This document shows, one piece after another, positions 1 through 64,000 of a stretch of 64,000 nucleotides of DNA. The DNA comes from Opitutus sp. (GTDB lineage: Bacteria > Verrucomicrobiota > Verrucomicrobiia > Opitutales > Opitutaceae), in contig JANPZY010000003.1 of the NCBI GenBank assembly GCA_024707325.1, forward strand, positions 17,361-81,360. The letters are read 5' to 3'. How positions within the stretch are numbered: the first letter of the stretch is position 1; each line of letters opens with the position of its first letter. The notes beneath the pieces were generated by a model. It had not been told where the DNA came from, did no database searches, and saw nothing but the letters and a program-made list of their open reading frames with translations. The translations under genes and the position numbers were made by a program.

Positions 1-547
1 CCAAAGCGGCGATGGAGGAAACGGGAGATAAAGAGGGCAGAACGCGCACGTAACGTTGGAATTAGCAGGCTGTAACCGCACCGGGAATGCGGTTACATCT
101 CCCATGGAACGTGAGAAACCGTGCTGAAAACGTGCAGTTTGGGGCGAGTGTCATGCGTTTTTCGGCCGGAACGAAGGCCGGGGGAGCGGGGTTTGAACTT
201 CGCGCGCTCGTTCCTGACTCAAGGGTCATCTCATAACTTTCGGCGTTCCCCAAAACCGACTTTTCGAGCGTGGACGCTTTTATGCAGGTGGCCGTTTCCG
301 TGGCCGTTCCTTCGCGAATACGAGGCAATCTCACCCCAAGCCATCCATCGCGGAGGGCAGGCGACGGGCGCTCGTTCGCGGCGCTCTCTCGGCCCCTCCC
401 GCACAATCTATTTTACCAATTTCCAGCCGAAGGAATTCTGTCGAGACAAATATGCGGTTACACTTTCCGCTTGCGAACTGGGTGGGTGTTGTGCATTTCT
501 TGGGGGCGATCAGGGATCGCGGTAATTTTGGGGTAATCAAGGACTGC

Positions 548-589
548 GCCCGGCACGGAAGGGGTTCTGTGCCGGGCTTCCTTGTTTTC
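548..589 (+). terminator. Intrinsic-terminator-like hairpin (plus-strand orientation)
   Basis: Stem GCCCGGCAC (548-556) pairs with GTGCCGGGC (569-577) around a 12-nt loop, followed by the T-rich tail TTCCTTGTTTTC. The reverse orientation has no T tract. Confidence 0.45.
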
Positions 590-914
590 AGATGGGTTCA
601 GGTGGCGTGCGCAGCGGGCGGTAGGTCTCGTGGGCCTCCTCTTGGCGATGGAGCCGCTCCTCCACTTCGCGCATGTGGGCTTCCTCGTCGTAAAACTTGA
701 GGTCGTAATACTCCGAGGGACCGCGAGGCATGACGCTCAGGTCGACCTTGCACCCGTTTCCAAGGTAGAGATTCCACGCGATGCGGCCGTGCGGCTTCGA
801 CTCTTTGTTCGCAGCGGAGCGCGCCGCGGGCAGCGGAGTGCGGAACGGACCTTCAGCAGGGACGGCGAAGCGCAGCTTCAGCGCGATCGCCATGAGGATG
901 AGGGCGGTCGTCAT
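588..914 (-). CDS. Hypothetical phage protein (108 aa)
   Basis: ORF whose ATG (914) overlaps the upstream stop as ATGA, consistent with operon packing. No family recognised. Confidence 0.4.
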   Translation of the reverse strand: MTTALILMAIALKLRFAVPAEGPFRTPLPAARSAANKESKPHGRIAWNLYLGNGCKVDLSVMPRGPSEYYDLKFYDEEAHMREVEERLHRQEEAHETYRPLRTPPEPI

Positions 915-1378
915 GGTAGAGTCTCCCACCATTTCGCTTTGCGCATGCGCGTCGTCATGCCGCGCTCGTAGAGCAAATGGTTGCCGTAGTCGTGGCAGAC
1001 GAGGCGACCATCGAGCCGTCCCCAGTTGCCAACCTTCAGGTCTGTGAAGAAGGCCGGCACCGAGGGGAGTTCGGCCTCGAGCGTTTCGATCGGGACCGGC
1101 GTCGTGCGCCTCTGAATCAACGCTGCGCCGCAACCACTGATCGCGAGGCACGGGGCGAACCAGCGGGCGAAGGCGGTGTCACACACGCGCTGCCAGACTT
1201 CCCACTCCTGCGGATTCGCGAACGTGCCGCACCCCGATTCCAGCTTCACGACGAGGCTGCTGTCCTGCCCGTGCGCGAACACGCTGCGGTGACAGCCGCT
1301 GCCGAGCGGTTGCCCGACGAACATCCGAACAATGTCGTTCGTGGCCACGACCCCGAGTTCCTCGATGAAGAGTTTCAT
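911..1378 (-). CDS. Small protein-kinase-like protein (phage-encoded, 155 aa)
   Basis: Ordered kinase-like motifs: glycine loop LGSGCHRSVF, VVK lysine, EWEVW glutamate, catalytic-loop-like TDLKVGNWG (D-x-K-x-x-N) and HDYG in the DFG position. The protein ends soon after, with no full C-lobe. Confidence 0.45.
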   Translation of the reverse strand: MKLFIEELGVVATNDIVRMFVGQPLGSGCHRSVFAHGQDSSLVVKLESGCGTFANPQEWEVWQRVCDTAFARWFAPCLAISGCGAALIQRRTTPVPIETLEAELPSVPAFFTDLKVGNWGRLDGRLVCHDYGNHLLYERGMTTRMRKAKWWETLP

Positions 1379-1713
1379 GGCACCTCGATGCGCGAGCTGA
1401 TCTGCTCGATACGGGTGATCACCTCCTGAAGCGCCATGTGCGTCTCGCGCATCGTTGATGCGAGCGAGCAGAGCGCAGGCTCCGGATTCTTTTCTCCAGC
1501 GGGCGGCTTAGGAGCCGCTTGGCTCAGCACCGAGCTAAGACGATTCTCAAGATCGCCAACCAAGCCGAGCAGAATCTCGGCATCCACACGGAGCATGGTA
1601 TTGAATCCACCAACCTGCGGAACGCGATCTGATGTTTCACAATCGGCGGGCTTCAGTGTTGCAGCGGGGCGACGGGCAGGGGCTGGGTCTTTGATAGCAG
1701 GGTCTCTTTTCAT
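1375..1713 (-). CDS. Hypothetical phage protein
   Basis: ORF starting at MKRDPAIK (ATG 1713), just downstream of the preceding stop. No family recognised. Confidence 0.35.
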   Translation of the reverse strand: MKRDPAIKDPAPARRPAATLKPADCETSDRVPQVGGFNTMLRVDAEILLGLVGDLENRLSSVLSQAAPKPPAGEKNPEPALCSLASTMRETHMALQEVITRIEQISSRIEVP

Positions 1714-1747
1714 CTGGTTTACTTTCAATGGGTTGAACCGAATTGGT

Positions 1748-2087
1748 TTACTTCTCAGGCGTGCCCTCGACGCCCCGCGCCTTTCGGTCGGCGGTGCGCT
1801 TTTCGAGCCACATGAGCGCCTCTTCGAGCTTCGTGATGACGATGGCATTCTCGCGGCAGGGGGACTTCGTATTCAAGAACCGGATACGGTCGATGAGGAC
1901 GCGGAGCACCTCCTCGCTGGTCGTTCCGTCATTAACGGTGACGAGACTCGTGGAGACCATGTCTCCGCCGACTTTCGTCACGACCTCCTTCTCGATGAAC
2001 TGCAGCGTCTGAACGGGGCAGCCCGGGGAGGCCGTAGCTCTCAAAGTGGTCGAGTTCGTATTTGTGGCCGGGTGTGATGACTTTCAT
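1748..2087 (-). pseudogene. Conserved phage hypothetical protein, frame broken once (likely 1-nt homopolymer error)
   Basis: The N-terminus MKVITPGHKYELDHFESYGLPGLP (ATG 2087) is in one frame. The rest, VQTLQFIEKE...ITKLEEALMWLEKRTADRKARGVEGT, is in ORF 1748..2044. Removing one base of the G4 run at 2015-2018 joins them. Confidence 0.5.
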
Positions 2088-2121
2088 TGGTGTGATTTTC
2101 CTGAGTGTTTGGGTTCTGGAT

Positions 2122-2352
2122 TCATTGCTCCCTCCATGGATAGCGGAGCTTGTGCGCTCTTCGGATCACCTCGTCCGAGTAGCTTTTCGGCGAGTCGGAG
2201 CCGGGCTGATGAACAGGCGAGATGGATGGCAAGACCTCCATGGCCTTCCTCTCGAGCACATCGTAGTCGTAGTCAGAGAGCACTGGCGTGCACTCCACGT
2301 AGTAGAGGTAACGGTGCGCCATGACCTCGAGTTCGAGCTCCTCGGGCGTCAC
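2122..2352 (-). CDS. Hypothetical phage protein (76 aa)
   Basis: ORF tightly packed in the minus-strand operon. Confidence 0.4.
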   Translation of the reverse strand: MTPEELELEVMAHRYLYYVECTPVLSDYDYDVLERKAMEVLPSISPVHQPGSDSPKSYSDEVIRRAHKLRYPWREQ

Positions 2353-2600
2353 GCTCCACCCTCCCCTCTGGGCGGCTGCACGATGACAACAGGAGGAAAT
2401 ACCTCCCGCTCGGCGCGCAGGCTCGCAATTCGAGTGAGGCCGACCACATCCGTGACGTTGCCGTGCCAGTCGTGATCAACGACGCTGCTCAGATCCTCCC
2501 GAGTGAAGCGGAAGGACAGAGCCCAGCAGTCGAAGTTGGCGGCCAGAATACGACGCACTGCATCGAGCGCCTCTTCCTGTTGCGATGAGAGGGCGCTCAT
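2349..2600 (-). CDS. Hypothetical phage protein (83 aa)
   Basis: ORF with 4-nt overlaps to both neighbours. Confidence 0.4.
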   Translation of the reverse strand: MSALSSQQEEALDAVRRILAANFDCWALSFRFTREDLSSVVDHDWHGNVTDVVGLTRIASLRAEREVFPPVVIVQPPRGEGGA

Positions 2601-2779
2601 GGGCGACGGATTCCCCGAATGCGGTTGATGCGCTCTTCCTTAAGCCCCCTCGCGCGCTCGCAGAAGTAGCGGCCGACCTGAAGAAACATCCAGCAGAGGA
2701 ACACGGCCGCGGCACTCACCGTGACGCCAATGCAGATGAAGCTCATGCCGCCGAGGGTTTGGATGAGTCCGGCCATCAT
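2597..2779 (-). CDS. Small membrane protein (60 aa)
   Basis: MMAGLIQTLGGMSFICIGVTVSAAAVFLCWMFLQVGRYF is a hydrophobic span. The start overlaps the upstream stop. Confidence 0.4.
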   Translation of the reverse strand: MMAGLIQTLGGMSFICIGVTVSAAAVFLCWMFLQVGRYFCERARGLKEERINRIRGIRRP

Positions 2780-3177
2780 GACGGCACCACCTCGCCATCG
2801 ACCGTGAGCGGCCCTTCGATTTTCGGCGCTTCCTCGACGGGCTTTTCGCCATCGGCTGCGGGCGACGGGGCGTTGGCAGCAGATTCGATGATGTTGTCGA
2901 TCGTGGCCGCGGCGACGATGTTGTCCGTGTCCGGACAGGTCAGGAGAATCGTCTTCGTGACAACCAGGATGGAGACCTTCCACTGAAGCTCTCGCAGCGC
3001 GATCATCACGTGGAAGTCCACGCTGTTGAAGCCCTTCACGATAAACGTGAGCGGCCTCGTCATATCGTGCTCTTGGCCGAGTGCCTCCTCGATGGCCTCG
3101 AGCTGCTCGACGTAAACGCGGTTGGCGATTCGCGAGGTGATGCCGTGTGTGATGGCATCTGGAATTTTGCGTTTCAT
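2776..3177 (-). CDS. Hypothetical phage protein (133 aa)
   Basis: ORF in operon register. No family recognised. Confidence 0.45.
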   Translation of the reverse strand: MKRKIPDAITHGITSRIANRVYVEQLEAIEEALGQEHDMTRPLTFIVKGFNSVDFHVMIALRELQWKVSILVVTKTILLTCPDTDNIVAAATIDNIIESAANAPSPAADGEKPVEEAPKIEGPLTVDGEVVPS

Positions 3178-3536
3178 TGTGCTGAACGGGTTTGGTTGAA
3201 TAGGTCGGTGCGGGAACGAACCACGGTCATGCCCCCAGCGGGGATGGGATGGCCGCTCGAGATATTGTCCTTGAGCTGTTGGTTACTTAAACCTGAGCGC
3301 ACGCAGAACTGGAGGTAGTGCTGATAGCTCGCCTCTGGAAGACGCGCCACGTCCACGACGTAAACAAGGGTCTCCATGCCGCCGATGACCACGTTGCACG
3401 GCCTCTCCGACATGATCGGTGGGTTGACCGTGCCGAAGATATGCATGAGCAGTTCTCGGTCGAACTGATTGGTTGTTGTGACAACGAGATGCATGGTCTG
3501 CATCCGGCGGGCGCGCGGGGCAGTAAGTGAAGGCAT
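3174..3536 (-). CDS. Hypothetical phage protein (120 aa)
   Basis: Start MPSLTAPR (ATG 3536) lies 2 nt after the upstream stop. Contains one copy of the GGTTACTTAAACC motif at 3281-3293. Confidence 0.4.
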   Translation of the reverse strand: MPSLTAPRARRMQTMHLVVTTTNQFDRELLMHIFGTVNPPIMSERPCNVVIGGMETLVYVVDVARLPEASYQHYLQFCVRSGLSNQQLKDNISSGHPIPAGGMTVVRSRTDLFNQTRSAQ

Positions 3537-3538
3537 GG

Positions 3539-3973
3539 TCAGTCGCGGGGGATTTCGTTGTCGGTGCGCAGCATCAGCACCGGCGTCTTTGTTTTCACCC
3601 ACAGCTCCGCTTCCTTGAAGTGCTTGGCCGGCACGTTCTCGAGCGCCTCGCCCACGGTTTTCGCCGGGTAGAGCTTTCCTTTGCGCGAGCGGTTGTAGTC
3701 GTAGGTGGCCTTGAAAATACGCTCCTGCGTCGTCACCACGCTCTCGTTTTCCGGGATCTGGAGCACCCAACCAGCGAAGTCCGTCTTTGGCAGCTCGCCA
3801 TCGGGATCGGAGATGAGGATCACGAACTGCTTCTTAAGCGCGGGCACCTTCTCGCCATCGTCGTCGGGCTGAACAGCGAGGTTGATTTCCTCGATGACTC
3901 GGCGGAGCACGGTGGGCTCGAGCTGGTTGTTCTTCAGGATTTCGGCGACTTTATTAACATCTACTTTGGGCAT
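3539..3973 (-). CDS. Hypothetical phage protein (144 aa)
   Basis: Clean ORF with protein-like composition. No family recognised. Confidence 0.5.
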   Translation of the reverse strand: MPKVDVNKVAEILKNNQLEPTVLRRVIEEINLAVQPDDDGEKVPALKKQFVILISDPDGELPKTDFAGWVLQIPENESVVTTQERIFKATYDYNRSRKGKLYPAKTVGEALENVPAKHFKEAELWVKTKTPVLMLRTDNEIPRD

Positions 3974-3985
3974 GGTATTTATGGG

Positions 3986-4480
3986 TTAGTTGGCTGGAGT
4001 TGAGAGCTGAAAGAGTTGAAGCGGTGTGGCTCGCTTGAGGTAGAGAGGATGCCGGGGGTGGCCCTCTTGCGTGATGCCGAGACAGTGGACATTGAGCCCC
4101 TGCAGGAGCTTCAGGACGGCACTGGCGCGATCCATGTGACTGCCGTGCGCACCCCACGCCGCGACGATCAGGTCGCAGGACTTGGCCGTCTCGATGAGAA
4201 CGCGATCATTCTCGATGCCTACGGGATCAGGCTGGGCCTTCATCACCTTCGGGTCGGTGGCGCGGAAGGCAAAGAGGTTCGTCATCACGAATCCATTGTA
4301 GCCCCACGTTGTAGTGAAATCTCGGATACGTCGCAGCGTTGGATCGAGCTGACTCTCATCGGCGGTCGATGGGTTGAGCCCAATCCACATCGCGCGGCGG
4401 CGCGGTAGAGCCGGGGCGATTTCGTGAACGAGCGAGTAGCGATACGCCCGGCACGGCGAGAATATGCATTCGTTGTTCAT
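3986..4480 (-). CDS. DUF1643 family protein
   Basis: CRAYRYSL...MWIGLNPSTADESQLDPTLRRIRDFTTTWGYNGFVMTNLFAFRATDP...AAWG...HPRHPLYL matches the conserved DUF1643 pattern as I recall it. Confidence 0.7.
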   Translation of the reverse strand: MNNECIFSPCRAYRYSLVHEIAPALPRRRAMWIGLNPSTADESQLDPTLRRIRDFTTTWGYNGFVMTNLFAFRATDPKVMKAQPDPVGIENDRVLIETAKSCDLIVAAWGAHGSHMDRASAVLKLLQGLNVHCLGITQEGHPRHPLYLKRATPLQLFQLSTPAN

Positions 4481-5844
4481 GCGGCGTGGCGGGCGATTTC
4501 CATGAACTTCGCGATCGATCGCTTGAAGTAGAGGCCGACCATGCCGGTGCCGACATCGCGGCCTTTTGCCTGAATCGCAGAGACGTAGTGTGTCGGCTGC
4601 TCGAAGGCGTCGGCGGTGTCGCTCTGCGGGCTTCCGGTGACGAGGTCGGTATTGGGTCGATGCAGGAAGATCACGCGGTCGGCGTCCTGCTCGATGTCGC
4701 CGGAGTCGCGCAGGTCATGCAGCGCGGGCTCGCGGTTGTTATCGGACACGGAGCCGCGATTGAGCTGCGCGAGGATGACGACGGCGCAGTTGTTCGCGAT
4801 GGCGAACTGCTTGAGCACCCCCCGTAACGCGACCGACCGCTTGGGATTTCGTCTCACCTTTCTGTGGTTGGCAGTCGCGCAGTAGGCCGAGGTAGTCGAT
4901 CATCAGCACGTCGAGCTTGCCGCGCCGCGCCTTAATCATCTTTGCGTGGGCGATGATTTCCGCGACCGAGCGGTCGGCATCGAAGATGTGCAGGTTGGGC
5001 AGCTTCAGCCCGGCGAGCGCACAGCGGAAGAGCTCCTGGTCTCGCTCGTGCGCACGGCGCAGGTCTTTCACGGAGATCCCGCTCACAGCGGCCGCCATGT
5101 TCATAGCCACGCGCCACGACGGGACCTCGAGGCTGTTGAACTGAACTTCGAGACCGGCCGCAGCCATCGCCCCTGCGACTTGGCGAGCGAGCGACGATTT
5201 GCCGACGCTGGGGCGGGCGGCGAGCACCACGAGCTCGCCCTTTGCGATCTTGCCGAACACTCGGTCAAGGTCGGAGATTCCGAAGCTCACCTCGGCATCG
5301 GCGGGTAGTGTGTTCGTAACAAGCCTGTCTGTGTAGGCGATCGCCTGATCGACGGATTTTTCCCATGTCTGGGGTGGCGGCGAATCAACCTGAAGAGACA
5401 AGAGGCGGTCAATAAGGGGGCGATCACCTCTTCCCCCACTCCCCCGCCGGAATAGTCGTAGCATGCCTCGGCGAGGCCGGTGCTAAGCTTGATCACCTCG
5501 CGCAGTTTGTGCGTCTCGACCACGCGCTCCATGAAGTAGCCGGCCTGCCCGGTAGTGGGGATGCGACCGCTGACCTGCAATAGGAACGGGTAGCCTCCAA
5601 CAGCCTCAAGCTGCTTCGAGTTCTTCAGTTCCTCAGCGAGAATCGCCACATCGATCGGTTTGCTCGCCGAGAAGAGCGTGACGAGGTGATCAAAGACGGT
5701 CTGGTGGGGCGGGTGATAGAAAGACGCTGGCGTGATGCCGGCGGTGATGCAGCGCGAGATGATGTCGGCGCCATCAAGGAGGCAGCAAGAGAGTAGAAAT
5801 TCCTCTGCTTCGAGGCTGTGCGGTAGGGTTCTGGTTGAGATCAT
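4477..5844 (-). pseudogene. dnaB: Replicative DNA helicase DnaB, split over three frames (two 1-nt homopolymer indels)
   Basis: N-terminal domain: LPHSLEAEEFLLSCCLLDG. Walker A: ARPSVGKSS. C-terminus: ILAQLNRGS...DSGDIEQDADRVIFLHR. The frames join at the G5 run 5416-5420 (needs +1) and the C6 run 4818-4823 (needs -1). Confidence 0.85.
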
Positions 5845-6636
5845 GGACTGGAGAGTTGGAGGTTGCCCGGCTCGGAATTGCCCTTGAGCAGCGCGGCGAC
5901 GTTGGGCGGGATGCGGGCGGTATGGACGCCGGTCGGGATCGGATGCGAGGCCCGGGGCGCGGGCGGCTGATCACAGAGTGCCCAATGCTTCGCCAGAGCG
6001 GTGGGCGTGATACTCACGTCGGGCATGTGCAGACGGTAATTGCTGGCCCTGCGATTGATTTCGTCGGCGGAAACGTCCGCGCATACCGCCTTGATCTCTG
6101 AAAGGGCCTTGGCGGCTTGGGACCAAGCGCTCTTCGTGACCTGCTCGGGCTTCCCGCCTGCTACTGTGGCGAGTGCATCGATGACCGGATTTCGAGCCCG
6201 CTTCGCCTTTCCCGTGCCGTCAGGCGCGGTATTATATTTAGAAGATGAAGGTGAAGATGAAGAGCATGATGTATGCATCTGCACCGGTGATGCACATGCA
6301 TTGGACGTGCTCTGCATAGCCCTCTTTTTCCACCCGCTCCGGGCATTTTTCCGAACGCGATTGACGATACGAGAGCTGTTCAGCGCGGACCTCCTCGAGC
6401 CTCTCGTTGCGCAGTGCGCCATCTTCGCATATGCGGAACTTGAGCATAATAGATGCACATGCATCGGACGTGCAGCCTGAGAGATTCTTAAGTTTCTCGG
6501 GATCGTTGGGCAGCGATCCCTTGGCCCACTGGTAGCAGAGAAGGCGGATGTAGCCACCGACCTCCTCCGCGGACATATCGGCGGTGCCAACGAGGAAGTC
6601 CTGCGCGTAAAGTTGAAAGGCTGGAGCCTGTTTCAT
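5841..6636 (-). pseudogene. DUF1376 (YdaU-like) phage replication-associated protein, frame broken once
   Basis: The N-terminus APAFQLYAQDFLVGTADMSAEEVGGYIRLLCYQW is typical of DUF1376. The frame changes near the T5 runs at 6325-6350. Confidence 0.65.
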
Positions 6637-7142
6637 TATTCAGATTCCACGGTTAGCTCGATGCGCGGACCCTTGCCGTCGTCCCAGAGCTTGAGCAGTG
6701 AGCCTCGGGCGATGCACGAATCCTGCTCCCAAAGGGCGTCAAGGATGCCTTTGTCCACGTTGTCGCGGTCGGGCTTCGAGCGATGGAGTTTCCCGGCCAT
6801 GGCCGCCTGCTTCTTCTGCGACCATGAGGTCGGCATTGGAAAGTATGCGGTCCATGACACGGATGTTGGTGCCGGGTGGATGCCGGGGCATGCGGCACGG
6901 AGTGCGTCGGCGTAGGCGAAGTATTCGACCACGCACGGACGCTTGGCCCACTTATCGCGTCGAGTCATGCGTGGCTTACCCATCGGTGCGATCTGGATCA
7001 CAAACCGGCCAGTCACCCGCCCCGGTTCCGACGACGGAGCGGGTGCTGGCATGTTAACGGTCCGTGGCAAGCCGCCGGGGACGCCTCGCCCGATCTGAGC
7101 GCGCATCGCTGGCGGAAGATCACTGATGCGAAACCGGGCCAT
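6636..7142 (-). CDS. rusA: RusA-family Holliday junction resolvase
   Basis: Motifs MGKPRMTRRDKW and KPDRDNVDKGILDAL. The ATG at 7142 lies 1 nt after the SSB stop. Confidence 0.7.
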   Translation of the reverse strand: MARFRISDLPPAMRAQIGRGVPGGLPRTVNMPAPAPSSEPGRVTGRFVIQIAPMGKPRMTRRDKWAKRPCVVEYFAYADALRAACPGIHPAPTSVSWTAYFPMPTSWSQKKQAAMAGKLHRSKPDRDNVDKGILDALWEQDSCIARGSLLKLWDDGKGPRIELTVESE

Positions 7143-7143
7143 C

Positions 7144-7556
7144 CTAGAACGGCACGTCTTCGTCGAGGTTGTTGGCGGGGCGCGGAGCCTGCTGGGCGGG
7201 ACGGCTTTGAGCGGGGCGCTCATTGCGCGGCGCAGGTGCGGGAGCGGGCTGCCTGCAGAGACAATCTCGAGCTCGCGAACCGTGAATGTCACTTTGGCCT
7301 TCGGCTCTCCGCCGCGTGACTGATAGATCTCAGCCTTCGCTTCGTTGGCCCAAACCTGAACAATGTCACCCTCGCGCAGTCGCGCCGCCGTTTGCGCGGG
7401 TTCCCCGAAGGAAATGCACTCGTGGTAGGACGAATAGGTCTGGTCGCGAAACTTCCGATCAACCTTGATGGTGAAGCCGGTGAAATCCTTCTGTGTCTTG
7501 GTTTGGCCGACGCGCGGTTCGCGCACGACAGAGCCGAGGAGAATATGGGTTTCCAT
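7144..7556 (-). pseudogene. ssb: Single-stranded DNA-binding protein, frame broken once
   Basis: OB-fold N-terminus METHILLGSVVREPRVGQTK... The canonical acidic tail PANNLDEDVPF-stop (stop 7144-7146) is in another frame. Adding one base to the G3 run at 7246-7248 restores the Pro/Ala/Gln-rich linker plus tail. Confidence 0.85.
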
Positions 7557-7561
7557 GGTAG

Positions 7562-8458
7562 TTACTTGATGATTGTCTCGAGTAGGCGCGGGCTCACGGT
7601 GCAGGTGTGGAGCCCCGTCGGGAGCGTCGGCCATTCGTCGTGTTCAAGAGAGCGCAGGAGGCCATCGATTGCCCTGCGGATGAGGAGTCGGCCCGCACCC
7701 ATGCCGATCTCGTCGGAGGTGAAGAGCGCGCACGCATACGGCGGCTCCTTCTCCACCGGCGCGAAGTAGAACGTGTAGTCGTCAGCGGGCGCACCACAGA
7801 GGCCGATTACGCTGAGATAGAACACGTCTTGGATGAAATATCGGTAGTCCCAATACGCGCGGTTCCAGAGATACCTGAAATCGCCGTGTGAGAGATTCTT
7901 GATCGATTTGAAGTCGAGGACGTAGGGCTTGCGCTGCGTGAAGGCGCAGCCATCGGCGCTGTGGACATCTGTGCGGCACTGGACGGCGAACGGGAGGTTC
8001 TCTGGCTTTGCGCGCCAGGTGATTTCGCACTCGGCGTTCTCGATGAGTTGTCGAATCTCCGGATGGCGAAGGAGGCTCTCGCGCATCTCAAAGACGACGG
8101 TGCGATCGTCCTGTTTGATGAGCGACACGCCCGGATGATCTGCGAGCCACTTGTCGCGCTTTGCGCGATTGGTGGATGATTGCAGTGGGCCGAAATCGGG
8201 CGATACAACGTAGCGCCTGTCGAACTCCTCGACGCCCAGCTCCATCAGCTTGTGAAGCATGTCGCCAACCTCGAGAGCCTTCGTCTCCTCGCGCGGATAC
8301 TCACGAGTGATGTGGCGTCCGCGGAAAAACTGCGGACTCTCGATGAAGTCATCTAGCTTCGACTTCGAGAGCGCCGGGTGCGCGTGGTAGGCGTTGTTGT
8401 CCTCACCTACCACGCGGCCGAATGGGCCTATCTCCTTACTTTGCAGGAGCGGGATCAT
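7562..8458 (-). CDS. PD-(D/E)XK-type exonuclease (RecE/YqaJ-like partner of the annealase)
   Basis: Located between the annealase and SSB. Contains NNAYHAHPALSKSKLDDF and VLDFKSIK, a D-x-K-like motif. Confidence 0.55.
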   Translation of the reverse strand: MIPLLQSKEIGPFGRVVGEDNNAYHAHPALSKSKLDDFIESPQFFRGRHITREYPREETKALEVGDMLHKLMELGVEEFDRRYVVSPDFGPLQSSTNRAKRDKWLADHPGVSLIKQDDRTVVFEMRESLLRHPEIRQLIENAECEITWRAKPENLPFAVQCRTDVHSADGCAFTQRKPYVLDFKSIKNLSHGDFRYLWNRAYWDYRYFIQDVFYLSVIGLCGAPADDYTFYFAPVEKEPPYACALFTSDEIGMGAGRLLIRRAIDGLLRSLEHDEWPTLPTGLHTCTVSPRLLETIIK

Positions 8459-8768
8459 TGATCTCGAGGCCGAGGCGCTTCTTGTCGGTGTCCGTCAGGA
8501 CGAACTTCTTCGCGTCGGGATTGCGCGGCGGGAGCTCGCTGCCGAGATAGGTCTGCGGGGTTCCAGTGGGCGGACTCTTCTCGCTGAACTGTGTGCGATG
8601 ATCGGTGACGACCTTCTCGATCTTGTAGGCGTCGCGATCAACACCGTGCTGGAGCTGGACAATCGCATGAAAGTCCTCGCTCGCACGGGCGAGGTTTGTC
8701 GCGCCGATGACGCTCTTCTGCTCGATGCCATCGTGGCGCGACCAGTGGAAGGTGAAGTTGATTCTCAC
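8436..8768 (-). CDS. Hypothetical phage protein (110 aa)
   Basis: The GTG start overlaps the upstream stop (GTGA). Confidence 0.35.
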   Translation of the reverse strand: MRINFTFHWSRHDGIEQKSVIGATNLARASEDFHAIVQLQHGVDRDAYKIEKVVTDHRTQFSEKSPPTGTPQTYLGSELPPRNPDAKKFVLTDTDKKRLGLEINDPAPAK

Positions 8769-9619
8769 GACTTCACCTCCTTCTTCCCCGCGTCGGCAAG
8801 CGGGTTGGTGCTTTCGTTCGCGACGGCGGTATCCACCGGGAACGCATCGTTGACACTGACCTCACCGTCCTTGATGGCGGTGCGAAGGCCGATGAGAACT
8901 TGGAGCTTCTCGACGCCGACATCATCCCAGCCCTTGACGCCAAGAACTGCGAAGGCGCGAGCCTCCGGCACCTTGATGGACTGGAGCCACTGGGCGGCTT
9001 TCTCGCGGCGCTGTGCCAGCGTGGCGCCCTCGCCCGCTGCAACGCGCTTTGCTTCCTCGATCGCACTCTTCAGGAAGGCGCGAGGGACAACCTTGAACAC
9101 GGCATCGCGATAGGCTTTGGCGTGCGTGGCCTTTTCGATGACGACGCGCATGCGCTCGTCGTAAGGCGTGCCATCCTTCTTTGTCGTGGCCTCGGTGACT
9201 TCGATGGCCGCATAGACGTTCTTTTGGAGGTCGTGGCAGGCGCCCTGAACCTTCACGAAGCGTTCGTTTTTCTCGATGGTGCGCGTGCCGGCGCGGATGT
9301 TGCCGTAGGAGGCGGCGACGATTTCGGCCATGCGGATCGACGGGCCTTCGGCGAACTGTTCCTCCCATTGGCCTTGGTCGTTCTTTTTCTTTCCGACCGG
9401 GCGATAATAAACGCAGCTCTCAGCGGTTTCGGCGTCGAGGGTTACCGCGTCGAGAACGTCCTTCTTAAACGTGGCGAGTGAGCGGGGGAATCGGTGTGCG
9501 GTGCTGATCTGAACATCGACTTCGGCGCGGGTAACGGCGACGAGGGACTCGGATGCGAGAACTTCGAGTTGAGCCGTCTCGGCGGCGGCAGGGCTATCAG
9601 TTGAGTTGAGCGGATTCAT
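8765..9619 (-). CDS. RecT/Red-beta-like single-strand annealing protein (putative)
   Basis: Start MNPLNSTD (ATG 9619) lies after the Xis-like stop. Synteny with the exonuclease and SSB supports the call. ISTAHRFPRSL and GPSIRMAEIVAASYGNIR resemble annealase families from memory only. Confidence 0.45.
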   Translation of the reverse strand: MNPLNSTDSPAAAETAQLEVLASESLVAVTRAEVDVQISTAHRFPRSLATFKKDVLDAVTLDAETAESCVYYRPVGKKKNDQGQWEEQFAEGPSIRMAEIVAASYGNIRAGTRTIEKNERFVKVQGACHDLQKNVYAAIEVTEATTKKDGTPYDERMRVVIEKATHAKAYRDAVFKVVPRAFLKSAIEEAKRVAAGEGATLAQRREKAAQWLQSIKVPEARAFAVLGVKGWDDVGVEKLQVLIGLRTAIKDGEVSVNDAFPVDTAVANESTNPLADAGKKEVKS

Positions 9620-9623
9620 GCTG

Positions 9624-9971
9624 TTATGCGGGCTGAGTTGTGAGCCGGGTGCGGCGGCTCGATTGAGGGAGGTTCTCCCGGAAAGCTGTGAGTTCATCGC
9701 GTCGGCAGATGGGGCGGACGTTGATCTTCCCGCGATGATTGAAGGTCTCGTAACCGCAGATCGGGATCTGCTTCGCGAAACGGCGGCGGAACGTGTCTTC
9801 GCTGACGCCGAGGAACCGCGAGATAGCGAGGGTCCCCTTCACGTATTCCCCATTGGGGGAAGTCGTCAGGTGGCGCCTCACCTCGGCCGCAAGTCCCGGC
9901 GCAAGCAGCGGAACAAGCAGTTCCGCTAGCTCGGCAAGCTGCGATCGACTCTCAAGGTTACTTAAACCCAT
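9624..9971 (-). CDS. HTH DNA-binding protein (excisionase/regulator-like)
   Basis: GTLAISRFLGVSEDTFRRRF is HTH-like. It lies in the int-proximal module. Confidence 0.4.
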   Translation of the reverse strand: MGLSNLESRSQLAELAELLVPLLAPGLAAEVRRHLTTSPNGEYVKGTLAISRFLGVSEDTFRRRFAKQIPICGYETFNHRGKINVRPICRRDELTAFRENLPQSSRRTRLTTQPA

Positions 9972-10056
9972 GACGAAAACGTAGCTTACTTTCGTTATGG
10001 CTTGGTTACTTTAACCTTGGACGAAATAATGAAGCGCAGGTAGGCCGAGGGTGCTC

Positions 10057-10338
10057 TTAAAGCCCAGAGCCTTTGCCTTCTTCTTCAGCTTCAGCTTGGC
10101 CTCTCGGGGAACGGAGCCGCCGATCAATTCTTTTTCGGGCTCGCTCGGTGTCTTTTGCAATTTGGAGGTAATCTTCCGGGGTGAGTTCGACATCACGGGT
10201 TGCTTGCTGGATGAGATCATGGAGGAACTCGGTGAGGTATTTATCTTGCTGCTTTGCCAGCTTACGAAGGCGACGTGCATCAGTCCGAGGAATCCAGACT
10301 GAAAGACCTTCTTTATCGGGCGCGTGTTGGTTTGGCAT
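10057..10338 (-). CDS. Ribbon-helix-helix (Arc/CopG-like) protein
   Basis: LSVWIPRTDARRLRKLAKQQDKYLTEFLHDLIQQA fits a strand-helix-helix pattern. The surrounding region has lower GC. Confidence 0.5.
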   Translation of the reverse strand: MPNQHAPDKEGLSVWIPRTDARRLRKLAKQQDKYLTEFLHDLIQQATRDVELTPEDYLQIAKDTERARKRIDRRLRSPRGQAEAEEEGKGSGL

Positions 10339-10424
10339 CGTCGTTGCTGAGGGTTAAATACACCGGGCGTTTTGCAATCTTTTTTTGGTTTCCTTCGGGA
10401 CACCGCTTTCGCTACTAACACCCC

Positions 10425-10631
10425 ATGCTGGGTTACTTAGGACTGTTTGTTTTTTGCACGATTATCGCGTGCGTCGCCTTATCAGGTAGTCGTTTCGACG
10501 AGGATAGCATAGGTGGAAAGATTATGGCTCGTCTCCTCGTTGGCCTCGTGGTGTCAGCGATTATTTACGGAATCTTCCATGGGGCTTTCCCCGGTGGAGA
10601 CTCGGGTGATTTACCAATGAGTAAGCCTTAG
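10425..10631 (+). CDS. Small two-TM membrane protein (68 aa)
   Basis: Two hydrophobic spans: GLFVFCTIIACVAL and LLVGLVVSAIIYGIF. It is the only plus-strand ORF in the element, lies next to int, and has low GC. Confidence 0.4.
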   Translation: MLGYLGLFVFCTIIACVALSGSRFDEDSIGGKIMARLLVGLVVSAIIYGIFHGAFPGGDSGDLPMSKP

Positions 10632-10635
10632 CATG

Positions 10636-11841
10636 CTACGAGGCGAGCCCTTGGTGAATCGAGCTGATTAGGGCCTTTAGGCGAGGTTTATTATTTTTAT
10701 ACCACTTCGACAGGCTCTCGGGCGTCATCCGATAGTAGTCCTCTGCCTCGTGCTTGGGGAAGCGCCTGCGGTAATGCTTGAGCGTGATCGACGGGCGCGT
10801 GTGTAACGCTACCCTTGCTCCTTTCTCGAGCGAGCCTGTCAGCGAAATGAAATGACTCAAGGCCGTCCTTCGGGCCACGTCCTGCGGCCAAGGCCTGCTC
10901 CGGTCGAACCCAAGCCTTCGATGAAACGCAGTGACGCGATGCCCAAGGTTGGGAGGAGCGATCGGCCCGCTCTTCTTTCTTCGTATCCATTTCCACAATA
11001 CAGGGTGGAATCCCTCGATGAATTCCACGTCGCCCTGCTCATGCTTTCCCACTCGAACACGGATCGCGCCCTCGCTGCGAATGAAGTCTGAGTAGTCGAG
11101 CAGCGCGGCGGTCTCCGGCCTCACGGCGGCGAACCATTCTGCGCCCATGATGGACGTAAGCTCAGGGAACTCGACCACGGCGATGGCCAGCACGACGCGA
11201 GCCTCGGCAAATGTGAAGGCAATGCGTTTCGGTGCCGGCTGTGGTATGTCGAGTTCTTTCAGTGGCGATCTGTGAAGGGCGTGCTTCTTCTCGACGGCCC
11301 AATTTAGGAAGACGCCGAGCGCCTTGGAGAAGCTGTAGCGCCCCGATGGGCTATGTGGCAGCGACATGATCCACCGCTCAAACTCGGGGTTCCTTACCTC
11401 GCTCATCATTCTGCCGCCAAACTTCCGTGTTAACGCGGTCACGGCATCCTTCTGCTGACCGTAGGAGTTCCACTTGAGTGCGCGGGCTCGCACCCTCGCC
11501 TGCTTCATCCGCAGAAACTCTGCTGCGAGATCGTCAACCGAGCGGTCGGTCCGCGGCATCACATCCAGCCCGGCCTTGAAGATCGAGAGCAGTGGGGTGC
11601 TCGGGCGCCCTTCGGCCAGCCGAATCATCTCCCGCAGCTCGAGATCGTGGCGCGCGGTCGCTTCGATGTGCCCGACCCCGAACTGCTGAAGAGCGAGCTG
11701 GGTTTGGTAGGCTTTGTCGCGCTCGGCCTCTGTTTCAAAGTAACGCTTCTTGCGGTCGATCGCGAACCAGTAAGGAGAGCGGCCGGTGGCGGCCTTTGCT
11801 TTGTCGTATCCGATCGTCAGTCGGGGCGTGTATGGCGGCAT
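10636..11841 (-). CDS. int: Tyrosine recombinase / phage integrase
   Basis: C-terminal catalytic region ARRTALSHFIS...ALHTRPSITLKHYRR. Adjacent to the tRNA. ATG 11841 is preferred over TTG 11940, which overlaps the tRNA-distal hairpin. Confidence 0.85.
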   Translation of the reverse strand: MPPYTPRLTIGYDKAKAATGRSPYWFAIDRKKRYFETEAERDKAYQTQLALQQFGVGHIEATARHDLELREMIRLAEGRPSTPLLSIFKAGLDVMPRTDRSVDDLAAEFLRMKQARVRARALKWNSYGQQKDAVTALTRKFGGRMMSEVRNPEFERWIMSLPHSPSGRYSFSKALGVFLNWAVEKKHALHRSPLKELDIPQPAPKRIAFTFAEARVVLAIAVVEFPELTSIMGAEWFAAVRPETAALLDYSDFIRSEGAIRVRVGKHEQGDVEFIEGFHPVLWKWIRRKKSGPIAPPNLGHRVTAFHRRLGFDRSRPWPQDVARRTALSHFISLTGSLEKGARVALHTRPSITLKHYRRRFPKHEAEDYYRMTPESLSKWYKNNKPRLKALISSIHQGLAS

Positions 11842-11939
11842 AAATTGTAAAAAACTGTTCTCCCGGGAGAACAAAAGTGCCCTTTTTGCGGGTTTTTGCG
11901 GGTTCGGCACCAGCAAGGCCACCTGCCATAATTCGGGCA

Positions 11940-11975
11940 ATAAGAAAGCCGCTAACCTATGATGGTCAGCGGCTT
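11940..11975 (-). terminator. Hairpin downstream of tRNA-Tyr
   Basis: AAGCCGCT (11946-11953) pairs with AGCGGCTT (11968-11975) around a 14-nt loop. The T tract is short. Confidence 0.35.
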
Positions 11976-11981
11976 AAGAAG

Positions 11982-12067
<86 letters not shown>

Positions 12068-12167
12068 AAAAAGGGAACGCGGAAAATCTGGATTCGAATC
12101 ACGGAGAGCAAGGTTTTTTTGTGCTGCTTTAAGCCATTCGTGACACAGAGTTCTCGGCGCAAATCCC

Positions 12168-13620
12168 ATGCGCGACAAAGGCCGCGAATTGCTCGACGAT
12201 TTTCTGGCCCGCGGGCTGTGGTGGAACCTCTATACCATCGCCGGTCTGCTGCTGGCCTTTTTCCTCGTCGCCCGCCTCATGAGCGAAAAAGCGTGCGCCC
12301 GCCAACACGTTTGCCTGGCTGCTGGTGATCGTGCTGATCCCCTACGTGGGCGTGCCGCTCTACCTGCTTCTGGGCGGACGCAAATTGCAGAAACTCGCGG
12401 AGCGAAAATCGCGTCTGTTGCCCACCCTGCCCTCGGCCGCGAAAAGTCCGTCGGCCTTCGAAACGCTCCCCATCGCGCACACGTTGATGGCCAATGGCGC
12501 GGCGCCGCCCGTGGCCGGAAATCACCTCGAATATCTCACGACCGGCGAGGCCGCGTTCGCTGCGCTGGAGCACGGCATCCGCCACGCGCAATCGACGATC
12601 CACATCACGACGTTCATCCTTGGTCGTGACGATACGGGACGCCGCATCGTGAAGCTGCTCGCCGAACGCGCGAAGGCCGGCGTGAAGGTCCGCCTCCTGC
12701 TCGACTCGGTCGGCTGCATGTTTCTCAGCCGCGATTTCTTCGCTCCGATCAAGCGCGCCGGCGGAGAGGTCGTGTGGTTCATGCCCGTGCTGCCGTTCAC
12801 GTCGCGCGGTTCGGCCAATCTCCGCAATCATCGCAAGATCGCGGTTTTCGACCACGCCACCGCGATCGTGGGCGGCCACAATCTCGCGCGCGAATACATG
12901 GGGCCCCAGCCGTTCAGGAAGCGCTGGCAGGATTTCGGCGCCGTGATCAAAGGTCCTGCGGCCGCGCTCGTGAACGAGATCTTCATTGCGGACTGGTGCT
13001 TTGCCAGCCGCCAGTCGCCCGACGCCTTGCACGCGGAAATTCCCGCGGGAGACGCCGTGCAACCGCAGGGCACGACCGAACTCCAGGTCGTCGCGAGCGG
13101 CCCCGACGTCCCAGGCGATCCGCTCTACGAAGGCATTCTGGCGATGATTCAGGAAGCGCGGCGCACGCTGTGGTTGATCACGCCGTATTTCCTGCCCGAC
13201 GAAGTCCTGCTGCGCTCCCTGCTCGTGCGCGCGCACGCGGGCTGCGAGATCACGCTGATCCTGCCGGCGAAATCGAATCACCCGATCACCGATTTCGCGC
13301 GGCGCCACTATGTGCGCTTGCTGCGGCGCGCGGGAGTGAAGGTCTGGCACTTCGCGCCGGGCATGATGCACAGCAAGGCCGTGATCGCGGACGATCGCAT
13401 CGCGCTCTTCGGCTCGCCCAACTTTGACCCGCGAAGCCTCTTCGTGAACTTCGAAGTCGGCGTCTTCGTGCACTCCGCTGAAGACGTGCGCGCGATGAAA
13501 GTGTGGGCCGAAGCGCTGCTGGCACGGTGCCGCGAACCGAAACGTGGATCGCACCAGAAAACCGGCCGCTTGGTGAGTGTGCTGGAAGATCTCTCCCGGT
13601 TGCTCGCCCCACTGCTGTGA
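12168..13620 (+). pseudogene. cls: Cardiolipin synthase, frame broken once near the N-terminus
   Basis: N-terminal TM region (ORF 12168..) plus ANTFAWLLVIVLIPYVGVPLYLLLGGRK and two PLD HKD motifs (NHRKIAVFD, MHSKAVIAD). Shortening the A5 run at 12286-12290 by one base gives MSEKRAPANTFAWLL. Confidence 0.85.
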
Positions 13621-13903
13621 CGCCGCTGGTCGCAACTTCCCCGCAGATTCTGTGTTCGGGTGAACCTGCATGAATCTCCGTCCATCGTATCGGCTCGGTG
13701 CGGCCATCGTCCGGAGTTTTGTTGGTGATGCGAGCAGTGGCCGCGGAGTCGATCTCTCGCGGAGCGCGAGCGCCAGGCTGGTTGCGACGAGCGCGAGCAA
13801 ACCCACGGTCCTGCAACGTTGATGGGGATGGCGTTTGAGACGCGTTCGCGTAAGTTCCACCTGCGCACGCTCCCCTTTCAACAGCGGCGTTAACTGCTAC
13901 CCC

Positions 13904-15001
13904 ATGAAAACGCTCCTCTGCTTTCTGCTGATCGTTTCTTTCTTTGCCCCGCGTCTCGACGCGGCCCCGTTTCGTCTCGGCATCGTGGGTCTCGAGCACG
14001 GACACGTGGACGGATTTTTAGCAGAGGCGCTGTCACGGTCCGACATCGAAGTCGTCGGCGTCGTCGAGCCGAAAGCAGCACTCGCGGCCGACTATGCTGA
14101 ACGCCTGACGATTCCAACCGAGCTCCTGTTTAGCGATCTCGACGAGATGCTCGTGAACGCAAAACCCGAAGGTGTCGCCGTGTTCACTTCGACCTTCGCA
14201 CACAAGGACGTCGTCGAAGTCTGCGCGAAGCGGCGGGTCGACGTGATGATGGAAAAGCCGCTCGCGGTGTCGATGGAGCACGCCCGCGTGATGCGGGACG
14301 CAGTGGAGCGCGATCCGATTCGTGTGCTCGTGAATTACGAGACGACGTGGTATCCCTCGCACGAACTTGCCCGCGCACTCACGCTGGATCAACGCGCCGT
14401 CGGCGATATCCGCAAGATCGTGGTGCGCGATGGCCACCAAGGGCCGCAGGAAATCGGTTGCCCCGAATCGTTTCTCTCGTGGCTCACGGATCCGAAGCTG
14501 AACGGTGGCGGTGCGTTGATGGATTTTGGTTGTTACGGTGCGAACCTCGCCACGTGGCTGCTCGAGGGTAAGCGTCCGCGCGCCGTCAGCGCGATCACTC
14601 ACCAGTGGAAACCATCCATCTATCCCAACGTCGACGACGACGCGACGATCCTGGTGAGTTATTCCGACGCCGACGTGGTGATTCAGGCGTCGTGGAACTG
14701 GCCTTTCGGGAGAAAAGACATGGATATCTATGGCGTGAAAGGCGCGATCGAGGTGATCGACCGCACCACGCTGCGACTTCGCGACAGCCATGGCCGCACA
14801 CGCTCACTCGACCCGGCGCCGCTGAAACCGAACTACAGCGAACCGCTCGGCTACTTCGCCGCGGTCGTGCGCGGCGAGATCCCCGAACATCCGCTTTCGT
14901 CGTTCGAGACGAATTTGGTCGTCACGGAGATTCTCGACGCCGCGCGGGAGTCCGCGCGCACGCAGCGCAGCGTTTCCCTGCCCGCAAAAGCTCCGTGGTG
15001 A
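13904..15001 (+). CDS. Gfo/Idh/MocA family oxidoreductase with signal peptide
   Basis: MKTLLCFLLIVSFFAPRLDAAP, then the Rossmann start FRLGIVGLEHGHV. Confidence 0.8.
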   Translation: MKTLLCFLLIVSFFAPRLDAAPFRLGIVGLEHGHVDGFLAEALSRSDIEVVGVVEPKAALAADYAERLTIPTELLFSDLDEMLVNAKPEGVAVFTSTFAHKDVVEVCAKRRVDVMMEKPLAVSMEHARVMRDAVERDPIRVLVNYETTWYPSHELARALTLDQRAVGDIRKIVVRDGHQGPQEIGCPESFLSWLTDPKLNGGGALMDFGCYGANLATWLLEGKRPRAVSAITHQWKPSIYPNVDDDATILVSYSDADVVIQASWNWPFGRKDMDIYGVKGAIEVIDRTTLRLRDSHGRTRSLDPAPLKPNYSEPLGYFAAVVRGEIPEHPLSSFETNLVVTEILDAARESARTQRSVSLPAKAPW

Positions 15002-15011
15002 CTTTCCGCGC

Positions 15012-16573
15012 TCAGGCGAGCGTGAGCTTGTATTCGACCGACTCGCGAAGGGCTTCCCAGCTTGCGTCGATGATGTTGTCGCTCACGCCGACGGTGCCCC
15101 AGATGTTGGTGCCGTCGCCGCTCTCGATGAGCACGCGCGTGCGGGATCCCGCGCCCGAGTTGCTGTCGAGAATGCGCACCTTGTAGTCGCGCAACGACAT
15201 CTCGCCGATCTGCGGATAAGCTTGGGCAAGCGCGAGACGCAGGGCCTTGTCCAGCGCGCCGATCGGGCCGGCTTCTTCGGCCACGGTGTGGACGGCTTCG
15301 CCGTTCACATGGAGTTTCACCGTCGCCTCGGCCCACAGTTGGTCACCGTGGCGTTCGATGATCACGCGATAGTTTTCGACGTCGAAAAACTTCTTCCGCT
15401 GCCCCGTGTGCTCGGCGACAAGCAACTTGAACGACGCGTCCGCCGCTTCGTATTCGTAACCGCGGAACTCGCGATCCTTCAGCGCCTCGATCAGCGCCTT
15501 CATCTCCGGACGCTTCTCATCGAGTTCGACTCCGAGTTCGCGCGCCTTCAGGGCGAGACTGCTGCGACCGGCCATGTCGGAAACCAACACGCGCGTGCGG
15601 TTTCCCACGAGCGAGGGATCGATGTGTTCGTAACTGCGCGCGACTTTTGCGCCGCGTTGGCGTGCAAGCCGCCCTTGTGCGCGAAAGCCGACAGGCCGAC
15701 AAACGGAGCTTTGGGATTCGGACGCAGGTTCGCCAGTTCGTCGAAGAAGAGCGAGAGGTCGCGGATCTGCGAGAGGTTGGGCGCGCAGTGCGGCTTCTTG
15801 CCCATCTTCAAAACGACGTTGGGCAAAATCGTGACGAGGTCGGCATTGCCGACGCGTTCGCCGTAGCCGTTGATCGTGCCCTGCACGAGCGTCGCACCGG
15901 CGTCGATGCCGGCCAGCGAGACGGCAACGCCGAGGCCGCTGTCGTTGTGGCAATGCACGCCGACCTTGTCGCCGCCGAAGCGGCTCACCGCCGCGCCGAC
16001 GATGCGGGTGACTTCAGGCACGAGTTTGCCGCCGTTGGTTTCGCAAAGCGTGAGATTGCTCGCCCCGCCACGAAGCGCCGCCTCGAGCGTGCGCAACGCG
16101 TAATCGGGATTGTCGAGGTAACCGTCGAAAAAGTGCTCGGCGTCGTAAATCACCTCGCGGCCCTGCGAGACGAGGAAGCGCACGCTATCTTCGATCATTG
16201 CCAGATTCTCCTCCGGCGTGGTGCGGAGGATCTCGTGAACGTGCAACAGCCAGGTTTTTCCCACGATCGTGAGCACCGGCATCTCGCTCTCGATCAGCGT
16301 GCGGAGCTGCGGATCCTCCTCGGGCTTCACGCCAGCGCGACGGGTGGCGCCGAACGCCGCGAGCTTGGCGTGCTTCAGCTTCAGTTTCTTCGCTTCGGCA
16401 AAGAACGAAATGTCGCGGGGATTCGAGCCAGGGAAGCCGCCCTCGATGTAGTCGACTCCAAACTGATCCAGCTTTTGCGCGATCAAGAGCTTGTCCGTGA
16501 CCGAGAAGCTAATGCCTTCCCCCTGCGTGCCATCACGCAGAGTCGTATCGTAGATCTTGAGGGCGGAGCTCAT
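15012..16573 (-). pseudogene. cimA: Citramalate synthase / LeuA-related synthase, frame broken once
   Basis: KIYDTTLRDGTQGEGISF...HCHNDSGLGVA...AHKGGLHANAAQ is followed in another frame by KVARSYEHIDPSLVGNRTRVLVSDMAGRS and the regulatory domain. Adding one base to the T4 run at 15645-15648 restores the frame. Confidence 0.85.
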
Positions 16574-16899
16574 GGAAAGGGCGCGAGATTTGAAGCCGTG
16601 GACGCCGCTGGCAAGGGAGCTTTTTGTCACGCGGCCAACGCAACTTCCTGCACAATTATTCTGCTCCCAGATTACGGTCAGCGAAAGTGGTGCAGGGTAT
16701 AGGTCCGATTCACCACTTGGCGTAGGAGCTAGTCCGTGTCTCCACTGGGAAAACTCCGGGAGAAGGGATCGGGGGTTAAGAAGCGCCGACGCGTTTGAAG
16801 AGCCCGCGCCGCGACGCATCATCTTCTTTTGTTCGTCGCGGGTGCTACCCTCCCGCGCAAATCCCCCACCCTCAATACGCGATTGGAGTTCAGACTATC

Positions 16900-17607
16900 A
16901 TGCATCATATCTCTCGTTCTCTGTGCGCAGGTTTCTCGCTGGCAGTTCTCTCGGCCAGCGCTGCGCTTGCTCAGCTCAGTGGTTCGGTCTACGGCGATTT
17001 CAACCCGCTCATGCCGGGCGACCGCGGTTACGACTACACCACCATTACCGACTCGGCGATCGACTCGCTCTTCACCACCGGCGATCCGGCCGATGCGGAA
17101 GGACCGACGGAACTTCGCCTCATCGACACGTCATTCGTGAACGTCCCCAGCGGCGGAGTCCTCGCGCAGGACTTCCTCTGGCTGAAAAACGGTAACAACT
17201 TCCTCGGCACCACCGCGGATCATGCCACCGTTGATCTGCTGCTGGATCTTCCCGACTACGGCATCGTCGGTCACTACCTCAGCACGGTTCATATCGCCAT
17301 CAACAACACCCTGAATGTGGGTGAAGACGGCACGCCGGACGTGTATTTCGTCACGAATGCCCCGGCGCCCGCTTCGTTGGACGTCGGCGATATGCGGCTG
17401 TGGTTCACGCTGTCGTTCCCCGGATTCGACGTGCCGCCCGGCACCGAAATCATCGAGCACGGCGAAGGCCTCACCGGACTGCTCACCGTGCGGTTCACAC
17501 CGATTCCGGAACCGTCGACCTACGCACTTATGGGCATGGCGGTCCTGGGTGTCGCGGTCGTGATACGGCGGATCCGCGGGCGGAAATCCACTCCGACGGT
17601 CGCTTAA
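16900..17607 (+). CDS. PEP-CTERM sorting-domain secreted protein
   Basis: Signal peptide, plus C-terminal PIPEPSTYALMGMAVLGVAVVIRRIRGRK (PEP motif, TM segment, basic tail). Confidence 0.8.
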   Translation: MHHISRSLCAGFSLAVLSASAALAQLSGSVYGDFNPLMPGDRGYDYTTITDSAIDSLFTTGDPADAEGPTELRLIDTSFVNVPSGGVLAQDFLWLKNGNNFLGTTADHATVDLLLDLPDYGIVGHYLSTVHIAINNTLNVGEDGTPDVYFVTNAPAPASLDVGDMRLWFTLSFPGFDVPPGTEIIEHGEGLTGLLTVRFTPIPEPSTYALMGMAVLGVAVVIRRIRGRKSTPTVA

Positions 17608-17632
17608 GCGACGAGTCCCCTCACCAACTCTC

Positions 17633-17660
17633 AAGCCCGGGCTCTCCGCCCGGGCTTTTT
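17633..17660 (+). terminator. Intrinsic terminator
   Basis: GCCCGGGC (17635-17642), loop TCTCC, GCCCGGGC (17648-17655), then TTTTT. Confidence 0.7.
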
Positions 17661-19022
17661 CATGCCACCGCGTGGGCTTCCACGAATGCACGAATCGCCG
17701 CGGCGTCGGCCTTGAGCCGATGATTCACCAGCGGACGGCTCTTCAGCGCCTCCAGCGACGGATGCGTGGCGTCCACCCCGATCGCATTCGCGATCGTTTC
17801 CGGAAACTTCGCGGGACTCGCGGTAGAGAGCACGATGCTCGTCCGCTCCGGATCGATCGATTGAAACGCACACGCCGTGTGCGGATCGATCACGTAGTTG
17901 TAATCTCGATACACGCGCTGGATGATCCCGGGAATCTCGGCATCGGTGCAGCGCGACGCACTGAAGGTGCCGCGATCGAAGTTCGGAAACGTGAACTCAC
18001 CCGTCGTTTTGAACGCGTGCATGATCTCGCGCACGCGCGCCGGATCGCGGCCGACGCTGAAATACAGAAAGCGCTCGAAGTTCGACGCCACCTGGATGTC
18101 CATCGACGGCGCGAGACTCGGCCTCACCTCACCCACGCGGTATTCGCCGGTCGTGAACAGGCGGTAGAGGATGTCGTTCTGATTCGTGGCGACCTTGAAG
18201 CCGCGAATCGGCACGCCCATCTGCTGGAGCAGCCAGCCGGCGAGCACGTTGCCGAAATTACCCGTCGGCACGACAAACTCGACGTTTTCGCGCTCCGCGG
18301 CCGGTAACCGCAGAAAGGCGTGCAGGTAGTAAACGCACTGGGCCAGCACACGCGCGAGATTGATCGAGTTGACCGCCGACAGGCGGAGTCGCGTGCGAAA
18401 TTCCTGATCGCCGAAAATCTCCTTCAGCGCGTGCTGCGCGTCGTCAAACGTGCCGTCGATCGCGAGCGCGAACACGTTGTCCGCGCCCGTGCAGGTCATC
18501 TGGCGCTCCTGCAACGGCGAGACACGTCCGTCCGGGTAAAGAATGAACACAGCCGTGCCGGGCTTGCCGAGCAGACCATGAATCGCCGCCGCACCGGTGT
18601 CGCCGGAGGTGGCGCCGAGCACATTGATCGTTTCCTTCCGCTGCGCGCACTGGCGCTCGTAGAGATTTCCGAGCAGCTGCAGGGCGAAGTCCTTGAACGC
18701 GAGCGTGGGTCCGTGCCACAGCTCCATCACGTGCAACCGCGACGAGAGCCGCCGCAGCGGTGCGATCTCGGGGTGCGAGAACGTCGCATACGAGCGCTGC
18801 ACGATCGCGCGCAGTTCGTCAGCCGGAATGTCGGTCGCGAACACGCGCAGGAACTCGTAACACAATTCCGGATACGCGAGCGACTCGAAGCGGCTCAACT
18901 CGCCCGAGAAATCGGGCAGCGTTTCGGGAAGAAAACAAGCCGCCATCCGGCGCAAGGCCGGTCGCCACCGCGTCGGAAAACCCGAGCGCGGCGGTTTGTC
19001 CGCGGGTCGAAACGTAGCGCAT
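17660..19022 (-). pseudogene. thrC: Threonine synthase, frame broken once near the N-terminus
   Basis: MRYVSTRGQTAALGFSDAVATGLAPDGGLF (ORF 18819..19022) continues as LPETLPDFSG... in ORF 17660..18955. Removing one base of the A4 run at 18932-18935 joins them. Confidence 0.9.
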
Positions 19023-19043
19023 CGGCGGAAAACTCCGGCCGGC

Positions 19044-20261
19044 TCAGGTGTTGTCCAGGCCGAACTCCGCGTGCACGAGTCGCGCCGCTTCGTCCGCCCG
19101 ATCGAGCGAGATCACGACGGAGATTTTGATTTCCGACGTGGTGATCAGATCGATGTTGATGCCCGCCGCGGCGAGGCACTGGAAGAGCGTGGCCGCGACA
19201 CCGGAGTGCGTCTTCATGCCGACGCCCACCACGGAAAGCTTGGCGATGTGCTCGTGCACCGCGACCTGGCCGCCGCCGATTTCGTCGAGCACGGGCTCGA
19301 GCGCTTTCACGGCCTTTTGCGAGTCCGTCTGCGGAACAGTGAACGTGAGATTCGCGATGCCATGGCGGCCGACGTTCTGCACGATCATGTCGACGATGAT
19401 GTTCGCATCGGCGAGCGCACGGAAGACCTTCGCCGCGGAGCCAGGCTTATCGAGAATGTTGCTGACGATGACCTTGGCCTGGTCCTTGTCCACGGCCACG
19501 CCGCGAACGACGACCTTTTCCATGTAGGCGACTTCTGCTTTCACAATGGTTCCTGGGTTGTGGTTGAAACTTGAGCGCACCTCGAACACCACGCCGTATT
19601 TGCTGGCGAACTCGACGGAGCGCGACTGCATGACCTTCGAGCCGGAAGAAGCGAGCTCGAGCATCTCGTCGTAACTGATTTCCTCGAGCTTGCGGGCGGT
19701 CTTCACGACGCGCGGATCGGCGGTGTAAACGCCGTCCACGTCGGTATAGATCTCGCACTTGTCGGCCTTCACCGCCGCCGCCAGCGCGATCGCCGTGAGA
19801 TCGGAGCCGCCACGGCCAAGCGTAGTGATCTGGCCGTCGTTGTTGATGCCTTGAAATCCAGCGACGATGACGACCTTGCCCGCCTTCAAATCACGGTCGA
19901 TCGGCTGCGCGTTAATCGTGGTGATTTTCGCTTTCGTGTGCGCCTTGTCCGTGAGGATGCCCGCTTGCGCGCCCGTGTAGCTCACCGCGGCCACGCCGAT
20001 CCCGTGAAGGGCCATCGCCGTGAGAGCGATCGTCTCCTGCTCGCCGGTCGCGAGCAGCATGTCGAGTTCGCGCTCGCTCGGCTGGTCGCACACCGCTTTG
20101 GCGCGGGCGATCAATTCGTTGGTGACGCCCGAGCGGGCGGAGACGACAACGACCACTTCGTTGCCCTCGTCGCGCGTGGCCTTGATGCGCTCGGCGACCT
20201 TCTTGATACGTTCGACGTCACCCACAGAGGTGCCGCCATATTTTTGCACGATGCGTGGCAT
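19044..20261 (-). CDS. lysC: Aspartate kinase
   Basis: MPRIVQKYGGTSVGD..., an amino-acid kinase domain plus two ACT domains. Intact. Confidence 0.9.
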   Translation of the reverse strand: MPRIVQKYGGTSVGDVERIKKVAERIKATRDEGNEVVVVVSARSGVTNELIARAKAVCDQPSERELDMLLATGEQETIALTAMALHGIGVAAVSYTGAQAGILTDKAHTKAKITTINAQPIDRDLKAGKVVIVAGFQGINNDGQITTLGRGGSDLTAIALAAAVKADKCEIYTDVDGVYTADPRVVKTARKLEEISYDEMLELASSGSKVMQSRSVEFASKYGVVFEVRSSFNHNPGTIVKAEVAYMEKVVVRGVAVDKDQAKVIVSNILDKPGSAAKVFRALADANIIVDMIVQNVGRHGIANLTFTVPQTDSQKAVKALEPVLDEIGGGQVAVHEHIAKLSVVGVGMKTHSGVAATLFQCLAAAGINIDLITTSEIKISVVISLDRADEAARLVHAEFGLDNT

Positions 20262-20277
20262 GGAATGCGTGTGAAAA

Positions 20278-21609
20278 TCAATCCGCGAAATCGGCGATGC
20301 GCAGCAGCAGCGGCGTGTCGACGACCGCCGGCAGCTTCTTCAGTCGCACCAACGTGGACTGCATCGCCTTTTCGTTGCTCTCGTGCGTTGTGAGCACGAG
20401 CGAAGCCGCGTCGGGACGGTCCGCCCGATTTTGGATCACGCTGGCGATGCTCACGTGTTGATCGGCCATGAGCGACGCGATCTTGGCGAGCACGCCCGGA
20501 CGGTCCTTCACGGTCAGACGGAGATAATAACGACCACGAATGTTCTGCGGCGCGGCGAGCTTGCAGGCCGCCTTCTTCGTCACGTTGCGGCTCTCCTTGC
20601 GCGCGGTGATGAACGCGCGGCGATCGTTCTTCAACAGCTCCACCGCGTCCGCGAGGTCGCTGATGACCGCGCTCGAAGTCGCATCCTGACCGGCGCCGCG
20701 GCCGATGTAGAGCGTCGTGCCGACGACGTCGCCCTTCACGGAGACGGCATTGAAAACGCCATTCACGTTGGCGATCACGTGGCTCGACGGAAGCAAGGTC
20801 GGGTGCACGCGCACACTCAGTTCGTCGGTCGCAAAATCGCGCGAGATGATCGCGAGCAGCTTGATGCCGTAGCCCAATTGTTCCGCGTGACGGAAATCCG
20901 CCGGCGTCAGCCGCTCGATGCCGTCCACGATCATCTGATTGGTTTTCACCCACACGCCGTGGGCCAGATACGTGAGCACGGCAGCCTTGTGCGCCGCGTC
21001 CCAGCCGCCGACGTCGAGCGATTCATCGGCCTCGGCATACCCCAGGCGTTTCGCGTCCGCGAGGACGGCTTGGTAAGGCGTGTCGCTCTCCTCCATCTGC
21101 GTGAGGATGTAGTTACACGTGCCGTTGAGGATGCCGTAGATGAGCGGGAAACGATTCGCGACGAGGCCTTCGCGCAGCGATTTGATGATCGGGATGCCGC
21201 CCGCGACGCTCGCCTCAAAAAGGAAGTGCGCACCGTGACGACGTGCCGTCTCGAAAATCTCCGCGCCATGCTCGCAGATCAGCGCCTTGTTCGCGGACAC
21301 GACGATCTTGCCGCGCGACAAGGCCGCGAGCGTGACCTGACGCGCGAGGCCGGTGCCGCCCATGAGTTCGCAAACGATGTCGATCGACGGATCGGTCGCG
21401 ATCGAGAGCGGATCGGACGTGAGCTTGTGCGCCGGGATGGAGACGCCGCGCTTCTTCTTTGCGTCGCGCACGGCGGCCCGGGCGAGTTCGAGTCGCACGC
21501 CGAGGCGCGATTCGAGCTCCGCACGGGAACGCTCAAAATGTTTCCAGACTCCCTGGCCCACCGTTCCAAAACCACAGAGGCCAATACGAATCACAGTCGG
21601 TGCAGTCAT
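20278..21609 (-). CDS. hom: Homoserine dehydrogenase
   Basis: IGLCGFGTVGQGV Rossmann fold, NGTCNYIL motif and a C-terminal ACT domain. Confidence 0.9.
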   Translation of the reverse strand: MTAPTVIRIGLCGFGTVGQGVWKHFERSRAELESRLGVRLELARAAVRDAKKKRGVSIPAHKLTSDPLSIATDPSIDIVCELMGGTGLARQVTLAALSRGKIVVSANKALICEHGAEIFETARRHGAHFLFEASVAGGIPIIKSLREGLVANRFPLIYGILNGTCNYILTQMEESDTPYQAVLADAKRLGYAEADESLDVGGWDAAHKAAVLTYLAHGVWVKTNQMIVDGIERLTPADFRHAEQLGYGIKLLAIISRDFATDELSVRVHPTLLPSSHVIANVNGVFNAVSVKGDVVGTTLYIGRGAGQDATSSAVISDLADAVELLKNDRRAFITARKESRNVTKKAACKLAAPQNIRGRYYLRLTVKDRPGVLAKIASLMADQHVSIASVIQNRADRPDAASLVLTTHESNEKAMQSTLVRLKKLPAVVDTPLLLRIADFAD

Positions 21610-22286
21610 GCGTGGGGCGGCGGCACAGGCTGCCGGCTAAATTTGTTTTCCGTGCCGTTCAGCAGGCGCACGATATTGGAGCGGTGACGCAGGATCACGA
21701 AAACCGCCACCAGGATCGCGAGGATCAGAAGCGGTTTCGGCTGATGCATGACGATGCTGACGATCGGCAGCGACACTGCGGCGAGCAGCGATGCGAGTGA
21801 CACGTAACGGGTCGCATAGAACGAGACGCCCCAGACCACCGCGCCGATCGCGAGCGCAACCGGCATGAGGATCAGCAAACCTCCCACCGACGTGGCGACG
21901 CCCTTGCCGCCGCGAAACTTGGTGAAGCAGGAAAAACTGTGCCCGAGCAGCGCGCCGACCAGACCACCGATCGCGACGATATTCCAGTCGGTGCCCCGGA
22001 TGATGCCATCGGCCGCGATGCCTTCCGTTTCCAAATCGTAAGCGACGCTCGCCTGCGTGTAAGCCAGCAACGACCACGATGCCGCCAAAAAGCCTTTCAG
22101 CGCATCGAGCGTGAAAACCAGATTTCCCGGCCCCGCGCCCAGCACGCGACGGACGTTGGTCGCACCAGGATTTTTGCTTCCTACTTCGAAGATGTTTACT
22201 CCCCGCGACCGCGCGACGAGATACCCGAAAGGCACGGAGCCCACGAGGTATCCAACGATAGCAGCGATGAGAAGCGGGAGAAGCAT
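21606..22286 (-). CDS. plsY: Glycerol-3-phosphate acyltransferase PlsY
   Basis: GYLVGSVPFGYLVAR...GSKNPGATNVRRVLG. Confidence 0.9.
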   Translation of the reverse strand: MLLPLLIAAIVGYLVGSVPFGYLVARSRGVNIFEVGSKNPGATNVRRVLGAGPGNLVFTLDALKGFLAASWSLLAYTQASVAYDLETEGIAADGIIRGTDWNIVAIGGLVGALLGHSFSCFTKFRGGKGVATSVGGLLILMPVALAIGAVVWGVSFYATRYVSLASLLAAVSLPIVSIVMHQPKPLLILAILVAVFVILRHRSNIVRLLNGTENKFSRQPVPPPHA

Positions 22287-22358
22287 CCGGCGGATTTAGG
22301 GTGTCGGCAGGCCGTCGGCGAGTAAATCCGCCCGGCCCGACCGGACACCCGACAAAGC

Positions 22359-23948
22359 TCAGAGCTGGACGAATTTCGCCATCTTGATCGCGGGGTGTCC
22401 CTTGATCGCCTGGCGGGCGCCGTCCGAAGGCTCGGTGTCGACGCGGACGACCATGTAAGCCGTGCCGCCCGGCGTGAGACGGCTCAGCGACATGTCCGCG
22501 ATGTTGACGTTGTTCTTGCCGAGGATGGAACCGATGTCGCCGACCATGCCCGGCTGGTCCACGTTTTCGAGCACGAGCAATTTGCCCTCGGCGGCAACCT
22601 CGACCTCACGGCCGTTGATCTCGACGATGCGCGGCTGGTTGCCCTTGCCGATGAGCGTGCCCGACGCGGAGAACGTCGTGCCCTCGGGCGTCACCGCCTC
22701 GACGCGGGCCAACTCGGTGTAACCCGAATCACTCGTGGACTTGGTGACTTCCGCGCGGAGGCCGAGACGCTCGAGCAGCACCGGCGCGTTCACGAAATTC
22801 ACTTCGTCGCCGCTGATGCGGCGCAGATAACCGCGCTGGATGGCGCGGGTGATGGCGTTGGCGTCGAGATCGACGATCTTGCCCCAATACGTGATGCGGA
22901 GCGTCGCGATCTGCGCGGGCGAAATCTGCTGCACGAGCGTGCCGAGCTTCGCGCCGAGATCGAGATACGGCCCGAGCACTTTCAGCGCCGCGGCGTCGAT
23001 CGACGGCATGTTAACCGCATTGCGAATCACGCCGCCGTTCAGCACGTCGGCAATTTGTTCGGCGATTTCGATGCCGACCGACTCCTGCGCTTCGGCCGTG
23101 GAAGCGCCCAGGTGCGGCGTGAGCACGACATTGGGCATCGAGCGGAACGGATGATCCTTCGCGAGCGGTTCGTCCTCGAACACATCGAGGCCCGCAGCCG
23201 CGACCTTGCCCGACTTCAGTGCTTCGAGAAGAGCGGCCTCCTTGATGATGCCGCCGCGGGCGCAGTTGAAGATGCGGAGCCCCTTCTTGCACTTCTCGAA
23301 CGCCGCTTCGTCGATCATGTATTTCGTGTCGTCCGTGAGCGGCATGTGCACGGTGATGTAGTCCGACTGCTGGAGCAGTTCGTCGAGCGTGACCGCCTCG
23401 ACCTGCATGGCCTTGGCGCGGCTCGGAGCGAGATACGGATCGTAAGCCAGCACGCGCATGCCAAACGCCTGGGCGCGTTTCGCGACCTCGCCGCCGATGC
23501 GGCCGAGACCGACGATGCCGAGCGTTTTGCGGAAAAGCTCGATGCCCGAGAAGCTCTTGCGATCCCATTGGCCGGCCTTCATCGAGGCAGCCGCCTGGGG
23601 CACCGGACGAGCGCCGCAGAGCAAGTGTGTAAAGGTGAGCTCCGCCGTCGCGATCGTGTTGCCCGCCGGGGTGTTCATCACAACCACACCGCGCTCGGTG
23701 GCGGCTTCGACGTCGACGTTGTCCACGCCCACACCGGCGCGGCCCACGACTTTCAGGAGAGGCGCTGCCGCAAGAACTTCCGCCGTGATCTTCGTCTCCG
23801 AACGCACCGCGATCGCGTGCACGTCTTTCACCAGCTCGAGCACCTTCTCCGGAGAAGAGCCGTAGGCCTCAACGACTTCGATGCCGGGCTGCTGGCGCAG
23901 GTAGGCGACTCCCTTGGGCGAGATCTTGTCAGCGACGAGGACTTTCAT
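22359..23948 (-). CDS. serA: D-3-phosphoglycerate dehydrogenase
   Basis: 529 aa with GIVGLGRIGGEVA NAD-binding site and a C-terminal ACT domain. Confidence 0.9.
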   Translation of the reverse strand: MKVLVADKISPKGVAYLRQQPGIEVVEAYGSSPEKVLELVKDVHAIAVRSETKITAEVLAAAPLLKVVGRAGVGVDNVDVEAATERGVVVMNTPAGNTIATAELTFTHLLCGARPVPQAAASMKAGQWDRKSFSGIELFRKTLGIVGLGRIGGEVAKRAQAFGMRVLAYDPYLAPSRAKAMQVEAVTLDELLQQSDYITVHMPLTDDTKYMIDEAAFEKCKKGLRIFNCARGGIIKEAALLEALKSGKVAAAGLDVFEDEPLAKDHPFRSMPNVVLTPHLGASTAEAQESVGIEIAEQIADVLNGGVIRNAVNMPSIDAAALKVLGPYLDLGAKLGTLVQQISPAQIATLRITYWGKIVDLDANAITRAIQRGYLRRISGDEVNFVNAPVLLERLGLRAEVTKSTSDSGYTELARVEAVTPEGTTFSASGTLIGKGNQPRIVEINGREVEVAAEGKLLVLENVDQPGMVGDIGSILGKNNVNIADMSLSRLTPGGTAYMVVRVDTEPSDGARQAIKGHPAIKMAKFVQL

Positions 23949-24056
23949 GTGGGAAAAAAGGTCCTAAAGGAACAACCGCCCCGATTTCCTAGCAAGGAAA
24001 ACGTTACCGTTATGACAAGAGGTTGGAGGCGCTAAACCCGGCGATCTTTCGCTCCC

Positions 24057-24088
24057 AGAAAACGCAAAGCCCGCCGTCTCCGGCGGGC
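24057..24088 (-). terminator. Intrinsic terminator for the oligopeptidase genes
   Basis: Stem GCCCGCCG/CGGCGGGC (24069-24088), loop TCTC. On the minus strand it is followed by TTTGCGTTTTC. Confidence 0.6.
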
Positions 24089-24149
24089 TCACGCAAATCT
24101 CCAGCGAAAGAGCCCGCAGCGAACGACGGGCTCCGCGTTTTCGCGACCG

Positions 24150-26243
24150 TTACTGCGGCTTCAATCCGACGAAGTAAGCGGCAAACGCCAGCTTGTCGGC
24201 CGCTTCCTCGATGATCTTGGAAGTCGGCTTTCCTGCGCCGTGACCGGCCTTGGTCTCGATCCGGATAAGCACCGGGCCCGTGTCGGTCCGGCCGCGCGCG
24301 GCCTCCTGCATTGCCGCAGTGTATTTGAACGAATGCGCCGGATGCACGCGGTCATCGTGATCCGCCGTCGTCACCAACACGGCCGGATAGCGCGCGCCGG
24401 TCTTCACTGTGTGCAGGGGCGAATACGCCCGGAGATACTTGAAACCTTCCGGGTCGTCGCTCGAACCGTAGTCCGCCACCCACGCGTGACCGATCGTGAA
24501 TTTGTGGAAACGCAGCATGTCCATCACGCCCACCGCCGGCAGGGCCACGCGTGCGAGCTCGGGACGCTGATTGACGGTCGCACCGACGAGCAAACCGCCG
24601 TTACTGCCGCCCGACAGCACGAGTTTCGCCGACGAGGTGTAGCGGTTCTCGATCAACCACTCCGCCGCCGCGATGAAGTCGTCGAAGACGTTTTGCTTCC
24701 GCTCCTTCGTGCCGGCCTCGTGCCACTCTTTGCCGTATTCGCCGCCGCCGCGGAGATTGGGCACGGCATACACGCCGCCCGCTTCCATCCACACGAGATT
24801 GCCGAGTGAAAACGCCGGCTGCAGCGACACATCGAAACCGCCGTAGCCGTAGAGCAGCGCCGGCGCGGTGCCGTCGAGCGCGAGCCCCTTCTTGTGCGTG
24901 ATAAACATCGGCACGCGCGTGCCGTCCTTCGAGCTGTAGAACACCTGCTTCGTCTCGTAGGCCGCGGGATCGAAATCGACCGTGGGTGCGCGAAACACTT
25001 CCCCCTTCCCGCTCTTCAAATCGTGACGGAAGATCGTCGTGGGATACGTGAACGAGGTGAAGCTGTAGAAAATCTCGGGGTCGTCCGCCCGTCCGGAAAC
25101 GCCTGCGATCTGCCCCAAGCCCGGCAGCGGCACATCGCCCTCGGCCGTGCCGTCGGGACGGTAGACACTGAGGCGGATGGCGACGTCGCGCATCGAGAGC
25201 ACGACGATCTTTCCGCCGATGACGGCCGCCCATTCGATCACGTCCTGACCTTCCGGCACGACGGTCCGCCACTGGTCGCGAGCGGGGTTTCGGGTATCCA
25301 CAGCGATGATACGCTTGCGCGGCGCATCCAGGTTGGTCTGGAGAAACAGCGTCGACCCGAGATTACCGATCACCGAAAACTCCGCCTCCCACTCGTCCAC
25401 GAGGTTCACGAACGGCGCGTCGAGCCGCGGCGCCTTCGGGTCGCCGAGATCGGCGAAGCGGATGAGGTTGTCGTTCGAGTCGCCGCGCGCGAGGTGCACG
25501 ATGAGGAAGCGCCCCTCGTCGGTCACGCCGCCGTAAACAAACCACTTCGGCTGATCCGGCACCTCGGCGATCAACAGGTCCTCCGACTGCGGCGTGCCGA
25601 GTCGGTGATAATAAAGCTTCTGGTGCTCGAGCGCGCTGAAGGTCTTGCCCGTGCCCGCTTCCACCTTCGGCTCCGGAAAGCGCGAGTAAAAGAAGCCCTT
25701 GCTGTCCTTCGTCCACGAGAGCGAGGAGAACTTCACCCACTTCACCACGTCGTCCGTGTCCTGCGCGTCGGCGATGCCGCGCACGCGATACTCGTTCCAA
25801 TCGGAACCTGCCGAAGCCGTGCCGTAGGCCAGCCATTTTCCGTCGTCGGACACCGCCGTCGCGGTCAGCGCGACGGTGCCATCTTCGGAGAGCTGATTCG
25901 GATCGAGCAACACGCGCGGCTCACCGTGCAGCGAGTCCTGCACATAAAGCACCGCCTGATTTTGCAGGCCCTCATTTTTCGAGAAGAAATACTTCCCCGC
26001 CTCCTTCTGCGGCAGACCGAACTTCGGGTAATTCCACAGCTTGGTGAGGCGCTTCTTGAACCATTCGCGCTGCGGCAGCTTTTCCAGAAAACCAAACGTC
26101 AATTGATTCTGCGCGCCCACCCACGCCGCGGTCTCGGCGGAGTCGAGATCCTCGAGCCAGCGGTAAGGATCGGGGACTTTTTGCCCGTGATAGTCATCGA
26201 TTGTGCCGTCTTTTCGCGCAGGGGGATAATTGAAGGTGTTCAT
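24150..26243 (-). CDS. Prolyl oligopeptidase (S9A), copy 2, no signal peptide
   Basis: MNTFNYPPARKDG...DPYRWLEDLDS...GGSNGGLLVG...TADHDDRVHPAHS. 697 aa. Confidence 0.85.
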   Translation of the reverse strand: MNTFNYPPARKDGTIDDYHGQKVPDPYRWLEDLDSAETAAWVGAQNQLTFGFLEKLPQREWFKKRLTKLWNYPKFGLPQKEAGKYFFSKNEGLQNQAVLYVQDSLHGEPRVLLDPNQLSEDGTVALTATAVSDDGKWLAYGTASAGSDWNEYRVRGIADAQDTDDVVKWVKFSSLSWTKDSKGFFYSRFPEPKVEAGTGKTFSALEHQKLYYHRLGTPQSEDLLIAEVPDQPKWFVYGGVTDEGRFLIVHLARGDSNDNLIRFADLGDPKAPRLDAPFVNLVDEWEAEFSVIGNLGSTLFLQTNLDAPRKRIIAVDTRNPARDQWRTVVPEGQDVIEWAAVIGGKIVVLSMRDVAIRLSVYRPDGTAEGDVPLPGLGQIAGVSGRADDPEIFYSFTSFTYPTTIFRHDLKSGKGEVFRAPTVDFDPAAYETKQVFYSSKDGTRVPMFITHKKGLALDGTAPALLYGYGGFDVSLQPAFSLGNLVWMEAGGVYAVPNLRGGGEYGKEWHEAGTKERKQNVFDDFIAAAEWLIENRYTSSAKLVLSGGSNGGLLVGATVNQRPELARVALPAVGVMDMLRFHKFTIGHAWVADYGSSDDPEGFKYLRAYSPLHTVKTGARYPAVLVTTADHDDRVHPAHSFKYTAAMQEAARGRTDTGPVLIRIETKAGHGAGKPTSKIIEEAADKLAFAAYFVGLKPQ

Positions 26244-28433
<2,190 letters not shown>

Positions 28434-28508
28434 TCGCCCAGCGTGCGGGCCGCCGCGTTCGTCGCAACTTCCGTTTGCACCACGCCGTTCCCAACGCCTC
28501 AATACCTC

Positions 28509-29168
28509 ATGCGTTTTCTTCGCCCCTTCCTCTCGCTCGTCGTTGTCGCCCTCCTCGCCTCGCCCCTCGCCGCGGCGCCCGACTACTGGAAAAAAGACAT
28601 CCAGAAATTCCTCGCCGCCGACGCCGCCAATCCGCCGCCGCAGGACGCCGTGCTCTTCATCGGCAGCTCGTCGATCCGCATGTGGAAGACGCTCGCCAAA
28701 GACTTTCCGCAGGTGAAAACCATCAACCGCGGATTCGGCGGCTCCGAACTTGCCGACAGCGTTTACTACGCCGACCAGATCGCGATTCCCTATCGTCCGC
28801 GCACGGTCGTCCTCTACGCCGGCGACAACGATGTCGCGAACAACAAGTCCCCCGAGCAGATCGCGGCCGACTTCGTGGCGTTTCGCGAAAAGATTCACGC
28901 TGCGCTCCCGCAGACGCGCATCATCTATCTCGCCGTGAAACTCAGCCCGTCGCGCATGCAATTCCGCGACGCCGCGCTGCGAACGAACGAGCTGATCGCC
29001 GCCGATTGCGCGCAGCATCCGCTCTGCACGTTCGTCGATATCGTTACGCCCATGCTCGACGACGCCGGCCAGCCGCGTCCCGAACTTTTCCTCTCCGACA
29101 TGCTCCATCTCAGCGACGCCGGCTACGCGATCTGGACGCGCGCGCTCGCTCCTCACCTTCAACCATGA
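28509..29168 (+). CDS. SGNH/GDSL-type hydrolase with signal peptide
   Basis: Conserved blocks FIGSSSIRMW, GFGGS, YAGDNDV and SDMLHLS. Confidence 0.75.
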   Translation: MRFLRPFLSLVVVALLASPLAAAPDYWKKDIQKFLAADAANPPPQDAVLFIGSSSIRMWKTLAKDFPQVKTINRGFGGSELADSVYYADQIAIPYRPRTVVLYAGDNDVANNKSPEQIAADFVAFREKIHAALPQTRIIYLAVKLSPSRMQFRDAALRTNELIAADCAQHPLCTFVDIVTPMLDDAGQPRPELFLSDMLHLSDAGYAIWTRALAPHLQP

Positions 29169-29785
29169 GTTCCTCCGCCGCCGCCCGGCTCGTGCAACAG
29201 GTTCAGTTTATCGCCGAGGTCGATAAACTGAAGGACATCTTCCGCCAATCGCTCACCACGCAGAGCCGTCGCAACGAAAACGACGCCGAGCACTCCTGGC
29301 ATCTCTGCCTCTGCGCGATCGTCCTCGCCGAGCACGCCAATACGCCGAATCTCGATCTGCTGCGCGTATTGAAAATGCTGATACTTCACGACCTCGTGGA
29401 AATCGACGCCGGCGACACCTTCGCCTACGATGTCGCCCGCCTGGCCGATCAGCACGAACGCGAGGCCCGCGCCGCCGACCGCATCTTCGGTCTGCTGCCG
29501 CCTGACCAGGCGGCCGAGTTCCGCGCGCTCTGGGACGAGTTCGAGGAAAAGGTCACGCCCGAGGCCAAGTTCGCCACCGCGCTCGATCGTTTCCAACCCA
29601 TGCTGCTCAACTGCCGCACCGAAGGCGCCGCGTGGCAGCGGCACGGCGTCACCCACGACCGCGTGCTCGCGCGCAATCAGCACGTCGCCGAAGGCAGCGC
29701 CGCGATCTGGGACTACGCCCAGCAAATGGTGCAAGCCGCCGTCGACGCGGGCCACCTCGCCCCCGCCGGCCCGCGCCGCGACTAA
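29165..29785 (+). CDS. HD-domain phosphohydrolase (YfbR-like)
   Basis: NDAEHSWHL...LILHDLVEIDAGD. The ATG overlaps the upstream stop (ATGA). Confidence 0.75.
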   Translation: MSSSAAARLVQQVQFIAEVDKLKDIFRQSLTTQSRRNENDAEHSWHLCLCAIVLAEHANTPNLDLLRVLKMLILHDLVEIDAGDTFAYDVARLADQHEREARAADRIFGLLPPDQAAEFRALWDEFEEKVTPEAKFATALDRFQPMLLNCRTEGAAWQRHGVTHDRVLARNQHVAEGSAAIWDYAQQMVQAAVDAGHLAPAGPRRD

Positions 29786-29894
29786 CGTAACGAGGCACGA
29801 CCCGGTCCGCACCTTGTCGCGACCATGTGCGCACCGTGGCTCGACCGTGTGCGGACTTTGGCTCGACTCGGTCCGCACTCGGTCCCGACCCGGT
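29786..29894. repeat. 22-bp tandem repeat array, locus A (about 4.5 units)
   Basis: Units at 29805-29826, 29827-29848, 29849-29870 and 29871-29892, for example GTGCGCACCGTGGCTCGACCGT. The array fills the whole gap between two convergent stop codons. Confidence 0.85.
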
Positions 29895-31163
29895 TCAGCT
29901 TAAGTCCCGAATCGAGCCGAACTCGGGATCGAACAGGCGCCGATAGGTCCGCACGATCATGCCATCCGTGAGTCCGGCGAGCCAGTCACAGATCTGCCGC
30001 GCTTTTCCCGCGTTTGTTTTTTCCGCCTCGATCAGTTTGCCGATCCGCGGGGGCAGGATGTTGATCACCCGCGATCCGCGCTCGACGTAGTTTCTCCACG
30101 CCGAATCCCACAGTTCGAAGAGCACCCGCCGCGCCTTGTGCTCCATCTGCTGAAGCTGCGGGCTTTCAAAGATGATGTCGTTGGCGATCTTTTTGAAGAA
30201 CTGCGCCTCGTCCTCGACCCCGCCAGAAATCACGAGCTCGTAGCGGTAGCGATTGGTGCGCTCCGCCATGAAATTGCTGCGCTCGCGCAGTCGGCAGGTG
30301 GAGATGAAGCGACCGACTTTTTGCGCGAACACGCTCTCCAACCGGTCGCCGCGGATCGCGTCGAAAAGCGTATCCAAAAGTTTCTGACGCGGCGGATCGA
30401 TCGCCTCGCCCGCCGCCCAGCGCTCGATGCGCTCGATGGTGAGAAACCCGGCCGTCACGCCGTCCACGATATCGTTGAGCGAATAGGCGACGTCGTCCGC
30501 CCAATCCATGATCTGACACTCGATGCTTTTGAAGGCGTTGAGCTTGTCGCCTTCGTGCAACGCTGCGGGGATCTCCGCGCCGCCGAACACGAAACTGCGC
30601 TCCGCCGTCTGCGGATCGTAGAGAAAGTGATTTTTCGGCGGCGTCGGAAACTCCGAGAACAGTTTTTTGTATTTAAGCACACCATCGAGCAGCGCGCGCG
30701 TCGGCTGCATGCCGCGCACGGAAGTTTCGTTTTGAAAAATCGTTTCCGTGAGCAGATGCAGCGTCTGCGCGTTGCCCTCGAAACCGCCCCACCCGATCAT
30801 CAATTCCTGCAACGTGCGCTCACCCGAGTGACCGAACGGCGGATGGCCGAGGTCGTGCGAAAGACACGCCGCCTCGACCAGATCGCTGTCGATGTAGAAA
30901 TCCTCCGTGAGCGGTCCGCCGCGTGTGCGCAGATAATGACAGATCGAGCGACCGATCTGCGCGACCTCCATCGAGTGCGTCAGTCGCGTGCGATAGAAAT
31001 CGTATTCGCCGGACAGAAACACCTGCGTCTTCGACTGCAGTTTCCGAAACGCGTGAGCGTGGATGATCCGGTCGCGATCCACTTGAAACGGGCTGCGGTA
31101 GTCGGGTTTCCGGCCTCCGCCATAACACTCGAAGTCGAACTCGCGATAAAACCGATTTCCCAT
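29895..31163 (-). CDS. dgt: dGTPase-like triphosphohydrolase (HD superfamily)
   Basis: FQVDRDRIIHAHAFRKLQSKTQV...THSMEVAQIGR...SHDLGHPPFGHSGE. Confidence 0.85.
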   Translation of the reverse strand: MGNRFYREFDFECYGGGRKPDYRSPFQVDRDRIIHAHAFRKLQSKTQVFLSGEYDFYRTRLTHSMEVAQIGRSICHYLRTRGGPLTEDFYIDSDLVEAACLSHDLGHPPFGHSGERTLQELMIGWGGFEGNAQTLHLLTETIFQNETSVRGMQPTRALLDGVLKYKKLFSEFPTPPKNHFLYDPQTAERSFVFGGAEIPAALHEGDKLNAFKSIECQIMDWADDVAYSLNDIVDGVTAGFLTIERIERWAAGEAIDPPRQKLLDTLFDAIRGDRLESVFAQKVGRFISTCRLRERSNFMAERTNRYRYELVISGGVEDEAQFFKKIANDIIFESPQLQQMEHKARRVLFELWDSAWRNYVERGSRVINILPPRIGKLIEAEKTNAGKARQICDWLAGLTDGMIVRTYRRLFDPEFGSIRDLS

Positions 31164-31218
31164 GGCAAGGACTTGGACACGAAGCGGAACTCGCCCATGA
31201 TGCAAACCCATACCGGTC

Positions 31219-31707
31219 ATGCCACGCCTCGTGTTCCCCACTCTCCTTGGCTCCTGCGCGCTGTCGTGGCACGAGCACGGACTCACGCGCTTCGAGCTGC
31301 CGGAAGCCGGCCCGCAGCCCGACGACGTCAGCGCCGCCCCCGAGCGGATCGAGCAACTGATCGCGCGCGTGCGCGAACACTTGGGGGGACGGTTTCAGGA
31401 TTTCTCCGACGTGTGCTTCGATTTCAAAACGGTTCCGGAGTTCAACGCCGAGGTTTTGCGGGCAACGTTGCAGGTGAAGTCGGGCACCACGCGCACCTAT
31501 GGCGAAATCGCCCGCCTGATCGGGCGTGGTCCAGTCGCAAGTCGCGCCGTCGGCGCCGCGCTGGGCGCAAATCCGTGGCCGCTGTTGATTCCGTGTCACC
31601 GGATCGTCGCCGCGGATGGAAGGATGACCGGATTCTCCGGCCCCGGTGGCATCCGCACCAAGCTGCGGTTGCTCGCGCTCGAAGGAGCGGAGCTGTTTGC
31701 CGACTGA
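31219..31707 (+). CDS. ogt: Methylated-DNA--protein-cysteine methyltransferase
   Basis: TYGEIARLIG...IPCHRIV active-site motif. Confidence 0.9.
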   Translation: MPRLVFPTLLGSCALSWHEHGLTRFELPEAGPQPDDVSAAPERIEQLIARVREHLGGRFQDFSDVCFDFKTVPEFNAEVLRATLQVKSGTTRTYGEIARLIGRGPVASRAVGAALGANPWPLLIPCHRIVAADGRMTGFSGPGGIRTKLRLLALEGAELFAD

Positions 31708-31732
31708 TCGCGCGAGCGTATCCGTTTTTCCC

Positions 31733-32098
31733 CTACGCTGCGCCCTGCGAGTTCGCCGAACCGACCGAAGGCATGGGAGACGTCGCTTGCCAGGCCGCCG
31801 TGACCAGAGCCGCGGCCCGCCGGCCGGAAACCCTGATCTTGAGTCGACGGAGGAACGGTTCGTGCCAGGGATGCAGGCGGAAGCCCTTCAGTTCTTCACG
31901 CAACTGGGACACGGTGGTGACCCTGCCGAGGCGCGCGACGAAATCGAAATCCTCGGCGAAGTAGTCGCGATTCAGCAGGAGAATCACGGGTGCCACCACC
32001 CACGCGCGACGAAACAAGCAACGCCGAAACACGGCGTCGGTAAACTCCTCGGGCGCCAACTGGTGTTGCTCGCAGAAAAGGTCTGCAAACGTTCGCAT
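31733..32098 (-). CDS. Hypothetical protein
   Basis: ORF starting at MRTFADLF (ATG 32098). No family recognised. Confidence 0.4.
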   Translation of the reverse strand: MRTFADLFCEQHQLAPEEFTDAVFRRCLFRRAWVVAPVILLLNRDYFAEDFDFVARLGRVTTVSQLREELKGFRLHPWHEPFLRRLKIRVSGRRAAALVTAAWQATSPMPSVGSANSQGAA

Positions 32099-32250
32099 AA
32101 TGCCCGCGTTTGCCGCATGAGCCGCACCAACTGCGGGCGAAACACGAGGCTCACGCCTATTTTTGCGGTTATCCACGGCGCTAATAAGCGCGTAGCCAGC
32201 GTGCAGTGATGCCTTCTCGCCAATCGGAGATCTCTGAGTAGGGTCCCGCC

Positions 32251-33303
32251 ATGCAGCCAAGGACCATGCGGGCCATCGCGAAGACCGACGCGAAACCGGG
32301 GCTCGCGCTCGTCGAAGTGCCCGTTCCCGAGCCCGGAATCAACGACGTGCTGATTCGCGTGAAGCGCACCTCGATCTGCGGCACCGACGTGCACATCTAC
32401 AATTGGGATTCGTGGGCCGAGAAAACCATCCGTCCGCCGCTCGTGATCGGTCACGAGTTCGTCGGCGAAATCGCGGCCGTCGGCTCCAACGTCCAGGGCT
32501 TCAAGGTCGGCGATCTCGTCGATGGCGAGGGCCACATCGTCTGCGGTGTGTGCCGCAACTGCCTCGCGGGGCGGCGTCACCTTTGCAAGGACACGAAGGG
32601 CGTCGGGGTGAATCGCGACGGCGCGTTTGCCGAGTATCTGTGCATCCCCGCGGCCAACGCCGTGCATGTCGATCCGTCGATCCCGCTCGATGTGCTCTCG
32701 TGTTTCGATCCGCTCGGCAACGCCACGCACACCGCGCTGCAGTTCGACGTCGTCGGCGAGGACGTGCTCATCACCGGTGCCGGCCCGATCGGTTGCATGG
32801 CGGTCGCGATCGTCAAACAAGCCGGCGCACGCAAGATCGTCGTCACCGACGTGAATCCCGACCGCCTCGCGCTCGCGCAGCGGATGGGCGCGACGCGCAC
32901 GGTGGATGTTTCCCGCGAATCGCTCGCCGACGTTCAGCGCGAAATCGGAATGAAGGAGGGCTTCGACGTCGGTCTCGAGATGTCGGGCCAGCCGGCCGCG
33001 TTGAACGACATGATCGACAACATGGCGCACGGCGGCCGCATCGCGCTCCTCGGCATCATGCCGGAAAAGGCCGCGGTGAACTGGAACAAGATCGTGTTCA
33101 ACATGCTCACGATCCGGGGCGTTTACGGACGCGAGATGTTCGAGACATGGTATAAGATGACGTCCCTCATCCAGAGCGGACTCGATATCACACCGGTGAT
33201 CACGCACCGGTTTCCGTATTCAGATTTTCAACACGCCTTCGACCTCATGCGCTCGGGTCGCAGCGGAAAAATCGTGCTGGATTGGGAGACGTCGTCCGCC
33301 TGA
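32251..33303 (+). CDS. tdh: L-threonine 3-dehydrogenase
   Basis: [25 protein letters not shown]...GHEFVGE. An alternative ATG lies at 32266. Confidence 0.9.
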
Positions 33304-33319
33304 GCGCGCCGCGCCGCGT

Positions 33320-34057
33320 TCAGATCCGCTGCACCGCCACCGCGACAAGCAGCGCGATGCCGGACGAAAGCAGCGTGCCGATCAGCACGTATTCGGCAAA
33401 GCCGCGGTTCTCGAGCTCCTTGAACCGCGTGAATCCTTTCGCCGCGAGCGTGAAGCCCACCGCGCCAAACTGACCGTTGAGCACGAAGAAATAAATCAGC
33501 GCGCGCTCGAGCAGACCGATCACGCGTCCCCGCGCATACTCGGCGGCGTCGATGCCGGTCGCGGCCGTCGTGCCGGGCCGCAGTTGCAGCCGGCCAAGCA
33601 CCCAGCGGATGAGCAAATTGGCCTCGTTGGCCGCGATCAGGAGACCGAAGACAAACTTCAACGCGCCGATAGAAAACAATCCCGTAAGCGCGGGACCAAG
33701 CACACTGCCCTCGCGCAAGAGCGACGCGAGTTCCCCCACCCAGGGACGAAACACCGCGCCCATCGCCGGCCCCACCGCGAAGCTCAACGCGAGCAGGTGC
33801 GCGACGCCGAGGAGCAGTTGCAGCGCATTGCGTTCGCGTCCGCGACGCTCGCCGAGCCACGCCGCGAGATTCAGCACCACCGCAAGCGCGGTCACCGCAC
33901 CCCACGCGCGCGCCGAATCGAGCAGCGCGATCGCTGCGACCGCTTCGATCGCGCCCTTTGTAAGCCACTTTGCGCCGCCGATGTTCTGATCCGCAAACAG
34001 CAGCCGCAGCCGCAGGAGCAGCACGAGATCGGCGAGCAGCAGGAATTCAGAGGTCAT
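33320..34057 (-). CDS. Multi-TM membrane protein, DUF3307-like
   Basis: About 6 hydrophobic spans. The 4-nt overlap with satD suggests coupling. Family assignment is from memory of the SatD/DUF3307 gene pairing. Confidence 0.55.
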   Translation of the reverse strand: MTSEFLLLADLVLLLRLRLLFADQNIGGAKWLTKGAIEAVAAIALLDSARAWGAVTALAVVLNLAAWLGERRGRERNALQLLLGVAHLLALSFAVGPAMGAVFRPWVGELASLLREGSVLGPALTGLFSIGALKFVFGLLIAANEANLLIRWVLGRLQLRPGTTAATGIDAAEYARGRVIGLLERALIYFFVLNGQFGAVGFTLAAKGFTRFKELENRGFAEYVLIGTLLSSGIALLVAVAVQRI

Positions 34058-34704
34058 GCGTCCTTGCGCGTCCGATCCAATGCTCGACTGAGCTCATGGC
34101 AAATGCCGATCACGTCGTCCAGCGCCGCCGCGTGGATGTTCTTGTAAACGGCCACGCGCGAGATCGACAGCTCGGTCTCGAGTTCGCGCACCGGACGATC
34201 GCGCAGCAGACCGGCGAGAATTTGCAGACGGTTGCGGCTCCATTTTTGCAAGGAATGCGACCACAGCGCCAACGCGTGGTTCGCCAGCGCCCACTCCGCA
34301 GGATCGTCGCCCACGATCATGAACGTGCCGCCCTGCTCCTTCAGGCGCTCGATGCCGTCGCGCGCGCGATGAAACGCCGGACCATCCATCCCCAACGCCT
34401 GCTCGGGATTGATGCGCGTGGTCAACTCGCCCACTCCGATCGCGAAGCGTGCCTGCACGGGATGAATCTCCGCGAGCACTTCGATCAACTCCGCCCACAG
34501 CGTCTCCGGCCGGCGATACACCGCCTGAAATTCGTCCCCGAGCGTGATCGTGTAAGGCGACGCCAGCGCGGAGCCCGCCGCGGTCGACGCCGTTTGCAGC
34601 GAGGTGGCGAGCTTGCGCTGAAACGCCTCTCGTCGCGCGATGCCGCGGGAGTTCGTCACGTCGCCGATCACTGCGATTACGTTCACAGGTGGACAGTCAA
34701 CCAT
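34054..34704 (-). CDS. SatD family protein (nucleotidyl-cyclase-like domain plus C-terminal HTH)
   Basis: [14 protein letters not shown]...[11 protein letters not shown]...ARFAIGVGE...[14 protein letters not shown], then [12 protein letters not shown] (HTH). Confidence 0.65.
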
Positions 34705-34707
34705 TTC

Positions 34708-34760
34708 GGTTTATTTTTCAAGTAATAAACCTATCCGGTTAAAAGCCGTGTTATTTAACC
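34708..34760. promoter_or_regulatory. Two 24-bp inverted repeats (candidate operators) in the satD/kbl divergent region
   Basis: IR1 is GGTTTATT-N8-AATAAACC (34708-34731). IR2 is GGTTAAA-N10-TTTAACC (34737-34760). Both are AT-rich, and IR1 starts 4 nt upstream of the satD ATG. Confidence 0.4.
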
Positions 34761-34837
34761 TTTTTGGCTCCGCTTCTAGCGCTTCACCGGGGATCGAATT
34801 CAATGGGCGGCAAACCGCGCTCCGCCATTTTTCTCCC

Positions 34838-36028
34838 ATGACCCCCGCGTATCTCGAGCACCTCCGTCGCACCCTTTCCGAGATCGAAGCCGCTGGCCTC
34901 TACAAACGCGAACGCCTGATCACCTCGCCCCAAAGCGCCCGCATCTCTGTGCGTGGCGACCGGCCGGTGCTCAATCTTTGCGCCAACAACTATCTCGGCC
35001 TCTCCAATCACCCCGAAGTGCTCGCCGCCGCCCACGCGGCGCTCGATCGCTGGGGCTACGGCATGTCGTCCGTGCGCTTCATCTGCGGCACGCAGGAAAT
35101 TCACCAGGAGCTCGAGGTGCGTCTCAGCGAGTTTCTCGGCACCGACGACACGATTCTCTATTCCTCGTGCTTCGACGCCAACGGCGGCGTCTTCGAGACG
35201 CTCCTCGGCCCCGAGGACGCCGTGATCAGCGACGAACTCAACCACGCGTCGATCATCGACGGCATCCGCCTCTGCAAGGCCCGCCGCTATCGTTACCGCA
35301 ACCTCGACCTGCACGACCTCCAGGCGCGTCTCCAGGAAGCGGATACAGCCAAGGCCCGCTTCAAGCTCATCGTCACCGACGGCGTGTTCTCGATGGACGG
35401 CTGCATCGCTCCTCTCCGCGGGATCTGCGACCTCGCCGAAAAATACGGCGCGCTTGTCATGATCGACGACAGTCACGCCGTCGGTTTTCTCGGCGCCACT
35501 GGCCGCGGCACGCACGAGCACTGCGACGTGATGGATCGCGTGGACATCATCACCGGCACGCTCGGCAAGGCGCTCGGCGGCGCCAGCGGCGGTTTCGTTT
35601 CCGGTCGCAAGGAAATCGTCGACCTCCTGCGCCAACGTTCGCGGCCCTATCTCTTTTCCAACACGCTCGCGCCCGCGATCGCCGCCGCTTCGATCGCCGC
35701 ACTCGATCTCATCACCCACTCGACCGAGCTGCGCGACACGCTCGAGCGCAACACCCAGTTCTTCCGCGCCGGACTCGCCGCCGCGGGACTGAAGATTCGC
35801 AGCGGTTGCCATCCCATCGTGCCCGTGATGCTCGGCGACGCCGCCCTCGCCCAACGCTTCGCCGACCGCATGCTCGCCAAAGGCGTTTACGTGATCGGCT
35901 TCGCCTATCCCGTCGTGCCGCAAGGCCAGGCGCGCATCCGCACGCAAGTCAGCGCCGCCCACACGCGCGACGATCTCACCTTCGCCATCCGCGCCTTCGC
36001 CGAAACGAAAAAGGAGTTCGGCTTGTGA
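34838..36028 (+). CDS. kbl: Glycine C-acetyltransferase (2-amino-3-ketobutyrate CoA ligase)
   Basis: [17 protein letters not shown]...FSMDG, a PLP-dependent enzyme paired with tdh. Confidence 0.9.
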
Positions 36029-36087
36029 CGCCGCGCGTGCCAGCGTCGCTGAACCCGCTATGCCCGCTGCTCTTCCGTTGAAACGTC

Positions 36088-36465
36088 TTGCTGCCGCTGC
36101 GCGCCGTTGCCGCGCGGCACTCGTATTCGCCCTACTCCAAGTTTCCCGTCGGCGCCGCCGTGCTCGCGGCCTCGGGGAAAATCTACACCGGCGCCAACAT
36201 CGAGAACGCGTCGTTCGGCCTCTGCAATTGCGCCGAGCGCACTGCCGTCTTCACCGCCGCCGCCGCCGGCGAACGCAAGCTTCGCGCGGTCGCGATCTAT
36301 ACGCCGACTCCCACCGCCACCGCTCCGTGCGGCGCGTGCCGCCAGGTGCTCAACGAGTTTGGTCCCGATATGACCGTGCTCAGCACCTGCGATTCCGACG
36401 ACCGCCTCGAAACAACGCTCCCCAAGCTGCTCCCATTCGGCTTCGGCCCGCAGGATCTCGCCTAA
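36088..36465 (+). CDS. cdd: Cytidine deaminase
   Basis: CAERTAV...PCGACRQVL zinc-binding motifs. Confidence 0.9.
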   Translation: MLPLRAVAARHSYSPYSKFPVGAAVLAASGKIYTGANIENASFGLCNCAERTAVFTAAAAGERKLRAVAIYTPTPTATAPCGACRQVLNEFGPDMTVLSTCDSDDRLETTLPKLLPFGFGPQDLA

Positions 36466-36480
36466 GCCAGTCGTGCTCTC

Positions 36481-36516
36481 GCTCGTGCTCGACGCGAGAG
36501 AGTTTCGAGCACGAGC
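36481..36516 (+). other. Perfect 12-bp stem-loop after cdd (no U tract)
   Basis: GCTCGTGCTCGA (36481-36492) pairs with TCGAGCACGAGC (36505-36516) around a 12-nt loop. Confidence 0.6.
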
Positions 36517-36527
36517 ACGGGGGCTTC

Positions 36528-36747
36528 AGTGCGCACACGTCGCGGCGCAGCCCGCACCTTATGCCGACCATGCGCGGACTTCCGTTCAACGATGTCCGCA
36601 CCTCGTCGAGACCGTGTCCGGACATCGCCGCGACCATGTTCGGATCTCATCGAGACCGTGTTCGCACCTTGGCGCGACCCGGTGCGGACTTCGGCCCGAC
36701 GTGGGACGCACTGAGTTCCGACTCGGTGCGCTCACGGGAGCGACTCG
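36528..36747. repeat. 22-bp tandem repeat array, locus B (10 units)
   Basis: Strict 22-nt phasing from 36528, for example GTTCGCACCTTGGCGCGACCCG at 36660-36681. The last unit overlaps the stop and last codons of the hydrolase gene. Confidence 0.85.
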
Positions 36748-37523
36748 GCGAAGGCGTGTAGTTCGCGCCAGTAGGTTTCGCCGGCTTGTTCGATGACGTC
36801 GTTGTGTCGGGCAGACTCCACCCAGAGCGCGCGACGGTCGCCGCGCACGGCCGCGTGGAGTTTCTCTCCATGCCAGAACGGGATAATCTCATCGCGCCGG
36901 CCGTGAATCACGAACACCGGAGACGCGATCTCGGGCATCTTTGCGAGATTGCGAAAGCGGTCGCCGGGAAAAATCGGCCAACGCGTCATCACGCGATACG
37001 CGCTCACGAAACCACTCTCGATCACCAGTCCGGCGAAGCGTGCGCGGCGCGCCATCTCGACGGCGGGTCCGCCGCCGATGGAGCGGCCGTAAAGCAGTAT
37101 CCTGTTTACGGATACTCCTTGTTCGGCGAGATGGCGTTGTCCGGCTTCCGCCGCGGCGATCACAGAGCGTTCGCTGGGTCGTCCCTCGCTCGTGCCGTAG
37201 CCGGGATAATCGATTGCGAACACGGCGAAACCGCGCCGCTGATACTCCGCGAGCCGCGGAGCGATGTCGCCCAGGTCTTCGCCATTGCCGTGAAAATACC
37301 AGAGCGTGAAGCGCGCTTCCGGATTTGGCAGATGCAGCGCGGACACCGTGGAGCCATCCGCAAGGCGTAGACGAAACGCACCCGGCGGCGCGGTGCCCGA
37401 GGCGAAACGTGCGGGAAACATGATCCCGTCGGCGGCGAGCCACGCGAGCCCGCACGCCACGAGATACAGCAACACGAGCCAGCCGATCATGCGGAGCCAG
37501 TAGCGTTTCGCGCTCGGTCGCAT
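36732..37523 (-). CDS. Alpha/beta hydrolase with N-terminal TM anchor
   Basis: GRSIGG nucleophile elbow and a hydrophobic N-terminus. Confidence 0.75.
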   Translation of the reverse strand: MRPSAKRYWLRMIGWLVLLYLVACGLAWLAADGIMFPARFASGTAPPGAFRLRLADGSTVSALHLPNPEARFTLWYFHGNGEDLGDIAPRLAEYQRRGFAVFAIDYPGYGTSEGRPSERSVIAAAEAGQRHLAEQGVSVNRILLYGRSIGGGPAVEMARRARFAGLVIESGFVSAYRVMTRWPIFPGDRFRNLAKMPEIASPVFVIHGRRDEIIPFWHGEKLHAAVRGDRRALWVESARHNDVIEQAGETYWRELHAFAESLP

Positions 37524-37538
37524 GAGGGCATGCGCACA

Positions 37539-38855
37539 CTACTCGCCGCCGCTGAAGAAATCGCGCACGAGCATCTGGACCTGGTCGCGCGGGATTTCCT
37601 GTTCGGAGCGATCGCGAAGGTCGCGGACTTTCACGACGCCTTTGGCGAGTTCGTCGCCGCCGTAGATCAGCGCGATACGCGCGCCGGAATCGGCCGCGGC
37701 TTTGAACTGTTTGCCGAAGGCAACGTCCTTGATCGGATAATCGACGCGGAAGCCCGCGGCACGGAGCGCGTGGATGTCGGCGAAGGCGGCCTTGCGTTCG
37801 GCTTCGCCGCCGATGACGCAATACACGTCGCAGCCCTGCACGAATGTCGGCATGAGACCGCGCGAATCGAGGAGCAGCCCGAGCGTGACATCGCCGATCG
37901 CGAAACCGACGGCGGGCAGATCGGGACCGCCGAGTTTTTTCACGAGATCGTTGTAGCGGCCGCCGCCGGCGATCGCGCGGAGTTCGCCTCGCCGGTCAAA
38001 GGCTTCGAAAACAAAACCGGTGTAGTAAGCGAGACCGCGAACGACGCCGAGATCGACCTCGACGTAGCGGCTGAGGCCCATCGCCTCGAGTCCGCCGAGA
38101 AGCTTGCGCCAGTCGGCGAGACGCGCGTTGAGCTTTTCGCCGGCGACGGGCGCGAGCGTTTCCTCGAGCGCGGCGAGCGTCTTGATCTGGAGGAACGCGA
38201 GGATCTTCTCCTTCAGCGCGGGATCGAGCGGACCGAATTGCTCGGCGTAGGCCTTGAAGGCGTCGTCGCCGGCCTTCTCGAACTTGTCCACGGCCGAGAG
38301 GACGCCGCGAATGCGGGCCTCGTCGAGTCCGAGCGCTTCTAGGTAGTAAAACCAGAGATTGCGGTCGCTCAGGCGGACGTAGAAATCGTGCTCCGTGAGC
38401 CCAAACGCGCACAGACACTGCGTCAGCAGCGCGATGAGTTCGATCTCAGCTTCCGGGCCGGACTCACCGAAGAGGTCGGCGTTGAACTGGAAGAATGCGC
38501 GCTCGCGTCCCTTCTGAGCGCGTTCGTAGCGGTAAAATTCGGCAACGCTGAACCACTTGATCGGGCGCTTGAGGGCGTTGGCCTTGGCGCCGACGAGACG
38601 GCACACGGTCGGCGTCATCTCGGGACGAAGCGCGACCTCGCGTCCGCCTTTGTCCGTGAAGCTGAAAAGCTGCGCCTCGATCTCGTCACCCGACTTGGTT
38701 TTATAAAGCTCGAGCGGCTCGAGCACGGGCGCGTCGTATTCCGCGAAGCCGAACGCGGTGGCGGTCTGACGCCAGAGGCGGAAGATGTGATTTCGGCGTG
38801 CGAGCGATTCGGGATAGAATTCGCGGAAGCCGGGCAATGACTGAAACGTGGCCAT
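37539..38855 (-). CDS. hisS: Histidine--tRNA ligase
   Basis: LPGFREFYPE..., class II motifs and an anticodon-binding domain. Confidence 0.9.
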   Translation of the reverse strand: MATFQSLPGFREFYPESLARRNHIFRLWRQTATAFGFAEYDAPVLEPLELYKTKSGDEIEAQLFSFTDKGGREVALRPEMTPTVCRLVGAKANALKRPIKWFSVAEFYRYERAQKGRERAFFQFNADLFGESGPEAEIELIALLTQCLCAFGLTEHDFYVRLSDRNLWFYYLEALGLDEARIRGVLSAVDKFEKAGDDAFKAYAEQFGPLDPALKEKILAFLQIKTLAALEETLAPVAGEKLNARLADWRKLLGGLEAMGLSRYVEVDLGVVRGLAYYTGFVFEAFDRRGELRAIAGGGRYNDLVKKLGGPDLPAVGFAIGDVTLGLLLDSRGLMPTFVQGCDVYCVIGGEAERKAAFADIHALRAAGFRVDYPIKDVAFGKQFKAAADSGARIALIYGGDELAKGVVKVRDLRDRSEQEIPRDQVQMLVRDFFSGGE

Positions 38856-38908
38856 CGTGCCGAAGATGGCGAAGCGCCGCGGCGCAGCGCGATTAAAATT
38901 TCGCGCGG

Positions 38909-38946
38909 AAAAAACGAGCCCGGCGGGCGAAACGTCGCTGCCGGGC
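38909..38946 (-). terminator. Possible terminator after the HU/IHF gene
   Basis: GCCCGGC pairs with GCCGGGC around a 15-nt loop. On the minus strand it is followed by TCGTTTTTT. Confidence 0.45.
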
Positions 38947-38957
38947 GCGGAGTCAGC

Positions 38958-39266
38958 TTACAACTTGGCGAGATCGAGCTTCTTGAGCTGCTGTTTCAAG
39001 ATCTTGCCCGACTTGAACTTCACCACCGCACGCTGCGGAATGACAACCTCGGCCTCCGGTTTGTTCGGATTGCGACCGATGCGCGCCTTCCGGACCTGGA
39101 CCTCGAGAACTCCGAAATTGCGGAGCTCCACATTCCGGCCCTCGGCGAGCGCTTTTTGGATGATATCCAAAGTGAGTTGGACAGAGTCGACGACCTGCTT
39201 CTGCGGAAAGCCAGTCTTCTTGTAAATTTCCAAGACAATCTCGCGTTTCGTCAGATTGGAGGACAT
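38958..39266 (-). CDS. HU/IHF family DNA-binding protein
   Basis: NFGVLEVQVRKARIGRNPNKPEAEVVIPQRAVVKFKSG, the beta-arm motif. Confidence 0.85.
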   Translation of the reverse strand: MSSNLTKREIVLEIYKKTGFPQKQVVDSVQLTLDIIQKALAEGRNVELRNFGVLEVQVRKARIGRNPNKPEAEVVIPQRAVVKFKSGKILKQQLKKLDLAKL

Positions 39267-39359
39267 AGGATTTCTTTCTTTTGTAGTTATAAAATCGCCA
39301 GAACGCCTAAACTATTTGCATGGTAGAAATTGCGTCAACCCACTTGAACAGATTTTCCA

Positions 39360-40109
39360 TTGAGATGTGCACCCTTGTGCGTGCCGGAAAATCCCCTATT
39401 TGTTCCCGTGCCTGATCCAGTAGCGGTCAACTCGATGTTCGGGCGGATCGCCCGACGCTACGATCTTGCAAATAGATTGTTGAGCGGAGGCATGGACGTC
39501 TGGTGGCGCCGGCGGCTCGTGCAGGCGGTGAATCGTCAGGAACCGCACGCCGTGGTAGATCTGGCCACCGGCAGCGGCGACGTCGCGTTTGCGTTGGCCA
39601 AGAAGTTGCAGCCCAACGTGCAGATCACCGGCATGGATTTTTGCCAGCCGATGCTCGATCAGGCAGTCGCCAAACAAACGGCGATGGAGACGTCCGCGGT
39701 GAAGCGGATCGTCTTTCGGGTGGGTGACGGCATGGCACTCCCCCTCGCCGACCAAAGCGTGGATGCGCTCACGATCTCGTTCGGCCTGCGCAACATGGCT
39801 GACCGGCATCGTTCGCTTTCGGAGATGCGGCGTGTGCTGCGTCCGGGTGGACGAGCTTACATCCTCGAATTCTCGCAGCCGCAGCGGTGGTTTCGGCCGT
39901 TGTATTTCTTTTACCTCCGCCACGTGCTGCCGCGTCTCGCCGGCTGGGTTACGGGCGATCGCAACGCCTACGTCTATCTCAACGAAACGATCGAGTCGTT
40001 TCCCGGGCGAGAGGCGCTTGCGGCCGAAATTCGTGCGGCAGGTTTTCGCGCCGTGTCAGCCAAAGGGATGACCTTTGGCATCGTGGCGCTGCACGAGGCG
40101 ATGCGCTGA
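39360..40109 (+). CDS. ubiE: Demethylmenaquinone/ubiquinone C-methyltransferase
   Basis: VVDLATGSGDVAF SAM-binding site and ISFGLRNMADR...RVLRPGGRAYILEFSQP. The start is uncertain: TTG 39360 or ATG 39435. Confidence 0.8.
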   Translation: MRCAPLCVPENPLFVPVPDPVAVNSMFGRIARRYDLANRLLSGGMDVWWRRRLVQAVNRQEPHAVVDLATGSGDVAFALAKKLQPNVQITGMDFCQPMLDQAVAKQTAMETSAVKRIVFRVGDGMALPLADQSVDALTISFGLRNMADRHRSLSEMRRVLRPGGRAYILEFSQPQRWFRPLYFFYLRHVLPRLAGWVTGDRNAYVYLNETIESFPGREALAAEIRAAGFRAVSAKGMTFGIVALHEAMR

Positions 40110-40134
40110 GTCGGCGTGCGCCAGCGGGTGCGGC

Positions 40135-40452
40135 TTAGTTGAAGGACTTGCCGCAGCCGCAGGTGCTCTGGGCGTTGGGATTGCGAATCTCGAACCCCTT
40201 CCCGTGAAGGCCGTCGTCGAAATCGATGCTGCTGCCGTCCATGTAGGCCAGGCTTGCCGGATCGACCACGAAAGTGACGCCCTCGCTCTCGAGTGTGGTG
40301 TCGTCCGGCTTCGGCTCGTCGAACGACATGCCATACTGAAGACCCGAGCAACCACCCGACTCGACCAGCACACGTAGGCGTTTTTCCGGTGCGTTTAGCT
40401 CGGATTGGAGGGCTTTGACCCGCTGGGCGGCACGAGGCGTCAAGGTGATCAT
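40135..40452 (-). CDS. erpA: Iron-sulfur cluster insertion protein (HesB/IscA/ErpA family)
   Basis: LRVLVESGGCSGLQYGM and C-terminal CGCGKSF. Confidence 0.85.
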   Translation of the reverse strand: MITLTPRAAQRVKALQSELNAPEKRLRVLVESGGCSGLQYGMSFDEPKPDDTTLESEGVTFVVDPASLAYMDGSSIDFDDGLHGKGFEIRNPNAQSTCGCGKSFN

Positions 40453-40542
40453 CAGGGCGAACGTGAGAATCGCGCGGCGCTCTGTCAAATACACGGCCCG
40501 TCCGGACACAGCAATTTTCGGGCCTAGTTCGGAATTGAGGCC

Positions 40543-41565
40543 TTGCCACTCCAGATCGGCGCCTGTTTTCTGCCCCTCGTGCCCGCACTCCAACACATTT
40601 TCGGCGAATTGCACTACGAGCTGGTGCGCAAGCTGGCCGATGGAGGCATGGGCGTCGTTTACGAAGCTCACCAGCTGGGCGTGGGCAACTTCAGGAAGCA
40701 GGTCGCGATCAAGCTGATCCGCGAAGAGTATTCCTCGATCGACGAGTTTCAGAAGAACTTCATCGGCGAGGCCCGTCTCGTGGCGGACTTGATCCACACG
40801 AACATCGTCCAGACCTACCATTTGGGCAAAACGGGCGACCAATACTACATGGTCATGGAGCTCGTGCGCGGAGTGAACCTCGAGCAGTTCCTCGACCAAC
40901 ACCGCCGACTCCATCGCCGCATCCCGGTGGATATCGCGGTCTTCATCGTTTCCCGCATCGCGCGCGGCCTCGCCTACGCGCATACCAAGACGGACCGCGA
41001 AGGCCGGCACCTCAACATCGTCCACCGCGACATCGGGCCCAAGAACATCATGATCGCCAACGAAGGCGACGTGAAGCTCACCGACTTCGGCATCGCGAAG
41101 GCTCTCGACCTCATGTATAACGAGGAAGGCAAGGTCATCGCGGGCAAGGACGAGTATCTCTCTCCCGAACAGGCCAGCTACGCCGTGACCGATGCGCGCG
41201 CCGATCTTTTCCCGCTCGGCATCGTCCTCACGGAGCTGCTGCTCGGCCGAAACATTTTCCGCGCGACAGATCGCGCCGAGTCCCGGCGCAACATCCTGAC
41301 GTTGCCGATCCCGACGTTCTCGCAGCTCCGGGACGACATCGATTCCAAGCTCGAAGCCATCATCCGCAAGGCGCTCCAGCGCGACCGCGACCGCCGCTAC
41401 CAAACCGCCGCGGAGATGCTCACCGATCTCGAACTTTATCTCTACAGCGACCGCTACGGGCCGACCAACGAGAAGCTCGCCGTCTATCTGCGCGAGCTTT
41501 TCGCCGCGCCTCTACCGACGGTCCCGGCGCCCCCTGGCCGTCCCACCCTCGTCTCCCGCCCCTGA
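40543..41565 (+). CDS. Serine/threonine protein kinase (kinase domain only)
   Basis: [33 protein letters not shown]. Alternative TTG start. Confidence 0.8.
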
Positions 41566-41597
41566 GATGAATATCTCCATGTCCAACCTAGCAACTC

Positions 41598-43109
41598 ATG
41601 AGCGGGCCCGGATTTAGCCACGAACTACGCCAGCGGCAGACACAATCGCTTGTTCTCGCCCCTCAACTCCGCCAATCCCTGAAAATTCTCCAGGTGGCGG
41701 CGCTCGATTTGCGTTCGGTCATTCAGGAGGAACTCCAGAGCAATCCGACACTCGAGGAACTGCCGATGGAGGGCGAAAGCCCGGATGCGCCCGAGGCGGC
41801 CGATGCCAGCACCGATGCCAACAGCGACGGTGGTGACGATGGCCTTTCCTCTTCGTCCGATCACGACAGCGACAGCTCCGACGACGCCCGTGAGGAACTC
41901 GATTTTTCCAAGGAGTTCGAGATTCTCGGCAAACTCGACGAAGACTGGCGCGACCACCTCGCCAGTGCCGGCGGCGCACAGCCCTTCACCGCCGAAGACG
42001 CGGAAAAGCGCCAGCACTTCTTCGATTCGCTCGTATCCGAAACGTCACTACAGGAGCACCTGATGCAGCAGGTCGCGCTCGACGACCTGTCGCCGCCCAT
42101 GCTCGAGGCGCTCAAACAGCTCATCGGCAATCTCGACGACCGCGGCTATCTCGCCCAATCCCCGTCCGATATCGCACTGCAGGCCGGCCTGCCCTACGAT
42201 GTGGTCGTCGACGCGCTGAAGCTCCTTCACACCTTCGATCCGCCGGGCATCGGCAGCCAGAACCTCGCCGAGTGCCTCCTCCTCCAGCTTCGCGCCAAAG
42301 GCCGCGGCGACACGCTCGCTGCGCGGATGCTGCGCGATCACTTCGAACTGCTTTCCCGCCGGCGCATCCCCGAGCTTTCCCGCAAGCTCGGTGCCGCGCC
42401 GGACGACGTTCAGGCCGCCATCGAAGAGATCGGCAAACTCGATCCCGCTCCCGGCCGCCGTTTCGCCGAGGACAACAACCGCGTCGTCGTGCCCGATGTC
42501 GTGGTCGAGAAGGACGGCGACGAGTGGAAAATCCACCTCAACAGCGACTACATCCCCCGGCTTCGCATCTCCAGCACCTACCGCGAGATGATCGCCAAGG
42601 GAACGCTGTCGAAACAGGAGCGCGACTACATCCGTGAGCGCATCCGCTCGGGCAAATTCCTCATCGACTCCATCGAGCAGCGCCAGCGCACGATCGAGCG
42701 CATCACCCGCGAGATCATCACCGCCCAGATCGATTTCTTCGAACACGGTGTGTCGCAGCTGAAACCGCTCACGATGACCCAGATCGCGGACATCGTGGGT
42801 GTGCACGAGACGACCGTCAGCCGCGCCATCGCGAACAAGTATATGAAAACGCCGCACGGCGTCTTCGAATTCAAATACTTCTTCACCACCGGCTATCAGG
42901 CCGAGAGCGGCGCCGCGGTTTCCAACACGAGCGTGAAGGAAATGCTGGCCGACCTCGTCACGCTCGAGGACAAGTCCGCACCGCTGAGCGATCAGGAGCT
43001 CGTCGCGAAACTGCAGCAAAAGGGCATCACCCTCGCCCGCCGCACGGTGGCGAAATATCGCGAAGAGCTGGGCATTCTCCCGAGCAATCTCCGCCGCGAT
43101 TACAAGTAA
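41598..43109 (+). CDS. rpoN: RNA polymerase sigma-54 factor
   Basis: N-terminal LRQRQTQSLVLAPQLRQSLKILQ, an acidic region and the RpoN box ARRTVAKYRE. Confidence 0.95.
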   Translation: MSGPGFSHELRQRQTQSLVLAPQLRQSLKILQVAALDLRSVIQEELQSNPTLEELPMEGESPDAPEAADASTDANSDGGDDGLSSSSDHDSDSSDDAREELDFSKEFEILGKLDEDWRDHLASAGGAQPFTAEDAEKRQHFFDSLVSETSLQEHLMQQVALDDLSPPMLEALKQLIGNLDDRGYLAQSPSDIALQAGLPYDVVVDALKLLHTFDPPGIGSQNLAECLLLQLRAKGRGDTLAARMLRDHFELLSRRRIPELSRKLGAAPDDVQAAIEEIGKLDPAPGRRFAEDNNRVVVPDVVVEKDGDEWKIHLNSDYIPRLRISSTYREMIAKGTLSKQERDYIRERIRSGKFLIDSIEQRQRTIERITREIITAQIDFFEHGVSQLKPLTMTQIADIVGVHETTVSRAIANKYMKTPHGVFEFKYFFTTGYQAESGAAVSNTSVKEMLADLVTLEDKSAPLSDQELVAKLQQKGITLARRTVAKYREELGILPSNLRRDYK

Positions 43110-43170
43110 GCCCAAGCGTGCTTGCTTCTCGATCGCGCGGCGAGCAGATCGCTCAGTCTCCAACGAAACA

Positions 43171-43198
43171 CCCGGCGCATCCGCCGGGTTTTCTTTTT
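43171..43198 (+). terminator. Intrinsic terminator after rpoN
   Basis: CCCGGCG, loop CATC, CGCCGGG, then TTTTCTTTTT. Confidence 0.7.
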
Positions 43199-43232
43199 AC
43201 CGCGAGGCGCTCGGAACGCCTGGCGAATGGCC

Positions 43233-44644
43233 TTAGCGCGACGCGCGCTGCGGCGCACCGCGATTGGGCACCGCACGGTTGCCGGCCGAGGGCGGAGCTG
43301 CGCGATGGTAAACACGATCAGCCGTTTGCACCGGCGCCGCACGGCGCACATCGGCCGAACGATCCACATTGATGCGTCCTCCGACGCTCGGTTTCACCCG
43401 GCCCGGCGTTGCCGGCACGCGCGGCGTCTGCACCGCGGTTTCACGGTTCGCCGTTCCCGGCCGAACAAGCTTCGGCGGCTGTCCGAGATTTCCTCGTCCT
43501 CCGATGGCGGGATTGTTGCGCGCCGGATAGGGCTGCGGCACGCGCACCTCTGGCGCCGCGCGGTTTGGTGTGGGCGCTTTCATATCCGGACGCAGGCGGT
43601 GCGTGGGATTGGGCGCCGTCGTCACATCCGGCCGGCGGTTCGCGGGCGGACGATTGACGGCGTCCAGATTTCCACGCGTGCCACCCGGAACGCGCGGACG
43701 ATTGATATCGGGACGTCCCGTGCGGGAGTCGTTGTCGGCGTGAAATTGACCGTTACCGGGTCGGCGATCCGGACGATTCTGCCAGCGATCGCGATCCGGT
43801 CGACGGTTCTCAATCGGGCGCGGACGAGCCATATGCTGATGCCACTCATGGCGCGGACGCGGACGCGGGAACGGGCGTTCATAGCGCGGACGCCACGCGT
43901 GACGCGGACCGTCGTGCCAGAAACCGGGCCGTCCGTGATGCCAGTAATGCGGGTGCCAGTGATGACGATTCCCGACGTAGATCACACGACTGTGCCAGTC
44001 GCACGAATACACGAGCCAGCTTCCGACGCTGAAACCGAGACCGAAATAGATCGGAGATGACGTGTAGTAACGACGTTCGACATACACGACATCCGGATCG
44101 TAGCGCGGCACGTAGATGATCTCCTTTTTGCGCCGGGACGATCGCGATCGTGTTTGTGTCTTCGACGATGACTTTTTGCTGCGGCGTGTCGGCCAGCGCT
44201 CCGTTCTCTTTCGCCTTGGCGCGCAGGCGCTGCATCGAGGCCATCACATCGCCCTGTTGCGCGAGATACGTTTCACCGAGTTGTCGCGTCCACGCGAGGT
44301 TTTCGTCCATCCACTGAACCACTTCCGGATAACGCGAGCGCGCGCACGGAATCGTCCCACGGCTGTTCGTCGATCTTCTCCGGATCGGCGCCGTCGTCGA
44401 GATAGCGCGCGGCGAGCACGATATCCGAAGGATACGTGGACGCGGGCAAAATGATCGCGACCAATGCATCAGGATACAGCGCGATCGGGCCAAGCAGTTC
44501 GTCGAGTTCCTCACCTTTGAGCGCATCGGCCGACTGCACCGAGGGAGCCGCCGTGCTCGGACCCGCCACCGTGCTGCCAGCCGGTTGCGCCGACAACGAA
44601 GACGCAAACAACAGACAGGCGAAAATGGATGCGCTGGATTTCAT
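43233..44644 (-). pseudogene. DUF3300 domain secreted protein with Pro/Arg/His-rich tail, frame broken twice
   Basis: Signal peptide, then LDELLGPIALYPDALVAIILPASTYPSDIV...WDDSVRALA | RYPEVVQWMDENLAWTRQLGETYLAQQGDVM...IVPAQK | EIIYVPRYDPDVVY. The breaks lie near 44333-44345 (GC-alternating run) and at the T5 run 44125-44129. Confidence 0.7.
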
Positions 44645-44736
44645 GGGGTAATGCGGTTGGTCACACTATGACACAACTGTGCCCTTTCGTGTGCCCACTA
44701 AAACCGACGCAACTCCCTGCCCCAGCGTGATCGGAT

Positions 44737-47616
44737 TTACGCCGGCGCGGCCGCACGCCACTTCGCCAACGCATCACCTGTGAGCGAACGCTCCGCCGAC
44801 TCGATCTCCGAGCGCGGCCCGGCAAAGACGATCTCGCCGCCATCGCGTCCGCCGCCGGGTCCAAGGTCGATAATCCAGTCGGCAAGATTGATGACGTCGA
44901 GGTTGTGCTCGATCACGATGACGGTGTTGCCCGCGTCGCGCAGTTTGAAGAGCAGGTCCATCAACTTCTGGATGTCGACCCAGTGCAAACCGGTCGTCGG
45001 TTCATCGAGGATGTAGAGCGTGCGGCCTTGCTGACGTTTGCTCAACTCGAGCGAGAGTTTGAGGCGCTGCGCTTCGCCGCCCGAGAGCGTGGTCGCGGAC
45101 TGTCCGAGCGTGAGATAACCGAGGCCGACCGCTTCGAGCGTCTGCAACTTGTCCATCACGCGCGGGATGTTGCGGAAGAGCTTGATCGCGTCGCGCACTG
45201 TCATGTCGAGCACGTCGGCGATCGAGCGTCCGTGAAACAGCACCTCGAGCGTCTCGCGATTGAAACGTCGTCCACCGCAGCTCGGGCACGGCGCGTAGGC
45301 GTCGGGCATGAACTGCATGTCGAGTTTGATCACGCCGTCACCCTGACAACGTTCGCAGCGGCCGCCGCGCACGTTGAACGAGAACCGACTCGCCTTGTAG
45401 CCGCGGACTTTCGCGAGCGGGAGTTGCGCGAAAAGATCGCGCAATAAATCGAGCAGGCCGACGTAGGTCGCGGGATTCGAACGCGGACTGCGTCCGATCG
45501 GCTCCTGGTCGACCTGCACGAGCTTCTCGAAGAAATCGAGGTTCTCGACGTGTCGGTGTTTGCCCGGAAGCGTTTTGGCGCCGTTGAGTTTTCGCGCCGC
45601 CACGGCCGCGAGCACGTCGTTGACGAGCGTGCTTTTGCCCGAACCGCTGACACCCGTCACGCACGTGAGCAGCCCGATCGGAAAACGTGCATCGACGCCG
45701 CGCAGATTGTTCGCCCGCGCTTCACGCACCGTGAGCCACGCGTCGTCGGGCTCCTTCGTTTTCGCATCTTTCAACACCCCGAGTTTGCGTGCGAGATACG
45801 GCCCTGTGCGCGAGACTTTCGCCGAAAGCTGCATGCAGGCTTCGGGCGTGCCTTGGAACAGAAGTTCACCGCCCTCGGTGCCTGCCTCGGGCCCGAGTTC
45901 GATGATTTCATCGGCGAGCCGCATCGTGTCTTCGTCGTGCTCGACCACGAGCACGGTGTTACCGCGATCGCGCAGCGCGACGATCGTATCGAGCAGCTTC
46001 TGGTTGTCGTGTGGATGCAATCCGATGCTCGGCTCATCGAGCACGTAGATCACACCCATGAGGCCCATGCCGAGCTGCGTCGCCAATCGCACACGCTGCG
46101 CCTCGCCGCCGGAGAGCGTCGCATAATCGCGCTCGAGCGTCAGATAACCGAGTCCGGTTTCGAGGAGGAAATGGAGCCGCTGTTCAATGCCTTGCACCAC
46201 GTCGCTCACCGCATCGTTGTCCGCGAACGTCTTCACCACTTCCCGCGAGAACGCATGCGCTTGCCCGACGTCCTGCGCCATGAACTGCGGAAATGTGAGG
46301 CCCGGCGACGAATCGCCCGCGAGCCGCACGCGCACCGCGCCGCTGCGCGCGTTGAGGCGGGTGCCGTGACACTCGGGGCACTCGCCGCTCACCATGAAAC
46401 TCGTGAGCCGAGCACGAAAGCCGTCGCTGTCAGTCTCGCGAAAACTCTCCTCGAGATCCGCGATCACTCCGGCAAACGGCATCGCTCTGGCCTCACGCAT
46501 GCGGCGAAGTTTGAACGCGAACTGCCGCTCGCCCGCGCCAAACAGCAGCGCGTTGCGCGTCTCCTCCGGCAGCTTGGTCCATGGCACGTCGGGATCGAAC
46601 GGCAGTTGCTCCGCCAGTTGCTTCAGCAGCGCGTTGTGTTTGATGATGAGATTTTTTCCGCCGATGCGCCACGGCTTGATCGCTCCTTCGCGCACCGACT
46701 TCTCCGGATCGGGCACGATCAACTCGGGCACGAAACGCAGCTTCCGCCCCAGTCCGCCGCAGGTCGGACACGCGCCTTCGGAGTGGTTGAAGGAAAAATG
46801 CCGCGGCGTGAGCTTTTCGAACACGTCGCCACAAATCTCGCACGCGAGCGACTGGCTCAGCGGAATCTCTCGCCATGGCGCGTCGGATGTTTTCTGCGTG
46901 AGCACGATCGCACGATCCTTGCCCTCGCGAAACGCCAGTTCCAGCGAGTCCGCGATGCGGCTGCGCTGATCGGCGTTGGCGACGAGACGATCGATCACGA
47001 GATCGACCACGACCTCCTGCGTGCCGCTGGGGAGAATCTTCGTTTCGTCGAGATTCTTGATTTCGCCATCGAGCCGCACGCGCTGAAAACCACGCTGACG
47101 CAGTCGCGGCAGCTCTTCGCGCAGCACGCTCGGCTTTGCACGCATCGCGGGAGCGAGGAGAATCACACGCTCGCCCGGACACTCGGTGAGGATGCGCTGC
47201 ACATTGTCGTCGAGCGAACGCTGCACGATCCGGCCGCCGTCCTTCGGGCAGTATTGCTCACCACACAGCGCCCACAGGAGTTGCGCGTAGTCCGCGATCT
47301 CCGTCGCGGTCGCAATTGTGCTTCGCGGACCGCCGGCGCCGGTGCGCTGCTCGATCGCGAGCACCGGCGAGAGCCCATGGATGAAATCAACGTCCGGCCG
47401 CTTCAGTTGATCGAGCGCCTGACGGGCCTGCGTGGACAGGCTCTCCATGTATTTGCGGTAGCCCTCGGCGTAGATCGTGTCGAAGGCGAGCGACGATTTC
47501 CCGGACCCGCTCGGGCCGGTGATCACCACAAGTTTCCCTCTCGGGATGCGCAACTCGAGGTTCTTCAGATTATGTTCCCGGGCACCTTTAACATGAATGT
47601 GAGTCGCAGCCTGCAT
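44737..47616 (-). CDS. uvrA: Excinuclease ABC subunit A
   Basis: [14 protein letters not shown]...[14 protein letters not shown], two ABC modules and zinc fingers. Start is MQAATHIHV (ATG 47616). Confidence 0.95.
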
Positions 47617-47750
47617 GAGGTTGAACGCGCAACTTACGCGAATTCCGCCGGCGTCAAAGGGCGAAGTGAAGCGACAGCCGTTGTCGCGGAGAAACGCTAC
47701 ACCGCTTTCCACTGGTCAATTACAACGCGAGCTGGTGTCGTGTGCGGCCC

Positions 47751-48929
47751 ATGACTGACGACTCCGCCACGCCCGTTCTGACCGCGAGCCAGCGCCGGAT
47801 CGTCGGCTTTGCGCTCACGCTCACCGCCGTGCTCGGCTCGGTCGCGCTCTTGATCATCGCAATCGTGATGCTGGGGCGTGCGGTGAGTTACTTCTCGAGC
47901 CTGCTCTGGCCGCTGGCCGTCGCCGGGGTGCTCGCACTGATTTTGCGTCCACTGGTCGATCGGCTGACGCGACGCTTTCGCATGCGTCGCCTCGCTGCGG
48001 TGATCCTGTTGTTCGGCATCTTTGTGCTGACCGTCGCGGGTCTGCTCGTGCTCGCGCTGCCGCCGCTCATCGATCAGGTAATCGCGTTCATTAACTATTT
48101 CCCGGAATTGTGGGCTCGCGGCGTGAGCTACGTGCAAGCCAACTATCCGCAATGGGTGGCCGTCGTTCAGCGGCAACTCGAGAACCCGACGATTCGCAGC
48201 ATCGTCGAGAGCTTCACCCAGCAGGCAAAGTCGCTCCTCACGCTCACCTTGCCTTCGTTGCGCGCGGCGGGCGGCGGTGTGGTCGGACTGATGGCGTTTA
48301 CTGCCCACGTCGCGATCATCCCGGTTTATCTGTTCTTCTTCCTGCTCGCGCGTGGTGAGCCTACGAAAAATCTCTCGCGCGGGCTGTCGTTCGTGCGTCC
48401 CAACCTTCGCGAGGACATCGTATTTCTCGTGCGCGAATTCATCGGCATCGTGGAAGCGTTCTTCCGTGGCCAGATCGTGATCGGCCTGATCATGGGCGTG
48501 CTCTTCGCCGCCGGTTTTTCGCTGATCGGGCTGCGGTTCGGGCTGTTCATCGGTCTCGCGCTGGGCGTGATGAACATCATCCCGTATCTCGGCTCGATCA
48601 TCGGTCTCGCGATCACGATTCCGCTCGCATTCTTCCAGCCGGGCGGCGGCTGGCACCTCGTTGGTTTGGTCCTGCTCGTCAAACTCGCCGTCCAGGTCGT
48701 GGAGGGCTGGTATCTGACCCCGCGCATCATGGGCCACCAAACCGGGCTCCATCCGGTCGCGATCATCGTCGCCGTATTTTTCTGGGGCATCGCGTTTCAC
48801 GGCGTGCTCGGCATGTTGCTCGCGATTCCGCTGACCGCGTTTTTCGTCACGGCGTGGCGTCTCGTGCGCCACAAGTATCTCGAAGACCGTCCTGTGCCGC
48901 ATGTCTCGCTCACTCCGCCCGCCTCCTGA
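47751..48929 (+). CDS. AI-2E (PerM/YhhT) family transporter
   Basis: About 8 TM spans with family-typical layout. The ATG at 47751 lies within ORF 47742.. Confidence 0.7.
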   Translation: MTDDSATPVLTASQRRIVGFALTLTAVLGSVALLIIAIVMLGRAVSYFSSLLWPLAVAGVLALILRPLVDRLTRRFRMRRLAAVILLFGIFVLTVAGLLVLALPPLIDQVIAFINYFPELWARGVSYVQANYPQWVAVVQRQLENPTIRSIVESFTQQAKSLLTLTLPSLRAAGGGVVGLMAFTAHVAIIPVYLFFFLLARGEPTKNLSRGLSFVRPNLREDIVFLVREFIGIVEAFFRGQIVIGLIMGVLFAAGFSLIGLRFGLFIGLALGVMNIIPYLGSIIGLAITIPLAFFQPGGGWHLVGLVLLVKLAVQVVEGWYLTPRIMGHQTGLHPVAIIVAVFFWGIAFHGVLGMLLAIPLTAFFVTAWRLVRHKYLEDRPVPHVSLTPPAS

Positions 48930-49167
48930 GTGCGCCCAGTGCGGCGCCGACATTCCGCCCAACGCCCGCGCGTGTCCCGAATGCGGCGCCGACGAGCGCA
49001 CGGGCTGGCGCGAAGCGAACATTTACGACGGGCTCGATTTACCGGAAGAGGAAACAACTCCGCGGTCGTCGGCGCGCGTGCCCTCCGCCGGCGTCGCGTG
49101 GTATTGGTGGGCAGTCGCGGTCGGGTTGTTGCTGTTGCTCGGTCTCGCCACGCTCGGTTTGAACTGA
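48901..49167 (+). CDS. Zinc-ribbon protein with C-terminal TM segment
   Basis: CAQCGADIPPNARACPECG, plus WYWWAVAVGLLLLLGLATLGL. Confidence 0.5.
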   Translation: MSRSLRPPPECAQCGADIPPNARACPECGADERTGWREANIYDGLDLPEEETTPRSSARVPSAGVAWYWWAVAVGLLLLLGLATLGLN

Positions 49168-49237
49168 TCGTCGCGCCGCACGCGGCGGCGTCACTTGCAT
49201 TGGTGGCTGGCTCGCATCCCTTCTCCTGCTCTCGCGT

Positions 49238-52084
49238 ATGAGCTGGCAAATCGAGTTCCGACACGGCGTGTGGCTGCCCCAAATCGGCTGGTGGCTCGAC
49301 GCACATTTTCCGGTCAAACGCTCGTTCGTCTCGCACGCGCACTTCGACCACGTCGCGGAGCACGAGGAGATCATCGCGTCCGCCGGCACCGCGCGGCTCA
49401 TGCGGGCCCGTCTGCCCGCGCGCCGCACGGAACACGTCCTGCCTTTTGGCCACACCGAGGCGCTCACAACCAACTGCGCGATCACGCTGCATCCAGCGGG
49501 GCACATCTACGGCTCCGCCCAGGCCCTGCTCGAACACGAGCTCCACGGTTCGCTGCTCTACACGGGCGACTTCAAACTGCGCCCCGGCCTCTCCGCCGAA
49601 CCATGCGCCACGCCGCACGCCGACACGCTCATTATGGAGACGACGTTTGGCCGACCGCACTACGTTTTCCCGCCAACCGCCGAAGTGCTCCGTGCAATCG
49701 CGCATTTTTGTGCGGAAACGATTTCCAACGGCGAGACGCCGGTCCTCTTCGGCTACAGCCTCGGCAAGAGTCAGGAACTCCTCAGCGGTCTCGCCGACGC
49801 GCGTCTGCCCGTGATGCTGCATCCACAAACCTGCCGGCTCACCCGCATCTACGAGGAGATGGGACTCACGTTTCCAGACTACCGCGAGTTTTCCGCCGAT
49901 GAACTCGCGGGGCACGTCGTCATCTGCCCACCGCAGGCGCGCGATTCGTCGTTTCTCCGCAAGATCCCGCAGCGTCGCACCGCGATGATCACCGGTTGGG
50001 CGATGGATCCGGGCGCGATCTATCGCTATCAGTGCGACGCAGCCTTTCCTCTCTCCGATCACGCGGACTTTCCCGACTTGATCCGCTTCGTGGAGCGGGT
50101 CGCGCCGCAACGCGTCCTGACCCTGCACGGATTCTCGCGCGAGTTTGCGCAGACGCTGCGCGACCGCGGCATCGAGGCGTGGGCGATCAATCAGGACAAC
50201 CAACTCGAACTCGGGATTCTCAAACCCTCGATCCGCGCTCCCGGTCCGCTCGCCGCCGAGGAAGCGGCACCCGTCGACGCTCCGCTCTCACCCGATTCGT
50301 TCACGCGCTTCGTTGCCACCGCCGACGCGGTCAAAGCCACGCCCGCGAAACTCGAAAAAATCGCGCTGCTTCGCGATTATCTCGCTTCGCTTTCCGCTGA
50401 CGACGCCGCGCGCGCCGCCGTGTTTCTCACGGGGCGGCCGTTCCCGCAAAGCGATGCGCGCACGCTCACGCTCGGCTGGGCGGTGGTGAAGCGCGCCGTG
50501 CTCGAACTCGCGCCCGGCAGCGAGGCGGACTACCGCGACGCGTATCATCGGTTCGCCGACGCAGGCGACGCGACTGGCGCCGTGCTCGCGGGAAAAACCC
50601 AGCCGCGTCCGTGCGCTCTTTCCGAAATCGCGCAGTTCTTCGACGCCGTCGCCGCCGCACGCGGCCCCGCGCCGAAACTCGATCTGTTGCGCAATCGTTT
50701 CTCCGCGCTCGGTCGCAACGAGATTCGCTACCTCGTGAAAATTATCACAGGCGATCTCCGCATCGGCCTCAAAATGGGACTGCTCGAGGAAGCCATCGCC
50801 GCCGCCACCGAACGCACACTCGAAGAGATTCGCGAGGCCAACATGCTGTGCGGCGATATCGCCGCGGTCGTTCGCTCCGCGCGCGCGGGCGAACTGCACA
50901 CGATTCAGCTCCGCGTCTTCCATCCGCTCCAGTTCATGCTCGCGAGCCCGGAGCCGACGGCTGATGCGATCGTCGCGCGCTTCACCGAACTCGCCGCCCC
51001 CTCTCCACCGTGCACCTCAGCTCCTGAATCAAAGTCCGTAATACGGACTTTAGACCATTCTCCCCTCTCAAATTCAAAGTCCGTATTACGGACTTTGCCG
51101 GAAGGGGCGGTGGCGTCGCCGACCATCTGGCTCGAGGAGAAATACGACGGCGTCCGCTGCCAGCTCCACAAAGCGGGCGCTCGCGTGGAGCTCTACTCGC
51201 GCGATCTCCATCGTATCACAGAAACATTTCCCGAACTTGTCACCGCCGCGCGCGAGCTTCCGGGCGACGCGATCATCGACGGCGAATTGCTCGCGTGGCG
51301 CGATGGCCGCGCCCTGCCGTTTGCCGAGCTGCAAAAGCGCCTCGGTCGCAAAGGCGGTGATGACTTCTTTCTCGGTTCCGAGATTCCCGTGTCGCTCTCC
51401 TGCTACGACCTGCTCTGGCGCGATGGTCGCACTCTGCTCAAGGAGCCGCTCGCCACGCGTCGCGACGAACTCGTCGCGCTGCTCCACTCGTTGCCCGAAA
51501 CGCTCGCCGCACGTTTTCCGATCGCGCCGGTGCAACTCGTCCACACTGCCGACGAGATCGAAGCCGCCTTTCTCGCCGCCCGCCAGCGCGGCAACGAAGG
51601 CCTGATGGCAAAAGATCCGCAGAGCGCCTACACGCCCGGACGCCGCGGTCTCGCCTGGCTGAAACTCAAGAAAGCCTACGCCACGCTCGACGTCGTTGTG
51701 GTCGGCGCCGAATACGGCCACGGCAAGCGTCACGCCGTGCTCAGCGACTACACGTTCGCGATCCGTGACGAGGAAAACGGCAATCGCCTGCTCACGGTCG
51801 GCAAAGCCTACTCCGGGCTCACCGACGCCGAGATCGTCCAGCTCACGCAGCATTTTCTCGATCACACGCTTGAGGTGCACGGTCGTTACCGCCGCGTCGT
51901 GCCCGATACGGTGCTCGAGATCGCCTTCGACTCGATCCAGCCGAGCGATCGCCACGAGAGCGGTTTCGCCCTGCGTTTTCCGCGCATCGCGCGTATCCGT
52001 TCGGACAAGACAGCGGCGGAGATCGATACGTTGGAAACGTGTCGTCGCCTCGCCGCGCCGCCGAGCTTCGCTCCGGCCCGGTAA
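49238..52084 (+). CDS. Ligase-associated DNA damage response exonuclease (MBL fold) fused to ATP-dependent DNA ligase
   Basis: The N-terminus has the MBL motif SHAHFDHV. The ligase part has EEKYDGVRCQ (motif I), GLMAKD and WLKLKK. It is a single 948-aa ORF with no internal Met or stop at the domain junction. Confidence 0.85.
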   Translation: MSWQIEFRHGVWLPQIGWWLDAHFPVKRSFVSHAHFDHVAEHEEIIASAGTARLMRARLPARRTEHVLPFGHTEALTTNCAITLHPAGHIYGSAQALLEHELHGSLLYTGDFKLRPGLSAEPCATPHADTLIMETTFGRPHYVFPPTAEVLRAIAHFCAETISNGETPVLFGYSLGKSQELLSGLADARLPVMLHPQTCRLTRIYEEMGLTFPDYREFSADELAGHVVICPPQARDSSFLRKIPQRRTAMITGWAMDPGAIYRYQCDAAFPLSDHADFPDLIRFVERVAPQRVLTLHGFSREFAQTLRDRGIEAWAINQDNQLELGILKPSIRAPGPLAAEEAAPVDAPLSPDSFTRFVATADAVKATPAKLEKIALLRDYLASLSADDAARAAVFLTGRPFPQSDARTLTLGWAVVKRAVLELAPGSEADYRDAYHRFADAGDATGAVLAGKTQPRPCALSEIAQFFDAVAAARGPAPKLDLLRNRFSALGRNEIRYLVKIITGDLRIGLKMGLLEEAIAAATERTLEEIREANMLCGDIAAVVRSARAGELHTIQLRVFHPLQFMLASPEPTADAIVARFTELAAPSPPCTSAPESKSVIRTLDHSPLSNSKSVLRTLPEGAVASPTIWLEEKYDGVRCQLHKAGARVELYSRDLHRITETFPELVTAARELPGDAIIDGELLAWRDGRALPFAELQKRLGRKGGDDFFLGSEIPVSLSCYDLLWRDGRTLLKEPLATRRDELVALLHSLPETLAARFPIAPVQLVHTADEIEAAFLAARQRGNEGLMAKDPQSAYTPGRRGLAWLKLKKAYATLDVVVVGAEYGHGKRHAVLSDYTFAIRDEENGNRLLTVGKAYSGLTDAEIVQLTQHFLDHTLEVHGRYRRVVPDTVLEIAFDSIQPSDRHESGFALRFPRIARIRSDKTAAEIDTLETCRRLAAPPSFAPAR
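50997..51100. repeat. Low-GC twin-palindrome element inside the ligase ORF
   Basis: AAAGTCCGTA-A-TACGGACTTT (51031-51051) and AAAGTCCGTA-T-TACGGACTTT (51076-51096) lie 45 nt apart. Each is preceded by CCCCTCTC...AAT(T)C. Confidence 0.8.
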
Positions 52085-52096
52085 AGCTCCCTGAAA

Positions 52097-54652
52097 ATGC
52101 TCCGTCCCGTCTCGAGCGCCGCCGCCTCCGAAACCGATCTCTTCGCCGCGCTCACGCCCGACCTCGCCGCGTGGTTTCGCCGACGTTTCGGTCACTTCGC
52201 GCCCGCGCAGCTTCAGGCGATTCCCGAAATTCTCTCGGGCCGCTCCGTCCTCGTTTCCTCGCCGACCGGCAGCGGCAAAACGCTCGCCGCGTTTCTCGGC
52301 ATTTTCGATCACCTCGCGCGCCTGAAAAACGCCGACGAGCTCCCGCCCGGCATCGTCGCGGTTTACGTTTCCCCACTGCGCGCGCTGGCCTACGATCTGC
52401 AGAAAAATCTCCAGCAACCGCTCGCCGAACTCGGTTGGGACTGGATTTGTGTTGGCGTGCGCTCGGGTGACACGACCCAGGCCGAACGCGCCAAACAGCG
52501 TCGCAAGCCGCCCCACCTGCTCGTCACCACACCCGAAAGTCTGACGCTCCTGCTCAGCCAGCCGGGCTGGCTCTCCGCCTTTCGCGATACGCGATTTCTG
52601 ATCGCCGACGAACTTCACGCGCTCGCGGAGAACAAACGCGGCTCGATGCTCATGATCGCCGCCGAGCGACTCGAGGAAATCGCCCGCACTCCCCTCGTCC
52701 GCATCGGCCTTTCAGCGACGGTGTCACCGCTCTCCACGCTCGCGGAGTTTCTCGTCGGTCCCGGTCGCGAATGCCGGACCATCGAAATCGTCGAGCGAAA
52801 GCCGGCCCACATCGAGGTGTTCTCACCGCTCCGCGCCAACGCGTATCCACCGGCCGGTTACACCGCCACGCGCGTGTTGCGCGAGTTGGGCGACTTGCTG
52901 CTCCGCCACGAGACCACGCTCATCTTCACCAACACCCGTAGCGGCGCCGAATCGATTGGCCTGCGACTCAAGCAACTTCTGCCCAGGCTCGAATCGCAGA
53001 TCGAGGTGCACCACGCCTCGCTCGATCGCAGCGTGCGACTGGAAATCGAGGATCGTCTGAAGCGCGGTGAACTCCGCGCCGTGGTCTGCTCCACGTCGCT
53101 CGAGATGGGCATCGACATCGGTTCGATCGATCTCGTCGTGATGGTCTCCGCGCCCAAAGGCGTCGCGCGCGCGCTTCAGCGCATCGGCCGGTCCGGTCAT
53201 TCGATGGGTCGCACAAGTCACGGCGTGCTCGTCGCGAGCAACATCAACGACCTCGCCGAGTGCGCCGTCACTGCGCTCATGATGACGCGACGCGAACTCG
53301 AGCCGGTGAAGATCCCCGAGAATCCGCGTGACGTGCTCGCGCAGACGCTCGTCGGCCTCGCCGTCTTCGAAAGCGTCACGCCGGACGAAGCGCTCGCGCT
53401 GCTCCACCGCAGCTATCCGTTCCGGCATCTCGACCGTGCCACGTTTGACCGCGTGCTGCACTATCTCCACGGCGGCGGCGCCTCGCTCGAGCGCAACTAC
53501 ACCGAAACCTTTGGGAAAATCCGCATCGACGAACACGGACACCTCGCCCTCACCCGACCACGCGTCGCGCGCGATTTCTACCAGAACATCGGCACGATCA
53601 ACACCGAGAGCATGGTGCGCGTGATCTTGAAGCGACGCGCCATCGGCCAGGTGGAGGAGAACTTCATGAAGAGTCTCCGGACCGGCGACGTTTTCGTGCT
53701 CAACGGCCGCTGCGTGCGACTCGTCAAAAGCCATCTCCTCACCGCCCACGTCGCACCCGCGGACAACCAACTCCCCACCGTGCCGCGCTGGTATGCGAAC
53801 AAGATGCCACTTGCGTCCGGCCTCGCCGCCGAAGTCGTGCGCCTGCGGACGGAACTCGCGCGCCGGCTCACCCATCCCGCCGAGAGCGAGGACGCCGCCG
53901 TGCAGTATCTGATTTCCGAATACGATCTATCGCGCGCCAATGCCCACGCGCTCGTGCAACACTTCGCGCTGCAGGCGCAGATTTCCGTGATTCCCACCGC
54001 GGAGAAATTTCTCATCGAGGTCTTCCGCGAAGGCGATCTCGTGCACTACTTCTTCCACGCCCTGATCGGCCGCTCGGCCAACGACGCGCTGTCGCGCATC
54101 GTCGCGCAGCGCGTGCAGGAAACCAAAGGCGGCAACGCGCTCGCGACGATCGACGACTACGGTTTCCTCCTGAGCCTGCGTTCGTTTCAGGTGATGACGC
54201 GGGAGGAACTCGCGCACTTGTTTCGCCGCGAAGGAGCCGAGGACGCGCTGCGCGCCGCGCTCGCGGATGCATCGCTCGTGAAATGGCAGTTTCGCGGCGT
54301 CGCGCAGACCGGCCTCATGGTGCCGCGACGCACACACGGCGTGGAGCGCGGCGCGCGCATGCTGCAGTGGAGCGCCGAGATCATCTTCGAAGTGCTGCGC
54401 CAGCACGAACCCGACCACCCGTTGCTGGCCGAGGCCTACGCGGAGGCGACCCAGCGTTTTCTCGATCTGCCGCGCGCGCTCCAGTTTTTGGATACGGTCC
54501 CGAATCTCGCGTGGGACTTGCGCGAGCTGAAAAAAGTGAGCCCGTTCTCGTTCGGCATCTACGTGAGCAAGATCAAGGAAACCATGACCCTCGAAGACCC
54601 CGAAACGACGATCGAGCGCCTCTTCCATCAAATGTATGGCTCCCCCGCGTGA
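52097..54652 (+). CDS. lhr: Ligase-associated DEXH-box helicase (Lhr-like)
   Basis: SSPTGSGKTLAAF, DELH and the C-terminal Lhr domains. 851 aa. Confidence 0.9.
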   Translation: MLRPVSSAAASETDLFAALTPDLAAWFRRRFGHFAPAQLQAIPEILSGRSVLVSSPTGSGKTLAAFLGIFDHLARLKNADELPPGIVAVYVSPLRALAYDLQKNLQQPLAELGWDWICVGVRSGDTTQAERAKQRRKPPHLLVTTPESLTLLLSQPGWLSAFRDTRFLIADELHALAENKRGSMLMIAAERLEEIARTPLVRIGLSATVSPLSTLAEFLVGPGRECRTIEIVERKPAHIEVFSPLRANAYPPAGYTATRVLRELGDLLLRHETTLIFTNTRSGAESIGLRLKQLLPRLESQIEVHHASLDRSVRLEIEDRLKRGELRAVVCSTSLEMGIDIGSIDLVVMVSAPKGVARALQRIGRSGHSMGRTSHGVLVASNINDLAECAVTALMMTRRELEPVKIPENPRDVLAQTLVGLAVFESVTPDEALALLHRSYPFRHLDRATFDRVLHYLHGGGASLERNYTETFGKIRIDEHGHLALTRPRVARDFYQNIGTINTESMVRVILKRRAIGQVEENFMKSLRTGDVFVLNGRCVRLVKSHLLTAHVAPADNQLPTVPRWYANKMPLASGLAAEVVRLRTELARRLTHPAESEDAAVQYLISEYDLSRANAHALVQHFALQAQISVIPTAEKFLIEVFREGDLVHYFFHALIGRSANDALSRIVAQRVQETKGGNALATIDDYGFLLSLRSFQVMTREELAHLFRREGAEDALRAALADASLVKWQFRGVAQTGLMVPRRTHGVERGARMLQWSAEIIFEVLRQHEPDHPLLAEAYAEATQRFLDLPRALQFLDTVPNLAWDLRELKKVSPFSFGIYVSKIKETMTLEDPETTIERLFHQMYGSPA

Positions 54653-54660
54653 ACCACAAC

Positions 54661-54677
54661 GTCAACTAATAGTTGAC
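54661..54677. other. Perfect 17-bp AT-rich palindrome
   Basis: GTCAACTA-A-TAGTTGAC, 9 nt after the lhr stop. Confidence 0.6.
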
Positions 54678-54711
54678 ATGTCCTCCGGCGCACTTTTCGG
54701 GCTCAGGGGAG

Positions 54712-55092
54712 TTGCGGCGGACGACGGGCTTGGTTGTCGCGGCAACATGGACCCAAAGGAAATGGGGGCGAACGCGGCCCGTGTTGCATTGCTCGCGCGG
54801 CACCTTGGCGCGATCCGGTCTGCACCCAAGCCGCGCCTGGGCTCGACATGGGACGCACTGGGTCCCGACATGGTGCGTGCTCTGGCGTGACGTGGAGCGA
54901 ACGTTAGCTCGACCCACGCCGCACCTTGGCTCGACCTGGTGCGCACCTTGGCTCGACGTGGTGCGCACCTTGGCTCGACTTGGGACGGACCTTGGCGCGA
55001 CTCGGGACACATCGTGTCCCGAGTCGGTGCGGACTTTGTCCCGACTCAATGCAGACATTGTCCCGACACGGGACGCCCCTGGGAGCGAGTCA
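54712..55092. repeat. 22-bp tandem repeat array, locus C (about 13 clear units from 54796, more degenerate upstream)
   Basis: Near-identical core copies at 54917-54938, 54939-54960 and 54961-54982 (GTGCGCACCTTGGCTCGACGTG). Flanking units are progressively degenerate. The last unit contains the A of the pdeM ATG. Confidence 0.85.
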
Positions 55093-55742
55093 TGAGCGTG
55101 CGGGTTGAATTTGCGCCGGGCGCATGGATCGATTCGAGGCTGGCGGTGTGGCTCGAGAAGTTACGCACGCTGGTCGTGGCGGATTTGCACTGGGGCTACT
55201 CGGCATCGCATCGCGCGCGCGGAAATCTGGTGCCCGTCTGGGGCGACGACGTGATCGAGCAGCGATTGCGCGCGTTGATCGCCGACTATGCCCCCGAGGA
55301 AATGATCTGGCTCGGTGATTGTTTGCACGCGGCGGAAGGGCGCGCGGGCGCAGAGCGGTTTTTGCAGGAAACGAATGTGCCGGTGGTGGTGGTGCGCGGA
55401 AATCACGACGTGCGCTGGCGCTTCGACGCGTGCGTGGAAGCGGTCACGCGCGGGCCGTTCTTTTTTCATCATGGTGACGCGTCCGTCGAGGTGCCGGAAG
55501 ACGCGATCGAGGTGATCGGACATTTGCACCCGGCAATCGTCTGGCGCGATGGCGCGGGCACGCGGCTGAAGTTGCCCGCATTGGTGGCGAGCGCGCGGCG
55601 ATGGGTGCTGCCGGCGTTCTCGCCGTGGGCGGCGGGCGCAGCGTGGCGGGCGTCGGGCGGGGAAACTTTGCACGCGATCAGCGCGAAACGCATCTTTGCG
55701 GTTGCGCCGGTGTCGCATGGAGTCGACACATCCACCCGGTGA
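55092..55742 (+). CDS. pdeM: Ligase-associated metallophosphoesterase PdeM
   Basis: VVADLHWGY, WLGDCLH, VRGNHD and GHLHP metallophosphoesterase motifs. Confidence 0.8.
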   Translation: MSVRVEFAPGAWIDSRLAVWLEKLRTLVVADLHWGYSASHRARGNLVPVWGDDVIEQRLRALIADYAPEEMIWLGDCLHAAEGRAGAERFLQETNVPVVVVRGNHDVRWRFDACVEAVTRGPFFFHHGDASVEVPEDAIEVIGHLHPAIVWRDGAGTRLKLPALVASARRWVLPAFSPWAAGAAWRASGGETLHAISAKRIFAVAPVSHGVDTSTR

Positions 55743-56572
55743 GATTTCTGCGCCACGTTTCCCTGTTGTTGCTCGCGATCGGCACATGCCATGTGTCCAC
55801 CGCGGAGCTGGCGCTCGAACCGGGAGAGCAACTGGCTTTCCGCGTGTCGTGGGGGATCTTTTTCAACGCCGGCAGCATCGAGATCTCGACCCGCGACGAA
55901 TCAACGACCGCGCGTTCGACGATGGTGGTTTCCACGAAGACCGCGACGCGTGGCGTCGTGCGGCGACTGCTGCGATTCGAGGCGATGGCGGATTCGGTTT
56001 ACGATGTGGAGAGCGGCCGGATGCTCATCCATACCGAGCAGAGTTTGAGCAGCCGCAAGAAGGCGAATTTCGCTCTGGAGTTGAACTACGAGAAGCGCCT
56101 GGCGCGGTTCACGGATTTCGTGAATCCGGATCGCACGCAGGACGTGCCGATGCCCGAGGGTCTGGTGAACGATCTCATCATGAGCCTCATCCAGACGCGC
56201 TCGTGGGACATGAAGCCCGGCGACAAGCGCGACATCAACGTGGCCTTCGAAAAAGACATCTACGAACTCACGGTATATGCGCTGCGCTACGAAACGGTGG
56301 AGACGCCGCTCGGGAAGTTTCGCACGCTGGTGTTTCAGCCGCGCATGGAGAAGACGCCGCCGAAAGGCATGTTCAAGCGCGGCTCGACGGTGCAGGTGTG
56401 GATCGCACAGGACGATCCGCGAAAACTCCCCGTGAAGTTCGAAGTGGAGTTCAAATTCGGCGCGGGCGTCGCGACACTTGTGAAACACACGCCGGCGGGC
56501 GCCTCCGCGACCGCAACCGCCGCGACCGACGCGAGCGCGGAAGAAACTGAGAACGAGACCGCGCTCGACTAG
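55739..56572 (+). CDS. DUF3108-like secreted protein
   Basis: The GTG start overlaps the pdeM stop (GTGA). It has a signal peptide. LAFRVSWGIFFNAGSIEI... resembles DUF3108 from memory. Confidence 0.55.
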   Translation: MRFLRHVSLLLLAIGTCHVSTAELALEPGEQLAFRVSWGIFFNAGSIEISTRDESTTARSTMVVSTKTATRGVVRRLLRFEAMADSVYDVESGRMLIHTEQSLSSRKKANFALELNYEKRLARFTDFVNPDRTQDVPMPEGLVNDLIMSLIQTRSWDMKPGDKRDINVAFEKDIYELTVYALRYETVETPLGKFRTLVFQPRMEKTPPKGMFKRGSTVQVWIAQDDPRKLPVKFEVEFKFGAGVATLVKHTPAGASATATAATDASAEETENETALD

Positions 56573-57129
56573 AGCTTGCGCGCAGGTTTGCCCGCAGCGG
56601 CGCGCCGATCCCACACGAAGCGCCACGGTTTCGCGGCCCAGATTTCCCCGGCGTAATCCACGCCGATGCGCGGCGTGGTGCGGACTTCGACGCGACGCGG
56701 TTTCACGCCTTCGTCCTCTATCCACAATCCGGATACAGGCTCGGCTGGCGCGGCGTTGAGCGTGCGATCGATCGCAAGGTTCTTGGTCACGCGACCAGGC
56801 CCGCTGAGTCCCTCGACACCACGAATCAAAATCGCCGCGGGACAATCGGGCGGACCGACCACGAGATTGAGCATCTCGTGAATGCCATAGCAGAGGTAAA
56901 CATACCAAACGCCGCCCGGCCCATACATGACCTCGGTGCGACGCGTGCGACCGGCGCGCGCGTGGCAGGCGAGATCGTGTTCGCCGTCGTAGGCCTCGAC
57001 CTCGGTGATCGCGCGAGACTCGATGCGACCGTCAGGCCAGCGGCGAACGAGATGCTTTCCCAACAGGCTGCGGGCGAGAACGAGCGTGCGGCGCGATTGC
57101 CAAACTTTCGCTTCGATTACGCTGCCCAT
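56569..57129 (-). CDS. mpg: DNA-3-methyladenine glycosylase (Mpg/AAG family)
   Basis: LLGKHLVRR...ITEVEAYDGEHDLACHA...GGVWYVYLCYGIHEMLN. Confidence 0.85.
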   Translation of the reverse strand: MGSVIEAKVWQSRRTLVLARSLLGKHLVRRWPDGRIESRAITEVEAYDGEHDLACHARAGRTRRTEVMYGPGGVWYVYLCYGIHEMLNLVVGPPDCPAAILIRGVEGLSGPGRVTKNLAIDRTLNAAPAEPVSGLWIEDEGVKPRRVEVRTTPRIGVDYAGEIWAAKPWRFVWDRRAAAGKPARKL

Positions 57130-57166
57130 GTCGTTTGACTCCGCATCGCACGAACGAACGCAAACG

Positions 57167-58069
57167 ATGGCCGCCGTCCAACCGCATTTTTTCACGCTCA
57201 CCGGCAACCTGCTCGCCGAGCGCACGCTGGAGTTTTCCACGTGGTCGGCGGGCGCCACGCAGCGCGCGCGGCGCGAGACGTTTCAGGTCGGCGGCAAAGG
57301 CATCAACGTCGCGAAAATGCTCGCGCGACTCGGCACACCGCACACGGCGCTGTGTTTCACCGGAGGCGCAACCGGTGCGGAGTGCGAGGCGTGGCTGCGC
57401 GAACGCGGGTTTTCGTTTCGCAGCTTTTCGAGTCAGACCGCGACGCGCGCGGGCGTGGTCGTGCGCGGAGGTGAACACGCGGAAACGACATTTCTCGGAC
57501 CCGATGTCGCGCCGAGTGCGGACGCACTCGCGCAATGCGCAGAGTTTCTCGATGCGCAGGGCGACGGAAACGTGCTCGCACTTTGCGGCAGCGCGCCCGG
57601 CTGGGCCGACGAGACGTATGCGCCCGTGCGCACGGCGCTGGAACGTTGGGCCGCGCGCGGTGTGCTCGTGGTCGACAGCTACGGTCCGCCGCTCGGGTGG
57701 GCCGTGCAGCAGCCCACTGCGCTTGTAAAGATCAACGCCACTGAGCTGCGCGGACTCGCAGTGGGGAGCGAAGCCGTGCCGGAGCGGTTGGAGAAGCTGC
57801 GCCGCGAAGCGCAAGTGCAACGCTGGATCGTGACAGGCGGCCCCGGTGCCGTCTGGGTCTGCGATCGCGAAACGGCGCCGATTTCGTTTACTCCGCCCCC
57901 GGTGCAGGAAGTTTCCGCCACGGGCTCAGGCGATGTGTTGCTGGCTTGCGTGTTGGAGCTCTTCTGTCGCCAAAGCATGGCGCTAAAAGAGGCGGTGCAA
58001 CATGCGTTGCCGTATGCTTCGGCCAACGCAGCGCATCCCGGAATCGCGGAATTTGTGCTGCCGGTTTAG
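57167..58069 (+). CDS. PfkB-family sugar kinase (1-phosphofructokinase-like)
   Basis: VGGKGINVAKML and TGSGDVLLA motifs. An alternative ATG lies at 57128. Confidence 0.75.
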   Translation: MAAVQPHFFTLTGNLLAERTLEFSTWSAGATQRARRETFQVGGKGINVAKMLARLGTPHTALCFTGGATGAECEAWLRERGFSFRSFSSQTATRAGVVVRGGEHAETTFLGPDVAPSADALAQCAEFLDAQGDGNVLALCGSAPGWADETYAPVRTALERWAARGVLVVDSYGPPLGWAVQQPTALVKINATELRGLAVGSEAVPERLEKLRREAQVQRWIVTGGPGAVWVCDRETAPISFTPPPVQEVSATGSGDVLLACVLELFCRQSMALKEAVQHALPYASANAAHPGIAEFVLPV

Positions 58070-58162
58070 CAAGGAGCGCTTGTTGGTAAAAATCTCCCGA
58101 GCGGGAACAAATTAATCCTTGCTTTCACCTCCCCAGAACCGCTTTATCCGCGGTTTATTTTT

Positions 58163-58477
58163 ATGAAAGCCACTATCAAGACCCAAGGACAGCAGTTCAC
58201 TGTCACCGAGGGCGACATTCTGATCGTCAATCGCTATCCGAATACGGAAGCTGGTGCGACCGTGGAGATTAAGGACGTCCTCGCGGCGGGTGAAGGTGCC
58301 GATTTCAAGGTGGGCACGCCTCTCCTGTCCGGCGCTTCGGTCTCGGCCAAGATCCTCGAGAACAAGCGCGGCAAGAAGGTCATCGTTTTCAAGAAGAAGA
58401 AGCGCAAGGGCATGGAGCGTAAGCGCGGCCATCGCCAGGAGCTTTCCGTCATCAAGATTGAAACTATCAACGCCTAA
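58163..58477 (+). CDS. rplU: 50S ribosomal protein L21
   Basis: [18 protein letters not shown]...[15 protein letters not shown]. Confidence 0.95.
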
Positions 58478-58491
58478 GGAGCACACACGTC

Positions 58492-58740
58492 ATGGCGCAT
58501 AAAACAGGTCAGGGAACTTCAGCCAACGGACGCGAGAGCAAGTCGAAGCGTCTCGGCGTGAAACGTTTTGGCGGTCAGTCGGTCCTCGCCGGCACGATCA
58601 TCATGCGTCAGCGCGGCAGCAAGCTGCACGCCGGCAAGAACGTCGGCACCGGCCGCGACTGGACGCTCTTCGCGCTGAAGGACGGCGTGGTGAAGTTCGA
58701 CAAGGCTCACCGCCGCGTCGAAGTCGTCGCCGCCAGCTAA
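58492..58740 (+). CDS. rpmA: 50S ribosomal protein L27
   Basis: [28 protein letters not shown]. Confidence 0.95.
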
Positions 58741-58770
58741 GCCGCGAAACTTCCTCCTCTCTCTTTTCAA

Positions 58771-58802
58771 AGCGCCGGATTGTCCGGCGCTTTTTTGTTT
58801 TT
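58771..58802 (+). terminator. Intrinsic terminator after rpmA
   Basis: AGCGCCGGA, loop TTG, TCCGGCGCT, then TTTTTGTTTTT. Confidence 0.8.
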
Positions 58803-58817
58803 GCTGTGCGGCAGACG
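58772..58817 (+). repeat. Direct repeat, left copy (rpmA terminator plus 15 nt)
   Basis: GCGCCGGATTGTCCGGCGCTTTTTTGTTTTTGCTGTGCGGCAGACG. About 80 percent identical to 61961-62004. Confidence 0.6.
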
Positions 58818-58888
58818 CGAGTGCCGCAGTGGAGGCGGGCTTACGACATCGCCGAAACTGCCCGCGCTCCATCTCAGGTCCAGCGGGG

Positions 58889-61804
58889 TTATCGCACGGT
58901 GACCTTAAAGACCGTTTGGGCGCTGGCGTGACCGTCGCTAACGGTCACCGTAATGGTCGCGACACCGGTCGCGCGTGCGACCGGACGGACCTTGATGGCG
59001 CGCGTCTTCCCCGTGCCTTTTAACTCGATGCCCGAGGCAGGCACCAGCTTGGTATTCGACGATCGTGCCGTCACGCGCAGCTTCGAGGCCCCGGTCTCCT
59101 TGTCGCTCACCTTGAACTTCAACGTCGGCGTAGCGCGACCGCGTCCGATCGACTGGTCAGCGATTGTAGAGATCGTAGGCACCGAATTAACCGTGACCTT
59201 AAACGAGGTGCTCGTGCTCGCGTAAGCATCGCTCACCGTGAGCGTGATCTTGGCCGAGCCGCGTTTTCCTTTGGTCGGAGCGACCGTCACGGTGCGGTTC
59301 TTCCCGGAGCCCCCCCAAGCACGATTCCTTTGGTCGGGACCAGCGACGTCTTCGAGGATTTTGCGGAGACCTTGAGCTTGGAAACAGCAGTCTCGCCATC
59401 GGAAAGCGTGAACTTCAGCGGCTTGGTTTTGCCGCCAACGGAAATCGTCTGGTCCGCGATTTTCGAAACCTTCGGCGGCGAGTGAACGATGACCTTGAAA
59501 CTGCGAGTGCTGCTGAAGGTGCCGTCGTTTGCAGTAAGCGTAATTTTTGCCGAGCCGGCCTTCTTCGTGGCAGGCTTCAGCGTGAGCGTCCGGTTGTCGC
59601 CGCTACCGCTCAATGTCACACGCGAATGCGGCAGAAGTGTTTTATTCGAAGACGAGCGCGTGAGCTTCACTTTGCTTATCGCGGTGTCCGCATCGCTGAG
59701 CGATACCGTAACCTTCGCACTACCGCCCTTCGCAATCACGACATCTTTGATCTTCGCGATCTTGGGCGGATGAGCCTGCACTCCTCGGCGGATGGAATCA
59801 TTACCGGAATCGGCGACATAGATCACGTCATTCACATCCACGGCAATTCCCCTGGGGCCATTAAACTTCGCGCCGTTTCCAGTTCCGTCTGTGGCTCCCG
59901 CGAGTGATCCGCCAGCGATCGTAGTCACCATTCCTTCCTTGGTGATCTTACGGATTGCATCGCTGTTATAGTCTGAGACGAACACATTTCCCTTTGAGTC
60001 CACCGCAATACCGTGGGGAGACCTAAAACGCGCCTTGCTGCCCTTTCCGTCCACATGGCCGGAGGCGTGCGGCGAACCAGCAAGAGTCGTGACCACCCCT
60101 GATTTGCTGACTTTGCGGATGGTGCTCGAAGAGTCTGCAACGTAGATTGTCCCATCCGACGTCACTGCCAGATCGATAGGATAGGAAAATCGCGCGTCCG
60201 CCCCTTTTCCATCGGCCCACCCCGCAACACCGGGTTCACCTGCGAGGGTGCTCACCTGCCCTGCAGGCGTAATTTTCCTAATGACGTGATTGTGGATGTC
60301 CGCGACATAGAGGTTGTTCTTTTGGTCGAGCGCTATGCCGCCGAGCCCAAAAACAGTGCGTTCGATGCAGCGCCATCAGCCCAGCCGGCTGCATTTGGCC
60401 CTCCGGCAAAAAACGTAACTGTTCCACCGCTTGATAGCACCCGGATGGTATCGCTCCCGTCCCCAAAATAAAGCAGTCCATCGCTGCTCACAGCCATCCC
60501 GTCCGGATAATACATCAACGCATTCGCAGCTCCGTTGGCATACCCCATTTTCCCCGCCACTCCGGCGATTGTCTCCACTTTCCCGTCAACAATTTTCCGG
60601 ATCGTGTGATTCCCCGAATCCGCAACGTAGATGGCTCCGTTTTTATCTACTTTAACGTTCGCAGGCTCCAAGAACCGAGCCTGCGCGAGAGATCCGTCCG
60701 CGATTCCACGTCCGTCGAATCCTGCGAAAGTGGTGACTTCCCCATTCGGTGAAACCTTGCGGATGACATTCGCGACATTGATCGCCAAGTAGAGAGTGCC
60801 GTCACTATCGCAGGTCATTCCTGCGGGTCCAGTGTTAGCCAGAGAGTGCACGGCACCGCTGACATTTCCCCCTGAACGACCGGTATTTGACCTCCTTTCG
60901 GTGAGATTTTGATAATCTCCTCACCCTTCTCATCTGCGACGTAAATATTACCCGCCGAATCACGGCACATCGCCGACACGATCGGCAGTTCTAGAGACGG
61001 TGTGGTCACCTTCCCCTTGGGCGTGACCTTTCGCAAAATGCCGTTGTCACGCACCCACAGATTCCCTGTGTCATCTAAAAGGATGCTTTCTGGATACGAA
61101 AAGCGTGCTGCGGATCCCGTTCCATCTTGGTGACCGCTTTGTTCGGCCTTTCCGGCCAGCGTAGTCACATTGCCTTTAACGTCGATTCGCCGAATCGTGT
61201 AATTGTGAGAATCAGCTACATATAGCGTCCCATCCGGAGCGCAGGCGATTCCGCGGGGATCTTGGAACGTTGCATTACGCGCTGTTCCATCGCGCGAGCC
61301 CCGCTCTCTAGGGCGACCCGCGAACGTGCTTACCATACCTGCAGGCGTCACCTTTCGGATTACCGAAGTCGCCGTATCGGCAACGTAGAGATTCCCCTTC
61401 GCATCGAGAGCCATACCGGTGGGCTCCGCGAGCTCCACTTCCAGCCCGACTCCATCGAGATGCCCCCGAACACCCGCTTTCCCAACAAACGTAGTCACGA
61501 CCCCATCTCGGGTAATCTTCCGGATCACATGATTATACGTATCCGCGACGTAGATCGTGCCTTCACCATCGGCGAGCACTCCCTCAGGCTCATTAAACCG
61601 CGCCGCCGATCCTTTGCCGTCAGCGCTGCCTTGGCTCGCTCGGCCAGCAATGGTCGTGAACGTATAGGGAACGTCGTAGTTGATCTGCGCAAACCCCACC
61701 ACGGCCGCACCTAACACGCTCCCTACCAGCGCAAGCACGCGAAACGCGTGCTCGAATTTAGAAAAACCCGCGCGCAACGACGCCGATAGAAGGGGCATGA
61801 TCAT
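58889..61804 (-). pseudogene. Large secreted NHL-repeat protein with C-terminal Ig-like domains, frame broken three times
   Basis: Signal/TM N-terminus, then more than 12 NHL-type repeats (YVADSGNHTIRKI-like) and 4 Ig-like modules (GSAKITLT..D). The breaks lie at C5 60868-60872, A5 60349-60353 and C7 59310-59316. Lengthening each run by one base restores the frame. Confidence 0.8.
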
Positions 61805-61960
61805 GGGGACGCTGGAAACGTGAGCGCTCGATCCTCGGAATAGAGTAATCCGTCGGACCGCGCGCGGAGACGCTTGATCATCGGGCTACATCGCAACGCC
61901 GCGAGCCCGTATTTCCGGGAAAATATCCTGATTCGATCAATCGTCCCGCCTTCAATTATC

Positions 61961-62004
61961 GCGCCTTGTTCTCCGCGCTTTTTGTTTTTGCCGCACGGCA
62001 GACG
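61961..62004 (+). repeat. Direct repeat, right copy (degenerate terminator copy)
   Basis: GCGCCTTGTTCTCCGCGCTTTTTGTTTTTGCCGCACGGCAGACG. Confidence 0.6.
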
Positions 62005-62023
62005 TTTTTCGACGATCCTCCTC

Positions 62024-62428
62024 GTGACTCCCGAACGGCTTGCCGAACTCCAGCGTCAGCGCGCCCTCGTGCAGGAGCAGCTCACGTGGCTCGATCGCGA
62101 GATCGCGGCGTGCCAAGCCTCGACCGCGTCCGCGCCAGCCGGCGACGCCGTGCGCACTGCGTCGCACTCCGTGCCGCTCACTGCAACCGGCTCGGCCGCA
62201 CCCCGGCCCGCGACCGTTTCCACGCGGCCCGTTCTCACGTCGCCCCCTCTCGCGCCCCTTCCCGATCTCCAGCCCGACCCTCTCGCTGCGCGACGCGATA
62301 CCCGCCGCGGCTGCTTCATCGCATTTGCATTAGCGCTCGCGATCTTCTTCGGCACGCTCGTCGCGATCTACTTCTGGAAATACCGCGATCGCCCTCTGTT
62401 TCGCGCCGAAAGCGCCGCCCGGGCATAG
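62024..62428 (+). CDS. Hypothetical membrane-anchored protein
   Basis: VTPERLAELQRQRALVQEQLTWLDREI (coiled-coil-like) plus a C-terminal TM segment CFIAFALALAIFFGTLVAIYFW. The GTG start is chosen because the upstream part of the ORF is the repeat copy. Confidence 0.35.
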   Translation: MTPERLAELQRQRALVQEQLTWLDREIAACQASTASAPAGDAVRTASHSVPLTATGSAAPRPATVSTRPVLTSPPLAPLPDLQPDPLAARRDTRRGCFIAFALALAIFFGTLVAIYFWKYRDRPLFRAESAARA

Positions 62429-62552
62429 CGGAGAACCTGATTCGCTTGACGGCGCGAAACTTCCCTCTTGCCGCCATGAGGTTCTCCTGAGATTTCTTCG
62501 TCTCTTTCGCGCTCGGCGCGCGTCTTCTTTCGTTCCATCGCCCATCCACCGC

Positions 62553-64000
62553 ATGCATAGTTTCTCCGAGCAATGTCTCGATATGGCCCGCTCGATGCTG
62601 GCCCACAATCTCGACTCGATTCAGCCTGACGGCACCCTGATTCCCGTTCCCGGAGAACAAGCCCGCCCTGACGAGCCCGGCCACGTCGCCTACGCCCTCG
62701 GCGAGTTCTACCGCGCCACCGGCGAAACCACCCTCAAAGGTTACGACCTCATCGATCTCGCGGCCCGCTGCATCACTGCACAGATGTTCATGGAGCCGGC
62801 CGCCGAAAACGGTCTCGCTTACGCCGCCCTCGGCCTCCTCTGCTACGGTCCCTCGAAGGAGCGCAATCCCGTCTGGGAGCGTCTCGTCCCCGAGACCCAG
62901 GAGCGCATCGACAAGGCACTCCTCCACCGCAGCGACTACGACAACCACTGGCAGGCGTTTAACATCGCGAAGGCCGTCGCGCGTTTCTCTTTCGGCCTCT
63001 CCAAGAAGGACGAAACCTCGCGCCTGATCGAGCGCATGGTCGATCGCATCGGCCAGACGAGCTCCGCCGGTTTCTTCGACGACGCCACCAACGGCCTCAG
63101 CGGCAATTTCAATCTCTACGGCGTCTGGGTGTTCGTCTTCACCCGCTCCGCGCTCCAGCTCCACGCCAACTCCGGCGTCCGCGACCGCAAGCTTCCCACG
63201 CTTCGCACCTACGCCGAGAAATACATCAAGATGATGCCGGACCTCGTCCGCGCCGATGGCCTCGGCTGGGCGTTTGGTCGCGCCGGTGGTGCCTACGGGC
63301 AGATGCACCCGATCAGCTTGATCCTTCAGGGCCTGCGCGACGGCTGGATCCCCGACGACCAGAAGGTGAAGTATTTCGACATTCTGCGCCGTCTCTTCCT
63401 CTTCTTCTACGGCACCTACCTCGATCAGGAACACGGCTTCCTCGATCTCCGCGACACCGAGCGCACCGCTTACGAGAAGCACACCACCCGCATGGCGAAC
63501 TTCGACGCCGCGCGTTACCTCTGCCAGTGGTCGCGCCTCGCCAAGACCGTGCAGATGCCCGCCGGTCAGCCGAAGATCGAGCCCGCCCGCACGAGCGGCC
63601 GTTTCGTCATCTTCGACAAATCGAATCGCAAGGAGCAGGGCCTCTTCCTCTATCGCGACGCCGAAAGCGGTCTCCACGCGCAGATCCCGCTCATCAGCTC
63701 CGGCAGCCGCCTCACCGCGGACTCGCTGCCCTTCCCGCACTGCCCGGGCGTGTTCGACTGGCCCAATAACGTTTACGTGCCCCTGATGCTCCCCGAGCTC
63801 ACGTTCGGCGATCAGGTCACGCTGCCCGCCTTCTACGGTCGCAACTGCGTCACCGGTTTGGGCCTGCGCAACAGCTTCTACTTCCGCTACGATCAGCCCG
63901 AACTCATCAACACCAGCGAAGAGTTCGTCAAAGGCCTCGGCTCCGTGAAGGTCCAGTGGTCTTTCTCGGGCAACAAGATCAGCGCCGAGTTCGCCTACAC
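62553..64000 (+). CDS. Conserved hypothetical protein, 3'-partial (runs off the window)
   Basis: Open frame from ATG 62553 to the window end (over 480 codons) with strong GC3 bias. The antisense ORF 62316..63740 is a shadow. No family recognised. Confidence 0.6.
   Translation, partial: MHSFSEQCLDMARSMLAHNLDSIQPDGTLIPVPGEQARPDEPGHVAYALGEFYRATGETTLKGYDLIDLAARCITAQMFMEPAAENGLAYAALGLLCYGPSKERNPVWERLVPETQERIDKALLHRSDYDNHWQAFNIAKAVARFSFGLSKKDETSRLIERMVDRIGQTSSAGFFDDATNGLSGNFNLYGVWVFVFTRSALQLHANSGVRDRKLPTLRTYAEKYIKMMPDLVRADGLGWAFGRAGGAYGQMHPISLILQGLRDGWIPDDQKVKYFDILRRLFLFFYGTYLDQEHGFLDLRDTERTAYEKHTTRMANFDAARYLCQWSRLAKTVQMPAGQPKIEPARTSGRFVIFDKSNRKEQGLFLYRDAESGLHAQIPLISSGSRLTADSLPFPHCPGVFDWPNNVYVPLMLPELTFGDQVTLPAFYGRNCVTGLGLRNSFYFRYDQPELINTSEEFVKGLGSVKVQWSFSGNKISAEFAY

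Follow-up and report, generated by a model that had tools for sequence, protein, structure and literature searches.

With moderate confidence, we read the twin palindrome that lies in frame in an ATP-dependent DNA ligase gene as a REP-like palindromic repeat that is probably bound by a small helix-turn-helix (HTH) protein and is tolerated in a permissive loop of the ligase. The relevant features of the window (the whole 64-kb stretch of DNA that was analysed) are as follows.

49238–52084, strand +: host gene, encoding a fusion of a metallo-beta-lactamase-type nuclease with an ATP-dependent DNA ligase (ORF of 948 aa; Pfam RMMBL, DNA_ligase_A_N, DNA_ligase_A_M and DNA_ligase_A_C)
50984–51124, strand +: hypervariable linker of the host protein, residues 583–629 (47 codons here, 3 codons in minimal orthologues)
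50994–51003, no strand assigned: left arm of an outer inverted repeat, CCGCCCCCTC (90% complementary; pairs in the predicted long hairpin)
51031–51051, no strand assigned: palindrome copy 1, AAAGTCCGTAATACGGACTTT (reads (S)KSVIRTL; centre A)
51052–51074, strand +: spacer between the copies, agaccattctcccctctcaaatt (A+T-richer; identical in four strains)
51075–51097, no strand assigned: palindrome copy 2, cAAAGTCCGTATTACGGACTTTg (23-nt perfect palindrome; reads (S)KSVLRTL)
51101–51110, no strand assigned: GAAGGGGCGG, right arm of the same outer repeat (likewise base-paired in the predicted hairpin)
52097–54652, strand +: Lhr-type DEAH helicase gene directly downstream of the host gene, given as context (orthologue with Pfam DEAD, Helicase_C, WHD_Lhr and DEAD_assoc)
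54661–54677, no strand assigned: TAWTA-centred palindrome of another class, GTCAACTAATAGTTGAC (9 nt past the lhr stop, with an ATG at centre+9)

Twin palindrome in a variable linker of the ligase

The pattern AAAGTCCGTA[A/T]TACGGACTTT is found twice in the window, at 51031–51051 and 51076–51096 (45 nt from start to start), as compared with 0.00 matches expected from 100 shuffles; no third copy was found within the 64 kb when up to 3 mismatches were allowed. The first-pass annotation had described two 21-nt perfect palindromes 45 nt apart, with A and T as their respective centres and each preceded by CCCCTCTC...AAT(T)C, and we found both the coordinates and the sequences to be as described. The copies are exact reverse complements of one another, and the symmetry of copy 2 reaches 23 nt (51075–51097); the centre of copy 2 is T in the window and in strain L060, and A in strains L263 and L246. 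Both copies are translated in frame into the repeated peptide recognized earlier (SKSVIRTL and SKSVLRTL), and the segment is indeed AT-richer than its surroundings, with a GC content of 0.43 across 51020–51099 versus 0.65–0.73 (about 0.68) in the flanks. As a single strand, the twin together with the outer inverted repeat is predicted to fold into one long hairpin (MFE of −58.7 kcal/mol, z = −8.3). An in-frame TTG is located 9 nt past the centre of copy 2 (TTT is found at that place in strain L060), and a scan of the twin region for consensus promoters and terminators gave no match.

The host gene opens a ligase–lhr–pdeM cluster, with Lhr and Metallophos genes as its neighbours, and the nuclease–ligase fusion is present in 120 Opitutaceae orthologues. 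The twin is found between the Pfam domains DNA_ligase_A_N (354–521) and DNA_ligase_A_M (627–811); these borders, the length variability and the low pLDDT agree with the earlier placement of the element in a linker that joins the DNA-binding domain to the adenylation domain. The segment LQFMLASP...EEKYDG is 75 aa long in the window and 31 aa long in 85 out of 119 Opitutaceae orthologues, confirming the estimate of roughly 40 additional residues, and in the other 34 orthologues it ranges from 41 to 92 aa, with no two alike. Structure prediction, which had been proposed as a check, gives coil with pLDDT <50 for residues 591–623 (AlphaFold2). We therefore take the loop that holds the twin to be permissive and, judging from this model, probably disordered, and the ligase pair to be tolerated because the loop between the two domains is hypervariable and probably disordered. 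The twin is absent from the closest species (82% identity) and from 118 other ligase orthologues, and no distant orthologue has the segment as conserved protein sequence, in line with the view of the segment as an insert. Alignment for exact boundaries and target duplications, also proposed earlier, yielded neither: there is no target-site duplication or direct repeat around the twin, and no clean boundary with respect to the closest empty orthologue.

This loop has attracted other repeats as well. Different hairpin repeats are found in frame within it in three other orthologues (L071, L073 and L118), and true GTAG-tagged REPs are among the in-frame repeats that orthologues hold there. Across species, no fewer than three repeat families that are unrelated to one another have gathered in this one DNA ligase loop. 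A loop sequence in L118, PPSVLRTA, was considered as a decayed half-copy of the palindrome and was too weak to call. The ligase of L090 carries, in another variable loop, a twin of a different class with a 45-nt spacing, and in L072 a palindrome twin is found ∼150 nt upstream of the ligase gene. In the window itself, the palindrome at 54661 belongs to a kind (arm of at least 7) for which shuffles yield 0.03 per window; L060, where its centre is T, and L263 also carry it, and the species of 82% identity (L061) has it with a single mismatch.

Dispersed copies of the repeat

The first-pass annotation had proposed a search for other copies in the genome, and there are many in the same species, most of them intergenic. 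Because L263 and L246 match the window at 98.3% and 99.2% identity, respectively, and L242 equals L260, the contigs of the window species can be said to hold at least 28 exact copies. The repeat has the consensus ccAAAGTCCGTAWTACGGACTTTgg, from which a GTAG or CGTC tag is absent, and it is specific to Opitutaceae: the exact 21-mer was found at 10 genome loci (nine out of 10 in Opitutia) and at 35 loci in metagenomes, and eight copies of its 17-mer core are found in the complete genome of Oleiharenicola sp. Vm1 (at 35–1065 kb and 3372–4451 kb of 4634 kb).

Among 29 copies that were classified, 27 are intergenic and two are intragenic (the ligase twin). Eight out of 26 intergenic copies have convergent genes on their two sides (3'/3'), a placement that would be odd for sites of a promoter-bound regulator and fits a REP-like repeat; copies are also found in divergent promoter regions, directly ahead of start codons and, in several cases, just past stops. 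Scanning 406 kb gave 50 exact copies and none with 1–3 mismatches. Dyad symmetry extends beyond the 21-mer by at least two extra pairs in 24 copies (4.9 expected), and a run of at least four Ts is found within 12 nt of 17 out of 69 copies. Paired copies are common, with a spacing of 36–123 nt (many copies are single), and the spacers of different pairs, like the flanks, are mutually unrelated. No transposase was found beside any copy in the 64-kb window and the fetched loci. The earlier description of the twin as a small palindromic mobile or repeat element in frame therefore holds for the in-frame repeat; its mobility found no support.

Several apparent patterns were discarded. A 9-nt quantised pair spacing (45/54/63) was dropped when more pairs spread it over 36–123 nt. 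The idea that the palindrome is part of a longer conserved element was rejected, as an unrelated terminator-like hairpin is all that the flanks have in common once the palindromes are masked. The 17-mer at an IclR/TauD divergent promoter in ∼20 Reyranella species was taken as an independent operator outside the family, and symmetric AGAG...CTCT variants, which looked like covariation within a site, are explained by a lineage preference of Oleiharenicola.

Copies in other coding genes are located in inter-domain linkers of SNF2, NadB, MutY, IspG, bicupin and CCG proteins, and intragenic copies are read in two frames, as KSV[IL]RT or KVR[IN]TD. Orthologous copies last across genera; for example, the second palindrome of the SNF2 gene is 20/21 identical in two genera, while the 33-nt spacer is only about 45% identical. 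Some copies are in or near repair genes: there are copies in mutY and the SNF2 helicase gene, upstream of tag and adjoining recD2. A copy in Mpl was rejected as a site selected in situ, as it encodes a conserved peptide, VRITDF, through codons that happen to be palindromic, and orthologues are only two to three synonymous changes away; it is not an insertion, and may reflect chance and ascertainment.

Putative HTH genes bracketed by the palindromes

The gene associated with the repeat is not the RAYT or IS200/IS605-like transposase that the first-pass annotation had suggested looking for, none of which is linked to the repeat in the window and the fetched loci, and encodes a probable XRE/Cro-like HTH protein. 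In a close relative (L249/L264), an exact 21-mer ends 1 nt ahead of the ATG of the gene for P0174 (127 aa; the family is about 115–130 aa), another copy spans its TAA stop and a third lies 64 nt beyond the stop copy. An HTH gene is bracketed in the same way in Oleiharenicola, and bracketing was observed in six out of the first six loci examined. At 63 loci of this HTH family, a palindrome is found upstream in 44, downstream in 42 and at both ends in 38, and wherever both ends carry one (38 out of 38) the two are of one class. The palindrome centre is 9–15 nt from the start codon at 38 out of 51 loci.

There are several HTH paralogues per genome, each bracketed by its own palindrome class; all classes have a common centre, TAWTA, and differ in their arms. 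The arms co-vary with the recognition helix, a pattern confounded by shared descent: (G/C)TCCG half-sites are found with H.SR[VI]TE[FY]F, GTTCG with HRAR[IV]GE[YF]F, GTCACT with PRQR, and GTCAAC with DRQTINAYF (i.e. the GTCAAC class brackets the paralogues with this last helix). Two observations speak against a simple pairing of protein and repeat. The genomes PNKG01 and DASZPP01 have a CTCCG variant around their HTH gene, yet their dispersed copies are GTCCG, and the Ga0182793 contigs did not themselves yield the gene, which was taken from UOVV01, with which they have 6.6 kb of identical sequence in common. No HTH homologue is found in the 64-kb window.

The AlphaFold2 model of the HTH protein is all-helical, with a four-helix C-terminal HTH (pLDDT of about 90), a long N-terminal helix and a conserved RG.TLRPG..TPLW arm. 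Its top Foldseek matches are all XRE/Cro-type proteins (SinR, P22 c2, HipB and C-proteins), with E-values of 0.4–2, none individually significant. The protein is not covered by any family in Pfam or NCBIfam: the Pfam family HTH_3 is matched by five out of 47 members (best E-value 8.6e-6) and YdaS by 18 out of 47, below threshold. The family has no HUH/Tyr motif, no invariant His or Tyr and no match to Y1_Tnp, and it is not ParB-like according to Pfam and Foldseek, as opposed to the ParB/Noc-type proteins that bind parS- or NBS-type chromosome-organising sites. A phage or plasmid origin found no support: the 17-mer core has 0 matches in viral contigs, the protein has 0 tblastn matches in phage and plasmid collections, and it has no PHROG or PADLOC family.

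Considering the sequences together, the palindrome is most likely a binding site of the HTH protein, i.e. a dimer of this small (about 115–130 aa) XRE/Cro-like protein would bind it, and in the ligase twin we see two neighbouring copies of a short repeat dispersed in Opitutaceae. The gene of the protein is bracketed by its own palindrome, with one ending just ahead of the ATG and one at or over the stop, and the intragenic minority of copies would persist only in unconstrained linkers, where they are simply translated. The ligase pair would then be passengers and not regulators, and new copies might arise, as one possibility, by hairpin- or template-switch-driven copying. A more speculative extension, which we put forward tentatively, is that Opitutaceae may hold an undescribed repeat–protein system, in which XRE-like paralogues, each with a private TAWTA palindrome class, maintain or spread dozens of copies that reach the linkers of essential enzymes, with no recognisable transposase. 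We found no earlier description of palindromes that bracket a gene for such a small DNA-binding protein, nothing relevant in the literature on Opitutaceae palindromic repeats, and no paper that contains the palindrome.

If this proposal is true, it would be the second independent lineage, after REP–RAYT, in which short palindrome families are paired with a dedicated, vertically inherited protein, and the partner here would be a plain DNA-binding protein; it raises the question of how identical 21-nt sites are multiplied and kept perfect without a transposase. The palindrome classes with their cognate HTH paralogues would provide a natural set of orthogonal protein–operator pairs, and the A/T flip of the centre between near-identical strains would offer a way to study mutagenesis by hairpins or template switching. 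Repeats written into proteins at disordered linkers are herewith shown outside Rickettsia.

Alternative readings and known systems

It is unlikely that the twin is a selfish mobile element (REPIN-, MITE- or RPE-like), in which case a transposase elsewhere (RAYT, IS200/IS605 or another) would move the hairpin doublet and the HTH gene would be unrelated or accessory. Several observations would suit such an element: the single long hairpin predicted for the twin and its outer repeat, the commonness of pairs (including the 45-nt twin of the other class in the L090 ligase), the identity of the copies at 28 or more sites, some of them 3'/3' intergenic, and the GTAG-tagged REPs that orthologues carry in this loop. 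But the repeat itself has no GTAG/CGTC tag, target-site duplication or clean boundary, the spacers of its pairs are unrelated and its orthologous copies last across genera; moreover, no transposase adjoins the copies in the window and the fetched loci, and the flanked gene has neither HUH/Tyr motifs nor an invariant His or Tyr.

Still less probable, in our judgement, is a selected regulatory operator, either an HTH roadblock or a TAWTAC −10 element driving a transcript that is internal or leaderless, that would tune the 3' part of the ligase, lhr–pdeM and perhaps a DNA-repair regulon. Three or four palindrome classes do recur in the ligase–lhr clusters of different species (the window twin and 54661, L090 and L072), the HTH genes, one further gene (L250) and 54678 have a fixed distance of 9–15 nt from centre to ATG, and orthologous sites are kept while spacers diverge; the TTG after copy 2 and the copies at mutY, the SNF2 helicase gene, tag and recD2 point in the same direction. 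However, the enrichment in repair genes amounts to a handful of cases, most host genes being unrelated to repair (NadB, IspG, bicupin, hydrolases), and many copies lie between convergent genes. In addition, the TTG is replaced by TTT in L060, the consensus scan is empty here and the twin is missing from the closest species and the 118 other orthologues.

We regard as very improbable an element that acts at the RNA level, whose hairpin would terminate or stabilise transcripts, or whose 22-bp twin duplex would be an RNase III site, with protein binding being irrelevant. Such a role is suggested by the very stable predicted fold, by dyad symmetry that runs into variable flanks, and by the T-runs and the copies just past stops; but a hairpin would not need 21 invariant positions that include the would-be loop TAWTA, most copies have no T-run, others are in divergent promoters or just ahead of start codons, and the arms co-vary with the recognition helix of a protein. 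A chance low-complexity duplication with no wider meaning could be imagined in a fast-evolving, hypervariable loop that gathers odd sequence in many lineages, but it is refuted by the shuffles of the window (0 matches) and the dozens of identical copies dispersed in the species and the family.

The preferred reading, a REP-like repeat tolerated in the ligase loop, can be compared with several known systems; the twin belongs neither to the RPEs nor to the GTAG/CGTC REPs, and it is not associated with a RAYT. The unit of Rickettsia palindromic elements (RPEs) is about 100–150 bp with a conserved peptide. RPEs are palindromic repeats found in frame in unrelated housekeeping genes at fold-compatible places, and also in intergenic DNA (PMC10969869). 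The copies described here share these properties, and the likeness to RPEs drawn in the first-pass annotation stands as an analogy, but the unit here is 21–25 nt and not about 150 nt, it is read in two frames, its flanks and spacers are unrelated and its copies are mostly intergenic; it also differs in its host family, Opitutaceae, and in having a cognate HTH gene bracketed by the repeat. Like MITEs, the repeat is a short non-coding inverted-repeat element that is sometimes fused in frame (PMC10969869), whereas it has no target-site duplication, conserved internal sequence or identifiable parent IS.

With XRE/Cro repressors (P22 c2, SinR, HipB and the C-proteins of R-M systems), the system shares a small putative HTH gene with a dyad site of ∼2 × 10 bp whose distance from the start is fixed, paired sites, and a recognition helix that co-varies with the half-site. 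It differs from them in the second site at the stop codon, which brackets the gene, and in the dozens of identical sites chromosome-wide, including 3'/3' regions and coding linkers; the sites are not concentrated in promoters (8/26 in 3'/3') and are exact (50) and not graded (0 with 1–3 mismatches). The protein also stands apart by its long N-terminal helix and RG.TLRPG..TPLW arm, and by belonging to no Pfam or NCBIfam family.

As with REP/REPIN–RAYT, the palindromes are short, mostly extragenic and often paired, there are tens of copies, and a pair can fold into a long hairpin; the associated gene lies in conserved synteny, with up to three paralogues per genome, and is flanked by its own repeat class (PMC3337134, PMC3116915). 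REPs are recognized by a terminal tetranucleotide, GTAG or CGTC, on one side (PMC3733652), whereas the consensus here has no such tag and the repeats are perfect odd-length palindromes in which the TAWTA centre is invariant. The flanked gene differs as well, encoding an all-helical XRE/Cro-like HTH protein with no HUH/Tyr motifs and not a Y1 transposase; copies are tolerated in genes, and copy number is lower. If our proposal is true, the architecture would parallel that of REPIN–RAYT, with a non-catalytic HTH protein as the partner of the repeat.

The twin palindrome and its host ligase gene

Two 21-nt palindromes (the twin) lie 45 nt apart within a fusion gene, each preceded by CCCCTCTC...AAT(T)C, as the first-pass annotation had described and as inspection of the sequence confirmed. 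The features concerned are:

49238..52084: nuclease–ligase fusion ORF (metallo-beta-lactamase-type nuclease and ATP-dependent DNA ligase)
51031-51051: palindrome copy 1, AAAGTCCGTAATACGGACTTT
51076-51096: palindrome copy 2, AAAGTCCGTATTACGGACTTT
54661-54677: palindrome GTCAACTAATAGTTGAC, beginning 9 nt past the lhr stop codon; another class of the TAWTA-centred superfamily (palindromes with a common TAWTA centre and different arms)

Copy 1 is the exact reverse complement of copy 2. The palindrome of copy 2 extends to 23 nt, and the pair is enclosed by an outer inverted repeat (CCGCCCCCTC/GAAGGGGCGG). The low GC content noted earlier holds (0.43 at the twin versus 0.65-0.73 around it). Shuffled versions of the window gave no match to the palindrome, and a search of the 64-kb window allowing up to three mismatches revealed no third copy. 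When the 126-nt twin region is modelled as a single strand, copy 1 is predicted to pair with copy 2, giving one long hairpin (-58.7 kcal/mol, z = -8.3).

The fusion ORF is followed by a gene for the Lhr helicase and then a PdeM-like gene. All of the best 120 homologues of the fusion protein are from Opitutaceae and share the same fusion; a single protein of 900-1040 aa that unites a ligase-associated metallo-beta-lactamase nuclease with an ATP-dependent DNA ligase appears to be general in this family. The LQFMLASP...EEKYDG segment, which contains the twin, is 31 aa long in 85 out of 119 homologues and 41-92 aa in the other 34, which are mostly the closest relatives and no two of which are alike. 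Among the ligase homologues compared, SKSVIRTL...SKSVLRT[LF] is found only in the window protein and a 97%-identical protein (P0001). At this site the ligase of the closest species (82% identity) instead contains 20 residues of unrelated filler, and the DNA alignment with that species showed neither a clean insertion boundary nor a target duplication. In an AlphaFold2 model (49 sequences), residues 591-623 are coil with pLDDT <50, between a helix (575-586) and the first strand of the adenylation domain (starting at 630), so the twin occupies a permissive, probably disordered linker, in keeping with the earlier placement of the insert.

Other repeats are found in the same loop of orthologous ligases. 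Two loci (L071 and L073) carry classical GTAG-tagged REPs (GGTAGGGACGGCTCTCCGAGCCGTCC) in frame, translated as GRDGSPSRP or DGRLGEASLP, and a third (L118) carries an in-frame GGACGACC...GGTCGTCC hairpin. The GGTAGGGACGGCTCTCCGAGCCGTCC REP is translated in the linker of proteins P0005, P0009, P0011, P0012 and P0017, and L073 has two inverted copies, a REPIN-like arrangement. In another species (L090, 1877-1944), an in-frame twin of a different palindrome, GTGTAACGTAWTACGTTACAC, likewise with a 45-nt spacing, sits in a second hypervariable loop, in the DNA-binding domain of the ligase. The pair in the window is best read as a passenger, tolerated in a loop where almost any sequence is accepted.

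Repeats also occur around the ligase gene. The palindrome at 54661 has an ATG at centre +9 and is kept in related strains (with one mismatch in L061). The intergenic region between lhr and pdeM (54796-55067) is occupied by a tandem array of ∼12 units of 22 nt (consensus CGCACCTTGGCTCGACCTGGTG), and the 82%-identity species has a comparable GGCGCGAC-rich array (L061, 8470-8620). In L072, a twin of a third palindrome class lies ∼150 nt upstream of the ligase gene.

Dispersed copies and their properties

The exact 21-mer was found at 10 loci in a collection of species-representative genomes (nine in Opitutia) and at 35 loci in a metagenome scan. Its 17-nt core was found at 59 loci of the same genome collection (∼24 in Opitutia), including eight copies spread around the complete 4.63-Mb chromosome of Oleiharenicola sp. 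Vm1, and was absent from viral contigs. Another ∼25 core loci are from Reyranella, represent one orthologous IclR/TauD promoter site and were treated as unrelated: the 17-mer AGTCCGTAWTACGGACT lies beside a AAAGTCGAC half-site, between divergent genes for an IclR-type regulator and a TauD-like dioxygenase (L012, L015, L020, L039, L040 and ∼15 more; e.g. L040, 2113-2129), and resembles a conserved operator with no relation to the repeats of Opitutaceae.

Two metagenome loci match the window closely and have the twin (L263, 98.3% identical over 10.8 kb; L246, 99.2% over 3.9 kb), and two others, L242 (UOVV01) and L260 (Ga0182793), are identical to each other across 6.6 kb; based on these identities, we consider their contig sets to represent the window's species. 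They contain at least 28 exact copies of the 21-mer, bearing out the expectation of further copies genome-wide. According to GC3-based gene calling, 27 out of 29 classified copies are intergenic (13 between tandem, eight between convergent and five between divergent genes, and one at a contig edge), leaving the ligase twin as the only intragenic case.

Intragenic copies in other genomes sit in inter-domain linkers:

SNF2 helicase: twin with a 54-nt spacing
NadB: twin with a 63-nt spacing, or a single copy
IspG: twin with a 36-nt spacing
MutY: palindrome copy
Bicupin: palindrome copy
CCG-domain oxidoreductase: palindrome copy
Alpha/beta hydrolase: palindrome copy

These are translated as KSV[IL]RT or KVR[IN]TD, so it is the nucleic acid that is constrained rather than the peptide. 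A comparison of two genera shows 20 of 21 positions of the second SNF2 palindrome conserved; the 33-nt spacer between copies is only ∼45% identical. The match in Mpl, a Mur ligase (L011, 1374; L024, 1571; L044, 2859), is an exception and not an insertion: it encodes a conserved peptide, VRITDF, as GTC CGT ATT ACG GAC TTT. Orthologues have this peptide with other codons, and the Mpl match may have arisen by chance.

The copies are highly uniform: 406 kb of metagenome loci contain 50 exact 21-mers and none with one to three mismatches. Dyad symmetry continues past the 21-mer (consensus ccAAAG...CTTTgg), with at least two extra symmetric pairs in 24 out of 69 copies (4.9 expected). The central base is A or T in every copy, and it flips between strains otherwise 97-99% identical: at the centre of copy 2 (51086), the window and L060 have T where L263 and L246 have A, and at that of the 54661 palindrome (54669) the window has A where L060 has T. 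The flips are consistent with loop inversion via a hairpin or template switching. Three features hint at a copying or correction process based on hairpins or template switching: the copies are perfectly identical, their symmetry reaches into the flanks, and their centres flip. Paired copies are frequent, with variable spacing (36-123 nt); some pairs are of mixed class, with AATGTTCGTAWTACGAACATT 39-54 nt from AAAGTCCGTAWTACGGACTTT (L233, 5056/5110; L236, 5634/5673; also L240 and L245).

A family of putative HTH genes bracketed by palindromes

A 130-aa ORF in Oleiharenicola, encoding a small, putative XRE/Cro-like helix-turn-helix (HTH) protein, is exactly bracketed by palindromes: one copy abuts the ATG and the other holds the TAA stop codon at its centre. 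The family has 164 word-indexed matches (all Opitutaceae where named) and 368 representative clusters among 1.84 billion proteins; no covering family was found in Pfam, NCBIfam, PHROG or PADLOC, and no homologues in phage and plasmid collections. The first six loci examined were all bracketed, with differing arms (CTCCG, TTGCG, TAGCG or GGGCTAA). In 80 further loci, with up to three paralogues per genome, ∼58 HTH genes are bracketed by inverted repeats (at most one mismatch in 16 nt). A strict test of 63 loci placed a TAWTA-centred palindrome upstream in 44, downstream in 42 and at both ends in 38, the class being the same at both ends in all 38; in 38 out of 51 loci, the palindrome centre and the start codon are 9-15 nt apart. 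The half-site class co-varies with the HTH recognition helix. For the window-type class (arm GTCCG), the exact 21-mer brackets a paralogue (P0174, 127 aa) adjoining recD2 (L249/L264); L249 comes from UOVV01, which has the identical 6.6-kb stretch in common with contigs of the window's species.

In the family alignment (A1, P0121-P0240), the 3' palindrome encodes the last HTH residues in different frames (...KSP*, ...PYYGI*, ...VRNTNI...), and the TAA of the palindrome centre often serves as the stop codon. In a few very long proteins (P0364, P0471, P0478 and P0492; 1130-2210 aa), the HTH profile is matched at 7-11 separate places.

In an AlphaFold2 model (pLDDT 77 overall, ∼90 in residues 54-122), a long N-terminal helix is connected to an HTH of four helices by a linker that bears the invariant motif RG.TLRPG..TPLW. 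The best Foldseek matches of the model are all XRE/Cro-type domains (E 0.4-2, none individually significant), and Pfam gives weak HTH_3 and YdaS matches. From the pattern of invariants one may speculate that the invariant arm reads the invariant TAWTA centre in the minor groove, with the reading of the variable arms left to the variable helix.

Interpretation and comparison with known systems

The twin is best explained as a REP-like dispersed palindrome that is probably recognised by a dedicated XRE-like HTH protein. It is possible that the twin is regulatory, acting as a transcriptional roadblock or through a -10-like TAWTAC centre that drives leaderless starts 9-12 nt downstream; the idea gains appeal from the recurrence of palindromes of several classes, both in the ligase–lhr cluster and in the contexts of mutY, SNF2, tag and recD2, but this sample is small and 118 ligase orthologues lack the twin. 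For the mobile element proposed in the first-pass annotation, no clean copy gains or target duplications were found, and no transposase lay beside any copy in the window or the other loci retrieved.

The same annotation likened the twin to Rickettsia palindromic elements; the likeness is limited to the repeat being translated (comparisons with these elements and with MITEs are drawn from PMC10969869). The REP/RAYT system (REPIN/RAYT comparisons from PMC3337134, PMC3116915 and PMC3733652) is closer, with a gene that has its own class of repeat on either side and several classes per genome; however, its defining GTAG/CGTC tag and Y1 transposase are both absent from the Opitutaceae system. We found no description of this palindrome, or of such repeats in Opitutaceae, in the literature searched. 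Repeats of the REP type with a cognate gene are a known kind of system, and there is a substantial chance that the Opitutaceae palindromes and their HTH proteins constitute a genuinely new repeat–protein system.

Follow-up and report, generated by a model that had tools for sequence, protein, structure and literature searches.

The kind of repeat closest to the family reported here is the REP/BIME. REPs are found chiefly in gaps between ORFs that converge or run in one direction, mostly as singletons or as inverted HH/TT dimers, HT dimers being absent or rare; GTAG- and CGTC-tagged super-families have been described, and O. terrae is highly REP-rich, with GTAG-17 to GTAG-20 REPs that include in-frame copies in the Oter_3148 ligase (Di Nocera et al., 2013; PMC3733652). 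In E. coli, the REP325 cluster of the yjdMN operon acts both as a partial Rho-dependent terminator and as a stabiliser of the upstream mRNA (bioRxiv 10.64898/2026.03.23.713779).

The window analysed here (the whole 64-kb stretch of Opitutus sp. DNA) carries a family of 22-nt tandem repeats at a density of three arrays, designated A, B and C, with about 28 units. The Lhr homologues point to Opitutaceae as the window lineage, the best matches being metagenome proteins of 97% and 88% identity and the O. terrae protein being 75% identical; exact look-ups of PdeM and Lhr as encoded in the window gave no recorded entry. Our literature searches on Opitutus/Opitutaceae repeats, 22-bp tandem repeats and LADDR returned nothing on this family, and Rfam gave no match at gathering thresholds over the whole window and noise only (E up to 10) at the array C locus; the family is apparently undescribed.

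Repeat arrays in the Opitutus window

Array C lies in the 439-nt gap between the stop codon of lhr (54652) and the ATG of pdeM (55092). The exonuclease-ligase, Lhr and PdeM proteins encoded around it each have one of the NCBIfam “ligase-associated DNA damage response” models as their best match, over the full length. The features of this locus and of the other two arrays are as follows.

49238-52084, exonuclease-ligase fusion gene (Pfam, NCBIfam)
52097..54652, + strand, lhr, ligase-associated DEXH helicase gene upstream of array C (Pfam, NCBIfam)
54653..54789, + strand, 5' part of the spacer outside the 22-nt register, with an AT-rich palindrome (54661-54677) and faint unit relics
54790..55091, + strand, array C, about 13.7 units of 22 nt in the lhr-pdeM gap
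54790-54843, + strand, decayed units of array C with a phase break, recognisable and off register
54844-55085, + strand, strict-register part of array C, 11 units
54910..54975, + strand, three near-identical units CGACnnnnnnCGCACCTTGGCT, of which the 97%-identical relative (locus L005) has one fewer
54998..55026, no strand assigned, perfect 13-bp inverted repeat CGACTCGGGACAC-ATC-GTGTCCCGAGTCG, centre of a longer predicted hairpin
55081..55085, + strand, GGGAG, probable Shine-Dalgarno sequence for pdeM, in the last full unit and 6 nt before the ATG
55092..55742, + strand, pdeM, ligase-associated phosphoesterase gene downstream of array C (Pfam, NCBIfam)
29798..29907, + strand, array A, five units in the gap between convergent genes
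36543..36762, + strand, array B, nine to ten units between convergent genes

The units of array C, with GGTGCGCACC at the centre of the consensus, fall into rows of 22 nt from 54844 to 55091, and the last row is a partial twelfth unit, CGAGTC, that adjoins the pdeM ATG. The original prediction had placed the start of the array at 54712; the strict register begins at 54844 and units can be recognised back to about 54790, and only faint relics are seen at 54712-54789. The three near-identical central copies that it described are present, at 54910-54975 in a shifted register, and its last unit does reach the pdeM start, ending on the A of the ATG in the register used there. Tandem Repeats Finder reported period 22 at 54920-55001 (3.7 copies, 90% matches, score 122), a second period-22 tract in array C at 55015-55067 and a 66-nt super-period at 54832-55001 (score 163), along with period 22 at 29794-29867 and 36593-36700.

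The inverted repeat at 54998-55026 is imperfect in L005, from which the window differs by three clustered changes in the left arm, and all three raise complementarity in the window; we infer a single templated quasipalindrome-correction event. The GGGAG motif, by which the last unit of array C probably supplies the ribosome-binding site of pdeM, is unchanged in L005. Within 54400-55300, no sigma-70-like promoter was found, nor was any terminator-like site (GC-rich hairpin with U-tract) on either strand, and the units have no T run.

Array A is flanked by an HD_3 (YfbR-like) gene (stop 29785) and a dGTPase-like gene (stop 29895), the stop codon of the latter lying within the last unit of the array, and array B by a cytidine deaminase gene (stop 36465) and an alpha/beta-hydrolase gene (stop 36732). 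All three arrays share one orientation and each lies at a gene 3' end, as the original prediction had stated for the two further loci. In-phase unit chains were detected by the position matrix at these three loci only, with none in 50 shuffles of the window; the two-unit skeleton pattern gave 2 matches in the window vs 0 in 100 dinucleotide shuffles; and an independent repeat search tied arrays A, B and C together (families D1, D2 and D6). We therefore regard the family as confirmed to be a real repeat family of the window. No unit of at least 18 bits was found outside the arrays in the 64 kb, with 14 such units inside, and inverted dimers of the unit were absent from the window. Weak matches inside the ligase gene (50074-50139, likewise in orthologues) and inside a glycosylase gene (56668-56700) were rejected as due to chance, since protein alignments showed conserved, uninterrupted coding sequence at both.

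Unit skeleton, pairing and turnover

Adding 11 arrays from related metagenome contigs to the three of the window gave a set of 95 units in 14 arrays, which bears out the predicted dispersed head-to-tail family with a palindromic core. The consensus of the 95 units is CGACCCGGT(C/G)CGCACCTTGGCG, and it contains a skeleton of 11 positions, CGAC...G..CG.AC...G.C (positions 1-4, 8, 11, 12, 14, 15, 19 and 21), that is 85-95% conserved in each array, with the remaining positions highly variable and the CGAC head found in 86-89 of the 95 units. Every one of the 14 arrays (4-14 units each) is head-to-tail with zero spacer and in 22-nt phase; small indels are essentially lacking over 81 unit steps, and the single phase break in about 100 unit steps falls among the decayed units with which array C begins on its 5' side. 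As predicted, then, the units abut, are free of spacers and are non-coding, with a period that is no codon multiple. Unit likeness is 59-64% within one array vs 61% between arrays or genomes; recent amplification within an array therefore does not account for the shared skeleton.

Dyad pairs in the consensus are G2/C21, C4/G19, G8/C15, T9/A14 and C11/G12. The position matrix gives hits on both strands at identical coordinates because the unit is partly its own reverse complement, and 64-71% of cells are paired in register vs 17-49% when the partners are slid by 1-3 columns. The symmetry is incomplete, as C1 and A3 are mostly unpartnered and positions 5-6 vs 17-18 set pyrimidine opposite pyrimidine, and the arrays consequently have polarity. 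The strand test on the arrays counted 83 G·U vs 60 A·C. Three other readings were discarded: a rut-like C-rich RNA, given an array GC skew of only -0.06; restriction-site avoidance for the under-used palindromes GTGCGCAC and GTCCGGAC, as TGCGCA and TCCGGA are undepleted in the rest of the window; and a wider super-family of CGAC-headed palindromic 22-mers, the mean best stem of the other 22-nt tandem repeats matched in the metagenome scan being 3.80 vs 3.76 when shuffled.

Among 13 independent arrays, eight lie in convergent gaps, five in co-directional gaps and none in divergent gaps, and the CGAC-first strand is the sense strand in all five co-directional arrays (one-sided p=0.03), where the gene calls of the metagenome loci are GC3-based heuristics with some Pfam checks and are least certain for L122 and L077b. 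An array usually extends from a stop codon to another stop codon or a start codon, and often includes the 3'-terminal bases of a gene. Unrelated loci have similar first and last units; a frequent array start is ...GCGCCGCACCTTGGCG, and in both window array A and L077 the array end CGACCCGGTTCAG holds the stop codon of the convergent gene, placed identically within the unit.

Covariation was examined over the 81 adjacent-unit pairs of the 14 arrays under three stem models, namely the originally proposed 10-bp stem between units, a hairpin inside one unit and a hairpin centred on the unit junction. The paired cells (64-71%) were equal to or under the shuffled means in all three, at the level that a palindromic consensus yields by itself, and the covariation scores were under those of 440-489 of 500 shuffles. 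A mutual-information scan of all column pairs was led by adjacent columns, whose signal reflects variation in short local words (TC, TG or GA at positions 9-10, for example), with stem partners unranked. The only symmetric pair with a signal is 10/13, and it is anti-complementary (C-C 34, G-G 12, G-C 13, C-G 5; Fisher p=0.003). The proposal that unit variants had changed in a compensatory manner so as to preserve pairing was not supported. GTCCGCAC and GTGCGGAC are reverse complements by construction because both are single-site variants of the palindrome GTGCGCAC; units of the GTCCGCAC type exceed those of the GTGCGGAC type by about 3 to 1, so that most have no partner, and some arrays, among them the second array of L007, contain one variant type only.

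Predicted folds were more stable than dinucleotide shuffles in the 14 arrays (mean z of -1.6 to -2.1), reaching z=-5.7 in array C and z=-4.4 for the whole lhr-pdeM spacer. Against sequences drawn from the column frequencies of the family the mean z was -0.26 and no array was better, and the arrays of L006, L063, L077a and L122 folded no better than shuffles. Array C did stand out against within-array column shuffles (z=-3.4), an extra stability that is due to its three recently duplicated units and its perfect 13-bp inverted repeat.

An array is present at the same lhr-pdeM site in four independent assemblies, L005, L006, L007 and L008, and is therefore no assembly artefact. The array of L005 has one unit fewer than that of the window, and L006 and L007, which have identical Lhr (88% to the window), are exactly one unit apart. 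In L009 (81%), L131 (76%) and O. terrae, lhr and pdeM abut or overlap with no spacer. Array C, on comparison with these relatives, is a lineage-specific insertion into an ancestrally tightly coupled operon, because they have no lhr-pdeM gap; the orthologous sites hold no sequence from which the array could have decayed. At another locus, the gap between convergent pheT and response-regulator genes is 162 nt and full of units in L079, a locus of an Opitutus sp. MAG, and 16 nt with no array in L132, its 85%-identical relative. By sequence comparison, arrays are shown to arise at new 3' gaps in some lineages and to be absent in others, and to gain and lose entire units, the pattern that replication slippage or unequal exchange would produce.

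When metagenomes were scanned for three CGACNNGG heads spaced 22 nt apart, most matches were unrelated tandem repeats, and nine true family arrays were recovered at seven loci (L012, L063, L077, L079, L114, L122 and L127). Two arrays apiece were found in 12-17 kb of L007, L012 and L077, and none in L009, in L131 or in 37 kb of O. terrae. The exact 19-mer GTGCGCACCTTGGCTCGAC, a word too specific for a family search, had four chance matches in unrelated taxa among 185,579 representative genomes, and the skeleton pattern, which is specific and recovers about a third of arrays, had none in 2.9 million viral contigs.

The array of the window diverges from that of L005 by 8.1%, and the 4-fold sites of the flanking genes by 7-10%; the array divergence equals the 4-fold divergence, and selection is therefore at most position-specific. 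The substitutions fall predominantly (18 of 22) at the 11 variable positions (p=0.004). The only array indel between the two is one whole unit, and the non-repeat spacer (137 nt) has a 9-nt and a 1-nt indel. Between the window and L006, 39% of 4-fold sites differ and the skeleton is 91% kept in both arrays. Some form of selection acts on skeleton and phase, exerted perhaps through a function for the host, perhaps by an enzyme that mobilises the units or a protein that binds them.

Candidate functions and rival explanations

Our main reading, to whose functional part we assign a probability of roughly 0.5, is that the arrays are a REP-like palindromic minisatellite whose hairpins act as a decay barrier and partial terminator. 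It is based on where the arrays lie, on their polarity, on the fold predicted for the complete spacer and on analogy with E. coli REPs, REP325 of yjdMN above all. Transcription of the upstream gene would continue into the array, giving 3'UTR or intercistronic RNA that would fold as a series of GC-rich hairpins; as each unit is roughly its own reverse complement, several registers are possible. The hairpins would block 3'-to-5' decay of the upstream mRNA and would partly stop or attenuate read-through, effects established for E. coli REP clusters, and so serve as a partial terminator or insulator that needs no U-tract; in convergent gaps they would work both ways. In the lhr-pdeM operon, the insertion broke the ancestral stop/start abutment and placed about 440 nt of predicted structured RNA between the two genes. 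With the array inserted and a probable ribosome-binding site of its own, pdeM and the downstream gene would probably be expressed at a different ratio to ligase and lhr, a ratio that is probably lower and dependent on unit number.

Certain features of the unit sit poorly with hairpins as the selected property. The conserved C11 and G12 would fall within a loop or on the axis of the dyad, and together with the pyrimidine-pyrimidine positions 5-6/17-18 they look like sequence recognition over stem stability; moreover, independent RNA hairpins need no phase-locking. The 11-position skeleton, the lack of stem covariation, the few small indels and the sense polarity in operons could instead suggest, as a tentative reading that we hold to be improbable, that the unit is a phase-locked recognition module for a trans-acting factor, belonging to a new, RAYT-independent class of CGAC-headed tandem palindromes in an Opitutus clade, in which the strain-variable unit number would set termination, insulation or topology at transcription-unit ends.

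Among the rival explanations, a selfish or tolerated repeat of 3' gaps is possible if doubtful; here the arrays would serve the host in no way and would persist in promoterless 3' gaps, where harm is least, and the skeleton would be needed by a mobilising enzyme acting in trans to copy units to new sites, for instance a RAYT-like HUH/Y1 transposase working on single-stranded hairpins, with CGAC replacing GTAG as guide. Mismatched hairpins are typical of recognition by IS200/IS605-type enzymes, and the conserved mismatches at 5-6 and 17-18 would fit, as would the lineage-specific insertion of the arrays, their near-neutral overall divergence, their expansion until they touch or overlap both stop codons, and the alike first and last units of unrelated loci. 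The window, however, is without the singletons and inverted dimers that are the usual RAYT products, sense orientation in 5/5 arrays within operons is unpredicted, and no RAYT or other mobility gene was found beside the arrays in the loci examined. O. terrae does encode a RAYT and is REP-rich (PMC3733652), but tblastn with this protein gave no match in the window and 133 loci, which are genome fragments, and the GTAG-17 to GTAG-20 REPs of that species differ in sequence. Unlikely in our estimation is a dsDNA protein-binding platform, in which 22 bp makes two helical turns and CGAC and CGnAC blocks about 10-12 bp apart would place sites on one face of the helix, to be bound cooperatively by a nucleoid-associated protein or topoisomerase at transcription-unit ends. 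E. coli BIMEs bind gyrase and IHF in such a manner, and supercoils build up between convergent genes, where the arrays are enriched. A skeleton conserved without stem covariation and the strict 22-nt phase with almost no small indels agree with such a platform, and so do units no more alike within an array than between arrays, which suggests a shared sequence constraint and not local homogenisation. Yet the motif is only partly symmetric, the 5/5 sense bias is unexpected for a symmetric dsDNA site, the strict phase is also explicable by whole-unit slippage, and no candidate protein is known.

A structured RNA or DNA cruciform, with inter-unit stems kept by compensatory substitutions, is very improbable. 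Some adjacent units are fully or almost fully complementary, GTGCGGAC being followed by GTCCGCAC in array A and GGACGCAC by GTGCGTGC in array C, and array C exceeds its column shuffles in fold, but this excess is accounted for by the duplicates and by an inverted repeat that is imperfect in L005, and L005 has C in place of the T on which the near-complementarity of GTGCGTGC depends. The absence of covariation under three models and 81 unit pairs, the anti-complementary pair 10/13, the excess of GTCCGCAC-type units and the single-type arrays argue against it further. That array C is a relic of coding sequence, a small cryptic gene or a product of misassembly can for practical purposes be dismissed. 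Long ORFs do run through array C on both strands, and the lhr frame continues 48 codons into the spacer in L006-L008; nevertheless, the translations of the array C ORFs have no Pfam match, the 22-nt period fits no reading frame, indels of 1 nt, 9 nt and 22 nt relative to L005 break all frames, and relatives are without any sequence at this position, while the four independent assemblies oppose an artefact.

If the RNA model is true, Opitutus-like bacteria would tune gene ratios within operons and insulate convergent genes by repeat length, and a cheap, fast-evolving expression dial would have been inserted into a DNA-damage operon whose genes are tightly coupled in relatives. The family offers a test case of whether structure or a sequence recognised by a protein is what keeps REP-like elements in genomes, and of how tagless families spread. 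In practice, the arrays disturb gene calling, as where the lhr frame of L006-L008 enters the spacer, and they could be used as VNTR strain-typing markers for Opitutaceae in metagenomes.

Comparison with known repeat systems

CRISPR arrays, in which unique spacers of similar length part the repeats, differ from this family, whose units abut with no spacers. The MIRU minisatellites of Mycobacterium, which are VNTRs, have units of 46-101 bp that are not palindromic and hold short ORFs, overlapping adjacent genes, for translational coupling. With these the arrays share head-to-tail intergenic units that often lie inside operons, touch stop and start codons and vary in number among strains, whereas the 22-nt unit is dyad-symmetric, is no codon multiple and has no conserved ORF. 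Iterons of plasmid origins are phased direct repeats of 17-22 bp that a replicon carries at a single site, next to its rep gene or origin. The likeness here is in helix-phased direct repeats of about 22 bp with a recognition skeleton and variable positions; unlike iterons, the 22-nt arrays lie at the 3' ends of ordinary chromosomal genes and at many loci.

The GTAG REPs of O. terrae come from the same bacterial family and are found in the same operon, and both are palindromic repeats at DNA-repair genes. As read in L130, however, these REPs have the form GTAG-CCGGGGTC-gcc-GACCCCGG, unlike the 22-nt unit, and they are single units or inverted dimers, often intragenic, with none in the window. 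Identity with them was rejected for the same reason, GTAG-17 being GTAGCCGGGGTCgccGACCCCGG, which is unrelated and absent from the window.

With REP/BIMEs in general, the family shares a short, GC-rich, imperfectly palindromic unit with a conserved end tetranucleotide, and extragenic sites in convergent and co-directional gaps that are dispersed and lineage-specific; both can lie inside operons and overlap gene ends, and REPs too are sometimes clustered or tandem. REPs measure 20-40 bp and typically number more than 100 per genome, and in GTAG families they flank a cognate RAYT gene. The differences are that the 22-nt unit is headed by CGAC, with neither GTAG (whose variants are GYAG, GTRG and GTGG) nor CGTC at a unit end of either strand, that its units are head-to-tail only, with zero spacer and fixed phase, where REPs have variable spacers, that its stem is very short (GGTGC/GCACC) with no loop, and that it has no known RAYT link. 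REP325 consists of canonical REPs in alternating orientation with a function established by experiment, whereas the function of array C is proposed by analogy; REP325, whose repeats likewise separate two genes of the same operon, provides the working model for array C. In essence, the 22-nt family behaves like REPs without their tag or inverted dimers, and with a skeleton and a 22-bp phase of its own.

Recurrent 22-nt families and the ends of the arrays

Besides the palindromic 22-nt family of the window, the metagenome pattern scan also yielded further recurrent, dispersed 22-nt tandem families, all of those listed here having been picked up by our own search pattern.

L024, L039, L043, L058, L075, L098, L104 and L125 (high-GC contigs): CGACGGGGTCAGAGTGTCCTCT family
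L015, L041, L042, L060, L093, L101 and L116 (human-gut contigs): CGACGCGGATGTCTGCATCGAC family
L052 and L068 (70% GC contigs): CGACTCGGGCGCACGGAAGGCT family

Taken together, these families are not palindromic; the CGACTCGGGCGCACGGAAGGCT family bears a faint resemblance to that of the window. True arrays of the window's family occur in the metagenome locus L077, and one unit is shared exactly.

Window 29886-29907 and L077 7922-7943: identical terminal unit CGACCCGGTTCAG at two unrelated convergent gaps

At both gaps, the opposite-strand gene has its stop codon within this unit, as the TCA at positions 10-12. Such agreement hints either that the element has a defined 3' end or that stop codons are preferred as the insertion point.

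Independent features in the window

Window 24150-29162, minus strand: 1670-aa ORF with two complete prolyl-oligopeptidase copies
Window 36473-36518: inverted repeat CTCGTGCTCGA...TCGAGCACGAG between the cytidine deaminase stop and array B

The long ORF carries Peptidase_S9_N and Peptidase_S9 twice each (Pfam), and its internal direct repeats, spaced 2148 nt apart, are 72-80% identical; it is a tandem gene duplication, either truly fused or merely read as a single ORF. The inverted repeat, which directly follows the cytidine deaminase stop and lies ahead of array B, is a hairpin of its own with no relation to the 22-nt family.

Insertions in the ligase-lhr-pdeM operon

Window 54661-54677: AT-rich sequence GTCAACTA-A-TAGTTGAC, a perfect palindrome 9 nt 3' of the lhr stop
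L006 9583-12282, L007 3825-6524 and L008 3994-6693 (88% relatives): lhr reading into the spacer
L130 (O. terrae) 8364-8390 and 8835-8885: in-frame GTAG-17 REP insertions in ligase Oter_3148

The palindrome, AT-rich against a genome GC of 62%, occurs once within the window and is kept at the orthologous position only in L005 (Lhr 97% identical) and L006-L008, where a G/T change in L006 would still allow a G·U pair. The palindrome may represent a small hairpin or an operator brought in with the lhr-pdeM spacer insertion. In L006-L008 the stop codon of lhr has been lost, and the reading frame continues for another 48 codons into the spacer (899 aa vs 851 aa). Since Opitutaceae homologues span 841-991 aa, repeat-derived extensions or insertions in Lhr are suggested to be frequent in this family.

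The ligase of the 81% relative L009 (6636-10004; 1122 aa) likewise has additional segments; that of the window (948 aa) has none. The ligase-lhr-pdeM DNA-repair operon appears to have been entered repeatedly by different palindromic repeats, among them the in-frame GTAG-17 REP copies of Oter_3148, which have already been published (PMC3733652).
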